DNA from: Mobula birostris
Lineage: Eukaryota
Direction of reading: 5' to 3'
Assembly: GCF_030028105.1 (NCBI RefSeq)
Contig: NC_092379.1
Span: 22,745,130 to 22,809,129 of the forward strand
DNA: 64,000 nucleotides
Position 1 is the stretch's first letter. Every line of letters starts with the position of its first letter. A program made the translations under genes and the position numbers. Below the pieces are notes generated by a model, which saw only the letters and a list, made by a program, of their open reading frames with translations, was not told where the DNA came from and did no database searches. This document shows positions 1-64,000 of the stretch, in pieces.

Positions 1-385
1 CATGCCAAAACCATTCCTCACCATCCTATCTAACCCTGATAGCACACTCAGTGAACCATGAGCTTGATCTCCAAGGTCCCTCTGTTCTACAGCAGTATCT
101 GGGGCCCCATCATTTACCATGAAAGTCCTACCTTGGTTTTACTTTCCAAAATGCAATACCTCACACTCATCTGAATTAAAACCCAGATGCTACTGGTCTG
201 TCCATTTGCTCAGCTAATCACCATACTCCTGTAAGTTTTGATCATTTTCTTCACAGTTCATTCTACAATTTACTTTAAGGTAAACTACAAACTTACTAAC
301 GATACCTTGTACATTCTTATCCAAATCTTTGATATGGATGACAAACAGCAAATGGCCCAACGTTGACCCCTGAGGTACACCATTT
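1..385 (-). mobile_element. CR1-like LINE ORF2 (RT region) fragment
   Basis: Degenerate sequence resembling the antisense of the CR1 RT copies elsewhere in this window; no intact ORF. Confidence 0.5.
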
Positions 386-389
386 GTCT

Positions 390-920
390 GGACCTACCCC
401 CTGCAGACCCACAACTCTGTGGCCAGGTACAGCACCAACTCATCAACGGAGCTGCTGTAGAAATATTCAACAACTTCAAGTTCCTCGGCACCCAATTCAC
501 CAGCAACCTCACCAGGTCCCTTCACACTGATGACGTGATCAAGAAAGCTCATTAGCATATTCCCTTTTGTAGGTGTCAAATATTTAATATGTCTGCCAGG
601 AATCTCTCAAATTTCTACAGACTCACATAGAAAGCATTTGGACAGGTTGCATCACACTCCTGTACGGCAGCTGCTCGGCTCCTGACCGTCTGAACCTGAA
701 GAGAGTGCTAAACACAGCCCAGTCCATCAGAGGCTTGTTCATTCCTCTCATCCAGTCCGTCTTCATCGTGCATTGTCTCAGGAAGACTCGTGGTATTTTC
801 AAGGTTGCATACCATGCTGAACATTCCCTTTTCAGTCTTCTACCTTTTGGAGAATGTCAAGAAGCTGGAAAATTGGAACGTTCGGACTGAAGAACATCTT
901 TTCCCCTTGATATCACTCTA
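390..920 (+). mobile_element. Rex/Babar- or L2-like LINE 3' fragment
   Basis: Degenerate translation resembling the RT C-terminus of this clade (..FKFLGTQFTSNL..VIKKAH..). Confidence 0.45.
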
Positions 921-1350
921 CTGAGCTGATCAATTCTTTCACATCTCCTTCCTGGTGGTGTTGCCACGTTCTCAAACCATTCTCTTCTTTATTCTGTTTC
1001 TGTCCATGTAGTGTGTTGTTTTGTGGCATTCCCTCACACTGCACAACAATCCTTGTGCTGTTTCTCAGCTTATAAATGTGGATAGCGGCTAGTGAGTGAG
1101 TGGGCCAGTGAAGGAGTGGAGCTTTGAGGCTTTGACTCGAGAGATTCTAGCAGTTTTTGGCAGTTGGACAGTGCAATCAAGTCAAAAAAGATCTGAATAG
1201 CTCAGCAGAAAGCAGTTAATTAGACAATCAAGGTTTGAGTAGCTCATACAGCAGAAAGCAGCTGATTGGGCAATCGAGGTCAGATGGCCAAGCAGTTTGA
1301 ACAGCTCAAACAAATAAATAGAGGGGTAGCTCAAGCAGAGCGGCCAGTGA

Positions 1351-2391
1351 GTGAGGGGGCCAGTGAAGGAGTGGAGCTTTGAGGCTTTGACTCGAGAGGC
1401 TTCGACGAGAAGAGGCAGAGGATGGACTTGCTCCCAGTTAGGCATTGCAGTGCCTCCTGAGATGGTGATGTTACTCTCATGTCAGATGTGGCAATCTTGG
1501 GGGAACTCCCCTCTCCCGCAGAGTCACATCTGCCAGAAGTGCATGCGGCTGGGTGATCTGGAAGACCATGTAAGGAATCTGGAGCAGCAGCTGGATGACC
1601 TTCGATTCGTAAGGGAGAATGAGGCAGTCATAGATGAGAGCTACAGGGAGGTAGTCACACCTAGGCTGCCAGAAGCAGGTCGTTGGGTGACAGTCAGAGG
1701 GGGGAAAGTGAAGGTGAGTAAACAGGTAGTGCAGAGCACCCCTGTAGCCATTCCCCTGAATAATAAGTTTACCGTCTTGGGTACGGTTGGCGGGGATGAC
1801 CGACCAGGTGTGAGCCACGGTGGCAGGGCCTCTGGCACTCAGTCTGACCCTGTAGTGCAGAAGGGTGGGAGGGAGAAGAGGAGAGCTGTCATCACTGGAG
1901 ACTCTATAGTCAGGGGAGCAGACAGGAGATTTTGTGGACATGAGAAGGACACCCGCATGGTTTGTTGCCTCCCGGGTGCCAGGGTCCGGGATGTATCTGA
2001 CCGGGTGCACAACATCATGATACAAGAGGGAAAGCAAGCAGAAGTGGTGATACATGTTGACACCAACGACATAGGCAGGAAGAGGGATGAGGTCCTGAAG
2101 TGTGAGTTTCGGAAACTAGGCAGAAGGCTGAAAAATAGGACCTCAAGGGTGGCGTTCTCAGGATTGCTGCCAGTGCTACGTGATAGTGATAGTAAGAATT
2201 GGAGGAGACGGCAGTTGAGTGCATGGCTGAGGAGTTGGTGTAGGGGGCAGGGTTTTAGATTTTTGGATCATTGGGATCTCTTCGGGGGAAGGTGGGACCA
2301 GTACAGATTGGATGGGTTGCACCTGAACTCGAGGGGGAGAAATATCCTTGCAGGTAGGTTTGCTAGCATGGTTCGGGAGGGTTTAAACTAA
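1351..2391 (+). CDS. CR1 ORF1 protein: Cys/His zinc-finger-like motif, coiled coil, SGNH esterase-like domain
   Basis: 346-aa open frame with HICQKC..LEQQLDDL, GDSIVRG, HVDTNDIG and DGLHLN motifs; true start probably near 1450. Confidence 0.85.
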   Translation: MRGPVKEWSFEALTREASTRRGRGWTCSQLGIAVPPEMVMLLSCQMWQSWGNSPLPQSHICQKCMRLGDLEDHVRNLEQQLDDLRFVRENEAVIDESYREVVTPRLPEAGRWVTVRGGKVKVSKQVVQSTPVAIPLNNKFTVLGTVGGDDRPGVSHGGRASGTQSDPVVQKGGREKRRAVITGDSIVRGADRRFCGHEKDTRMVCCLPGARVRDVSDRVHNIMIQEGKQAEVVIHVDTNDIGRKRDEVLKCEFRKLGRRLKNRTSRVAFSGLLPVLRDSDSKNWRRRQLSAWLRSWCRGQGFRFLDHWDLFGGRWDQYRLDGLHLNSRGRNILAGRFASMVREGLN

Positions 2392-2426
2392 TTTGCGAGG
2401 GGGATGGGACCCAGAGCGATAAAGCA

Positions 2427-5296
2427 GTGAAAGAAGTGCATGGAGTAAAGCCAGATCTAACATATAGAGAGGCTTTGAGGAAAGAGAAGCAGCATAAACG
2501 GTGTAAAGACAGTAAGGTAGAAGGGCTGAAATGTGTGAACCTCAATGCAAGAAGCATCAGGAACAAAGGTGATGAACTGAGAGCTTGGATACATACATGG
2601 AATTATGATGTAGTGGCCATTACAGAGACTTGGCTGGCACCATGGCGGGAATGGATTCTCAATATTCCTGGATTTCAGTGCATTAAAAGGGATAGAGAGG
2701 GGTGGAAAGGGGAGGAGGGGTGGCATTACTGGTGAGGGATACTATTACAGCTACAGAAATTGTGGGTAATGTAGCAGGATCCTCTTTTAAGTCAATAAGG
2801 GGGGAAGTCAGGAACAGGAAGGGAGCAGTTACTCTACTGGGGGTATTCTATAGGCCCCCTGGTAGCAGCAGAGATACAGAGGAGCAGATTGGGAGGCAGA
2901 TTTTGGAAAGGTGCAAAAATAACAGGGTTGTTATCATGGGTGACTTTAACTTCCCTAATATTGATTGGCACCTGATTAGTTCCAAGGATTTAGATGGGGC
3001 AGAGTTTGTTAAGTGTGTCCAGGATGGATTCCTGTCACAGTATGTGGACAGGCCGACGAGGGGGAATGCCATATTAGATCTAGTACTAAGTAATGAACTG
3101 GGTCAGGTCAGAGATCTCTCAGTGTGTGAGCATCTGGGGGACAGTAACCACCACTCCCTGGCCTTTAGCATTATCATGGAAAAGGATCAGAGAGGACAGG
3201 AAAATTTTTAATTGGGGAAAGGCAAATTATGAGGCTATAAGGCTAGGACTTGCGGGTGTGAATTGGGACGATGTCTTTGCAGGGAAATGTACTATGGATA
3301 TGTGGTCGATGTTTAGAGATCTCTTGCAGGATGTTAGGGATAAATTTGTCCCGGTGAGGAGGATAAAGAATGGTAGGGTGAAGGAACCATGGGTGACAAG
3401 TGTGGTGGAAAATCTAGTCAGGTAGAAGAAGGCAGCATACATGAGGTTTAGGAAGCAAGGATCAGATGGGTCTATTGAGGAAAATAGGGAAGCAAGAAAG
3501 GAGCTTAAGAAGGGGCTGAGAAGAGCAAGAAGGGGGCATGAGAAGGCCTTGGCGAGTAGGGTAAAGGAAAGCCCCAAGGCGTTCTTCAATTATGTGAAGA
3601 AAAAAAGGATGTCAGGAGTGAAGGTAGGACTGATTAGAGATGAAGGTAAGAAGATGTGCCTGGAGGCCGTGGAAGTGAGCGAGGTCCTCAATGAATACCT
3701 CTCTTCAGTATTCACCAATGAGAGGGAACTTGATGATGGTGAGGACAATATGAGTGAGGTTGATGTTCTGGAGCATGTTGATATTAAGGGAGAAGAGGTG
3801 TCGGAGTTGCTAAAATACATTAGGACAGATAAGTCCCCAGGGCCTGACAGAATATTCCCCAGGCTGCTCCACGAGGCAAGGGAAGAGATTGCTGAGCCTC
3901 TGGCTAGGATCTTTATGTCCTCGTTGTCCACGGGAATGGTACCGGAGGTTTGTAGGGAGGGGAATGTTGTCCCCTTATTCAAGAAAGGTAGTAGGGATAG
4001 TCCGGGTAATTATAGACCAGCGAGCCTTACGTCTGTGGTGGGAAAGCTGTTGGAAAAGATTCTTAGAGATAGGATCTATGGGCATTTAGAGAATCATGGT
4101 CTGATCAGGGACAGTCAGCATGGCTTTGTGAAGGGCAGACCATGTCTAACAAGCCTGATAGAGTACTTTGAGGAGGTGACCAGGCATATAGATGAGGGTA
4201 GTGCAGTGGGTGTGATCTATATGGATTTTAGGAAGGCATTTGACAAGGTTCCACATGGTAGGCTTATTCAGAAAGTCAGAAGTCATGGGATCCAGGGAAG
4301 TTTGGCCAGGTGGATTCAGAATTGGCTTGCCTGCAGAAGACAGAGGGTGGTGGTGGAGGGAGTACATTCAGATTGGAGGATTGTGACTAGTGGTGTCCCA
4401 CAAGGATCTGTTCTGGGACCTCTACTAATGACCTGGATGTGGGGGTAGAAGGGTGGGCTGGCAAGTTTCCAGATGACACAAAGGTTGGTGGTGTTGTAGA
4501 TAGTGCAGAAGATTGTCGAAGATTGCAGAGAGACATTGATGTGATGCAGAAGTGGACTGAAAAGTGGCAGATGGAGTTCAACCCGGAGAAGTGTGAGGTG
4601 GTACACTTTGGAAGGACAAACTCCAATGCAGAGTACAAAGTAAATGGCAGGATACTTGGTAGTGTGGAGGAGCAGGGGGATCTGGGAGTACATGTCCACA
4701 GATCCCTGAAAATTGCCTCACAGGTAGATAGGGTAGTTAAGAAAGCTTATGAGGTGTTAGCTTTCATAAGTTGAGGGATAGAGTTTAAGAGTCGTGATGT
4801 AATGATGCAGCTCTATAAAACTCTGGTTAGGCCACACTTGGAGTACTGTGTCCAGTTCTGGTCGCCTCACTATAGGAAGGATGTGGAAGCATCGGAAAGG
4901 TTACAGAGGAGACTTACCAGGATGCTGCCTGGTTTAGAGTGTATGCATTATGATTGGAGATTAAGGGAGCTAGGTCTTTACTCTTTGGAGAGAAGGAGGA
5001 TGAGAGGAGACATGATAGGGGTGTACAAGATAATAGGAGGAATAGATAGAGTGGATAGCCAGCACCTCTTCCCCAGGGCACCACTGCTCAATACAAGAGG
5101 ACATGGCTTTAAGGTAAGGGGTGGGAAGTTCAAGGGGGATATTAGAGGAAGGTTTTTCACTCAGAGAGTGGTTGGTGCGTGGAATGCACTGCCTGAGTCA
5201 GTGGTGGAGGCAGATACACTACTGAAGTTTAAGAGACTACTAGACAGGTATATGGAGGAATTTAAGGTGGGCGGTTATATGGGAGGCAGGGTTTGA
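2427..5296 (+). pseudogene. CR1 ORF2 (endonuclease-reverse transcriptase), disrupted
   Basis: Split over ORFs 2427-2735, 2702-3211, 3093-3425, 3441-4448, 4439-4774 and 4802-5296 by frameshifts and stops. Confidence 0.9.
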
Positions 5297-5394
5297 TGGT
5301 CGGTACAACATTGTGGGCCAAAGGGCCTGTAATGTGCTGTACTATTCTATGTTCTATGTTTAAACAGTCTTTCCAGTGAGGCTCAGATTTCCAG

Positions 5395-5790
5395 GCACCT
5401 CATCCATTGTTGACTATTGCATTCAGTGCTCTCAAGGTGACCCAAGTGCCGACTGGGAAACCACTTTAACAAACACCTGCACTCCAGCCACAATGGCCAT
5501 CGATAGCTCCCACTTGCAGCCATTTTAATTCCTCTCCCCATTGCCACAGCAAGCTGTCTGGTCTTGGCATCATTCAGTGCAACGGTGAGGCTAAATACAA
5601 GCTAGAGGAATGGAACCCCGTGTTCTATTTGAGACATCTACAGTCCGATATCCCAAATACTGTAATTTCAGGTCAACTTCGCCTCCTCTGTCCCCTTTTC
5701 TCTCTCATCCTGATCTATCCAGATCCTCTCATGTACATCCATCTTTCCCAACTCCCCAACCCCTACGTGACCCCAGAGGAATTGTTTATT
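5395..5790 (+). mobile_element. Penelope-like element fragment (GIY-YIG C-terminal region)
   Basis: Degenerate ..YCIQCSQ..HFNSSPHCHSKLS..GEAKYKLEE.. similar to the copy at 51185-51350. Confidence 0.55.
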
Positions 5791-6960
5791 TCTGACAAGC
5801 AAATTTTAAGGGAGATCAAGCAGCAGTGCCGTGGTCTCTTGGTCATCGTGGAGAGTGGACGTTAGAGTGAGGTGGACTTTTTTCTGATACTGCACTTAGT
5901 TTTCAACCTTAAGATGTCAAATTTCCTCAGCTCTGGTGAAAAGCTTGTGAAATTTGTTTGTTTTTCTGCACAGACACTGCCTGTCCTGTAATTTCAGTAG
6001 TTTTTAACTCTTATTTGCAAAATGTGCTGTTATTTGTCCATCAGTGATGATTTCATTCTTCCTGTTGCAGTTCAGATGCTAATTTTGTCTGAAGCCGATT
6101 TGATTGGAACAATTTGTTACCCTGCAATAATAACTGCAACCACTAGGGGTCAGAGGACCACCTCCAAATATTCAAACTGATTGTTGTAATACTAACCGAC
6201 AGCCACTGGGTGTCAGTGTATCAGTCAGACAGAGAGGGTGGAAGATGTGGGTCAAACACAGTTCCTGAGTCTGAAGGAGATCTTCAGATGAATATGTCAC
6301 ATTGAAATATGTCTTTCTGTCACATCCTAAATGCAGGATTGTTGGTATGTTAATTATCCACAGTAAATTGCACTTGCATTTGGAGAGTCAGAGAGTCAAG
6401 GAGCATGGAAACAGGCCCTTCGGCCCAACTTGTCCATGCTGACCGAGATGCCTATCCAAGCTAGTCACATTGACAGCATTTTGTGGGAACTTTTCCTATC
6501 CATTTCCCTCTCGATTTTTTGCATCTCTACAAAATCTCCACTCAGTCTCCTGCAAGCCGAAGTTTTTCACCGGATCTAAGCTGGAGATTGCTAGAGATTT
6601 AATAAACAAGCACAGTATCCGAAGAACATCCCATCTCACTGTTATTTTGACTCCCCACAGTGACTGTGAATAAATTATATGTTCTGCAATCTGTATATTC
6701 ACTCCAAGGAAAGTCCTAGTTTAGACAGCCTCACCCTTTAACTCAGTCATGGCAACATCCCTGTAAATCTTTTCTGTACTCTTTCCAGATTAATAACATC
6801 TTTTCACCAGCAGGATGAATAAAAACTGAACAAAATACTCCAAATACAACCTCACCAGCACCTTGTACAATGTCACCATGTGCTCCCAATTTTTACACAC
6901 AATACCAACAGTCTTCTTCACCACCCTGTCTACATGTGACTCCACTTTCAGTGACCATAT

Positions 6961-8950
6961 AGACCATAAGATATTGGAGCGGAACTAGGCCATCAGCGGA
7001 CTGGGTCCATTCTGCGCTTTGATCATGGCTGATCCATTTCCCTCACAATCCCACTCTCTTACCTTCTCCCCATAACATTTCACACCCTGACTTAGCGGGA
7101 ATTTATCAGCCTCCATTTTAAATACACTCAGTGACCTGGCCTCCATAACTGCATGTGAAAACTAATTCTACAGATTCACCACCCTTAGGCTGAAGAAATT
7201 GTTCCTCATCTCTGTTTTAAATGGACGTCCCTCTATTCTGAAGTTGTACCCTTTGGTCCTAGACTCCCCCACCATGGGGAACATCCTCTGCATATGTATT
7301 CTTATCTAGGCCTTTCAACATTCGATAGGTTTCAATGAGATCCCTCTCATTCTTCTAAATTCCAACAAGTACAGGCCCAGAGCGATCAAATGCTCCAAAT
7401 ACGATTAGCCTTTCAATCCCAGAGTCATTTTCATGAACCTCCTTTGAACTCTGCCCAATGTCAACGCATCCTTACTTAGGTAAGGGGCCCAAAGCTGCTC
7501 TCAACTCTCCGAGTGAGACTACACCAATGCCTTATAAAACCCCAGAATTACATCCTTGTTTTTATATTCTAGTCCTCTGAAATGAATGGTAACATTGTAT
7601 TTGTTTTCCTCACCACTGACCTACAATTTAAACTTCAGGGAATTCTGCACGAGAACTCCTAAGTCCCTTTGCATCTTGGATTTTTGAGTATTCTCCCCGT
7701 TTAAAAATAGTTTACGCTTTTATTCCTTCTACCAAGGTACATAACTATACATTTCCCAACAGTATATTCCATCAACATTTCTGTGCCCATTCACTAATCT
7801 AAATCGTTCTGCAGCCTACCTGCTTCCTCAACAACAGCTGCCCCTCCACTTTTCTTCATATTGTCCACAAACTTGAACAAAAAGCCATCAATTCTGTCAT
7901 CCAAATCATTGACACAATGTAAAAAGAAGCGGTCCCAATACCGACCCCTGAGGAACACCATTAGTCACTGGCAGCCAGTCAGAAAAGGTTCCCTTTATTC
8001 CCACTCTCTGCCTCCTGCCAGTCAGCCAATGCTCTATCCATGCTAGTATCTTTCCTGTAATACCATGGTTCTTATCTCACTAAGCAGCCTCATGTGTGGC
8101 ACCTTGTCAAAGGTCTTTTAAAAATCCAAGCACACAATATCCACCAGCTCTCCTTTGTCTATCCTGTTGTTATTTCCTCAAAGAATTCCAATGGGTTTGT
8201 CAGACAAGATTTCCCCTTAAGGAAACCATGCTGACTTGACCATTTTATTACATGCCTCCAAGGACCTTGAAACATCATTCCCAACAATCGACTCCAATAC
8301 CTTCACAGCCAGTCAGGCCAGGCTAACTCGCCTATAATATTCTTTCTTCTGCCTCTCTCCCTTCTTGAAGAGTGGAGTGACATTTTCAACTTTCCAGTCC
8401 TCTAGAACCATGCCAGAATCTAGTGATTCTTGAAAATCATTGTTAATACCTCCACAATCACTTCAGCTGCCTCTTTCAGAAATCTAGGGTGTAATCCATC
8501 TGGTCCAGGTGACTTATTTACCTTCAGACCTTTCAGTTTCCCAAGCACCTTTTCCCTTATGCCCCATGGCACTCTCAAACCTCCGGCAAACTGTGAGCGT
8601 GTTCCACAGTGAAGACTGATGGAAAATATCTATTCAGTTCGTCTGCCATTTCCTTGTCCCCATTACTACCTCTCCAGTGTTATTTTCCAGTGGTCCGATA
8701 TCAACCCTCGCCTCACTTTTACACTTTATATATCTGAAAAATCTTTTGGTATCCCCTTTGATATTATTGGCTAGCTTACCTTCATATTTCATCTTTTCAC
8801 TACTTACAGCTTTTTTAGTTACCTTCTGTTGGTTTTTTAAAGCATCCCAATCCTCTAAATTCCCACTAGTTGTTGCTCTATCATATGCCCTTTCTTTTGC
8901 TTTTACGTTGCCTTTGACTTCCCTTGTCAGCCATGGGAATGTCATCCTAC
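6961..8950 (-). mobile_element. CR1 LINE, 3' part (RT to 3' UTR)
   Basis: Antisense RT sequence; ORF 8634-8945 (RFFRYIK..VDIGPLEN); 3' tail near 6961. Confidence 0.8.
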
Positions 8951-8984
8951 CTCCAGAACAGTTGCCATCGCTCCTCTGATTCAG

Positions 8985-10905
8985 AAGTTCGGATCAAACG
9001 AAGCACATGAGGAGTATAAATAAACCAGAAATGAACTAAAGAAAGGAATTAGGAAAGCTAGGAGGGGCCAAGGAAAGCCTTGGGAAGTAGGATTAAGCTG
9101 AATCCCAAGGTATTCCGCACATACATCAAGAACAAGAGGATAACTAGGGAGAAGGTAGGGCTACTCATGGATAAAGAGGGAAACATTAGATTGGATGTGG
9201 AGAAGGTGTCTGAGGTACTTATTGAGTACTTTGCTACAGTATTTCCCAAGGAAAATGACATGGAGGAGCAGGAGATCAGAGCTGAGTGTGTAGATATGTT
9301 AGGGTGTTTGGAGGTTAAGGAAAAGGAAGTGTTGGATCTCCTAATGAGTATTAGGGTGGATGATGGGATTTACCCCAGGTTATTGATGGAGGCAAGAGAT
9401 GAGATTGCTGGGCCCTTAACCAGTATCTTTGTTTCTTTTCTAGGCACAGGCAAGGTCCCAGATCACTGGCAATTAGCTAATGTTGTACCTCTATTTAAGA
9501 AGGGAACAAGGGAAAATCCTGGGAACTATAGAACAGGGAGTCTCATGTCAGTTGTAGGGAACTTCTTATGGATAGGATATATGAGTATGTGGAAATCCAT
9601 TGCCTAACTCGGGAGGGCCAGCATGGTTTTGTGTAGGGCAGGTCATGTCTTACCAACTTGACTGAATTTTTACGGGGTGACGATAGATCGATGATGATGG
9701 GCAGGGGATGTTCTGTCCATGGATTTTAGTAAGGCATTTGACAATGTCTCTACTGGGAGTCTAATCAAGAAAATTAGGATGCATGGGGTCCGTGGTGAAT
9801 TGGGTGTTTCGATTCAGAACTAGCTTGCACAGAGAAGACTGAGGGTTTTGATCAAAGGGACATATTCGAGCTGGAGGTCTGTAACTCGTGATGTTCTGCA
9901 GGGATCTGTGCTGGTACTTCTGCTGTTTGTGATGTATATAAATGACCTGGATGGAAATGTAGATGGGTGGGTTAGTAAGTTTGCAGATGATACCAAGATC
10001 GGTGGAGTTGTGGATAGTGTAAAAGACTGGCAAAGAATACAGCACGATATAGATCATTTGCAGATATGGGCAGAGAAATTGCAGATGGAGTTTAACCCAG
10101 ATAAATATGAGGTGTTGCACCTTGGTAGGGCAAATGCAAGGAGACAGTACATTGTTTAGGGCGAGACCCTTAACAGTGTTGCTGAGCAGAGAGATCTTGG
10201 GGTCCAAGTTCATAGCTCCTTGAAAGTGGCTACAAAGGTGGATAGGGTGGTTAAGAAGGTTAATGGAATGCTTGCTTTTATCAGTTGAGACACTGAGTTC
10301 AAAAGTCAAGGGGTTATGTTGCAATTTTATGAAATTCTGGTTCGGCCACACTGGAGGATTGGATACAGTTCTGGTCACCCCACTATAGGAAGGATGTTGA
10401 GGCTTTGGGGAGGGTCAAAAGAGGTTTAACAGGTTGCTGTCTGGTTTTGAGGGAATGTGCTATCATGAGAGGCTAAACAAACATGGGCTGTTTTCTTTGG
10501 AGGGGTGGTGGCCAAGGGGAGGTCTGATAGTGGTTTAAAAGGTTATGAGAGGCATAGATAGAGTCAACAGGGTATCTTTTTCCCAGGGTAGAGATGTCTA
10601 ATACCAGAGGGCATGCATTGAAGGTGAGAGGACATAGGTTCAAAGGGGATGTGAGGGGTAAGTTTTTTACTCAGAGAGTGGTGGATGTCTGGAATGTGTT
10701 GCCTGGTATGGTGGTGGAGGCAAATACATTAGAGATTTCTGAGAGACATTTGGATAGGCACATGAATATGAGGAAATGGATGGATATGGACATTGTGTAG
10801 GCAGGAGGGATTAGTTTTAGGGGATCTTTGATTTACTTTTTAGCTGGTTCAGCACAACATTGTGGGCTGAAGGGTCTGTTCCTGTGCTGTACTGTTCTGT
10901 TCTGA
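8985..10905 (+). mobile_element. 5'-truncated CR1 LINE inserted antisense into another CR1
   Basis: ORFs 9080-9607 and 9848-10159 (VLQGSVL..YINDLD..KFADDTK); 3' tail ctgtactgttctgttctg near 10888-10905. Confidence 0.85.
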
Positions 10906-11450
10906 TAAATGTGACTTTAGCTTCTCCCTTTCAAGTTGTGGGGTGAATTCTATCATAATTTGATAACTGGCTCCTAAGGGTTCCTTTACCTTGAGCTCCC
11001 AAATCCAATCTGGTTCATACACAACACCCAATCCAGGATAGCTGATCCCCAAGCTGGCTTAAGCATGAGCTGCTCTAAAAATCCATCTTGTACACATTCC
11101 ACCAATTCTCTCTCTTGGAATCGAAAATCAGCAACAAACCTAATTTTCCCAATCTACCTGCATTTTGAAATCCTCCATAACTATCATAACTTTGCTCTTT
11201 TGACTTGAGTTTTCCATTTCCCATTGTAATTTGCAGCCCACATCCTGGCTGCTGTTTGGAGGCCTGTATATAACTCCCTTCAGGATCTTTTTACCCTTGC
11301 AGTTCCTTAATTCTACCCACAATGATTCAACATCTTCCATGCCACCCCCTCTGCCTACCTGCCTATCCTTCTGATACAATGTGTATCCTTGGATGTTAAG
11401 CTCCGAACTATAATCTTCTTTTATCCAGATGTCTGAAATCCTGCCCTTTG
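10906..11450 (-). mobile_element. CR1 endonuclease region; likely the 5' continuation of the 6961-8950 copy
   Basis: ORF 11140-11379 (ESLWVELRNCKG..GVIYRPPNSS..DFKMQVDW). Confidence 0.7.
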
Positions 11451-11579
11451 TATGAGTTTCTCCGCCATAGTTTCATCTGCCAACTCATGCTATTTTTATC
11501 TTCACAGGCATGTGACACAGGCAGAAATCCAAAGATTACTGCACTGGAGGTCCTATTGTCAGCTTTCTATATGAACTCC

Positions 11580-12005
11580 TGTCGTGGTTTTACAACTGAC
11601 AAGGAAGCGCCGAAGATTCTTCAAGAGATGTTTAAACTTTAATTTGCAAAGTAAAGCTGAGACAGACAGCGGACTGGCCTGTGTAAGTCTGTCACTGACT
11701 GTCCTTTTTTCGTTTTCACACAGCATTCTTTATAGCCCCCTTCTGCGTTAACAGCATTACTCTAGCTAATAAATCAATTACTCTTATCTCTCTTACTTGG
11801 CCACATTCGTTTTTCTTGAGGGGTTAAAAGTACACAGGTTTCATTCAATGGTTATATCCCAAATACCACAGCAATCCCACACTCTCAGTAACAGACACTT
11901 AATTCATAGTAACGGTGTTGTCAACATCTGAATAAACACCTGATACGCAATAAAAACATACTTAAAATAAACACTTAGAAAACAGAGTTAAAATGTTTTC
12001 CAATA
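11580..12005 (-). repeat. ERV 3' LTR
   Basis: 426-bp direct repeat of 19301-19725, about 24 differences counted by eye; PPT adjacent. Confidence 0.95.
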
Positions 12006-12214
12006 TAATCCCTCCTTTGAGACTTACAAAGTCTCACATAGAGAGAGGAAACTTCGAGTACACACACAAAAGCTCAAATAAACTCCAGAATTTACTCCCA
12101 AATCTGGGCCAAACTATAATTTCTTGTGCTTAGAACTCAAAGTGTTCTCTCCCTACCTTCCTAGGCCACTGAGCAAAAAACCTGTCCCTTCATGTCTGAG
12201 ACAGGAAAAAAGAC

Positions 12215-13883
12215 TCAGGAGCCTTTACAGTCTACTGCCACATTATCATTTCCCTCCTGTACATCTTGCATGTCATGTAAGCTGTAACAGTACATCATCG
12301 GTGTTTCTTTTTCCACTGGGCTTGATTCAGCAATTTCCAGGAGCATCGGGAAGCATTTTGTTGCGGCCTGCACTATAAGAGACTTGAGACACGGAAGAAA
12401 ACAGCACAAAACAATCGCACAGCTTACCAATACAATACCTACAGTTATCACTATCTTGGTCAGCCATGCTCCCCATCCCCCTAGTTTACTATCTAACCAG
12501 TCAAATAACTGATGTCCGAACCCTGCATTCTGTCTAACTTCTCTTCTCAGACTTTTCAATTTCTTCATTGCTCTGGTAAGTGATCCCTCCGTACTAGTGT
12601 TATTTGGTATAAAAGTACAGCACTGTTCTCCAAACATTACACAAACTCCTCCTTTTTCTGCCAACAGCCAGTCTAACACCTGTCTATTCTGCCACACCAC
12701 TCTACTGGTTGCATCCAGCTGTTGTCCTGGTGCCTCCAGCGCATCATCGGTGTAGTTAACGAATCTCTGTTGATTATAATATATATAATTTATCCATTCA
12801 ACATTTTTGCTAACCCCTATCACAGGTATAATCGCTTCCCAGCCAGCAGCAATCTCGTTTCTTGCCTTAAACTCGTTAGGTATACCTCTCGGCTGTCCTA
12901 TACTGTCGATTTGGATCATTGGATCAGGTTCATATTTTAGCCTCTTCCGCCGCAGTGTCTGCTACTTCGGAGTGCCAAATTGTACCTCGGGATACTACAG
13001 CTTCTTGAATCAGCATAACTCGTGGTGTACATGTACCTGCCCAACTAAGGGGAAGTGTGGAACTCAGGCCTTCCTCCATTCCATACAACCACCAAGTGTC
13101 CGCTAATGGAATGTCCTGGACATCCAACGCACCTTCCGGTGGAGGGGTACCTACTATGTATCTTCGGCCTGGGGTTACATACCAAGTCTGCACAAAGTTA
13201 CCCCTAAAATGGCCAACCGAAAAAGCACCTATCCGTGTAAAGCATTCATAATTCAAATGATTCTGCATTATCAGTTTTCCCACTATGGGGGTCTGACTTC
13301 TTTTACTAACAGTCCAGGGTCTGTTATAATTACATTTATGGGCGAGCACATTTTGATCGAATTGCAAGGAGGCTTGGGATAGCATACACCAATAAGGGCA
13401 ATATGGGCTGTTATCAATACATTTCTGAGAACAAGGATCCATCCCGCTACAAATTCCCATGCTGCAAGTCTTGACTACACTTGGACAGTGCCACGCACAC
13501 TGCCCCCTCTGCTCCTTTTGCCATTGTGTGCAGGTGGAGGGGTTATAAGGCATGGGGGCTACGTGTTGCATGGGCTTCGCCCTGGAGCACAGATAACAAT
13601 TCTGTCTCTCCATCATTCCTGCTGTGTATTGTGCCCATTGGTACCACTGGCTAGAACGCGTCTGTTGCCACTGCAATGAGGTAACTGTTGTGCTCCGCTT
13701 ACTCCTTTCTTTTAAGGTTTGCGGAGTCCTAACATTCCTATGTTATATCGGCCAAATTAATGGTTTCCAAGTCCATACAGGGGTTTGTGGGTGTATCATA
13801 CCAAGGGGCAAAACTGGTTGCTCCCAAGTCATCCTCACTGTCTGAAGGAGTACTACTATCCATAACCCCATCCTTTGGGTCAT
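12215..13883 (-). pseudogene. env: ERV env (SU + TM)
   Basis: Signal-like MGLWIVVLL overlapping the pol end in another frame; SU with CYLC (ORF 12930-13676); RRKR furin-like site near 12940-12951; TM ORF 12215-12919 with ISD QNRQVLDWLLAEKGGVC, CX6CC (CVMFGEQCC) and a hydrophobic anchor; one stop and one frameshift. Confidence 0.88.
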
Positions 13884-16800
13884 CAGACGGGTTCTCAAAC
13901 CCAAAAACTTCCCTTATGGTCTGATCAAACTCCTGTGGTACAGTGACAACTTCTTGTTCCTCTTGTCTGTCCCCTGCTATCCGTTCCTCTTCACCACTTA
14001 CCTTGGGCTTCACACCTGACTGTACCTGCGGGACTGCTCTGGTGCAGTGATTGAGATGGTACCAGGTGGAGCGTCCCTCTACTTGAACTGCGGTGGGTGA
14101 CGCCTTGGTTACCATAAAAGGTCCTTCCCTTCTTGGTTCGTTACACTTTCTTCGAAACGCTCGCACATAGACCTGATCTCCTGGCTTGATTGGTCTTTCC
14201 TTTTGCACGATCTCCGGCTCTTTCCGTTTTTCCTGTGCATTTATAGCCTTATGCAGCACGGTGAGTTGCTGCATGTATTGTTTTAGTTCTACTTCCAATT
14301 GTTCCAAGCTAGGCCCTTTATGTGGTCCTCTCCACTGGGGCACTGGCATGGGCCTTCCGGTTAGCATTTCATGCGGTTAGACATGTCACTCGATTAGTTT
14401 GCATGCGGTAACTCATTAACGCTAATGGCAGTGCGTCAATCCAGTTGAGTTTAGTACCCACACAAATTTTATTCAGTTTGGTATTTAGAGTCCCGTTAAT
14501 TCTTTCCACCATGCCCTGCGACTGAGGGTGATACACGCATCCAAACCTCTGCTTTATTCTTAGTGCTTGCAATACTAATTTGACCACTCTTTGGATAAAC
14601 GCTGAACCATTGTCTGAGCTGACTTCTGTAGGTATTCCGAATCTTGGGATTCCTTCGTTTGTCAGGAATTTTACCACTGTTCCTGCCCCTTGATCTTTCG
14701 AGGGTACTGCCTCTACCCATCTACTGAATCTGTCAATTACTACTAACATGTATCTTTTCCCTCTTACTGTCCTTATCATGTCTACGTAGTCAATCACTAA
14801 ATGTCTAAATGGCCCTTCGGGCACTGGTATATGACCTATTGGGGTTATAATTCCTTTCCGAACATTATTCTGTGAACATACCTCGCACTGCGACAGCACA
14901 TGGTCTACTGAAGCCTGTAAATAAGGTGACCAAAAACCCTCCTTTTTTATTTTCCTTATCACGTCCCTCCTTGCACAATGATCCATCCCATGCACGTATG
15001 CCGAATCAGTATAAATGTCTACTTTCTCACCTTCCATCATTTCACACACTGCTGTCAAGGCTTTGATTTCCGCTAATTGAGCGGAACACGGTTGGGGGCA
15101 AGGTTCCATTCTAATAGTTTTAAAACTTGTCTGATCCTGCTGCACTACTGAGAAACCTGCATGATTTCCATCATAATCCCTATAACAGGAGCCACCTACA
15201 AACAAAACCTTTTTATCTTCCTCTTCCAGTGGTTCGGATCGTAAATCTGCTCTCGATTTGGCAAATACCCTTGTTTCCCTTACACAGTCATGGGGTTCTC
15301 CTTCATGACCCAAGGGGACGTAATCAGCTATATTACTGCTAGTACATCTCTGTACAGTTATATCTGGAAATGTCAATAACATCTGATATGCTGTTATTCT
15401 GGCTAGTGTCAACACAAATTTACCTCTTTCCAGTAATTCTGTTACCTTGTGGTGTGTGTACAGGATCACAGGGTAGCCCATGGTCATGGATGATGCCTTT
15501 TCATAGGCATAGTATAATGCTGCTAATCCCTGATAAAGGGGGGGGGGGGGGGGGTACCCGAGCCACTTCATCCAATTTCGCACTATAGTATGCTATTGGT
15601 TGTTTTGCTTTTCCTGTGCCCGCCTCTTGTGTTAGAACCGCTGCGGCATAGCCTTCCTGCCGGCTGGATACATACAAATGAAAGTCCTTTTCATAGTCAG
15701 GCAAAGCTAACGCTGGGGCTGACTGCAATTCCTGTTTAATAGTATTAAACGCTATTTCTGCCTCCTCGTTCCACTGTAAGCCACATTTCACACTTGTATG
15801 TCCTGCCTCCTTCATTATTTTCCTTAATGGCATTACGATTTCAGCATATTCCCCAATCCAATCTGAACTGTATCCTGTTAGTCTTAAAAACGTCATCATC
15901 TGCTTTACTGTCTGGGGTTTAGGAGCTTTAGCTATTGCCACAATTTGACTCGGCGCTATCGCCTTCATTCCCTTGGAGATTACCCTACCTCGGTATTCTA
16001 CCTGTTGCTTACAGAATTGCAACTTCTTTTTGGATACCTTATGTCCCCCATACGCCAGTCTTTCTGAAAGGGTTACGGTATCCTGTTCACACTGCTCCTC
16101 ACTTTCGGAGCAAATTAACAAATCATCCACATACCGTATTAATGTACTTTCCAATTGTATACGCTCTAAGTCTGCCTTTAATACTTGATTAAAAATGTGC
16201 GGTGAGTGCTTAAATCCTTGTGGCATTCTGGTATAGGTATACTTGTTACCTCTGTGTGTAAATACAAATAAATACTGACACTGATCGGCCGGGGGAATGC
16301 TGAAGAAAGCTGAACACAAATCAATCACTGAAAAATAGCTTGATTCTGGCGGAACGTTAGTCAAAAGCGTGTGTGGGTTGGGGACTACGGCTGGCCAGTC
16401 CTCCACTACCTCATTTACCATTCGTAAATCATGTACCAGTCTCCATTTGGATTTGTCCGCTTTTAAGACGGGCAACAGCGGAGTATTACACGGACTATCT
16501 ATCCTCTTAAGTACGCCTGCTTCGAGCAACCCCTGTATCGTGGGCGCTATTCCCTCCTCTGCTTCTGGTCTTAGAGGGTATTGTGGTCTTCAGGGTGGAA
16601 CTGCTCCCTTTTTCAGTTTTATTTCTACCGGACTTGCTGTTTTTATTCTCCCTACATCCATGTCATGTTGCGACCACAGAATAGATGGTAACTGATCTAG
16701 CCTGTTATCTTTTCCCTGACCTTTCTCCTTTTACAACAGTGACATGTGCAGCTGAGGAATTACTTCGACCTCCTTTATAGTTCCTGTCATATCTATATCT

Positions 16801-17616
16801 ACCATTATTTTGATGTAGTTATTGTCTCCCGATGCCCATACCTCCGGCATGATTTTCCTCCAAACCATTACGGTTCCAGCGCGTTTTACTACGGATCCTA
16901 GGTCTCTAGACTGGTATCCTTCATTCACCAGCAATGTTATGTGGGGCACAGCCTCCGGTATTCTATACCATTTCTCCAAGAAGGTATTCCACCTGACTTG
17001 TAGGGCTGCCCCTTGCTTTCCAATTATTATAGCCTCTCCTCTTAGGTGCTGCCGGGTACATGTCCCCTTGTGCCATCTCTCCTCTAACTCTTTACTGAGT
17101 CTCGTCAAAAATCACTGTGCAATGTAACTCAGACTTAGGCACTTCCGCCTTGGGCAATATGGCCTGCACACCCTTTTTCCATTTTTCCCAGGTTTCCCCG
17201 ATCTGATCTTCTATGTCTCCTATCCAGAAAACATTAGCTTTCTTGATTTCCCGCACTAGTAGCTGAGTATTCGCTCTTTCCACACTCAACCCATTTCCAG
17301 TGCATTCTAATTTTAATTCTAGTTTTAATAGTGCATCTCTGCCTAGCAAATTCATCGGGGTTCCTTTGGACACTAATACTGGCAGAACTATTTTTTTACT
17401 GCCCATCCCCAACCGTACTGGAGCTGTATATTGTGTTAACTGTGTTTTCCCCGAGAACCCTACAGTCTTAAAACATTTTCCTGACATGGGAAGGTGAAGT
17501 GCATACTGTGGCTGTACACAGGTATACGTGGCTCCGGTGTCTATCATCATGGGTGTCAGTTGCCCTTCTAACATAACCTGAACAATGGGTTCCTCTTCCG
17601 CCTCCCTTGTTATCAC
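13738..17616 (-). pseudogene. pol: ERV pro-pol: protease, 2H phosphoesterase-like insert, RT, truncated RNase H, integrase
   Basis: IDTGA..LLGRD protease; LPQGF-like MPQGF and YVDD in RT; RNase H FVGGS..AQLAE..YTDSAY; integrase H..C..C, DYVD, SDNG, PQSQGMVER, GPF; several frameshifts. Confidence 0.93.
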
Positions 17617-17639
17617 TGGGTAATGTCCCTTCCCACCTG

Positions 17640-18661
17640 GGTTCTCTGGGTACCCCTAGCATCTTGCATAGGGGTTCACGCGTCCACCTGAGCCTGTGGG
17701 GGCTGGTCCTTGGCTAACCTGCGGTTCCCTTCTCATCGGCCCCTGTTGGTACGTGACGGGCCATAACCTGAGTGGACAGTCTCTTCTCATATGTCCTGGC
17801 TGGTTACACCCCCAACACAGCCCCTCTATCTCTCTCTCTGTTTTTCCCCTTCAAAGAACTCCTCTTCTCTCCCCTGTCTACACTCTCTTATACCCTCATA
17901 CTCATTACTTGACTCTTGCTCTTCTGATAAATCATCTTCTTTTTCAGCCTTTTCAGTGTTGTGTTCCTATAACAGGAATTCCTCCTGAATTTTCCTCAGC
18001 CTCAATTCCTGCAACTCTTTGATACGCTCTCTTATTATCTTACTTTCTCGTTCTACTTTTTTCTTATCTTCCTGCATCTCCTTCCACAGTGCCCCTCTCT
18101 CCTCCTCATATTTCCTTCTTTCCTCCTCGGCCTCCCAGACTTTAAACTTTCCCTCCAGTTCTAGTTCTCCTGTTAATACAGGGCACTGTTTAAGAGTCTC
18201 CTTCTCCTAATAACGGGGAGGGGTTTCTACATTTCTCAGGTCTGGGTATAGAGTCGGCTCTTTATTCGGTTTCTCCTGTGATTTACCAAACTGCTTTTCT
18301 TGTTTCTCAGTGTCTTCTTTACTTGCTATTGATATTCGTCCTTTCCTTCTCAATCTTTCTCCCTCCATCCTAAAGAGTTTTAACACTTCTATCTCCTGTT
18401 TTCTTTTTTTCTCCCTTTTTCAGATTTATCTCTTGGTTTATAATTTTTAGTCAGCGCCTCCATTTCCTGACATAAACTTACATCAAATGTTCCTTCTTTC
18501 GGCCACTTCGTGACCAGCTTTTTGGTTCTTTTTTCCCATTTTTCTGAAATTTCCACGATCTTACCTTGACACACCGGGAATATTCTACTCAATATTTCTA
18601 CTGCTGTTCCTTTCCCTGTCATATTGTTCTTCCCCTTTTTAAGGTATTCTTGGCGTCTCAT
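17640..18661 (-). pseudogene. gag: ERV gag: matrix, late-domain region, NC zinc knuckle; no capsid domain seen
   Basis: MA-like ORF 18389-18661 (KWPKEGTF); LYPDL and PPRY near 18200-18260; CWGCNQPGHMRRDC at ~17775-17820; stops and frameshifts. Confidence 0.8.
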
Positions 18662-19277
18662 ACCAAAGTAATACTATTTTCTGTTACCTATTTTCTTTCT
18701 AGCCTTATGGTTTCTTCTCACCCGCGTCTAAATTATCTACTTAAGCTATCCTTATCTTTTATTCTGTTCTGCCCGTGCAGACCCCTTTCTCGGGCAGTAT
18801 CTGCAGAACCTTCTTTTTGCACCTCGCCTATTCAGACCCTTAACTTTTCTTAAGGCGGTATTCATGAGGATTTTCTCTTTTCTTTCTTTCCCTGTCCGTT
18901 CAGACCTTCGTCTCGTACGAAGCGGCATCCAGAGGGACTTACCAACAGCACGTGGAATTTTCCTCACTTAACTTCTTATTACTTTATTCATACTTACCCC
19001 CCTCACTGCAGTGTTCTTGATTAATCCTCCGAGCCTCCTTTTTAACCCTCAATTCTGCCAGATTCTTTGAATCGGAGAGACCCTTCGGCAGTTGTTTCAC
19101 ACTTCTGAGTCCCCGAGATCTCCCCAAAAACCAACAGAATTCTTAGTCCAAATTGTGGCTAAGAAGCACTTACCTTTGTTCGGGTGCACTCTGAATTCTG
19201 TTAGCTCTGTGGAGGTCCCCCAGGGACCGGGAAGCGCCCTCAATTTGCTGTTTCATTCTTCCACGGGTCTCCTCCCG

Positions 19278-19296
19278 ATCCTGCTCGACTACACCA
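19278..19296 (-). promoter_or_regulatory. ERV primer-binding site, tRNA-Ser-like
   Basis: TGGTGTAGTCGAGCAGGAT, 4 nt from the 5' LTR; close to the complement of the vertebrate tRNA-Ser 3' end (TGGCGTAGTCGGCAGGAT). Confidence 0.75.
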
Positions 19297-19300
19297 GTTT

Positions 19301-19725
19301 TGTCGTGGTTTTACAAAGGACAAGGAAGCGCCGAAGATTCTTCAAGAGATGTTTAAACTTTAATTTGCAAAGTAAAGCTGAGACAGACAGTGGACTAGGC
19401 TGTGTAAGTCTGTCACTGACTGTCCATTTTTCGTTTTCACACAGCATTCTTTATAGCCCCCTTCTGCGTTAACAGCATTACTCTAGCTAATAAATCAATT
19501 ACTCTTATCTCTCTTGCTTAGCTACATTCGTTTTTCTCGAGGGGTTAAGAGTACACAGGTTTCATTCAATCGTTATATCCCAAATACCACAGCAATCCCA
19601 CACACTCAGTAACAGACACTTAATGCATTGTAAAGGCGTGGTCAATATCTGAATAAACACCGGATACGCAATAAAAACATACTTAAAAGAACACTTAGAA
19701 AACAGAGTTAAAATGTTTTCCCACA
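19301..19725 (-). repeat. ERV 5' LTR
   Basis: 425 bp, TG...CA ends, flanked by the PBS and the TSD CTCC. Confidence 0.95.
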
Positions 19726-21464
19726 CTCCAAGACCTGTCTGTTCCACAACACCCTTCAGGACCCTATTGTTCACTGTGGAAGTCCTACCTGGTTTAACTT
19801 TTCAAAGTATTACACCTTGAACTTCCCTGTATATAACTCTTTTTGCCACTTTTCAGTCCACTTATTCAGCGGAACAAGATCCCACTATAACTTTGATAAC
19901 CTTCACTCTTGACTTTACCACTTATTTTTCAGCGGACTACAATCAGTGTGAGCGGTCATTCACTGGGGATACAGCGCAAGGTTTAAAAAGAGCTCAGGTG
20001 TTTTCAGGACTTTACAACGGTTCATAACCAGCACAAGATGTCATTCGTTGGTGATGCAGTGCAAGGTTTAAAAAGAGATCAGATGCTTTTGGAACTTTAT
20101 GGTGGGCTGCAATCCATGTGAAAGGTCATTCGAGGGTGACACAGTGCAAGGTTTAAAAAGTGCTCAGGTTTTTTTGGGACTGCAGTCAATACAATCTAAT
20201 AGCCACTCGGCAGGGATGAATAAAAAGAAGCAAGGTGAAAGTGGAGTGGCCATTGTGTGAGTGAACAGTGTTAGAGTGGTCAGGTTTGATGAAACAGGCT
20301 TCCTTGAAAACTGGTTTGGGCAAACACAGTTCTAAGTAAGTTAATAGTAAGCATATTTTTTCTGTTAGTACACAGCCAGTTCTCTGACAATGGGTCCAGA
20401 GTTAATGAGATGTTCCTTCTGTAAGATGTGGAAACTTTGGGAGGCCTCCTGTCTCCCTGAGAACTACATCGGCATGAAGTGCACTGGGCTGCAGCTCCTC
20501 AGAGAAATTGGGTTAAGGAACTGGAGCTGCAGCTTGATGACCTTTGGTTCAAATGGGAAAATGAGGAAGTGATAGATAAGAGCCACCGGGAGGTAGTCAC
20601 CCCTAAGTTGCAGGAGGCAGATACTTGGGTGACTGTCAGGAGAGGGAAAGGGAATAGGTAGCCAGTTCAGAGTACCCCTGTGGCCATTCACCTCAATAAT
20701 AGGTATACTGCTTTGGATACAGTTGGAGGGGATGACCTACCAGTGCGCAGCCACAGCAAGATGTTCTCTGGCACTGAGTCTGTCCCAATGGCTCAGAAGG
20801 GATGATGGGGGTGTGGAAGGGGAGTGCAGCAGTGATTGACTATGGAATCCCCTGAGGAGCAGACAGCAGATTCTATGGATGTGAAAGAGACACACAGATG
20901 GTGTTGCTTCACAGGTGCCAGGGTCAGGGACGTCTCGGATCAGGTCAGGAGCATTCCAAAGGGGGAGGGTGAACAGCTGGAAGACATGGTATATATTATA
21001 CCAAAGACATAGGTAGGAAAAGGGAGGAGGTCCTGAAGAGAGAATATAGGGAGTTAGATGGAAAGCTGAAGAACTGGACCTCCAGGATAGTAATCACTAG
21101 ATTCCTGCTTGTGCCATGCACCAGTGAGGGTAACAATAGGATGAGTTGGCAGAAGAATTGGTGCAGGGGCAGTGTTTCAGATTTCTGGAACATTGTGATC
21201 TCTTCTGGGGAATGTAAGACCTGTACAAAAAGGACAGGTTACACCTAAACCAAGGGGGTCCAATATCCTTGCAGGCAGGTTTGCTAGAGCTGTTCGAGAG
21301 GGTTAAAACTAATTTGGCAGGGGATGGGAACCAGAGTGATAGGGCTGAGGATGAGGCACTTGAAGTCATGTTAAAGTGTAACATGGGCCAAAATCAAAAT
21401 GAGTGATGAATACAGGACTGAAGGTGTTATATTGGAATGCACACAGTATATGGAATAAGGTAAC

Positions 21465-21615
21465 ACTCACAACACGCTGGGATACATGCCAGTCCTGACG
21501 AAGAGTTCCAGCCCGAAACGTGGACTGATCTTTTCCACGGATGCTGCCCGACCTGCTGAGCTCGTCCAGCGTGTTGTGAGTGTTGTTTTGACCACAGCAT
21601 CTGCAGATTATTTTG
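21465..21615 (+). mobile_element. Penelope-like terminal repeat fragment
   Basis: Similar to 51690-51840 and to the reverse complement of 59095-59245; contains a hammerhead-like core. Confidence 0.6.
21490..21527 (+). ncRNA. Minimal type I hammerhead ribozyme-like motif, degenerate
   Basis: CAGTC-CTGACGA-[13 nt]-GAAA-CGTG-GACTG; stem I CAGTC/GACTG pairs; cleavage triplet is GTG rather than GTC. Confidence 0.55.
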
Positions 21616-21787
21616 TGCTTATATGGAATAAGGTCTTGTAGTACATTTAGAGAGTGGCAGGTATGTCGTTCTGAGCATCACTGAGTCGTGGCTGAAAGAA
21701 GATCTTAGTTGGGAGCTTAACATCCAAAGATACACATAGTATCAAAAGGATAGGCAGGTAGGCAGAGGGGATGAGGTGGTTCCGTTG

Positions 21788-22432
21788 ATGAATATCTGTT
21801 ATCTGTCAAGTAGGGGACCGTGCACAATCCTGATTTGATGGAGACAGACGTGAGAGTACGGAGGAACATCTGGAAATCTTCTGAAATTCCCGCTTCGCTA
21901 CCATTCCTACTGTGTGGTAACCAGAATCGCGGGAGCAGAAGGCCCCAAAATCCACGGCTTTGCTTGTTTCAGTGGCCGGGGCGAGTTTGAAGGCGCTTGG
22001 CAGAGGATGGCGCTCAGCAGGCTGTATCGGAGGGGCTGGTCAGAGGCTCGAAGTTTTTGAACAGATGGACTCGGTGTCGGCTGTGGTCGGCTGCTTCCAA
22101 GGCAACGGCAAGTTGACGATGCCAGGAGGTTTATGACAGGGAATTTCTCCCTTTTGCCGCCGCTATCGGGGACTCAGGAGTCGATCGACTCGGGGACTTC
22201 TGAGACTTTTTTTTACCGTGTCCATGGTTTGTTCTTCATCAAATTATGGTATTGTTTTCCACTGTTGTAACTGTATGTTATAATTACGTGGTTCTGTTAG
22301 TGTTAGTCTTTGGTTTGTCCTGCTTTCTGTGATATCACTCCGGAGAAACATTGTATCATTTCTTAATGCATGTATACATTTCTAAATGACAATAAAAGAG
22401 GACTGAGTGTTCTCATAATCTAAAAAAAAAAA
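21788..22432 (+). mobile_element. Unclassified non-coding retroposon (SINE-like) with A-tail
   Basis: ~645-bp insert splitting the CR1 endonuclease sequence; ends aataaaa...ctaaaaaaaaaaa; CpG-richer than its host. Confidence 0.55.
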
Positions 22433-24734
22433 TGAAATCAAATCCCTATAAAGAGGTGCCATAGTATGGGAAGATGTAGTATCATTGTAGGCAGAGTTAT
22501 GAAACTGCAAGGGTAAAAAGATCCTAATGGGAGTTATTCACAGGCCTCTGAACAGTAGCCAGGATGACGGCTACACATTTCATTGGGAGACAGGAAAGTC
22601 ATGTAAAAAGGGGAAAGTTACAATACCCATGGGGATTTTAATATGTAGGTAGATTGGGAAAATGAAGATTGTGCTGGATCCCAAGAGAAGAAATTTGTAG
22701 AATGCCTATGAGATTGTTTTTAGAGCAGCTTGTGGTTGACTCAAAAGTGGAACAGGAATTCTGGATTGGGTGCAAGGTAATGAACTAGAATTGATTTGGG
22801 AGCTTAAGGTAAAGGAGCACTTAGGAGTAAGTGATCATAATATAATGAAATTCAGCCTGCAGTTTGAAAAGGAGAAGCTAAAATCAGTATTACACTGGAG
22901 TAAAGGGAATTAAAGACACATGAGAGAGGACCTGGCCACAGTTGATTTGAAGGGGTCAGTAACAGGTGTGATGGCAGAACTGCAATGGCTGGAGTTTCTG
23001 GGAGAAATGTGGAAGGCACAGAAAAGTTGCATCCCAAGGATGAAGAAGTATTCTGAAGGGAGGATGAGACAACATAGCTATCAAATGAAGTCAAGGACAG
23101 CAAAAAGGAAAAGACAGGGCATATAATATAGCCAAAACAAACAGAAGGCTTCCTATCTGGCATGTGCTATATGTAGCTTGCACTGTTATGACTGTTGGTA
23201 CTGTGTTTTACACCTTGGCTCCGCAGAAATGCTGCTTTGTTTGTCTGTATTGATGGGCATTCATGCCCAGATGAATGATAATAAATTTGAACTTAAATTT
23301 GAAGGCAACTATAAAAGGAGATAAAGACAGAAGAGATGAAATATGAAGGTAAGCAAGACAATAACATAAAAGACGATGCCAACATTTTATTCAGATATGT
23401 ATCAAGTCAGTGAGAGACCAGAGTGGATATCAGACCACTGGAAAATTGTGCTGGAGAGGTAGCAAAGTAGGACAAAGAAATAGCAGGTGAACTTAGTAAA
23501 TATTTTGTGTCAGTCTTCACTGTGGAAATCACCAGCAGAATGCTAGAAATGCAAGAGTGTCAGGGAGCAGAAGTGAGTGTCATTTCTATTACTAAGGAGA
23601 AGGTGCTTGGGATGCTGAAAAGTCTGAAGGCACTTAAGTAGCCTGGATGAGATGGACAACACCTCAGGGCTCTGAGCGAGGTAGCTGAAGAGACTGTGGA
23701 GGCATTAGTAATGATCTTTGAACAATCACTAGATTCTGAAATGGTTCCAGAGGACTGAAAATTACAAATGTCACTCCACTTTTAAAGAAGGCACAGAGGC
23801 AGAAGAAAGGAAATCACATGCCAGATAGTTTATGGTTAGTGCAGGCACAGTAGTTAATGGTTCATACAGACTCGGTGGTTAATGGTTAGTACAGACTCAG
23901 TGTGATGATGGGCCTGTTTCTGTGCTGTGTCTCTCTATCTGCACAGGAAACAGTACAGACCGAGTACGGAAGCCCTTGTAAGTGTCCCCGGGACTAACCA
24001 TCAAGAGAGGTAAGTGTGACCCCACTGCAATCTGAAGGGGAATGCAGACCTGAATCCCCAGTGATTGATGTTCTTTCCCAGACACTGTCTACCTCACTGT
24101 TTTCTGATTTTATTTTCTGCACACTTGCACATTCTAATACAAAATGTGACTTCCTTGGGACTCAGCCCCCGTTCATCATCAAGAACTTTTGTGGCTCATT
24201 TGTGGACATGGTTGGTCTGCAATGCAAAACAATTGGACAATTTTATCCAAAAGCAACCACTTGCATTTACAGTGTGGCTTTAATATAGGAAATCATCAGA
24301 AGGTGTTTCACAGGAGCATAAATGAGACATCAGGTCATAGAAGGAGAGGGAATGGCAGGTGAGGAAGTGTCTGGTCAGAGGAGGAATCTGGAAGCAATGC
24401 CTCAGTCCAATGGGATGATGTGCTGAAATGGTTTGCACCACAATTTACTCACTCACTGAGACGTCAGACACAGAGAGATGGAAGAGTACAGGGAACCGAA
24501 ATGACATCCATAAGATGGATTTAAATTAAAGAGGAAGAGAAAGACACAGTACTGCAGGTTTAAATTCATTAGAATGAATCTGTGGGCTTTGTAGAGGAAG
24601 CCCCTCAGACAGAGTAATTGACAGTAGGACTGAACTCCCATATGAAGGAGAGTGAAAGGAAACTCCAGAATAATTTTAGAATGATTTCATGGCAAAAAAT
24701 CAGTAAAGTTCATGTAAATTATTTAATTCATTTA

Positions 24735-25005
24735 TTTATTGGCAAACAGTATAGAATAGGCCCTTCTGGCCCTTCGAGCCACACTGCCCCGGAAACCCGA
24801 TTTAATCCTAGTGTAGTCACAGCACAATTTACAATGACTAATTAAAGTACCAACTGGTATGTCTTTGGACTGTGAGAGGAAACTGGAGTACCCGGTGGAA
24901 ACCCACACATTCTCGGGGAGAAATTACAAATTCCTTACAGGCAGCGACAGGAATTGAACCCCAGGTCACCTGCACAGGAAAGCATTCTGCTAACCACTAC
25001 ACTAC
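24735..25005 (-). mobile_element. tRNA-derived SINE
   Basis: Antisense A-box-like gtagtggttagc and B-box-like ggttcaattcc at ~24950-25000. Confidence 0.65.
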
Positions 25006-25867
25006 TGTGGAAGTGGAATCTGGATAAAGTCACTCAGAGACCGTATAAGTCCAAATTCTTTATTTAAAGCACCCGGGGCTTACTCAGTTAGTCATCCAAA
25101 CAGGAACAGTCCACCAACTAACTCACAATTCCCCTTACAACATGGGTATATTCATTCAGATACCCCTACACATGACAGGCTGGAGTCAAACTTATCTGCT
25201 ACATGACATTCCTGAAAGACAAATTACAGAATAGGCAAAAGGTCTCATACACAGAACAGGCTGGTCTTATCTCTGCACCAAATTGCACAAGGACAAGGAC
25301 CCTGAAACACTAGCTGGCTAACTTCGGGAAGAAATATTGATCAGCATTGAATAGCACATCTGTCGATCATCAACGGATTCTTTCAGAGAAAACAGCCTGC
25401 TATGCTTAACAGACCATGTTAACCCTTTACATACTTCACCACTACCATGCCGCCCCGAATGCTGAGTTCCCCAGCCTATCTGATGGATTCATTGATCAAA
25501 ACTTAAACTTGAGTTGGGTCCTGATGTTTTTGTAACCCAGAGTTCTTCAGCAGTCAAGAAGGGACATTAAAACCCATTGCTTATGACTGTTGAATACTGG
25601 TAGCAGACATTCCGTTAACATCCCATTGCTTAAATTAACCAGTGAGATAGTCCCTATTCGAGCAATGTGACACCCGCCACTGAAACTGAGAGTTTACAGG
25701 AGATACACTGGCAATGGCAACCCACTGAACAATTACATGTATATAGGTAATTATTTAAAAACAAACAAACATAAAAAAGTTAAACTACAAGCCAAATAAC
25801 AATCATACAGTCCAATCCAACAACTGAAAGGGCAAAATTCCCCAAATAATAAGGTAGTATCATCACA
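25006..25867 (-). mobile_element. Solo LTR, family unidentified
   Basis: 862 bp with TG...CA ends and perfect 4-bp TSD CTAC (25002-25005, 25868-25871); minus-strand AATAAA near 25060. Confidence 0.65.
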
Positions 25868-26949
25868 CTACCCTCCTCAGCACAGTTATTTTCAGGTATT
25901 GTGAGATCTATCAATCAGAATTGATTCAGAGTTTAAGGAGACACAAATCCAATTCAGGTAATGTTATTTTATTTAAGGTAAACAGAAAAATCAAATAGCA
26001 AGCTACTGGTCCAAGGCTCTTATAGGAATAAAACTACACATTTTATTGTCCAGATGTCAGAAAGAAAGGTTTAGTATATATATATGTACTTGCAGACCTC
26101 ATCAGCTGACAAACTTTCAATGCCAGATTATTCATCCTCCCTGAATACGCAGGTTTATTATCCTTGATCTTCAGGGCCTGAGAGTTTCCAGGTCAATAAT
26201 AACCCCCCACCCCCCAGCTCCCACAGTGATCCACAGTGATTGTTGTCTGTGTTGCTGTTTCAGTCTAAACTTGATTCACCGGGCAGCCTGCGTTCTCATC
26301 AGCAGACATCAGCTCCAGTTTGTCACACCGGGACTCTGCCCATTGATGGAATGTTGACAAGGCAGTCTGTGACGTCTTTTAGTTTCTCCTTATTTTCCAC
26401 TTTATTGCTGCCAATTCACAATCATCTGATCACCTGAACTACAGTCATCAGGATGGACTTCTGTGCTCAGTCTGAGAAAACACACTTTCAGTTGTTGGTG
26501 GGAGTCTCCCAACTGCTTCAGAACATAAAATGCAGGTGTACATATTTTTGAACTGCTCATTCCCATAACATAATCAATAAATCAATCAGTAACAGTCAAT
26601 CATCATTACAGTGAGCCTGTTTCTGACATGTGACAAATGCTCTGTAATGAGGAGAGGGTCTTGCTGTCTCTGCATATTTTCCCCTTTGGTTTTGATTCAT
26701 TTTGTCTCATTCTGTGTGGTAAACGTGAACCTGTTGGTTGGTGCAAAGCACAACATTAGAATTGTATTTCCATATGTAAAGCAGTGTGTTTATTCTTTTT
26801 AGTAACACAGCTCCACTGGGAGGGCCCCCTGCTCAAATTAAACCTGCCTGTGAAACCTGAGAGGAAGTGTAAGGACTGAATGTTAATGTTATCACAGAGT
26901 TTCAGACATCTGTCAGCTATTAATAACAAATGTTACTGAGCTTCAAGTA

Positions 26950-27480
26950 AACCTACAACACAGAACAGTACAGCACATGAACAGGCCCTTCAGCCCATGA
27001 TGACTGTGACAACCACAATGCCCAATTAATCTAAACCGAACTATCTGCACAGAATCCATATCCCTCCGTATCCTGAATGGTCTTGTGCCTTTTCAAATGT
27101 ATCTCAACTGCACTATCATGCTGATTCACCACCTCTCCTGCCAGTGCATTCCAGGCACCTATCACTCTCTGTGTAAAAATATAACCCACAAATCTCCTTT
27201 GAATGTTACACCCCTCACCTTAAATCTTTGTCCTTTTGGAAATGACATTTTACCCTGGGAAAATGACTCTGACTGTCGACCCTATTGATGACTCTTATAC
27301 TTTTTTAAGCCTCTATTAGGTTGCCTCTCAGCCTACGCACCAGAGTAAACAGTCAAAGATTGTTCAACTACACCTTACAGCTAATATTCTCCAATCCAGG
27401 CAACATACTTGTGAATGTCTTTTACACCCTCTCCAAAGCCTCCACATCCTTCTTTCAATGGAGCAACCAGAACTGAGGGT
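26950..27480 (-). mobile_element. CR1 LINE 3' end fragment
   Basis: Antisense of the CR1 3' end (cacagaacagtacagcac..aacaggcccttcagccc). Confidence 0.65.
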
Positions 27481-28386
27481 TCATGAAGTTTCACTCAGGT
27501 TAATGCAGGCATGAAAAACTATGCTTTAACTTGGACAAAAAGCAATCTGCACTCTCCTCCTATGCAATCCCATGAAATTCTCCCAGCAGGGAATCTGTCT
27601 CCTTGATGCTGGAATGTTCTCAGTTCAACTTTTGGGCTTGTTCCTGTGAAAAAAAGGGGTCATTTTTGGCCTCATTAGTAATATGTGACAGGTTTAGTTG
27701 CTCAAATACACCCTGGATAGGAGGGTCATGAGAAGGTTGAAGGGTAAAGCATATTTCCACGTCACAGATGATAAAAATACCTGATAGGGTGGAGGCGAAA
27801 GTCTTCAGGGGGATTACAACTATTGTAAATAATCTCCAACTTGGATTATTCATCCAGAGGATGGAGAGGATGTGGATCTCTCCCACAGAAGTGAATGTGG
27901 GGAAAGGGAACAGAAGGAGAAATTAACCCAGTTGCACAAAGATGGAGTGACTGGAGGTTTGTGTGGACAATAAACAATGGCATGAAATAATTGGTCTGAA
28001 TCTGCTCCTGTGCTGTATGTTTCATTTAACTCTGTGTTGTACCAGAGTCACAGGAGAGAAACAAAATTTATCGTTTCCTTTCCTTCACCATGTTCCTTTC
28101 CCACTCTCTTTATCTGTTCCTGAGGCTTCCACTCTCCTGTTCCTCCCACACGTTCTGCATATCGACATTCTCTCTCATTTCGTCTTTCCACTTTCTCTCA
28201 CCTCCCCTCATCAATTCCTCCCCATTTCATTCTTTTCCACTTCATGTCTCTTATCCTCTTCCTCCTTCACTCTCTCTGTATGTTCCTCTCTCTTTATTTT
28301 CCCTTCACCTTTCTGTCCATCACCCAATCCCAAACTCTTTCTCAGGAACTGTTGTTTCTCAGTGGCAGCAGTTGGGCCCAGACTGG

Positions 28387-29229
28387 TGTTACGTACCCTG
28401 TAACTGGGTTGCCAAACCAGCAGAAATGGACCACTTAGTTGGAGTCTGGATTACTGGAACTAAGAAAGTTTTATTAAATAAATAAGTAACACAGTACTCT
28501 AATAGTAAGGATATAAATGCAACAGGTTAGTAATGAATAAAGACACATGTGCACAGAACTAGGATAATAGGAATCAATCAAGCTCTATCGCAGTCTAGGG
28601 GTAAAATGATCAGTCTTACAGTGACACAGAGTTCAGTTCAGTTTCAGTTCGCAGTAATCGCCGTCGTGCCATGGGGGGGGAGAGAGAGAGAGAGAGAGCG
28701 AATGCTGATATTCAAAACGGATTCAACAGACCTTTGATATTCCTCGCAGTTAGCTTTCGGCGCAAGCCCTTTTTAATGTCTTCTGAGGTCACCAACTGTG
28801 ACCCTTCCGTTCCAGATACAATCGTTCTTCTGCGGTGAACCCGGCACCCAGGCAAGGGTGGACACACACACCAGGTTCCCGCTGATCGTACCGTCTCACC
28901 CTGTGCGTCTATGGTTGGTCCCGCGTCAGACCACCAAAACTCCCACCAACTTGTGGGGGCGCACCGCACTTCCAGGGTCTCGTGGTGTCGTGGTGTTGTG
29001 GTGTGTGTTTTGCCTTAGCGAACCTGTTCCTTTTATCCCCTTGCTGGGGTATCGCCTGTCCATCAAACTTCAAACAGTTCAGGTTCAAAGCAACCGGTCT
29101 CTGACAATACTCGGAACTGTGTCTCCTTTTCATTAATCCCTCTCGTCTCTCTCTTATTAGCATTTTGAATGTTTCCCCCATTTGTCTCTCTCTTATCGGC
29201 ATCTTCTGATAACTTGGTCTGTTGTCACA
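28387..29229 (-). repeat. Gypsy 3' LTR
   Basis: 843-bp direct repeat of 32576-33413. Confidence 0.95.
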
Positions 29230-29400
29230 CCCCTACCCTTCAAAGGATTTTTACCGGGGTAAAAATTATAGGCATGAATACAGTATTAGATACACACAAG
29301 TATACATGTTCATCAGCTATTTGGCTAATACAGAGAATTTTAAGTTGCCAACACCTTGACAGACAGTCAGCAATCACATTTTCCGTTCCTTTCATATGTG

Positions 29401-29925
29401 TTATTTTAATAATCCTCTAAAACCAGGCTCCAACTTAACAAATTTCATAGTGGCCAAAAATACTAATGAGTTGTGATCAGTGTAACTTCTCAGTGGTTTT
29501 CGTCCCGGACACAGATAACAAGGGTCATCCCATACCAACTTAGCATTCTTTGGCAAGAGTTTAGTAAGAGGGTGGGTAATATCCGCAAAGTTCTTGCAAA
29601 ACTTCCTATAGTACCCCACCATCTCCAAGAATCTTCTCAGGGCTCTCTTGTCTGTCGGGGTTGGGACATCGGAGATAGCCTGCACGTTAACTTGTATCGG
29701 TGCCAGCTGCCTCTGTCTTACCACAAATCCCAGATAAGTGATTTTTCCGTGGCCGAATTCACTTTTTGCGAGGTTCACTGTCAGGCTGGCTTTAGACACC
29801 CGTTTAAACAGTGCCACAATGTGCTCTTCCCACGTGTCACTCCAGACCACTACATCGCCAATATACACTTCTGTGTTCTTTAGCCCTTTTGTCACTGAAT
29901 TAATCATTCTATAGGGGAGTTGCAC
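29401..29925 (-). pseudogene. pol: Gypsy RT C-terminal half and RNase H remnant
   Basis: YIGDVVV (YxDD altered), YLGF, RRFLEMVGYYRKF, YTDHNSL; large deletions on both sides. Confidence 0.8.
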
Positions 29926-30494
29926 ACTAGGCTGACCTGATGTGACAACAACTCCATGTCCCAGCTCTTTGCATCACCTCGGGACATCTGGAACTACGTG
30001 TGCGTGCCGTTTAATTAGCTCTCTTAATGGGTCGCTTTGTTCGGGGATTAAGGGAGAGACCTTATCAGCAAAACTGGTCAAAACAATAGACATCTTCCAT
30101 CTGGTCGGCCTCATACTTATCTTTTCAAAATGGGTTTTCCCCTTATCAGGTGGCACCCTAGCCTCATTAATTTTTGTGATAACACCGACTAAGTTTGTTC
30201 GCCTATCGTGGCAAGCTGTTGGCATATCAAAAGCCTGTAACTGTATCAGCTCACGTCTGCAATAGTCAATATCATCCTTCCTCCTGTGCAGTCAGTAAAA
30301 CTCTTTCATGATTCCGCCGACTGTTTTCCTCCCCCCAAAATGTCCACCGAGGGGTATCTTGTGGGCCAGGTTAAGAATCTCATCCCCATAAATTTTTGGC
30401 ACCATCCCTCATTCCTCATCTGTGGGCATGGTACTTGGTCTCCCTTTCTTCCTCAGCACTCCCTCCTCCACACGATAGCCTACTGGCTCCCTTT

Positions 30495-32476
30495 TTAATT
30501 CTGCTTCAGAGAAAGTGTTTCCGCCAAAACTATCAGCTCCTCGTCTCGCTCCTGTGTCTGTACAAAGTCCTTCCTTGCTAATGCTAAGTCTGCCTCAACT
30601 CCCTCACTTCCTCTTGTTTCACTACGCTCCTTCTTTTCACTTTCTAACCCCCCCCCCCCCCCCCCCCGGTACAAGGCTGGTAAAAACGTCTCAGCTAATT
30701 CTATAGTTACTTCGGCAGCCTTTCTGGACACAGGCCGAGTCACTGCGCAAACGGGATAAACCTGTGAGTCCATGGGCGGGGCCTCAATCCTGGCAGGCTG
30801 GCCTGTCAGTTTTACTGCTGAGAACACATTTCCGCCGGCGAGGTCATTACCGAGTAAGACCTCCACGTCTCTCATCGGTAGTTCGGGCCTCACCCCGATC
30901 ATGACCAGTCCGGAGACCAAGTCGCTTTTTAGGTGTATCTGGTGCAAAGGTACTGCTTCAGTCCCTTTCCCAATGCCTTTTATCACTCTGACCTCCCCAG
31001 TCTCGGTCTCTGAACTAAAGTCTAAAACACTCCTTAAGATCAGTGACTGACAAGCTCCAGTGTCTCTCCAGATCCGTACTGGAACCGGGTTTAACCCCTC
31101 CTTCACCGACACCAATCTGGCCGAGATAAACCTCTCGCGCCCTTCCTGAACTTTGTCAGACCTCTTCTCTCCTAGTGGTTTGCTTACCAGCTCAATACAG
31201 CCAGTCGGAACCGCCGTTTTGCCTTTCCCCACCTCCTTCTTTGGGGCAAAGCACCTGGACGCAAAGTGTCGGACTTTCCCACAATTATAACATACGACCC
31301 CAGGAGACTTCCTACCAAACTGCTCCCAGTCTACCTTATCCTTCTCACTAGTCCCCAGTTTACTTTCTGACACTTCTGGCAAACTCTCCCCGCCGTCCTG
31401 ACTACCCTTCTGGTAGCCTTTACTCGGGGCAAACTTCGTTTTATGTGTCAACGCGTACTCATCCGCTAACTTAGCAGTTGCGGCTAAAGTGTCTGCCTCT
31501 TTCTCATCTAGGTAGGGTCTCATACCTTCAGGGACACAACCTTTAAACTGCTCAATCGGGATTAGCTGTAGCAGTCTGTCATAATCCCCGTTGACCCCTT
31601 TCGAGGCGGACCAACGCTCACAATAAGTCTGCAGCTCATGGGCAAACTCTAAATACGTGCGGCCCCACTGCTTCCTCGCATTCCGGAACCTCTGCCGGTA
31701 TGCCTCCGGGACCAACTCATAAATCCTGAGGATGGCCTTTTTCACCACCTCATACTTCTGGGCATCTTCTGCGGACAAAGCCGAGTAAGCTTGTTGGGCT
31801 TTTCCTTTAAGTACACTCTGAAGCAAAACAGCCCACTTATCCCTCGGCCAGTCCTGACTTACAGCAACTTTTTCAAAATGTAGAAAGTATCGATCAACAT
31901 CGGTCTCGTCAAATGGGGGAACCAGCCTAACCTCCTGGGTCGCCCTAAACCCTCCACCTTGGTTCGGCATGGGCCCCTGCGCTGCCCTCATCTTTATCCT
32001 CTCCAGCTCGAATTCCCTTTCCCTCTGTTTCTCTTCTCACTCCAACTGTTTGTCCCTCTCTTCTCGCTCCAACTGCCTCTGTCTCTCTTGCCGTTCTAAC
32101 TGTCTCTCTCTCTCTTGCCGTTCTAACTGTCTCTCTCTCTCTTGCCGTTCTAACTGTCTCTCTCTCTCTTGTCGTTCTGTTTCTCTTCGTGTTCTAGCTG
32201 CCGTACCCGGAACTCGTGCTCAAGTCTCAATTTTTCAAGCTGCACCTGTACTGCGTCTCCACCAGGTTTTCCAATAGATATCACCTCCAGCTCCCCTTGG
32301 GGAAACACACCTTTCGACACATAATGCTCCATGATAGCTCTGTGCATCTTCTCTCTCCTCATTGTCGACTTCCCCTTAAAAAGATTCAATCGTTTGGCCA
32401 CAGCTGCCAATTCCGCTTTCCTGGCATCCTCTAATGCCTCCGAGGTCGGCACCTTTAGAAATTCCTCAATCTCCAT
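30495..32476 (-). pseudogene. gag: Gypsy gag-protease (SCAN/capsid-like, zinc knuckle, aspartic protease)
   Basis: ORFs 32150-32476 and 30495-31991 (498 aa): RLVPPF..YFLHFEK..LVPEAYRQRFR, CYNCGKVRHFASRC, WRDTGACQS. Confidence 0.85.
32060..32180. repeat. ~27-bp tandem repeat (about 4 copies) inside Gypsy gag coiled coil
   Basis: Unit ctctctctcttgccgttctaactgtct. Confidence 0.8.
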
Positions 32477-32575
32477 TTCTGCTGTTTGCCTTTTCTTTCT
32501 TTCGGGAATTTTAACCCAATCAATTTACCCCGTCCCAAATTTAGCATTCAAAATCGCGGACGAGAACCCCACTTA

Positions 32576-33413
32576 TGTTACGTACCCCGTAACTGGGTTG
32601 CCAAACCAGCAGAAATGGACCACTTAGTTGGAGTCTGGATTATTGGAACTAAGAAAGTTTTATTAAATAAATAACACAGTACTCTAATAGTAAGGATATA
32701 AATGCAACAGGTTAGTAATGAATAAAGACACATGTGCACAGAACTAGGATAATAGGATCAATCAAGCTCTATCGCAGTCTAGGGGTAAAATGATCAGTCT
32801 TACAGTGACACAGAGTTCAGTTCAGTTTCAGTTCACAGTAATCGCCGTCATGCCGTTGGGGAGAGAGAGAGAGAGAGAGAGCGAATGCTGATATTCAAAT
32901 CGGATTCAACAGACCTTTGATATTCCTCACAGTTAGCTTTCGGCGCAAGCCCTTTTTAATGTCTTCTGAGGTCACCAACTGTGACCCCTCCGTTCCAGAT
33001 ACAATCGTTCTTCTGCGGTGAACCTGGCACCCAGGCAAGGGTGGACACACACACCAGGTTCCTGCCGATCGTACCGTCTCACCCTGTGCGTCTATGGTTG
33101 GTCCCACGACCAGACCTCCAAAACTCCCACCAACTTGTGGGGGCACACCGCACTTCCAGGGTCTCGTGGTGTCGTGGTGTTGTGGTGTGTGTTTTGCCTT
33201 AGCGAACCTGTTCCTTTTGTACCCTTGCTGGGGTATCGCCTGTCCATCAAACTTCAAACAGTTCAGGTTCAAAGCAACCGGTCTCTGACAATACTCGGAA
33301 CTGTGTCTCCTTTTTGTTAATCCCTCTCGTCTCTCTCTTATTAGCATTTTGAATGTTTCCCCCATTTGTCTCTCTCTTATCGGCATCTTCTGATAACTTG
33401 GTCTGTTGTCACA
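32576..33413 (-). repeat. Gypsy 5' LTR
   Basis: 838 bp, adjacent to the PBS. Confidence 0.95.
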
Positions 33414-33479
33414 CCGGTCACCTATGGTCAGGTATATCAGATCGTCAGAATCAACTAGTTTCTGCCTTCACTCCCATCA

Positions 33480-34400
33480 GTATCAGAAGCAGGTTTAATA
33501 TCACTGATATATGTCGCGAAATGTGTTGTGTTGTGGCAGCAACACAGTGCAACACATAAAAATCATAAATTACAATGAGATACATGTATATATAACTCAT
33601 GCAAATCCAGAGCAAAAATAGGAGGTAGTGTTCATAAGTTGGTTCAGTGTCTGTTCAGAAATCTGATGGCAGAGGGGAAGAAGCTGTTCCTGAAATGTTG
33701 AGTGTGTGTCTCCAGGCTCCTGTACCTCCTCTCTGATGGTAGTAATAAGAGGAGAACATGTCCGGTATGATGTGGGTCTTTAATGATGGATGTGGCTTTT
33801 TGAGGCATTGCCTTTTGAAGATGTCCTCAGTGCTGGGGAAGATGGTGCCCGTGATGGAGCTGGCTGAGTTTGCAACTCTCTGCAGCTTTTTCTGATCCTG
33901 TGCAGTGGCCTGTCTGTACCAGACAGTGAGGCAACCACATCCAATGCTCTCCATGGTACATCCGTAGAAATTTGTTAGAGTATTTGATGAAACACCAAGT
34001 CATCTCAAACTCCTAATGAAATTTAACCTCTAATGTTCTTTCTTTGTCATTTCATCAATAAGTTGGACCCAGGATAGATCTTTAGCGATGTTGACAGCCA
34101 GGAATTTGAAACTGCTCACCCTTTCCACTGCTGATCCCTCAATGATACCTGGTGTGTGTCTCCCCACATTCCCTTTCCAAAGGCCACAGTCAATTCATTA
34201 TTCTGACCGACATTGAGTGAAGGTCGTCAGTGTGACACCACTCAACCAGCCAATCGATCTCACTTCTGTACCCCTCCTCGTCACCATCTGAGATTCTGCC
34301 AACAACAGACAAATGTGAAGATGGCATTTGAGCTGTGCCGAGCCACACAGTCATGGGTGTAGAGAGAGTAGAGTGGAGCATGCCCCATATCTCACTTCAG
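33480..34400 (-). mobile_element. Rex/Babar-like LINE 3' fragment
   Basis: ORF 33655-33954 (ESIGCGCLTVWY..KKLQRVANSASSITG) and 34190-34381 (VVGRISDGDEEGYRSE). Confidence 0.7.
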
Positions 34401-34496
34401 AATGGGACAGAGGCAGTGGGAGCTGGAGTGGGATAGCCAGCTGTGAGACGTTCAACTTGCAGCTGTAAGCTGAGAAAGTTTGAACAACCTGGAATG

Positions 34497-34735
34497 GCCA
34501 GCTGGTGGAGTAGTGGCATCAGTGCTGGACTTCAGGGTGAGAGGTCCTGAGTTCGAATCCGGCCGGCTCCCTTGCACGGTCGAGTGTCGAGCTAACAACT
34601 CGACCTCATAAAAAAAATCCTGGAGGGGGATGGGCTCCACCAAGTTTCAGATGCCCAATACACGCCGTACGATAAGCATACCGAGAAAGCTTGTCATGAC
34701 GGTGCCCCGACGACACACACACAATAAATACAAGC
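34497..34735 (+). mobile_element. tRNA-derived SINE (same family as the CH1 insertion)
   Basis: ggccagctggtggagtagtgg A-box-like and gagttcgaatcc B-box; similar to 48662-48910. Confidence 0.7.
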
Positions 34736-36057
34736 CAATGGTAGGTCAAGGCAGGAACATATGAAAATACTCAGGTGTGCTGAGAAACATAAGGAGGTAA
34801 ACTGTCCACAGTCACAGAGGTTATTGTTTGGTGAGCTCGTGTTTCAAGAGAGGTCTTGTTTCTGCTGTGTCAGCTGACTGACACAGATTCCATAAGGGAA
34901 TAACCAATCCCAATGGACAGAGAGGGAATGTGGAAGGTTTACTTTGGGTGAGAGATCCCTGGTGGGTGTGGGTTCTAATTAATCCTAAGGATGAATTTAA
35001 GCTGAATGTCTCAGTGTGCTACAGTTAATGGGGAAAATAGGGATACACATGGGTGGATATTACACTGCTATGGAGTAGAGATCAAAGTAGACCACATCTG
35101 GAGCACTGGCTGTGATTGTTGACATCACCCCTCAGGAAGGATGTTTTTTCCTTGGAGAGGAGTTGTGTGGGTGAGGCACAGTGAAGTGCTGCTGGGACTG
35201 TGATAGAATATTAGGTCTGGTCTCTTGTTCCCTGGAGTGTGGAAAATTGAAGGCCAGTGTAATTGGGGAGTTTAAAAACATTCAAGAATGGTGCAAAAGA
35301 AGCATCTGTTACTTCAAGATATACAGGGCATTGGAAATCTGGAACTCTCCCTGGGAAATGGTCAAGACTGGGTGGGCGGGTGGGAGGTGTCAGTTGAAAT
35401 ATCAAAATTAATAGAATTTTGTTTGAGTTCAGTTATTAAAATATGAGCCAAGGAGGGTAAATGGAGATCGGACGTAGGTCAGCTTTGGAGGGAATAGACG
35501 GAAGGGCTGAGCAATCTCCTTCTGACACTCAGTGCACGGGATAAATTTGAACAGAATCTCTGTGTGCAGCTGTTGATTTACCAGAAACACATTTCATATT
35601 CTCATTCTTGACAGGTGGATGAAACTGGGCAGCGATATAGGGGGTACTTCCCTCTCAGCTTCCTGTCGGAGAAATGGCTTGACTTAATCCAAGCAGGGAG
35701 CCTTCCAGAGGAAATAGGCTTGCTAGAAAGAATAACCTCGCTGCTCAAGGCATGGAAATACTTTTTTGATTCAGGGGCCAATACCAATAAACAATTCAGG
35801 GGTCAATACCAATAAACAATTCCTGTATTTTTGGAAAAGCGGATTGACTCATGGGCTGAAAGTCTGAAGGGAGAAGGGGTCCATGCAAGTATGGAGACAT
35901 CTGTCCTCTGGGAAGTAACAACATGAACCTGACTTCAACCAATCTTAAATATCGGGTTCTATGGGAGGAAAACAGAGATTGTCTCAGATTGAAGGTGGTA
36001 CTTATTTATGCTGCAAGCAGGAAATTTGTGCTCTGGCCCAATGCCATTAAACTGATG

Positions 36058-36590
36058 GTGTCACAATGGGGAGCATTGGGAACGGACCCAAATGCAAGGC
36101 ACAGACACTGAAGTACTAGGTACAGGACTTCACTAGAGTAGGGACATGACAGGATACAGACAAAGAGCAGGGACAAGAATGCAGACTAGGGCTAGGACAT
36201 GGACTAGACAGGGAACCTGGACAAGGAATCATGAACTAGGAGCCTGGGCTTGGGAAGGTGGGACCAGGACTAGGAACCATGAACTAGGAGCCTGGGCTTG
36301 GACTCTGAGCCAGAGACCGGACAAGGACCCAGAACCTGGGTCTTGCCCCGGGCTCAGACCCCAGAACAAGGCAAGGACATGACATGGCTACAGGACGGGG
36401 CTGGGGTCTTGGGGTCTTGAGGCTACTTATATTCCAAGCCCCAAGCAGATGCCTATGATTAATCCAACCGAAACGAGAGGCAGCTGGAAGACCCAGAGTC
36501 CTGAGTCCACGGACCGGACAGTGAACTGGAATGCGGAGTTGGCAGACCGGATCATGGCAGATGGTTCCAATTAAACTGCTCCAGTACAGA
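36058..36590. mobile_element. Probable LTR-element fragment with internal duplication
   Basis: Begins TGTCAC; ~31-bp duplicate ggaa(t/c)catgaactaggagcctgggcttgg at ~36224 and ~36273; no partner LTR or TSD found. Confidence 0.35.
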
Positions 36591-36894
36591 TGCAATACTG
36601 ACATCTACACGAGGATGGGAAAAATTGCCCAGTATGTCCATTCTTGAATACAGGACAAATTTAATCTGACAATAATGGCCGAATTTGTCTACTCAATGTT
36701 TAGTAAAGTGATGGAAGCCATAGTCGACAGTGTTGGAAAGTGGCACTTACTCACCAAATAACCTAATCACTAGTGACCAGTTTAGGCTTTACTGGGACCA
36801 CTTGGTTTCTCCTTGATCAATCTTGTTGTCTTATCTGTTGCTGTCAATGCCTCTGGCAACATTCCAGATATCGACCACAATTTTGCTTCAAATT

Positions 36895-37170
36895 TCATTT
36901 GTACTTTTCCTCTCTCATCTGAAATCTCTGCCCTCTGGCATTTGATATTTCTGCTCTAGAGAAAAGTCTGTGACTATCTATGCTTCTCATAAATTTACAT
37001 ACTTCTCTCAGTCCATCCCACAGTCTCCAATGCTCCAGCAAAAACAGTCCAAGTTTATCCAACCTTTCCTCGCAGCTAATATGCTCCAATCCAAACAACA
37101 CTCTACTGAATCTACTTTTCACCCTCGCCAAAGCATCCACATCATTCCAGTAATGCAATGACTGGAACTT
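36895..37170 (-). mobile_element. CR1 3' fragment
   Basis: ORF 36895-37197 (YEERL-like CEERLDKLGLFLLE). Confidence 0.65.
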
Positions 37171-37174
37171 TACC

Positions 37175-39720
37175 TGCTCCAAATGTGAAATTAGCATACA
37201 AACTCAAGATAAGCTGGACAATTTTGGAAGGGATCCCGTATGATCTGAGAATTCAGCAGAGGTTCTCCCTGTGGATGCTGTCAAAAGCTTTTTCAAAGTC
37301 CATGAAATGTATGTACAGTTGTCTCTGCCACTCTGTGCACTGTTCCATGATGTTACACAGCATGAATATCTGGTTGACAGAGCCTCCATTCTTCCTGAAG
37401 CCAACTTGCTCTTTCTTCAAGCACACATCTACAGCATCTGTAATCCATTGGACAATGACTTTGGTGAGAAAAAAGTGTGATACCTCACCAGTTGTTGCAA
37501 TCACTTAGTGCTCCTTTCTTGGGGATCCTAACTCCCTTTGTCCAGTCCGTGGGCACTTGTCCCCATTCCCAGATTATAATGAACAGTGGTTGCAGGATGA
37601 CTGCTGCAACTTTTGGTTCAGCTTTGAACAGTTCAGCTCCAAATTGTCATGTTCTGTAGCTTTGCTGTTTCTTAATGATTTAATCACAGTAACAATCTCT
37701 TCTTTCTTGGGTGGATCTGCATTGATGTCAGGGTCCTCTGTGTCTACTCAGTAAATCTCTGAAATACCCTGTCCATCGTGCTTCATGCTCTTGTCAAAAG
37801 CAGACCGTTCTTACCTCTATGAGGCTACTGGATCTGGCTTGGAACTTTCCACATATCAATTTTGAAATCTTGTATATATTTTCCTGATCACGTCAACTGG
37901 CACTGCTGTGGCCACCACTGCAAGGTCTCCTATGTAGACTCTCTTATCCATTCTTAGAAGCTCTTCACTTTCTTGCTAGCTTCAGTGAATGCCAATTGAA
38001 GTTTCACCTTAATTCATGTTGACTTTGCATTGAACACTTTCTTCCTAATTTTCCATCTTTCTTCTAAGGTTGTCCATGTTTCCTGCTGTATCCATGCTTT
38101 GTTTTTTTTTCCAGCTCTGTAATGTAGACAAGCCTCACTGATCTCCTTGAACACTGACACAATCTATTTCCACATCCTGTTGAGCTTGTACACTGACACA
38201 TCCCCGCCAATGTCTGAAATCCCACCTTAAGCTGAATGGTGATGGCAGATCTCACACTGGTGTCCTTGAGTTTCTCAACATCTAAACATCTTTGTACATG
38301 TGCTTTAGTCCCAGTGCCTCTCAGCATGAGTTTCATCACTGCTACAGCAAGGTGGTGATTACTTCCTGTATCTGCTCCTCTTCACCCTTACATCCTGCAA
38401 GGATCGTCTCCACATACCATTTATCATCAAATGGTCAATCTGGATCTTGTCACGTCCATTGGGTAAGCTCCATGTCAGTTTGTTTATTTCATGGTGTGGA
38501 AAGAGGGTCCCTCCTGTGACCAGATTGTTCATGGCACAGAATTCCACCAGTCTTTCACCATTGTTATTGATCATTCTACATCCCTATGTACCCATGACCC
38601 TAGTGAAGTGTGAGTTGTTATTTCCCACTTTGCCATTTAGCTCTCCCATGATGATTATGTCATGGCGTGGTGTTAACTCTACCTCTGCTGTTTGTAGAAG
38701 ATGTCCTTTTCTTCAATGTCACTATTGTTATTTGGCGCATAGCACTGGATCACAGTCATGTTCACTTCCTTCACTCTCAGCCGGACTCTCACCAGCCGAC
38801 TGTTGATTGGCTTTCACTCCAGCGGGCACTTCTCAATGCCTTTCTTCAAAATGACAGCTACACCATCATGATGCTGACCATCTTCCCTTCCTGAATATAA
38901 AACTGTTTCACCAGTTGCTGCCTTTAGTCTGCCAGACCCTGTCCATCTGCTTTCACTGACCCCAGTGTATGTTGGCTGTAATGACACATTACAGTGGTTA
39001 TTTGTGTGAGCTTGCCAGTGTTGTACATGGTTTCACAATTCCAAAAAACATTTTTGGTCTTGGTCTCAGCAAAGTTCATGGCTCCCTTCACCATGCTCGT
39101 AGCTTCCTCTCTGTTTTCACTCCCGTCAGCCATGCAAGTCCCGGGTGGTGACTAGGGAATACCATCACACTCAGATGTAGAAGGATTTTTCATTGCTGGT
39201 TCCATAACTGTGACGAGAGTCCTTGGTGAGGATGGTTTGGACCCAAATGCTGGAGTATCTGAAGCAAAGATCGAGACACAGTATCAAACTGGATCGAGAT
39301 TTGAGCACGAAACAAATGCTAGACAATATCACTAGTAGGGTTTACCACTGAGCACTGAACATCAGTTCAGGTGTTCTTTCATACTTAATTCTTGGTGCCC
39401 AAAACATGATTATCAATTAGCGAGATCATCCTGAACCTTAAAGGGGCTGCTACCAGCTATCTGTACTCCGGAGAGTTGGAGAGTCTAAATCCTGGAAGCT
39501 GGCACGGTTGGGAGCATCTCCTAACAATTACAATTTTCTTTATGATGAGTCAGATTCACTAACCCTGAGCTGAAACTCCAAACCTGGAGGAACGGTGAAT
39601 AGTTCTTTGTTTGGTCTCTACCCTTTGACATGTTTGGCATGGGTGACCCTACCTAGAGCTAAATCAGAAGACCCTGATTCAATCCAACATAGATCTCTGG
39701 TTCACTGAGGCACACACACC
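37175..39720 (-). mobile_element. RTE-clade LINE, degenerate, 3'-truncated
   Basis: Endonuclease remnants (NNNGERLVEFCAMNNL..FPH..KLTW..QIDH), RT remnants (QVGFRKNGGSVNQIF..DFEKAFDSIHR). Confidence 0.8.
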
Positions 39721-40549
39721 ACTATACTGTTTGACAAGATTGTGGTTCTCTTGGAGGGAAAAAAAGGTTCACCATTTTGATTGGTGCCATGGTGGGATTG
39801 GTGTGTCAGGTGGACATAAAAGGTTTGGAAATTCTCCACTATCTGTCCCAACATTGATCCCTCAACCAGCATCACAGAATGTCAGATCTCTTTATACCTC
39901 ATTGCTGTCTCAGAGAGATTGCTCTATGAAACTTGGGTTCCACCTTCCATCCGTGACAACAGAGACTCGACTTCAAAAGTACTTCATTGTCTGCAGAAAC
40001 CGCTCTGGTTTGGCCTGGAGTCATGAAAGCTCTTGAGTGATGACAAATCACCTGGGGGGGGGGGGAGTTTTGCTTTAATTAATTATTCAAACAGTGTGGT
40101 TTATACTTTACTGAGGATGCAAGATTTGGAGCACACAGTATTCCCATCACCAGGTGGGTAAGAGAATTACCCACCTTGCTGATCTAGACCTTTCAATACG
40201 GACCATTCAGCAGCGCTTGTCTGCCAACCTACTGGGGAGCATCCTGTTACCAGCAACAACTTCTGTTGTGTGGCTTCAGCTCCCGAGTTCCCTGCATCAA
40301 ACACCCTGTTCCTCTCACCGGCTGAAACAGGTCAAAGAGATTTTGTGGGGAGAACTGCTGAGGGCTTGGCACTAAAATTTATGGTGCCAGGTCCCTGAAA
40401 GAGAAAATACCTTATAAGTGTAAATTACACGCATTTCCACCAGGAATGCCTGTTTAACATTGATTCTCGCGGTGTGGGAGCAGTGAGAATATTGTGTGGT
40501 AACTCTTTTTGTTGCTCCATACATTTTCCTGCAAAGACAGTCTCAGACT

Positions 40550-40716
40550 GTGTCTCTAAGGAGAATATTTGTCCACCGACTGGTGTCTCTCAGTCCCTGT
40601 CTCTCAAGAAGATATCTGTCCACTGACTAGTCTCTCAGTCCCTGTCTCTCAAGAAGATATCTGTCCACTGACTAGTCTCTCAGTCCCTGTCTCTCAGGGG
40701 GTATCTGTCCACTGAC
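40550..40716. repeat. 45-bp minisatellite, about 3.7 copies
   Basis: Unit tctctcagtccctgtctctcaagaagatatctgtccactgactag at 40586, 40631, 40676. Confidence 0.9.
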
Positions 40717-40977
40717 CGATAATCTCTCGCTGGGATTCTGTGTGTTTCAGTTTACACAAACTGTTCATCGTTGAAATTGATGGATCGAACAGAGTGTGAC
40801 AGATCTTTAATCCGGATCTGGTCACGGCCGCTGACCTGCCGCCTGTTGCAGAGACAAACATCTTTTGGGGAATTGAAATCGCTGCTGTGGGTGGGGACAG
40901 GAAGCCGCGCCTCTGGTTTCAGTGTGTGAGAGCCTGTTCAAACCGCGGCTCCCTCTCTCACTCACAGCCCACGTCCC

Positions 40978-40985
40978 TATTTAAA
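40978..40985 (+). promoter_or_regulatory. Candidate TATA box of the IgW V promoter
   Basis: TATTTAAA about 95 bp upstream of the leader ATG; no ATGCAAAT octamer nearby, as expected for elasmobranch IgH. Confidence 0.55.
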
Positions 40986-41073
40986 CAGCGCTCACTGCGG
41001 CTCCGGACAAAGACGGCCTGAGCTGCAGTCGCCGATCTCAACAGTGTCCAAGTCCGGCTCAGTGTTCAGGGCG

Positions 41074-41119
41074 ATGGGGGTCGTTCCTTATCTCTGTCTC
41101 CTCCTGTCTTGTCTGGCAG
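41074..41119 (+). CDS. IgW: IgW leader exon (MGVVPYLCLLLSCLA-G)
   Basis: 46-nt hydrophobic signal exon, phase-1 donor G|GTGGGT; 109-nt intron; resembles skate IgX leaders as I recall them. Confidence 0.9.
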
Positions 41120-41228
41120 GTGGGTGTCCCGCGGCTTGTCGCCCTCCCGGGGCCGGCTGTTTCTCGGAGGCTTTGTGAATCTCTGCCCGTGGAACATTTT
41201 ATTAATTTCTGCTCTTTTTTATTGACAG

Positions 41229-41526
41229 GCGTGCGGTCCGCCGTCGTGCTGACACAGCCCGAGTCAGCGGTGGTAAAGCCCGGACAGTCCTACAGACTGA
41301 CCTGTGCGGTCAGTGGGATCAGCCTCAGCGGATATAGCATGGGCTGGGCGAAACAGGTCTCCGGGAGTGAGCGGGAGTGCCTGGCAGTGATTTACTCTGA
41401 TGGTGACACACGCTACGCGACTGGAGTCGAGAGCCGGTTCACTATTTCCAAGGACAGCAGCGCCGTCTACCTGCAAATGAACAACCTGAGACCGGACGAC
41501 ACGGCCACCTATTACTGTGCGGCAGA
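41229..41526 (+). CDS. IgW: IgW VH segment, germline, open
   Basis: After ttgacAG: GVRS-AVVLTQPESAVVKPGQSYRLTC..MGWAKQVSGSERECLA..RFTISKDSSAVYLQMNNLRPDDTATYYCAA; canonical Cys22, Trp36, Cys92. Confidence 0.97.
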
Positions 41527-41565
41527 CACAGTGAGACAGACCGAGACTGGACCGGGACAAAAACC
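41527..41565 (+). other. V 3' RSS (23-bp spacer)
   Basis: CACAGTG (41527-41533) + 23 nt + ACAAAAACC (41557-41565), perfect consensus. Confidence 0.97.
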
Positions 41566-41922
41566 CAGCGAGAGCGCCTGTCCTTCGGGCGCTGAGGGAA
41601 AGGACAGCAGTGATCGCCACAGCTGTATCTCGGTCGTTCTGGGCCACATCCGCTCGTCCACGCAATGGAAGGCGGGTTGTCAGCGGGGAGTCCCGAGAAG
41701 AGATGCTGGCCAGATGGATCGAGGGGCTCAGCGGATCACTTCAGAGGGCAGCTCGGAGCCAAGCGCTGTAAGTGGGAATGGGATCACCGATCGACCTGGT
41801 CAGGTGTCGGTCCTTCGTCTACACGTCGGGCTGTGAGGAACATTAATGATCAGAGACACTTTGGTGTTCTGGTGCGGTTTGACTGAGGAGTGACTGTGCT
41901 GGGAGACAGTGAGAGGGGCGGA

Positions 41923-42003
41923 GGTTATCGTACGGCGGTGTATCACTGTGACTGTGCTGGGTGGCACAGTGTGAGAGATGGCGGCTCCCTCCATACACAA
42001 ACC
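41923..42003 (+). other. IgW: D1 segment (coding 41951-41964, ACTGTGCTGGGTGG) with 12-RSS and 23-RSS
   Basis: GGTTATCGT-12-CACTGTG / 14 nt / CACAGTG-23-ACACAAACC. Confidence 0.93.
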
Positions 42004-42338
42004 TACCGCAACAAAACTCTTTAAATTGGGCTCTTCGGGCGCTTCCACCGGCCTTTACCCCGGATCCCGTGGATATAAATCAGATCCCGAGTGGATAATC
42101 CGGGAGTGGGTACAAGTTCCACTGGAGATGTGTCCGGAAGGGAACGGGACCACCGAGGAGGATCTGTCAGGGGAAGCCCAGTGAAAGGTCCCGGTGGGTT
42201 ATATCATCTCCACTTCAGCACTGGGACGGCCGAGATTGAGACCCGCTGTGTGGGACACCCGAACACAGCGGGAGGGTTTAATAAATCCGCTGACCGGCTC
42301 TGGGATCCACTGGATTTCGGGCTGGATGTGATGAAGAC

Positions 42339-42402
42339 GGTTTGTGACCTGCGGTAAAGCACCGTGATATGGACCACGGTGATGGGGAGCTGAACAGAAA
42401 CT
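42339..42402 (+). other. IgW: D2 segment (coding 42367-42374, ATATGGAC) with 12/12 RSS
   Basis: GGTTTGTGA-12-CACCGTG / 8 nt / CACGGTG-12-ACAGAAACT. Confidence 0.9.
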
Positions 42403-42736
42403 GGTCCCGACAAAGGAGCGTCTGCAGCGCCGTCTGTCTCCACGGATTCCGCATTGCTGCCTCCCAGAGTCAAATCCATGAAGATTCACTCGGACTGCTG
42501 GGCGCAAATGTCCATTTCTGGACAAATAAAGCCAAAAAGGATTCGACTCTCATTCTGGGTGATGGCGGGAGCCGGTGTCCGCAGACAGGAAAACTGTGAA
42601 AATGCCTCTTTTATTCACACACCAGGAAGAGACAAGGACGGAGTTTGGGATGGAAATCCAGGAAGCGGCTGCTCCCGGTCCGGACAGGGATCATGTTGAC
42701 ATTTTGCTGAGATTATTGGATGTGACAGGCAAGTGA

Positions 42737-42775
42737 AGTTACTGCACTGGGTGAATGGGGAGACGGAGCACCGTG
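42737..42775 (+). other. J 5' RSS (23-bp spacer, weak nonamer)
   Basis: AGTTACTGC-23-CACCGTG. Confidence 0.75.
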
Positions 42776-42823
42776 ACTATTTTGACTACTGGGGCGGAGG
42801 AACCTCGCTGACAGTGACTTCAG
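42776..42823 (+). CDS. IgW: JH segment (YFDYWGGGTSLTVTS)
   Basis: WGxG motif, phase-1 donor G|GTAAGA at 42824. Confidence 0.97.
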
Positions 42824-45069
42824 GTAAGACCAACTTCTCAATTGTATCTTCACGCACTGGTATTTTATTTATTTACGGTTCTGGCGAATTCAGTGATTCA
42901 CCCGAAATCAGTGAGATATCTAAAGCAAGTACGTGAATCTCCCTGAACCGGCGGGTTTCTCTAGAGCCCAGTAACAGTACAAGGGTACATACCCCACCCA
43001 CCAGTGAACTGTCCACCGACCGGGAACAGGCTCAGGGGAATGGGGTCGGATCTTGTCACCAGACTGTGTCTTGACACCGGCCGACTGTGCTGAGTGAGCT
43101 CAGTGTTTGGTTCAAGTCTGGCTTCTGATCCTCAGCACCAACTGAAGCCACGGTCAGGGGCTGAGCGTTTCAGTGCAGTTGAACTTGTTCCCTGTCAGCG
43201 ACAACAATGGATCTGTTCAGTGTCCAGTTATTGGGATCGGGTTTTACTGTCGGCTGCTTTCATGTTGAAGGTAATGGGATTCAGACATAATCTGAGGGAA
43301 TGGTGTACACATGTATGATCTGGTTGATGGCTCAATATCCCCAGGGTACAGGTGGGTGTCAGTCCCATCATGTAATGTCCGGAGTGAGGTCCGTCCCGGG
43401 ATACAGCAAAAGTATCGGCGATATCCCAGGATTAATTGATGGGATTAAGGTTTTAGTTTTATTCCCTGATGGGTAAAGAGGTGGGGTGCGGTGGGGAAGA
43501 ATTTTGGAGTTGGGAAGGCAGTGGGGAAGTGGTGCGGGAAAGGTAAGGCAGGAAATTGGAATCACAATTCCTTCACACAGCCTTGCATTAGTGGGTGGGG
43601 GAGTGGGGAGTGGTGCAGGTGGGGTGGGGAGGGAAGCGTTCAAGTCAATAATGTGTAATAGGCGAGCATATCAGGGAAGGTTTGTTGTTGAAGGTTTGTG
43701 ATCTGGAACACACTGCCTGAATGATGGTATTGGCCAATTGTGAGTGTAGAGAGGGAACAGGAGGAGATCTACCTTTTGTCGGGATACTGGGAAGAGCAGA
43801 GAGACCAATGGGTTTGTTGGGTTTGCTCAGCTAAAGGGAAGCACAGACACTATCGGATGAATGGCCTCACTCTCTGCTCTGTCATTCAATGGAATCAGTA
43901 TTTATCTTGTAAATCTGGGAAATTCTTCCTCGAAGGGATTCCAACAAGCACCCAGAGTACACAGAGCATGAGTTAAATGCAGATGACAGCACCCATGTCC
44001 TGTCCTGGCAGCCATGGATTAGATACAAAGATCCTTCTGCACTGTCCCATCCCTCCCAGGGCAGGGGCAGCAGAGGTTAGACACAGAGTGAAGCTTCCCC
44101 CAACCTGTCCCATCACACACTCACGGGACACGAGTTGAACTTTACTGTTCAAATGAACTGCTTATTCTCAGTTCACAGACAGAGCAACTGCTCTAATTTC
44201 TTGCCCTCCTCCACCCCCAGACTGGGTTTGTTTAACCTCCATTAACCACTGTTGCTGGTGATTCAGTAAAAGTGATTGTGAGATAAAGTGCTGACATTTA
44301 CAGAGCACCTTTCATGGTGTCCCCGAGCTCTTCACAGGCAATGAAGTAGTTTCAAAGTACAGCCCTGTTGTAGAGTCGGGAATGTGGAGCCACTCTGCAC
44401 ACAGCAGAATCCACAAACTGCAAGGTGAGAACAATCAGACAGTCTGTTCTGGTGATGTTATTGAAGGAGAAGTATTGTCCAGGACTCCGTGGACACAGTG
44501 ATCCAATGGACAGGCACAAGGTTGGATTCAGTGTGATGGGAAACAGGGCAGTACATCAAAGCAGATGAGTAGTGCAGAGGGATGGATGAACAGTCCACGG
44601 ATACCACCACAACAAAACTGACAAATTTAAACTCAGTTCATAATAATCTGCAACAGATTTGGATCTGTGGTCAGATTTCCAACAACTTAATAATTGGTAT
44701 TGTTTTTAAATCTAGTCATTAGTAACGATAACCCTTCAGTTTTACTGATGTCCCTCAGGGAAGGAGATCTCTCATCCTTACCCTTCGAGCCTATTTATAA
44801 CTCCTGACTCATCAATGTGTTTGTCTCCCAATGCCCTCTGAATGGCAGCTCAGATGTGTAATTCATTCAGACTTTCCTGGAAAAGCTCAGATCCCAAAGG
44901 ATGAATAAACAAAATTGCCCACCTTTTGTTCATACTACCTGATGTTCCATCCACTTACTACAATACAGACTAAAATCCGACCGAGTCTCTCCCAATCTAC
45001 TGATTCACCATTGATCATTTCGTGCAAATTCCCAAGTGTTATTTCATTGCAAATTTCTTCTGAGCTGAT

Positions 45070-45325
45070 CCACCCAGATCCAGTTCCTGTCTTCACCCCG
45101 GCACCCCGTGACCCACCCAGATCCAGTTCCTCTCTTCACCCCAGCACCCTGTGACCCACCCAGATCCAGTTCCTCTCTTCACCCCAGCACCCTGTGGCCC
45201 ACCCAGATCCAGTTCCTCTCTTCACCCCAGCACCCTGTGACCCACCCAGATCCAGTTCCTCTCTTCACCCCCGCACCCTGTGACCCACCCAGATCCAGTT
45301 CCCCTCTTCACCCCAGCACCCTGCA
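45070..45325. repeat. 43-bp minisatellite x6 in the J-C intron
   Basis: Unit ccacccagatccagttcctctcttcaccccagcaccctgtgac. Confidence 0.93.
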
Positions 45326-48300
45326 GTCAGTTTGATGGGTGTTTTTATAAAGACGCAGAGGAACACCGATCCAGACAGAACTGTACTTACCACCTGCTGG
45401 TCCCGGGATGTAAAAGATCCTCAGCTGCAAATCTCACCGACTGACATTATTGTGCCTCCTGCACTGCCGACACTGAGCAGCTCAGGGAACATCTGTGGGT
45501 GAGAAACAGAGTTAATGTTTCACTTCAGTGACCTTTCACCAAAACCTGTCAGTCTGATTTCTGGCAACTATGCTGTTTCCAGTTTTATTTTACTGAATTT
45601 ATTTTGATGAAAACAATTTATTTTTCATTGACTTCTACAACCCCAGAACATCCCAGAGCCTTTCCCAACCCAGCAAGTACTTCTGCAGTGTGTCACTGCA
45701 TATGGGGGGACTAAACCTCCAACTTGTCTGCATCTTGTTCCCACAAACTGAACTACAACATGACTATCTAGTCTGGGTGATGTTGGAAGGGAATGGTCAC
45801 TTTTAGCCTACAATTCCTAAAGCTCCCCACCACTGGGAACTCCTCATCTGAATTCTGACTGTGCGGTAAATGAATAGACAGACACGAGTTGGTTGTAGGC
45901 AATCTAGATGGTCCCAGGTCTTTGGTCCAGCAACTTCTCTGTTGTCAGGGGTTGATATTGATAAGGAGCAGTGAGATTCCTCAGACATCAGCTGACCAGC
46001 CCATTCCTGAGCTGCTGTGTACCTGGGAAGCTGAGGTTACTGTGGGTGAAATAGTGCTGGTTGTGGCTGGCAGTCTGAAGGAGACAACTAGTGTTCAGCC
46101 ACTTACACTGGAGTCAATCTCACAGTTCCACAGACCACTGTAACCCAGGATTTACTGAGTGACATATGCCTCCAGAGCTGTTACCACACTCTACCACATG
46201 GCACTGGGTCCCACTGGAATTCCCAGGGTAACACTAGGAAATCCACCTCCACATTTCCCTCATTGGCCGGACCTGACAAAGGATCACATTTCCCATTCAT
46301 CTGACTGGGGGTTCTGGGCCTTGGGTAGGGATTTATTCAGGAATGATTTCTGTCTGATTATTATGTTTTAATGCATTTCAGATTTATTATTTTAAACAAA
46401 ATATGCAAAGTTAATTGTTGCCATAGGAATTTACATTAATTTTAATGTTTCCAAGTCATTTTGAACCTGTTAAATTACATGACAGCATTAACACAAGACA
46501 AACCCCTCCCCACAACTTCCAAGCATCAGGGTGTTCTGGACCCAGAGTCCCAGCAGGGTGTTGCCTGAGGCTATTTAATGCTAAGGCCCTGATACACCTC
46601 AACACAAGCCGCCAGCATCTAGAAACCCAGTGAGGTCCCACCTTTCCCAGTGTAGGAGTGTGGGGAGAGTCCTAGCAGGTTTGAACCAGCACCATTCAGC
46701 CCGGTCTGTGTGGACATGGTCCAGTTGGCACCGTGCCCTGTGCTTTCTCTCCTGTGACACTTCACCCACAGCACAGGTCAGCTTGTCCCGCTGTTTCACA
46801 GAAGTTGTGTCCCCGATGGGGAGTCTGACATCAGCATTTTACTGGTTGTTTCAGGCTCAGTGTTGAAAGGTATGAGAAAGGGACCATTTTACTGCTCTGC
46901 CTGTCCTGTTAACCTGAATCACCTGTATTTGCTCAGGAAGACAAATGTTCTTAGCTCACAGTCCCCAGTGTCACTTGGAAATGGTTCCAAACAATGCAGA
47001 TGTTATTATTGACCAGTTAAATAATATTCATTCCTATTTACTTGTTATATTTATTTATTTACACCTATTCTATTTGAAGCCCAGATTTCAATATTTTTTG
47101 CCCTTTGTCCCAGAGTGATTACTGTGAAGTGAATATTTCATTATTTTGCCCCCAAATGAAATTGTGACCTTCCCACCACTCCACTTCCACTCCAAATGTT
47201 GAGTTTGCTGCACTTCCAATAGCAGAATCGATCTGAAGCCTGTGTGTGTCTGTTGACCATCTTACTGTTGGACAACAAAGCCCTCATCTACTGCAATTCA
47301 CACTGTCTGACACATACTCTCCCGCTAATCTCCTACTCCCAGAGTTCCTGCATGTTCTGCTGTGTCCACACAGTCTTTTTGGGTGATTTAAACCTCATCC
47401 ACCAGCAACAATCTGTCATCCACAGAGTCAATCATGAGGTAAATGATGTCACGTAGGTAGATCAGAGCAAACCCTGTCCACAACACTGCTCAAGGTACTT
47501 CTGACAACTGGTCAAACCACATTTCCTTAACATATACACTTGTCAAAGCTGTCAATTGGTCAATTAGCAAATTGATCTTTGCACCTTTAACTACCTTAGT
47601 AAATCAACACGCCTCTTTTTCCAGTGAAATGAATTAAGAAACAGTGCTTTCAAGTGTATTTTACACCTTAAGTGGTTGGGAATTGCTACAACCTGCATTT
47701 CCTCTCTGGGCTGGTCGTTCACTGAGAATATCAACTACATCTAACGGCAGTTTGAGATTTCTCCATCTGCCCAGGAGCCTCATCGTCACTGTCGGTTGTA
47801 TTGGCCGACACTTCTCCACAGAGTCTGGGCTAATGTATTTCCACAGTTCCTCTGTCCTTTCTGATGCACGTTACCATTCCCTCCCGGTTAGCCAGTAGTT
47901 TCCACAGACTCAGTGGGGTTGGAATTCTTGCTCAGTCACACACGGTAAATATGTGAGGCAGTGTCAGCTGTATCATGTCGTCTGTTGAGTTGAATTTCAG
48001 AAGCAGAGTTTATTTCCCAACCTCCACTATATTGCACACATGGTGCTGGAGACTCGGTACCACTATATCCACACCGATCACTCCTCTCATCACCAGCAAC
48101 ACTGAACACATCAGAATTATTCCAATAAGTTACTTCCAAATCTGAATTTTTTTGTAAACTCTGCTGATTAGGTGCTACCAGACTTCTCAGAATCAGGAAT
48201 TGTATTTGGAGGAGAGACAGATTGTCACTTTGGTATTTTGACTGAAATCTGACCAATTGGACATTGGGTCACTGCCTCAGTCCTGCACTGAAGTGTTGGC

Positions 48301-48503
48301 CTGGATTGTGAGTCCAAGTTGCCACTGTGGGATTGATCCACACCCTCCTACCTCAGCGACACAGACTCACAGCTGAGTGTTAAAGTGATATCGGCCTTAA
48401 TGGGGTGAAACATTTTGAAAATTACTGCTTTACAAAACGTCTCCTTTCTCTGCCAGTAATGCATGTACTCGGAGAACCATTTGTGAATTTCTTTCCATTT
48501 CAG

Positions 48504-49071
48504 AGGTCAAGTCCTAGCCTTCAGTCTTCATCACTCCTTCCTGCAACATAGAATGTGACTAAGGCATCAGGCTCCTCTGTCTGGTCAAGGATGATCAGCC
48601 TGGGAGCATCAGTCAGACCTGGTCACTAACAGTAGGGACATCACCGCTGGACTTAGGAAATTCCAGGCCGGCTGGTGGCGCAGTGAGATTAGCACCGGAC
48701 TCTGGAGCGAAGGTTCCCGAGTTCGAATCCTGGTTAGGCCACTCCCGAGCATGCTCTTCATCATTCCGGCTTGAGTGTTGAGATAGCCACTTGGCCTCAT
48801 AAGAAATATGTAAGAGTCAAGTCAGGAACGTTCATAACGTGACCTGGTTAATTCTGACACCACGTGCCAGACAAGAATGGCTAAATGTCTGGTACGACAT
48901 GCTGAAAAACTAAGAAATACCCGGCGGTGTTGGGGCAAAATTCAAAGTACACGATGAGCAGCTTGCTCGAAGTCTCTGCGGCGGACTGGAAGAATAAAGT
49001 CTGCTCCTGCAAGGCAGGGTACAAGCCAAACAAGATTGTGACAGTGGAGTGGCAGAAACATCAACCTCAAC
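48504..49071 (+). pseudogene. IgW: IgW CH1 pseudo-exon
   Basis: Acceptor ttctttccatttcAG; EVKS*PSVFITPSCNIECD*GIRLLCLVKD..W; TAG 48515-48517, TAA 48560-48562, -1 frameshift ~48625, SINE 48662-48910; resumes [32 protein letters not shown]; donor C|GTTAGT. Confidence 0.9.
48662..48910 (+). mobile_element. tRNA-derived SINE inserted in CH1
   Basis: A-box-like tggtggcgcagtgag, B-box gagttcgaatcc; TSD TAGGAAAT (48654-48661) / TAAGAAAT (48911-48918); removing it restores [11 protein letters not shown]. Confidence 0.88.
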
Positions 49072-49954
49072 GTTAGTATCAGAAATAATTTATATTGAAA
49101 GCTGCACTGATGTCAGAGCATAAATCTGGAGTAGGAAGCTTTGTCAGATAATGTAGCAGCATGGCAATGAATTCCTTTATTCTGCTCTTACAACAACAGT
49201 GAGAAAATGTATAAAAGTCAATATGGGCAGTGAAACTCTGTATCAGGATCTGCCTCCATTGTATCCACTCCGTTGTCTAACTTCAGGAGCCTCTCCACCA
49301 CCGCCTCCCACTAAACCCTCCCTACAGATCAGCTCCTGTACACATACAGAGACCGCTGGCCCATCATGCCCCTGCACACAGAACAACAATTTAAACTTTA
49401 CCCCACTCCTCCTGCACTTCCCCCCCCCCCACCCTGCAGCTGCCCCTCTTCTGGTAAAAGCAATCCCTTGTGAATGTGATGGAGGAATCCACTCCACTGC
49501 CCTTCTTTAACCAGCTTCTCACAGATCTGAACAAGCCTCTGCAGTTACAACAAAATAATTTCCTTCTGTCCATCTGTTCTCCTTTCTCATTAAAAGTAAA
49601 ATTGTGTTTCCCAAACTTGCCAATGGAAACAGTCCCACACCATGTACTCCTGCTCACAGGAGCTGGTATCAGTCATTCTCCAGTAAACAATTAGATCATG
49701 GCAGGTCTGCACCTCAACCCCATGACCCACCTCTCCGCATTATCATAGCACAGTGGGACACACTGCTGGGAGGCCCAAGTTATACACCCAGCCCTCCCAC
49801 TCACTGGTGTGAGCCATCAGATCATCAGATCAGCTGTAAATTAACAACATTCTTGAGAGGGCTGGAATTGGGGAACTTGCCTGGGATGAGGGAGAATGAA
49901 GTCAAAAACATGGGCAAAGCAATCATGTACTGACAGATATTAAATGTGTTACAG

Positions 49955-50266
49955 CTACTGCTATAGCTCCGAAGCTCAGCTCCCTTGTTCCATCCCGGGA
50001 GGCAATCCACAGTCAAGCAAATGTTGTCCTGGCCTGTGTGATATCTGGATTCACTCCTGACAACGTTGAAGTATCCTGGAAAAAAGCTGGATCTGCCCAA
50101 AAAGGGATCATTCTCCCTTCCACTTCGAGTTCAGGTGGTGGATTTGAAACAATCGCTTACCTGACAGTGCCTGTGCAGGAATGGACCAAGGAACAGAAAT
50201 ATACTTGTGAAGTGAATCACGCACCTTCCCATTTCAGTGGTCAGGTCAACATGATGTATCAAGGGG
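49955..50266 (+). CDS. IgW: IgW CH2 exon
   Basis: 312 nt, phase 1/1, open: TAIAPKLSSLVPSREAIHSQANVVLACVISGFTPDNVEVSWKK..FETIAYLTV..YTCEVNH..MYQG; donor GTAAGT. Confidence 0.95.
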
Positions 50267-50949
50267 GTAAGTGATATCAGAAGAAAAATTAAGTAACTTA
50301 GAGTACTAAAATACTGAACTAATACTCCCACCCAATTCCTGTCCCTACTGTCGATCTAGTTGAGTGATGTACAGATGATCTTTGCACCTTGAATCAACTC
50401 ATATCACCAGCAGCTTTAACCCCATCTACTGGGCAGGAAAGGGGTAAGATCAGGTCACCTGTCCATTCCGTCTCAATAATTTTAGTTGTCTATGTTTGTA
50501 GTTATAATGAAAATAAATTAGTGAGCAAAGCTCACATCCCATGTTTTACCTTCTAGAGAAAATCTCCCTGTTCCCTTTTCACTGTCCTCTCAGTGTTAGT
50601 TCCTCAAAAAAATATCTCTGCATTTTTGTATTTGTTTCAGTCTCCAGAGTCTATTTCCAGTGTTTCCTGAGAGACTCTTCTGTCAATTGTCCACTCACTG
50701 AAATGTAGGTGGCGGGATTAATTTTGAATTGATGCCCAATCCTCAAGTGAATGTTGTGACCTTGTGTCCTCAGATCCTCGACCAGGTTCAGAGAGCACAT
50801 TCATTTATCATGGCTGACAAAACCTCATCCTGACAGGATGTGATATACAGAGGATACAGAGTGGGAATATGTGGGGCTCCCTTTTTCCCAAGCATGGGAA
50901 AAGAGGTGAAAATATCTAACAATTAAATCTATGAATCTTCCGTTTCCAG

Positions 50950-51071
50950 GTCCCGACTGTCTTTCGAAGCCAGTGGCAATGTTGTTTCAACAGAGTAATC
51001 TCAATGCAACATTCTCCGATGGTTCTACCCAACAGTATCATTGTTCAGCAATAAATTGTGAAATAAAGTGA
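50950..51071 (+). CDS. IgW: IgW short-form secretory tail exon
   Basis: ttccAG| (G)PDCLSKPVAMLFQQSNLNATFSDGSTQQYHCSAINCEIK*; Cys-rich tail like skate IgX short form; AATAAA at 51050-51055 and 51062-51067. Confidence 0.9.
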
Positions 51072-51184
51072 TTGGCTGTCTACAATTCGTCATTGAATTT
51101 TATTACACTCCATTTACTGGATTCCAGACCTGCCTCTGGTATCCATTGGGATTGAAGTTTAACAGAGAGAGAAGAAAACACGAT

Positions 51185-51845
51185 TCAAACTGACTACCTC
51201 TCCAATCGCATTTCTATATCCTCGTGGCCACCTATTTCAATTTGACTTCCCATTCCCATTCTGACATGTCTGTCCATGGCCTCCTCTACTGCCATGGTGA
51301 GGCCAAATTCAGGTTGGAGTAGCAACACTTCATATGCCAACCCGATCCCATGAATGCTTATTCCCTAACTTGCAGTAATAGTCCCCACTCCTTTATTCTC
51401 CATTTTATTCTATTCCCCATACTAGACACCCCCTCATCCCTTCACTTCTCCTCACCTGCCCATCATCTCCATTTGGTTCCCCTCCTCCTGCACTTTCCTC
51501 CATGGTCCACTGTCCTGTCAGATTCCTTCTGTTTCAGCCATTTATCTCTTCCACTTATCCCCTACCAGCTTCTTATTTCATACCTCTCTCCCGTCCACAC
51601 ACTTTCCCCCTCACCTGGTATCACCTCTCATCTGACAGAATGTATTCCTCCCTACTCCACCCACCTTCTTATTCTGGCTTCTGCCCACTTCCTTTCCAGT
51701 ACCAGTGAAATCTCTCAGCCCAAAATGTCGACTGCTTATTTCCATCCACAGATGCTGCCTGACTTGCCCAGTTCCTCCAGCATTTTGAGTGTGTTGTTCA
51801 AGATTTCCAGCATCTGTAGAATCTCTTGTGTTTCTGGTTGTCCAT
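51185..51845 (+). mobile_element. Penelope-like element 3' part (GIY-YIG C-terminus + terminal repeat with decayed hammerhead-like motif ~51697-51734)
   Basis: ..SHSHSDMSVHGLLYCHGEAKFRLE*QH..; CT-rich tract; terminal ..cccaaaatgtcgactg..gatgctgcctgacttgcccagttcctccagc. Confidence 0.7.
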
Positions 51846-53867
51846 ACACTCATTCATTTGTGTACATTGTTGCTTCAGTGTGACTCAGATCCCAATTCCA
51901 GTTTCCTTGGCCAGATTCCCTCTTGTCTAACTCCAGTCAACAAGAACTGGAACCTGTTTTTCACCCAATGGCTGTGAGGCACGAGGTGATGAAGGTGAAC
52001 GGGGCTGACTCAGTCAAAGGACGGATGACCCTTTGATAATTCTGGGAACAAGACAAATTGGTGAGAGAAGACTCAGGGGTCTAACCAGTCTCCTGTCCAA
52101 TCTGACATGCTTTGTGTGTAAATCCTGGATCAGACAAATTGCTAAAGTTACATTGATCCACGTGCCGGACAGTGAATTCAGTCCAAGAGGGAAATTCAGT
52201 GACTCTAAGGAATGTCACAAAGGAGGATGTTTTGTTAGAATTACCCAAGCATTGACAGAATTATATGCTTCTTGTGGAATAACACCAGCATTCAGTAATA
52301 AGGGGAGCGAACTTGACACGGTCAGGTTTTATGAGGGGACCGCATTTCCCAGGGACTGCTGAACATCAAGACTGTGCTGATATGGGACATAACTGAGAAA
52401 CCTGCAGAAAACATGTTTAACAACATCACAGTGCTGATTAAACTAAGATTCACAATTCAATGAGCATTCAGTATACACCTAGGTTTGCATATTTGTGGTA
52501 TTACTCGACAACAATGGTCATCTGGACTATACCCACGGACTTTCTGTTTTAAAAGAAAATTGCTCATAATCTTACTGACATGAGAAAGGTGAAGAAATAC
52601 ACATCACACCTTGTCGGATGATCCGGGCCAGTTAGACTGGAACTGTGTGTGTTACGTCTGCTCTTTCTTCAGACAAAGACACTGACTCACAGTCTCATTG
52701 AAGGTCTCAGCCATGACACAAACACAATCAGCCTGCACACTAAATGTCAAAGAGCAGAAACACCCCACGTGCCTGAAGGTGACCGAGTGTGTAAATGGTG
52801 AACACAAAGTGCAGGGAGCTGCAATGTAAGTGAACTGACGATCGTGCAGTGGGAGACGACCTCAACAACTTCACTTGACCGCAATCACACAAAACTGACA
52901 CTAACCCAGAGGACAGGTGACCCAACACTTGATCAAAGAGCTGTTTTATTCATTTATCATTTCCCATCAATCACTGATCTCTCTGGAACTGAGGGCTTGC
53001 TGCCTCATTCCTGATGGTGATTCAGCTCCAGCCGTGTTGCTGCAGGTCTGGAGTCGCAAACCAGCCAGACCAGACGAGACTTCTCTCTGGAAGTTACCAC
53101 AGAAAATAACACTACAAATACCTCCGTAGTCTTCTTTTTACTCCAAAAAGCATTGATGAATTGAATTTAAACTCCCATCCACCAGGTTGGGATTTGAACC
53201 CATTTTGCCAGTTCATCAGTCCCTAACTTATAGATACACTCTGACCATGGCTGCTCATTTCAAGAGAGACAGAGGCTTCAGTGTTTGTCAGCAAGAATGC
53301 TAAAACCACAGGCACCAGCAGAAGTAGTGCAGTGTATGAGTGAGCAGAGTTGAAAGAATACAATGTTGTCTGAAGTTTGTGTGGGTGGTGAAGGCTGCAG
53401 AGATGAGGAGAGGCACAGCCACAGTGAGACTGGAATGTCGGGATGTGAAGTTATTAAACTGAGTGAATCCCAGGCTCAGCCCAGATGGAGAAAGGGATTG
53501 TCACTGATTCACAGTGTTCACTGTTACTAATCAATGACACCGAGTCTCCAAGCAAAGAATATACTGAGCTGTGTCTCTGCTGAGAAATCTGCATGCTTCT
53601 CTGTCTCACAGAGCTCCGTCTCACAGTGAACCGATTGGTATAGTTATTAGAAAGGGATTCTAAACCTCGTTAGCACATCCTTTGTTCTGAATTTCTTTTC
53701 TCAATCAAACGTATAGGAATATGAGGCACGTGACTCAGCCCTGGGTGTTCCTGTTATTCTGTTTGCATTAAATGCAGCTGTCAAGTACTGATGATCTGCC
53801 TGGACCTAACACAACCAATGGAAATATCTCCAGTAAGATTCTGAGCATTTCCATTTCTAACCCACAG

Positions 53868-54170
53868 AATTGTCTCTCTTTATTCAAAATCCCGACATTG
53901 AAGAGATGTGGATCGACAAGTCTGCTACCGTGAAGTGCACAGTTATCTGTACAGATCCCAAAGATATCCACATCTCTTGGCACGTGGGCGGGAAGGAGAA
54001 AACTAAAGGAATTCACACCCATCAAGCGGAGATGGACGGGTCCCGATACAGAGTGCTCAGCGAACTCCAGATCAGTGTGGAGGAGTGGTTCAGTGGGGTG
54101 GAGTACGAGTGCTCTGCTCAGGAATCTCCTTCATCTTCCCGAGTGTCAGCACGGACCAATAGTACCAAAG
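53868..54170 (+). CDS. IgW: IgW CH3 exon
   Basis: 303 nt, phase 1/1, open: LSLFIQNPDIEEMW..VKCTVIC..ISW..EEWFSGVEYECSAQ. Confidence 0.95.
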
Positions 54171-54258
54171 GTGGGCAAGAGACCAGTGATTAAATGGCCA
54201 GCATTAGTTACCTGAGTCAAAATGTTTGACATTTCCTTTGTTTTCTTTTCTATTCCAG

Positions 54259-54576
54259 TCAAGATAAGAAGTCCCAAGGTCAGACTGCTGCCTCCACCTC
54301 AGGAAGAGACCAAGAATTCGAAAACAGCCACACTGGAGTGTGTCGTGTCTGGATTCTACCCGGACCAAATAAATGTCACCTGGGAGAAAGGCAGCACCGT
54401 GATCACCTCCAACACCAGCGCGACACCGACCACTCTGGAGCAGGGGTGGACTTTCAGTGCCAGACACTTCCTGACCGTGAGTTTACAGGAGTGGAAGACA
54501 GAATCAGTCTTCAGCTGTACAGTGACTCATCCCCCCTCCAACACCCGTATCAAGAAGCAAGTGAAGAACGTCCAAG
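54259..54576 (+). CDS. IgW: IgW CH4 exon
   Basis: 318 nt, phase 1/1, open: PKVRLLPPP..TLECVVSGFYPDQINVTW..FSCTVTHPPS. Confidence 0.95.
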
Positions 54577-55914
54577 GTAGGGTCCTGGGATGCATCCCAT
54601 TATTGAAATTGTTCACATTAGGCTATGAATTCAAGGTAAACACCTAATCATGGTGCAGCCCAGGTTTAGTTAAGTGCGTGAACTGATAAAGTTCAAAGTA
54701 CAAAGTACACTTATTATCAAAGTATGTGCACCATATACAACTGTGAGATTCTCTTCTTCCAGGCAGTCACAAAACAAAGAAACACAATAGAATTCAGAGT
54801 CAAACATCCAATGTGTGAAAAAAGATTGTGCAAACAATAAAAAAATTCAAACAAACAATCCACAGAAACTGAACCGCAGAGCCCCCTGAAGTAAATCCAC
54901 AGCCACGTTGCCAGTTCAGCACTGCAACCGGTCCAGGAGACCGATGGCTGCAGGCCACGGCCGTGGAGCCAGGCTCAGTGCTGAGCTGAGTGCCGATGGC
55001 TGCAGGCCGCAGCCGCAGAGTCAGTTCAGTGCTGAGGCGAGTGAAGCCTCATCGAGAAGTGAGCTGAATACCGGTTTGTCCATTGACTCAGCCTCAATGC
55101 CTTCATCTTTTTAATCTCTCTTGGCACTTAAATCGGCCAATCAACGGTTTGTTTTCCACTCTCAACCAACATAATCCACACTTTCACCATAGAAATAAGA
55201 GTATCCCAGAAAATACTTTCATAACTGGAGGAGAATCCAGACCATTTCACTCGACAGACTCTCTGCAACTCGCTGATACTCGTCTTCAAAATGCTCCTTC
55301 CCTCTACCTTTGAACCTAATCCCGGCCTCCGATCAGTGCCTCAGATGTGACTGAATTTCCAGCAGAGCAGCTCTCCCTCTGCTCCTGTGTGGGAATAGTC
55401 AGCCTGGACAATGTGTAGAAGCCTCAGGAGGGCGGCCTGAACACACTACATTCTGACAAAGCAGCAGCAAATGTTAGTTACACCTGATAGACAAAAAGAG
55501 TGCATTTTAATATTTGTAACAAAAACTAAATATTTCTCAGAAATTTTGAAATATTAAGTGTATTTTCTGGAAGATTTTCATGTGAAATTTTGCTCTGTTT
55601 CTTGTTCCACCGACACATTCTGAAATACAGGGGATTTTCTGTATTTGTTTTAATAAGTCTCTGGTAACAGTTTAAGTAACCATGAAACTGCAAAAGACAA
55701 TCTGCGGGCCAATCTTGTTCATTTACGTTTGCTCAGGGTATTACCCTGTCTGCTCAAAAGGGGAGATTCCTTTCTTCACCAATGTAGATTGGTCTCATCT
55801 CATCTTGATGGGACTGGCAAATCATTGACCAGGAATGAACAGGAAATGTTGGTCGTCAGAGACAAACTCATCCATTTGGGAATTTTGAAATAATAATTGT
55901 GACGTTTCTCCCAG

Positions 55915-56235
55915 TTGACTGCTCAGATACCCCCCTCTCAGTAACTTTAAGCAAACCTCCCTTCGAAGAGATCTGGACAAAGAGGACAGCGACCATTCTG
56001 TGTGAGGTGGTTCACAGTGATTTACAGGGATTCAGTGTAACCTGGCAAGTGGACGGAAGGAAGAGGGAAGATGGGGTGAGGACTCTGGGTCCAGACGGCA
56101 ACGGAGGTGAAGAGGTGATCACCAGCAGTCTGACAGTCCCTGCTGCAGAGTGGAACAGTGGGGCTGAGTACTCGTGTGTGATAGAGGACAAGAGTTTGCC
56201 AACACCGGTGAAGAAATCCATCAGGAAGGACACAG
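55915..56235 (+). CDS. IgW: IgW CH5 exon
   Basis: 321 nt, phase 1/1, open: VDCSD..PPFEEIW..ILCEVV..VTWQVDG..EWNSGAEYSCVIED. Confidence 0.95.
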
Positions 56236-56836
56236 GTACGTGTGGACAGAATTCAGTGTGAGTCTGATCTTAGAAATTGGACAGATTAATCACCATCCAG
56301 CACTGCTCAACCATTCAATCTGGTCTCAGCTGATCATCCAAATTCAATCCCTGTTCCTGTTTTCTCCAGATATCCTTTGACACTTTCACCCGAAGAAGTA
56401 TATTCAACCCATTCTTGAATATGTTAGATGATAATTCTTCAAGTGCTTTCTGTGGGAGAGAGTTCCACAGGTTCTCACTCCTTCTCACACGTACACAGCT
56501 TAGACTGCCACCCCTGCTCCAGGGGAGATGGAACAAACAGCACAGGATGATGCAAGTCCAGGGGCTGAGTTCCACTTTCTGTCGAGTTGCTGTGTTCAGC
56601 GACTCCCATTGATTAAACTGAATAGACTAACCTCACTGGAAGCTGTAAAATGCAGCAGGTCCAAGATTTCCACTCCACAAATCCCAACGATGAGCAGAAA
56701 GGGAAAAGCCTTCAGTTTCAGATCAAGTGAAGCCCCTCAGATTTAGAAATTGTTCATGTTGGTGAAGACCAGAATGTGTCGGGTAAGTAGGGAATTATTG
56801 GAAGATTCATTCTAACTGAGATTCTCTCTGTTCCAG

Positions 56837-57222
56837 GTGGTGTTCTGACTCGTCCTCATGTCTACCTCCTCCTCCCTTCATCAGATGAGGTAGACACCGA
56901 TCAGACTGTGACCTTGACGTGTCTGATCACCAAGTTCTCTCCTGCAGACATCTATGTGGCCTGGATGGCCAATGACACCCTTCTGAATACAGGGTTTGTG
57001 AACCAGCCAGTGACCAAGGACCCCAGAAATGGCTGGAACACAATGACCAGTCAGCTGAAGGTTTCTCCTGAGGAGTGGAATAGCGGCACCACTTTCTCCT
57101 GTGTGGTGGGTCATGAGTCGCTCCCAACCAACCTGTTCCGAAGCATCAATAAATCTCACAGCAAACCCACCCTGGTCAATGTCTCACTCGTTCTGACTGA
57201 TAGTTTTAAATCTTGTGTGTAA
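56837..57222 (+). CDS. IgW: IgW CH6 exon with long-form secretory tailpiece
   Basis: RPHVYLLLP..TLTCLITKFSPADIYVAW..FSCVVGHESLP then KPTLVNVSLVLTDSFKSCV* (NVS glycan site, penultimate Cys). Confidence 0.96.
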
Positions 57223-57516
57223 TACTGTGTGATTCAATCCATGAAACCCCAGTTTTGTTAGTTTTATGACTATTAATTATCACAGAGGATTATTTAGCTG
57301 ATTAAAACATGATTAAAATCTGGACCTTTTAACATAATTAAGAATGAAATTAAGATCAAGAACCAAATTAAACTACAAACATCATTCACCACAAATCTCT
57401 GAGTTTGTGTGTACATTCTTAGACCTTCTTCTGCCACATTTGAATGGATTTCAACCCTGTGTGGGACTGCACAATGTATTAAATCCTTGTACGTGTCAAT
57501 GTACCGATCCAAGTTC

Positions 57517-57522
57517 AATAAA
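57517..57522 (+). terminator. Candidate polyA signal for long secreted IgW
   Basis: AATAAA about 295 nt after the CH6 stop. Confidence 0.65.
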
Positions 57523-59094
57523 TATGACATGAAAATGTATTCATTGTGATTTTTGGTGATGAGAAAAAAGGAACTTTCAACATGAGGCGTGGCACGTGAC
57601 ACACAGTCAGGGAGAAATAGTAATCTTTGTTTCTCTAGTGTCTGAACCCTTCCTGCATCGGGTCTCCCACTGATCAGCTGTCAACTGATGGTCAGAGAGA
57701 TTAGAATGTACGGCAATCTGACAAAGAGTTGAGAGTTGAAACCAGTGACCAAACGTCATATCGGTGTCAAAGATGTTGGATCACTGTTTGAGGGCTCCTT
57801 GTCCCCACTAACATTTCTGCTCCTCATCTGGTGTCTGTGTGTCACTAACTAAATGAAACATATCATTGTTGGGAACTGTTCTGTTGCAATGGCACAGTTA
57901 AACATCTGTCTGTCAGGGCAGACGGTTTGCATCTGGACTGAAGGGGGACTAATATCCCAGTGAGAAGGTTTGCTTGTGCTGCATGGTGGGGGTGGCAGGG
58001 GATGCCGGTTAAACTAGAGTTGCAGGGGGTGAGAACCAGAGTGTCAGAACAGATTGTGGAGACGTTGTGGAGGCAGATGTTGTTGAGACATTAGACAAAG
58101 TCAGGAATCAAGATGTTGAGCATGGTGTGAGTAATGTTCTGAGCTGCGTATATCTCAAAGCAAGTATTACTGTAGGAAAGGCAGATGAACTCAGGGCAGA
58201 GATCAATACATGGAATTATGATATGGTGACCATTAGTGAGACTTGGTTGCAGGAGAAGCAGGACTGGTAGCTCAATATTCTGGGGTTCCATTTTTTAGAT
58301 GCACAGAATGGGAGGGATTAAAGTGCAAATGTGACGGCAGTGTTCAGTCAGGAGAGACTGGAGAACTCCTCTTCTGAGACTTTACAGGTGGAAATGGGGA
58401 CTAAGAAAAGTATGGCTCTGTTAATGGGGCTATATTATAGATCGCCCTGCAGGACCTAGAGGCACAAATTGTCGGGACATCACAGGCTATTGCAAGAAAC
58501 ACAAGGTTGCGATAGGAGGTGATTTCAACTTTCCACAAATTGACTTGGACACCCAGACTACAAAAGGGATGGAGTCTGTCAAATGTATTCAAGAAAGTTT
58601 CCTTAATCAGTAGATAGAAATCCCAACAGAGTGTGTGCAATACTTGATATCTTATTCAGGAATGAGACAGGGCAGGTGACAGAAGATTGTGTACGGAAAC
58701 ACTTTGCATCAACTGATCATAATGCCATTAGTTTCAAAATAAATTTGGAAAAAAATAGATCTCGTTCCCAGGTTCAGAATCTAAATTGGAGAAAGGCCAG
58801 TTCTGATGATATCAGAAAGGATCTGGTAAGCGTGAATTGGGAGAGGCTGTTTTCTGGCAAAGGTGTACTTGGTAAGTGAGAAGCCTTCAAAAGTGAAATT
58901 TTGAGAGCACGTTGCTTGTATGTGCCTGTCAGAAGAAAAGGCAAGGATGATATTTGATATTGAGGCCCTGGTTAAGAAGTACAAGGAAGTGCACAGCAGG
59001 TATAGGCAGGTAGGGACAAATGAGGTACTTATGGAGTGTAAGAAATATGAAGAAAACACCTAAGAAAGAAATAAGAACGGCTAAAAGAATGAAC

Positions 59095-59245
59095 GAATGT
59101 AAACAACAGGAATTCTACAGATGCTGTAAATTTAAGCAACACAGATCAAAGTTGCTGGTGAACGCAGCAGGCCAGGCAGCATCTCTAGGAAGGGGTGCAG
59201 TCGACGTTTCAGGCCGAGACCCTTTGTCAGGACTAACTGAAGGAA
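59095..59245 (-). mobile_element. Penelope-like terminal repeat fragment nested in CR1
   Basis: Reverse complement resembles 21465-21615. Confidence 0.6.
59198..59234 (-). ncRNA. Minimal hammerhead ribozyme-like motif with one core mismatch
   Basis: AGTC-CTGACAA-AGGGTCTCGGCCT-GAAA-CGTC-GACT; GTC site intact, G8 replaced by A. Confidence 0.55.
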
Positions 59246-60589
59246 GAGTGATGCTGGACAGCAAGTGTTGTGGACAGCAAGAAAGACTATCAGAGCTTGT
59301 AGTGGGATCTGGGCCAGTTGGTAAAATAGTCTGAAAAATGGCTGATGGAATTTAATGCAGACAAGTGCAAGGTGTTGCACTTAGGTAGGACCAGCTGAGG
59401 TAGGTCTTACACAGTGAACGATGGGACACTGAGGAGTGCAGTAGAACAAAGAGATGTGGGAACACAGGTTCATAATTAATTGAAAATGGAGGCACAGGTA
59501 GATAGGATCATAATGAAATCTTTTGGCATACTGGCCTTCATAAATCAAAGTACTGAGTACAGGAGATGGGGTGTTATGTTAAAGTTGTATAAGACATTCT
59601 TGAGGCCTAATTTGAATTGAATTGAATTGAATTGACTTTATTACCTACATCCTTCATATACATGAGGAGGAAAAATCTTTACCTGTTCAGCTTTGGTCAC
59701 ATCTGCAGGAAAGGTGTAAATAAGCTTGAAAGAGTACAGGGAAGGTTTAAGAGGATGCAGCCAGGACTGAGAAACTGAGTTATAAGGAAAGATTACACAG
59801 GTTAGGACTTTATTCCTTGCAACGTAGAAGGTTGAGGGGAGATTTGATGGCGGTATAGAAAATTATCAGGGGTATAGATAGGGTAAATGCAAGCAGGCTT
59901 TTTCCACTGAGGTTGGCTGGAACTACAACTAGAGATCATGGGTTAAGAGTGAAAGGTGAAATGTTTAAGGGAAACCTGAGGGGAAATTTCTTCACTCAGA
60001 GTTTTGTGAGAGTGTGGAATGAACTGCCAGAGCAAGTGGTGCTTGCAAGCTCAATTTCAATGTTTAAGACAAGTTTGGATGGTTACATGGATGGGAGGGG
60101 TATGAAGGGCAATGGTCTGGGTGCAAGTCAATGGGACTTGGCAGCTCAAATGGCTCGGCACAGACCAGATGGGCCAAAGGGCCTGTTTCTGTGCTGTACT
60201 TTTCTGTGACTCTGTGACTGTCAGACAATGACCAAGACCAGACAGTTTGTGTCTGCATTGCTTGCAGTTGACAAGAATCCAGATTTCTGGACAAACATAT
60301 CAGATGTAAAAGGGGCACGAGAGGGTAGATGTTGGGAGAATTTCACCTGTCATACAGCAACGAACAAGGGGACAGAGTTACAAAGTAAGGAGCAGGACAT
60401 TTGAAACTGTGGTGCAGAGATTTCTTCCCTCAGATGGAATGAATTCCCAGAAATCTCAGCCCAGAAGATGGAATCTGGTGGTCTGCACTTCCTCCTGTTT
60501 TCTTCTTGTGAGTTCAGTGGAGACAGAGACAGAGAGGATTAGAAGAAGAGACAAAGGATGAGACCAGAACTATGCAAATAAAGAAATAG

Positions 60590-62870
60590 GTGTGTTGGAC
60601 CCAGGATTGATCTTCAAAGATTTTGACACCCAGGAACTTGAAACTGCTCAACCTTTCCACTGCTGATCCCTCAATGAAGACTGATGTGTGTTCCTATGAC
60701 TTCCCCTTCCTGAAGTCTGCAATCAATTGCTTCGTCTTACCGACGTTGAAAGTAAGGTTGTTGTTGAAACGCCATGAACCCAACTGATCTATCCTGCTCT
60801 TGTATGCCTCCTCATCACCCTGAAACTCAGCCCACAATAGCTCAACAGTAAATTTATAAATGCCACTTGAGTTCTACCTAGTCGCACCGTTGTGGGTGCA
60901 GAGAGAGTAGAGCAGTGGGTTAAGCACACATCCTTGACGTGCTCCAGTGTTGATTGTCAGTGAGGAGGAGATGCTCATTCAGATCCACACTGACTGTGGT
61001 CTCCCAGTGAGGATGTCAATGATCCAGTTGTGGAGGGTGGTCTGGAGGCCCAGCTTTTGGAGTTTGTTGATTTGAACTGAGGTTATGATTGTGTTGAACA
61101 CTGAGCTGTAATCAGTAAACAACATCCGGACGTTCAGCAGGTATTGTTATTGTCCAGGTGATCCAAGGCCGAGTGGAGAGCCAGTTAGATTCCATCTGCT
61201 GTAGACCTATTGTGGCAACAGGCAAATTGCAGTGGGTCCAGGTCCTTGCTTAAGCAGGAGTTGATTCTGGCCGTGACCACCCTCTCAAAGCATTTCCTCA
61301 CAGTAGATGTGGGTGCAACTGAGCGATAGTCATTGAGACAGCTCACCCTGCTCTTCTTGGGCACTGGTATGATTCTCACTCTTTTGAAACAGATGGGAAC
61401 CTCTGACTGCAGCAGTGAGATATTGAAGATGTTCCTGAACACTCCCACCAGTTGGTTGCACAGGTTTTCAATTCCGTACCAGGCACAGCATCAGGGCCTG
61501 ATTCAGTGTGAGGATTCACCCTCTTGAAAGCTGCTCTGACGTTGGCATCCGAGACAGAGATGACAGGGTCACCAGACACTGCAAGGATTCACCCACATGT
61601 AGTTTCATTCTCCATTTCAAAGTGTGCTTAAATGGCGTTGAGCTCATCTGGGAATGAAGCATCACTGCCATTCATGTTGTTTGGTTTCACCTTGTAGGAA
61701 GTAATGGCCTGAAAAGTCTGCCAGAGCTGAAGGGATCTGATTCCTTCTCTAAGTTCAATTGGAATTGTTCAAAGGTTCATTATTATCAAAGCCTGTATCC
61801 ACATACAACTTGAAATTTGTGTTCTCCAGATAGCCACAAAAAGACAGGCATCGGCGATGAAACTGTCGCTCACTTAATGGATGCTTTAAATGGCGAAATG
61901 GAGTCAATCGTCGGCTCACACGCTGTCTTGAAGTTTCATTGCATCAAAGCCATCTGAGTACATACTCGGAATCTTTTTGGAGATAGCAAAGCACTGGATC
62001 ACTGAAACAATATCCAATCTAAATCACAGTCTCGAAATCTAACAGTCTGAGAAACATATTTAAGGAGAAAAACAGACGCAAAGGACCAGAAAAGGATATT
62101 TTTGTGAGCTATCTGGAAGACGTTGACTGAGGGAGCATTGCACTCTGGCACCATCTTAACCAGTAGCCTACCGCAGTTCGTATCTGGGCTTCTTGTCCTA
62201 TGTTGAGTCACCAGCCTAGACTGCCATAAATCGAGGCCTCAGCAGAGTACAAATCTCCAGGTCCATCCACAGCTTTTGGTTTGGGATATCCGGGATGTTC
62301 TCGAAGGGACACACTCATCCACACAGGTCTTGATGAAATCAGTGACAACTGTGGCATATTCATCAGATTGGAAGAAAGGTCTCTGAATATTGTCTAGTTC
62401 ACCAGCTCAAACTCCTGTAAGCGCACTTGTGACTTCCTTGACCATATCTTCTTGGTCCTTACTACCAGCACTGTGGTCTTTAGTCTCTGCCTATATGCTG
62501 GGAGTTGAAGTACAGCCAGGTGATTGGCCTCACCAAAGTGTGGCCATGTGCTGGCACGGTAACCGTTGTTGATGGTGGTATCACAGTGGTCAAGTGTTGG
62601 CTCCTCTGGTTCCACAGGAGATATGTTAGTGGTCATTGTTCAGAGAGATCTTCAAGATGTCGTGGTTCAAATCCAGGTGTGCTATTTCGTGTCTACTGAT
62701 CACAGTGCTCAGCTCTTCCAGTGACTGTCCGATGCTGGCCTGAGGTGGCTGCCCCCACACCATGCCTGGATCTGCTGTAGACTAATGGACTGAAATTGTT
62801 TGCAATCATTCATCAACAACTTCATTATCACTGTGTCATGTGACAGGGGACTGAACCCAGCAGGATTTAA
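60590..62870 (-). mobile_element. Rex/Babar-like LINE, degenerate, interrupted at ~61740-62220
   Basis: ORF 61185-61448 (IIPVPKK..CLNDYRSVAPTSTVRKCFER..LDPLQFA..NRSTAD). Confidence 0.75.
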
Positions 62871-63513
62871 TCGTGAGCAGTGCCCTGCAATGATCTTTGT
62901 CGGCCCTGCAACTATTCACTGATATTACTAATGATGTGGATGATGGGACACAAAGCCATGTCTATGGAACAAAGTGAGATCATTGACTGGGGCAGGCAAG
63001 TGACAGAGATGAAAAGAGAGATTTTTCATGAGGGATTCGAAAGTCAGTATCAGAATTTTCAATCTGGAGGAATCCCAGGATCAGTCTGAACAGATATGAG
63101 GCAGCTCATTGATTCAGGTCAATGTCACAAATGGATCTACAGACTCTCACCTGCACTGAGACAAGAAGATTGCAGGAAATGCTGTCTTTGATCAGAAACT
63201 GCATTTCTCATTGCAATTCACAGCTCCAATAGCACATTTTATTGGCATTCTAGCAGCTAAATGTCATGTAGCTGGGCAAATGTCCCACAGTTCAAGCTGT
63301 GACCCAACTGGGTCCCGATGAAATAAGCTCCTTGATGTTTGATTTTGTTTTCTCAGTCAGAGGTTGTAAGCAGAGATGAGCAACCCACTCTGTAAACAAA
63401 CCTGATTTCATTCCGTTGTACAATTCTGCACAGGATAAGTCTGAGCTGAAGTTGTCAAGCCAGCTGACGGCAGATATTGTCCAGTTTGTAAATTTTCTAT
63501 TTCTAATCTACAG

Positions 63514-63816
63514 AGTTGTCTGTCTTTATCCAAAATCCCTCCATTGAAGAGATGTGGATCAACCAGACCGCTACTCTGGTGTGTATGATTGTGGGTGCTG
63601 ATCTGAGCCAGGTCCAAATCCACTGGAAGGTGAATGAGAGGGAGAAAATCAAAGCAAATGTCACCAAAAAACTGAGAGAGGAAGGAACCCAAGACACAGT
63701 GATCAGCCAACTCCAGGCCAGTGTGGAGGAGTGGACCAGTGGGGTGGAGTACACTTGCTCTGCCCAACAACCTTCTGCAACCTCACCAGTATCAGCACGG
63801 ACAAAAAGTACCAAAG
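63514..63816 (+). CDS. IgW: Second CH3-like exon (provisional CH7)
   Basis: 303 nt, phase 1/1, open: LSVFIQNPSIEEMW..LVCMIV..IHW..EEWTSGVEYTCSAQ; roughly half the residues identical to CH3. Confidence 0.92.
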
Positions 63817-63899
63817 GTGGGCAAGAGGTCAGCGATTAAAATGGACAACGTTGGTTACCTCAGTAAAAATGTTTGACATTTCCATTGTTTGCCCATCAG

Positions 63900-64000
63900 T
63901 TCCACTGGAGACAAAAGGTCCCAAAGTCAGACTGCTGCCACCGCCAGAGGGAGAGACCAAGATTGGGAACACGGTCACCCTCGAGTGTGTTGCTTCTGGA
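63900..64000 (+). CDS. IgW: Second CH4-like exon (provisional CH8), cut by the window end
   Basis: catcAG| VPLETKGPKVRLLPPPEGETKIGNTVTLECVASG. Confidence 0.9.

What the first reader, a model, noticed from the sequence alone, without database searches (positions are those of the whole stretch)
41378..41964. Non-canonical FR2 Cys47 with a Cys-encoding D1: possible programmed FR2-CDR3 disulfide
Seen: V has a third Cys (TGC, 41378-41380). D1 ACTGTGCTGGGTGG reads TVLG, LCWV or CAGW, so two of three frames supply a Cys; D2 ATATGGAC reads IW, YG or MD; no forward frame has a stop. By the 12/23 rule D1 (12/23) cannot join J directly, while D2 (12/12) can join V or D1. Established: camelid VHH (Cys at 45 or 50, or in CDR1) and IgNAR types I and II tether CDR3 through extra germline Cys paired with D-encoded Cys. 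Inference: CDR3 could be pinned over the former VL interface.
Basis: partly seen in the sequence, partly recalled or inferred. Interest (0 to 1): 0.72.

Follow-up and report, generated by a model that had tools for sequence, protein, structure and literature searches.

The report
Ray single-domain antibody: Cys47–CDR3 tether
In a manta-ray IgW antibody gene that skips its light-chain-holding domain, the variable gene carries an extra cysteine where the light chain would normally dock. All five readable rearranged transcripts carry exactly one matching cysteine in the antigen-binding CDR3 loop, as expected if the loop is tied down by a disulfide, as in camel and shark single-domain antibodies.

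Summary
TGC at 41378-41380 replaces Trp47 of framework 2 (WAKQVSGSERECLA). D1 is ACTGTGCTGGGTGG (12/23 signals) and puts Cys in two of its three frames. D2 is ATATGGAC (12/12). V and J carry 23-bp signals.

New evidence:
- **Rarity.** Of 50 heavy-chain-type V genes on this chromosome, only this cluster and one recent duplicate have Cys47.
- **D1 is derived.** Trp47 IgW clusters with intact CH1 have a Cys-free D1 (ACTATACTGGGTGG). Cys-coding D1 copies occur only in three clusters that share the same dead CH1.
- **Expression.** Contigs from four runs show spliced, rearranged transcripts of this V. All five junctions shown that are specific to this V are in frame, and each has exactly one CDR3 Cys (chance about 0.002-0.005). 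Only one of those Cys comes from D1's germline codon. In another, D1 is read in its Cys-free frame and the Cys lies elsewhere, which points to selection on the protein.
- **Cys47 is kept.** No variant reaches 5% at that codon.

The disulfide itself is unproven, the sample is tiny, and nothing is known from other species. No paper describing this turned up in five full-text searches. The scan had already noted the dead CH1 and the framework-2 motif on this same window. I rate it a convergent new variant of the VHH/IgNAR theme.

The parts
41074..41119 (+). Leader exon (ATG at 41074; donor GT at 41120)
   Evidence: Sequence. Leader-to-V splice contigs join 41119 to 41229 in all four runs (table 5).
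41229..41526 (+). VH exon of the IgW cluster, with three Cys (22, 47, 92)
   Evidence: Pfam V-set, E = 3e-14. Translation. Very high contig depth compared with the V-J intervening DNA.
41369..41380 (+). Framework-2 codons GAG CGG GAG TGC = E44 R45 E46 C47; the Cys47 codon is 41378-41380
   Evidence: Aligned opposite GLEW of solved VH/VHH chains. This exact motif occurs only twice in the genome.
41527..41565 (+). V recombination signal: CACAGTG, 23-bp spacer, ACAAAAACC
41893..41904 (+). Relic D1-like copy ACTGTGCTGGGA with degenerate heptamers. It is present in Trp47 clusters too and may be the conversion donor for the Cys-coding D1.
   Evidence: Alignment of D1 regions; sequence. The donor role is inference.
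41923..41950 (+). D1 5' signal: GGTTATCGT, 12-bp spacer, CACTGTG
41951..41964 (+). D1 ACTGTGCTGGGTGG (frames TVLG / LCWV / CAGW)
   Evidence: Pieces CTGTGCT and CTGTGCTGG were found inside rearranged junction contigs attached to this V's unique end.
41965..42003 (+). D1 3' signal: CACAGTG, 23-bp spacer, ACACAAACC
42339..42366 (+). D2 5' signal: GGTTTGTGA, 12-bp spacer, CACCGTG
42367..42374 (+). D2 ATATGGAC (frames IW / YG / MD)
42375..42402 (+). D2 3' signal: CACGGTG, 12-bp spacer, ACAGAAACT
42737..42775 (+). J signal: weak nonamer AGTTACTGC, 23-bp spacer, CACCGTG
42776..42823 (+). JH (YFDYWGGGTSLTVTS; donor GT at 42824)
   Evidence: V-to-J joints end at 42778-42790.
48504..49071 (+). Dead CH1 exon: in-frame stops plus a 243-bp dispersed-repeat insertion. 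It is skipped in the mRNA.
   Evidence: Translation shows stops, whereas CH1 of L011 and L016 is intact. Query positions 163-406 match a repeat dispersed over many chromosomes. Contigs that end at J's last base, 42823, continue with the first 29 bases of CH2.
49955..50266 (+). CH2 exon, spliced directly to J
   Evidence: The loose-end letters after J equal 49955-49983 exactly. Pfam C1-set. Exon ends.

Best explanation
This is the V-D1-D2-J part of a manta-ray IgW minicluster whose mRNA skips a dead CH1 exon, so the chain is of the heavy-chain-only type.

The VH gene has been remodelled at the former light-chain interface: V37A, G44E, L45R and W47C. I propose that the germline Cys47 forms an intradomain disulfide with a single Cys in CDR3, tying the loop down over that interface. 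This would resemble the camelid VHH FR2/CDR-to-CDR3 bridges and the IgNAR type I FR2-to-CDR3 bridge.

The partner Cys comes from two sources. D1 has acquired two base changes relative to the Cys-free D1 of conventional clusters, and these put TGC or TGT in two of its three frames. Junctional nucleotides supply the Cys otherwise. B cells or chains with an unpaired Cys47 would be selected against.

Shown here: the gene anatomy, the restriction of Cys47 and of Cys-coding D1 to the dead-CH1 lineage, transcription, rearrangement, J-to-CH2 splicing, retention of Cys47, and one Cys in each sampled productive CDR3.

Inferred: that the two Cys are bonded, that the bond pins CDR3 over the old VL face, and that no light chain is attached.
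For: 1. Cys47 is rare and lineage-specific. Two of 50 heavy-chain-type V genes have it, and the motif occurs exactly twice in the genome.

2. The two Cys47 clusters are recent duplicates, with C exons 99-100% identical. Yet their V exons differ at 11 bases in 7 codons, all nonsynonymous, 6 of them in CDR1, CDR2 or the V end, while framework 2 is identical. That is the pattern expected of working, diversifying antigen-binding genes.

3. D1 of the Trp47, CH1-intact clusters L011 and L016 is ACTATAC(T/A)GGGTGG, with no Cys. D1 here is ACTGTGCTGGGTGG. The duplicate has ACTATGCTGGGTGG, with Cys in one frame. A third dead-CH1 cluster, L021, has ACTGTGCTATGGGATGG.

4. Contigs of four runs show V and J at roughly 100- to 1000-fold or more the depth of the DNA between them, leader-to-V splicing and J-to-CH2 splicing.

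5. The V end ...TGTGCGGCAG is unique in the genome. The five junctions shown that carry it are all in frame and read CAA-FLTLCFWSMGQNDY-W, CAA-GVSVLARCSPLY-W, CAA-EPPQHCGVWRSSRGY-W, CAA-DTGEQCLPHHIDY-W and CAA-DLSGQLKCTTSTFDY-W. Each has exactly one Cys. The joint chance under a composition-matched, stop-free null is 0.005 for at least one Cys and 0.002 for exactly one.

6. In the second junction D1 is read in its Cys-free frame (SVLA) and the Cys lies elsewhere, as expected if the Cys is selected.

7. No variant reaches 5% at the Cys47 codon in any run.

8. Positions 45 and 47 lie on the same face of the C' strand, and FR2-to-CDR3 or CDR-to-CDR3 bridges are established in VHH (PMC11509895, PMC3149040) and in IgNAR type I (PMC4622739).
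Against: - There is no protein, mass-spectrometry or structural evidence for the bond.
- Only five complete junctions were visible. The tool shows those with the highest depth, 234 others were not shown, and one clone recurs in two runs. The sample is therefore small and possibly biased towards expanded clones.
- No comparison set of CDR3s from Trp47 clusters or from out-of-frame joins could be drawn.
- Only one of five Cys is clearly D1-encoded, which weakens 'programmed'.
- The runs are labelled RNA only by a guess, although the spliced and rearranged contigs argue for RNA.
- L021 shows that a Cys-coding D1 can sit beside a V without Cys47 (it has Arg47), so D1-Cys and Cys47 are not strictly coupled.
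- No orthologue with Cys47 was found in other rays among annotated proteins, so conservation is unknown.
Confidence: 0.6

Rival explanations
1. Cys47 is an incidental Trp-to-Cys change (TGG to TGC) that merely removes the hydrophobic light-chain contact. It stays free or buried. The CDR3 cysteines seen are a sampling accident or reflect the Cys-rich D1, not pairing.
For: One base change suffices. Other V genes on the chromosome replace Trp47 with Arg, Ser, Thr or Tyr without adding a Cys, so loss of Trp may be the selected feature. The transcript sample is five sequences.
Against: Exactly one Cys in five of five in-frame CDR3s has a chance of about 0.002-0.005, and most of these Cys are not D1's germline codon. 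Cys47 is kept in both duplicates while their CDRs diverged only by amino-acid changes. An unpaired surface Cys in a secreted Ig domain is normally selected against (established knowledge of ER thiol retention).
Confidence: 0.17
2. Cys47 makes an interchain bond. It would link the two V domains of the homodimer, or link V to another chain or partner, replacing the lost CH1-to-light-chain bond. The CDR3 Cys would serve another purpose.
For: CH1, which in intact clusters carries the extra Cys (SSC/PSC), is lost, so covalent architecture had to change. Position 47 lies on a dimerisation face.
Against: E44 and R45 make that face hydrophilic, which argues against V-V packing (VHH logic in PMC3149040). 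One extra Cys in V plus one in CDR3 is the parity expected of an intradomain pair. An interchain Cys47 bond would leave the CDR3 Cys unpaired. CH2 has only its two canonical Cys.
Confidence: 0.1
3. The transcripts are real but the product is not a functional antibody. It would be abundant, non-selected transcription of a decaying cluster, so neither Cys matters.
For: CH1 is a pseudo-exon. Related clusters (L021, L025-L030) look scrambled or are germline-joined.
Against: All five specific junctions are in frame, where about one in three would be expected by chance. Many distinct junction contigs exist (table 5). All other exons are open. The duplicates show only amino-acid-changing differences, concentrated in the CDRs.
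Confidence: 0.08

Closest known systems
Camelid VHH with a second disulfide (CDR1, FR2 Cys45 or CDR2 Cys50 to CDR3)
   Same: A VH-type domain on a heavy chain that lacks CH1. It has hydrophilic changes at 44 and 45 (identical residues, Glu44 and Arg45) and loss of Trp47. A germline extra Cys in V is matched by one Cys in CDR3. The CDR3s sampled are 12-15 residues long.
   Different: The isotype is IgW (IgD-like) in a ray, not IgG in a mammal, so the origin is independent. The Cys is at position 47 itself, which I did not find reported for VHH. Position 37 is Ala rather than Phe or Tyr. The gene is a single-V minicluster with two D segments. CH1 is skipped because of a dead exon carrying a repeat insertion and stops, not the camelid donor-site mutation.
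IgNAR type I (nurse shark): FR2 and FR4 Cys bonded to CDR3 Cys
   Same: A cartilaginous-fish heavy-chain-only receptor. A framework-2 Cys tethers CDR3 against the framework. Cys codons occur in germline D segments. The organisation is a minicluster.
   Different: The V here is a true VH with CDR2, 61-74% identical to the conventional VH genes of the same genome, not a V-NAR. There are two D segments rather than three, one extra framework Cys rather than two, and six C exons of IgW type with CH1 dead.
Conventional elasmobranch IgW/IgM miniclusters (V-23 | 12-D1-23 | 12-D2-12 | 23-J)
   Same: The segment order and signal spacers are identical. The J and the CH2-CH6 exons are 93-99% identical to those of the neighbouring Trp47 IgW clusters L011 and L016.
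   Different: Framework 2 is SERECLA instead of GKGLEWL, D1 carries Cys codons, and CH1 is dead and skipped.

Membership tests
Elasmobranch IgW minicluster | One V, D1, D2, J and a C set, with signals 23 | 12/23 | 12/12 | 23 | tested here: met
   Coordinates and spacers verified. The neighbouring clusters have the same layout.
Elasmobranch IgW minicluster | Six C-domain exons of IgW type | tested here: met
   Dead CH1 plus five C1-set exons. CH1/CH2 match ray gene models. NCBI names a sawfish relative, found through its V domain, 'immunoglobulin delta heavy chain-like'.
Heavy-chain-only antibody V domain with a tethering disulfide (works like VHH or IgNAR) | Germline non-canonical Cys in the V gene | tested here: met
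   TGC at 41378-80, giving three Cys in the V exon.
Heavy-chain-only antibody V domain with a tethering disulfide (works like VHH or IgNAR) | Matching Cys in the CDR3 of productive rearrangements | tested here: met
   Five of five V-specific in-frame junctions have exactly one Cys. The sample is small and picked by depth.
Heavy-chain-only antibody V domain with a tethering disulfide (works like VHH or IgNAR) | Hydrophilic remodelling of the VL interface (positions 37, 44, 45, 47) | tested here: met
   A37, E44, R45 and C47, against V37, G44, L45 and W47 in most of the other V genes surveyed.
Heavy-chain-only antibody V domain with a tethering disulfide (works like VHH or IgNAR) | mRNA lacks CH1 | tested here: met
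   Contigs ending at J's last base continue with CH2 bases 49955-49983 in all four runs. CH1 has stops and an insertion. J is nearly identical in other clusters, so attribution to this cluster rests on its dead CH1.
Heavy-chain-only antibody V domain with a tethering disulfide (works like VHH or IgNAR) | Disulfide physically formed; no light chain on the protein | not testable with these tools
   Needs protein chemistry or a structure. A rearranged sequence could not be handed to the folding tool.
Camelid VHH (by descent) | IGHV3-derived VHH gene used with hinge-bearing IgG2/IgG3 of Camelidae | tested here: not met
The resemblance is convergent.
IgNAR | V-NAR domain without CDR2; three D segments; five C domains | tested here: not met
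   The V aligns full-length, CDR2 included, with VH and VHH. There are two D segments and six C exons.

The most novel reading that the evidence does not exclude
Manta rays have evolved, from IgW, a third independent lineage of heavy-chain-only antibodies. Its VH domain is stabilised by a germline Cys47 bonded to a CDR3 Cys, and its D1 segment was retuned by two base changes, possibly copied from an adjacent relic, to supply that Cys. This would repeat, residue for residue at positions 44 and 45, the solution found by camelids.
Probability: 0.5. Interest if true: 0.88.

Novelty: new variant of a known kind. Interest (0 to 1): 0.75.

Why it matters
Flajnik, Deschacht and Muyldermans (PMC3149040) list four convergent requirements for heavy-chain-only antibodies: loss of the first C domain, a diverse autonomous V, a soluble former VL face, and non-canonical disulfides. 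This locus appears to meet all four in a third lineage, and on a true VH scaffold.

The Cys47/CDR3-Cys pairing is the piece that speaks to the fourth requirement. It is also directly testable with existing public reads.

If it holds, it strengthens the case that such bridges are a near-obligatory solution for single VH domains. It also offers a new VH-type, urea-adapted single-domain scaffold. Finally, it gives a natural example of a D segment changing together with a V-framework change.

Tried and rejected
- **Protein database searches.** Searches with the V exon alone, with V inside a longer frame, and with a stingray IgW model found ray VH gene models, all with Trp47. No orthologue with Cys47 appeared, so cross-species conservation could not be tested. 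The length filter and the word index make this a weak negative.
- **Second sequencing-run search.** A search with the FR2-CDR2 stretch (after two failed attempts) found the words only in the same organism. That says nothing about relatives.
- **Literature.** Five full-text searches and reading PMC12227049 turned up no description of CH1-less IgW or of a Cys47 VH in rays.
- **Inverted D1.** I considered an inverted D1 in junction EPPQHCGV..., where there is an 8-base reverse-complement match. I rejected it because an inversional V-D1 join would need a 23/23 pairing, and the match is short.
- **Partial loose end.** The loose end after 41526 reads DRKCADNGNN. It is a consensus of seven different contigs with 0.76 agreement, so I did not count it as a sequence.
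- **Cross-mapped junctions.** Junctions whose V side stops at 41521 or earlier (for example AGGG and AGAGGGTG) were set aside. That stretch is shared by all clusters, and AGAGGGTG matches the germline-joined L025-type genes.
- **Structure prediction.** Folding a rearranged domain was not possible, because only unaltered window or locus translations may be submitted. Folding the V exon alone would not show CDR3.
- **One reads call only.** No control set from Trp47 clusters or from out-of-frame joins could be drawn.

Full report
**What is there**

The finding lies inside a cartilaginous-fish heavy-chain minicluster on the + strand. Its parts are:
- a leader exon, 41074-41119;
- a VH exon, 41229-41526;
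- D1, 41951-41964;
- D2, 42367-42374;
- JH, 42776-42823;
- a CH1 exon, 48504-49071, with in-frame stops and a 243-bp insertion;
- five open C1-set exons, the last of which carries a secretory tail.

The genome is a ray. The contig that holds the window is 148,671,352 bases long. That equals the longest-contig figure attached to two NCBI proteins named Mobula birostris. This agrees with the earlier scan note that called it a manta or devil ray.

**The observation**

TGC at 41378-41380 is real. Framework 2 reads WAKQVSGSERECLA. A gap-free alignment to solved VH and VHH chains puts the Cys opposite the Trp of GLEW, which is Kabat position 47. The conventional codons AAA GGG CTG GAG TGG have become AGT GAG CGG GAG TGC, and Val37 has become Ala.

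D1 is ACTGTGCTGGGTGG, reading TVLG, LCWV or CAGW. D2 is ATATGGAC, reading IW, YG or MD. Neither has a stop in any forward frame.

**Is it special?**

I searched the whole genome with the V exon and read framework 2 in 50 heavy-chain-type V genes on this chromosome. Only this gene and one paralogue, 709 kb upstream (L002), have Cys47. The exact motif occurs twice in the genome.

The two clusters are recent duplicates. Their C exons are 99-100% identical, and the dead CH1 is 99.8% identical. Their V exons nevertheless differ at 11 bases in 7 codons. All 7 codon changes alter the amino acid. Six of them lie in CDR1, CDR2 or the V end, and framework 2 is untouched. That pattern is expected of working genes whose binding loops are diversifying, not of decaying copies.

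**D1 compared with conventional clusters**

Only six unjoined D1 elements of this family exist in the genome.
- The Trp47 clusters L011 and L016 have an intact CH1 with the usual extra Cys. Their D1 is ACTATACAGGGTGG or ACTATACTGGGTGG, with no Cys in any frame.
- The Cys47 duplicate has ACTATGCTGGGTGG, with Cys in one frame.
- This cluster has ACTGTGCTGGGTGG, with Cys in two frames.
- A third cluster, L021, shares the very same dead CH1, at 99.5% identity over all 568 bases including the insertion. It has one copy reading ACTGTGCTATGGGATGG (Cys in two frames) and one Cys-free copy.

Cys-coding D1 is therefore derived, and it is confined to the lineage with the dead CH1. The coupling to Cys47 is not strict, however. 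L021's V has Lys44, Met45 and Arg47 (KKMERLV), which is a second, independent remodelling of the same three interface positions.

A degenerate relic 58 bases upstream of D1 (41893-41904) reads ACTGTGCTGGGA in all clusters, Trp47 ones included. It could have donated both Cys-making bases by conversion. That is inference.

**Expression**

Four runs of one study hold all sampled words of the V exon. Laying their contigs on 41040-42900 showed:
- V and J at roughly 100- to 1000-fold or more the depth of the DNA between them;
- the leader-to-V splice;
- many V-to-J joints;
- contigs that end at J's last base and continue with CTACTGCTATAGCTCCGAAGCTCAGCTCC.

That last string equals 49955-49983, the start of CH2. 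CH1 is therefore skipped, which confirms by my own call what the earlier scan note reported.

The last 30 bases of V are shared by all clusters up to ...TGTGCG. The continuation GCAG(A) is unique in the genome. The tool printed the letters between V and J for 12 joints. Five of these, plus one repeat of the same junction in another run, carry that unique end.

Put in frame, with TGT at 41516-18 and the J TGG at 42790-92, all five are productive:
- CAA-FLTLCFWSMGQNDY-W
- CAA-GVSVLARCSPLY-W
- CAA-EPPQHCGVWRSSRGY-W
- CAA-DTGEQCLPHHIDY-W
- CAA-DLSGQLKCTTSTFDY-W

Each has exactly one Cys in a CDR3 of 12-15 residues. With random, stop-free sequences of the same length and base composition, the joint chance is 0.005 for at least one Cys in all five and 0.002 for exactly one.

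The first junction uses D1's germline CTG TGC T. The second contains CTGTGCTGG read in the Cys-free frame (S-V-L-A), and its Cys lies further on. The other three show no convincing D1. The Cys therefore seems to be required whatever its source. This points to selection on the protein, with D1 raising the starting frequency.

No alternative letter reaches 5% at 41378-80 in any run, so Cys47 is not mutated away. The duplicate gene is expressed too: its CDR1 letters and its Pro-to-Leu difference at 41280 both appear.

**How it most likely works**

An Ig domain with three Cys needs a fourth. Position 47 lies on the C' strand, on the same face as position 45, and between positions 45 and 50. Camelid VHHs are known to carry an extra Cys in FR2 or CDR2, as well as in CDR1, bonded to CDR3 (PMC11509895 and PMC3149040; the exact positions are from my own knowledge of Nguyen et al. 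2000 and Vu et al. 1997, not checked here). IgNAR type I bonds a framework-2 Cys to CDR3 and holds the loop against the framework (PMC4622739).

With Glu44 and Arg45 beside it and CH1 absent from the message, the most economical reading is a Cys47-to-CDR3 disulfide. It would fold CDR3 over the former light-chain face of an autonomous VH. I put this at about 0.6.

The steps not shown are the bond itself, the loop geometry and the absence of a light chain.

**Rivals**

- **Cys47 is merely a way of losing Trp47 and stays unpaired (0.17).** Other V genes on the chromosome do replace Trp47 with Arg, Ser, Thr or Tyr. However, this does not explain one Cys in every sampled CDR3.
- **Cys47 makes an interchain bond (0.10).** This would leave the CDR3 Cys unpaired, and it clashes with the charged face.
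- **The product is not functional (0.08).** This is contradicted by five of five joins being in frame, by many distinct junction contigs, and by amino-acid-only divergence in the CDRs.

**Limits**

- The sample is five junctions chosen by the tool for depth. 234 more were not shown, and one clone recurs in two runs.
- I had a single reads call, so there is no control from Trp47 clusters or from out-of-frame joins.
- The runs are called RNA only by a guess, though spliced and rearranged contigs argue for it.
- Annotated proteins of other rays (Mobula hypostoma, Pristis pectinata, Hemitrygon akajei) all showed Trp47. The search could easily miss an unannotated orthologue.
- Non-canonical Cys pairs are not unique to this lineage. 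A sawfish germline-joined IgW gene with intact CH1 has one Cys next to CDR2 and one in CDR3 (P0011). A Trp47 manta gene has two Cys in a germline-joined CDR3 (P0025).

**Novelty**

Five full-text searches and the most relevant recent paper on elasmobranch IgH loci (PMC12227049) gave no description of a CH1-less IgW, of VHH-like framework 2 in rays, or of a Cys47 VH. The mechanism is of a known kind, a non-canonical tethering disulfide in a single-domain antibody. What is new is the lineage, the isotype, the position, and a D segment that appears to have changed along with it. I rate it a new variant of a known kind, with interest 0.75.

Noticed in passing
L021 / L043-L044 (G000:C12:20250000-20269999): A third cluster shares the same dead CH1 (99.5% identity, including the insertion). 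Its V has framework 2 KKMERLV (G44K, L45M, W47R), an independent remodelling of the same three VL-contact positions. V is germline-joined to a D1 with one Cys (CVKGCYYDEWG...). It is followed by V fragments, two spare D1 copies and what looks like a germline-joined D2-J.
   Followed up: partly
window 48504-49071; G000:C12:18.45-19.75 Mb (L024-L030 clusters): The 243-bp insertion in CH1 is a dispersed repeat found on many chromosomes. The same insertion, at the same place, occurs at 84% identity in about nine further clusters. Those clusters have Trp47, a scrambled FR1 (ESACGKARTFSQTDC) and a germline-joined V-D-D. The insertion is therefore older than the Cys47 change.
   Followed up: partly
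window 41893-41904: A relic D1-like copy, ACTGTGCTGGGA, with dead heptamers lies 58 bases upstream of D1. It is conserved in Trp47 clusters and carries the two bases that make D1 Cys-coding here, so it is a possible gene-conversion donor.
   Followed up: partly
L001 versus L002 (G000:C12:22786360 and 22077548): The two Cys47 V exons differ at 11 bases in 7 codons, with no synonymous change. Six of the seven codons are in CDR1, CDR2 or the V end, whereas the flanks and C exons are 99-100% identical.
   Followed up: yes
G000:C12:24.03-24.27 Mb (L049-L052, L054, L056, L058, L064): An array of VH-like genes has Ser47, Thr47 or Tyr47 (GLESL, GLETL, LEYL). Two of them have four Cys (L050, L052). They may be V genes used with another receptor chain.
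   Followed up: no
L012 (G000:C12:21848389); P0011 (Pristis pectinata); P0025 (Mobula birostris, C12:20117729): Conventional Trp47 genes also carry extra Cys. L012 has a Cys in CDR2. The sawfish germline-joined VDJ has one Cys next to CDR2 and one in CDR3. P0025 has two Cys in a germline-joined CDR3.
   Followed up: no
window 63516-63839: A second CH3-like exon lies about 6 kb after the secretory CH6. It is the start of what the earlier scan note s1-145307 reads as the membrane end of the gene.
   Followed up: no
window 12215-17616 (- strand), 30495-31991 (- strand), 1351-5296 (+ strand): Long open frames resembling retroelement genes (protease/RT/integrase-like and envelope-like on the minus strand, a gag-like frame, and a LINE-type reverse transcriptase) lie upstream of the Ig cluster. 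I observed them only in the ORF list.
   Followed up: no
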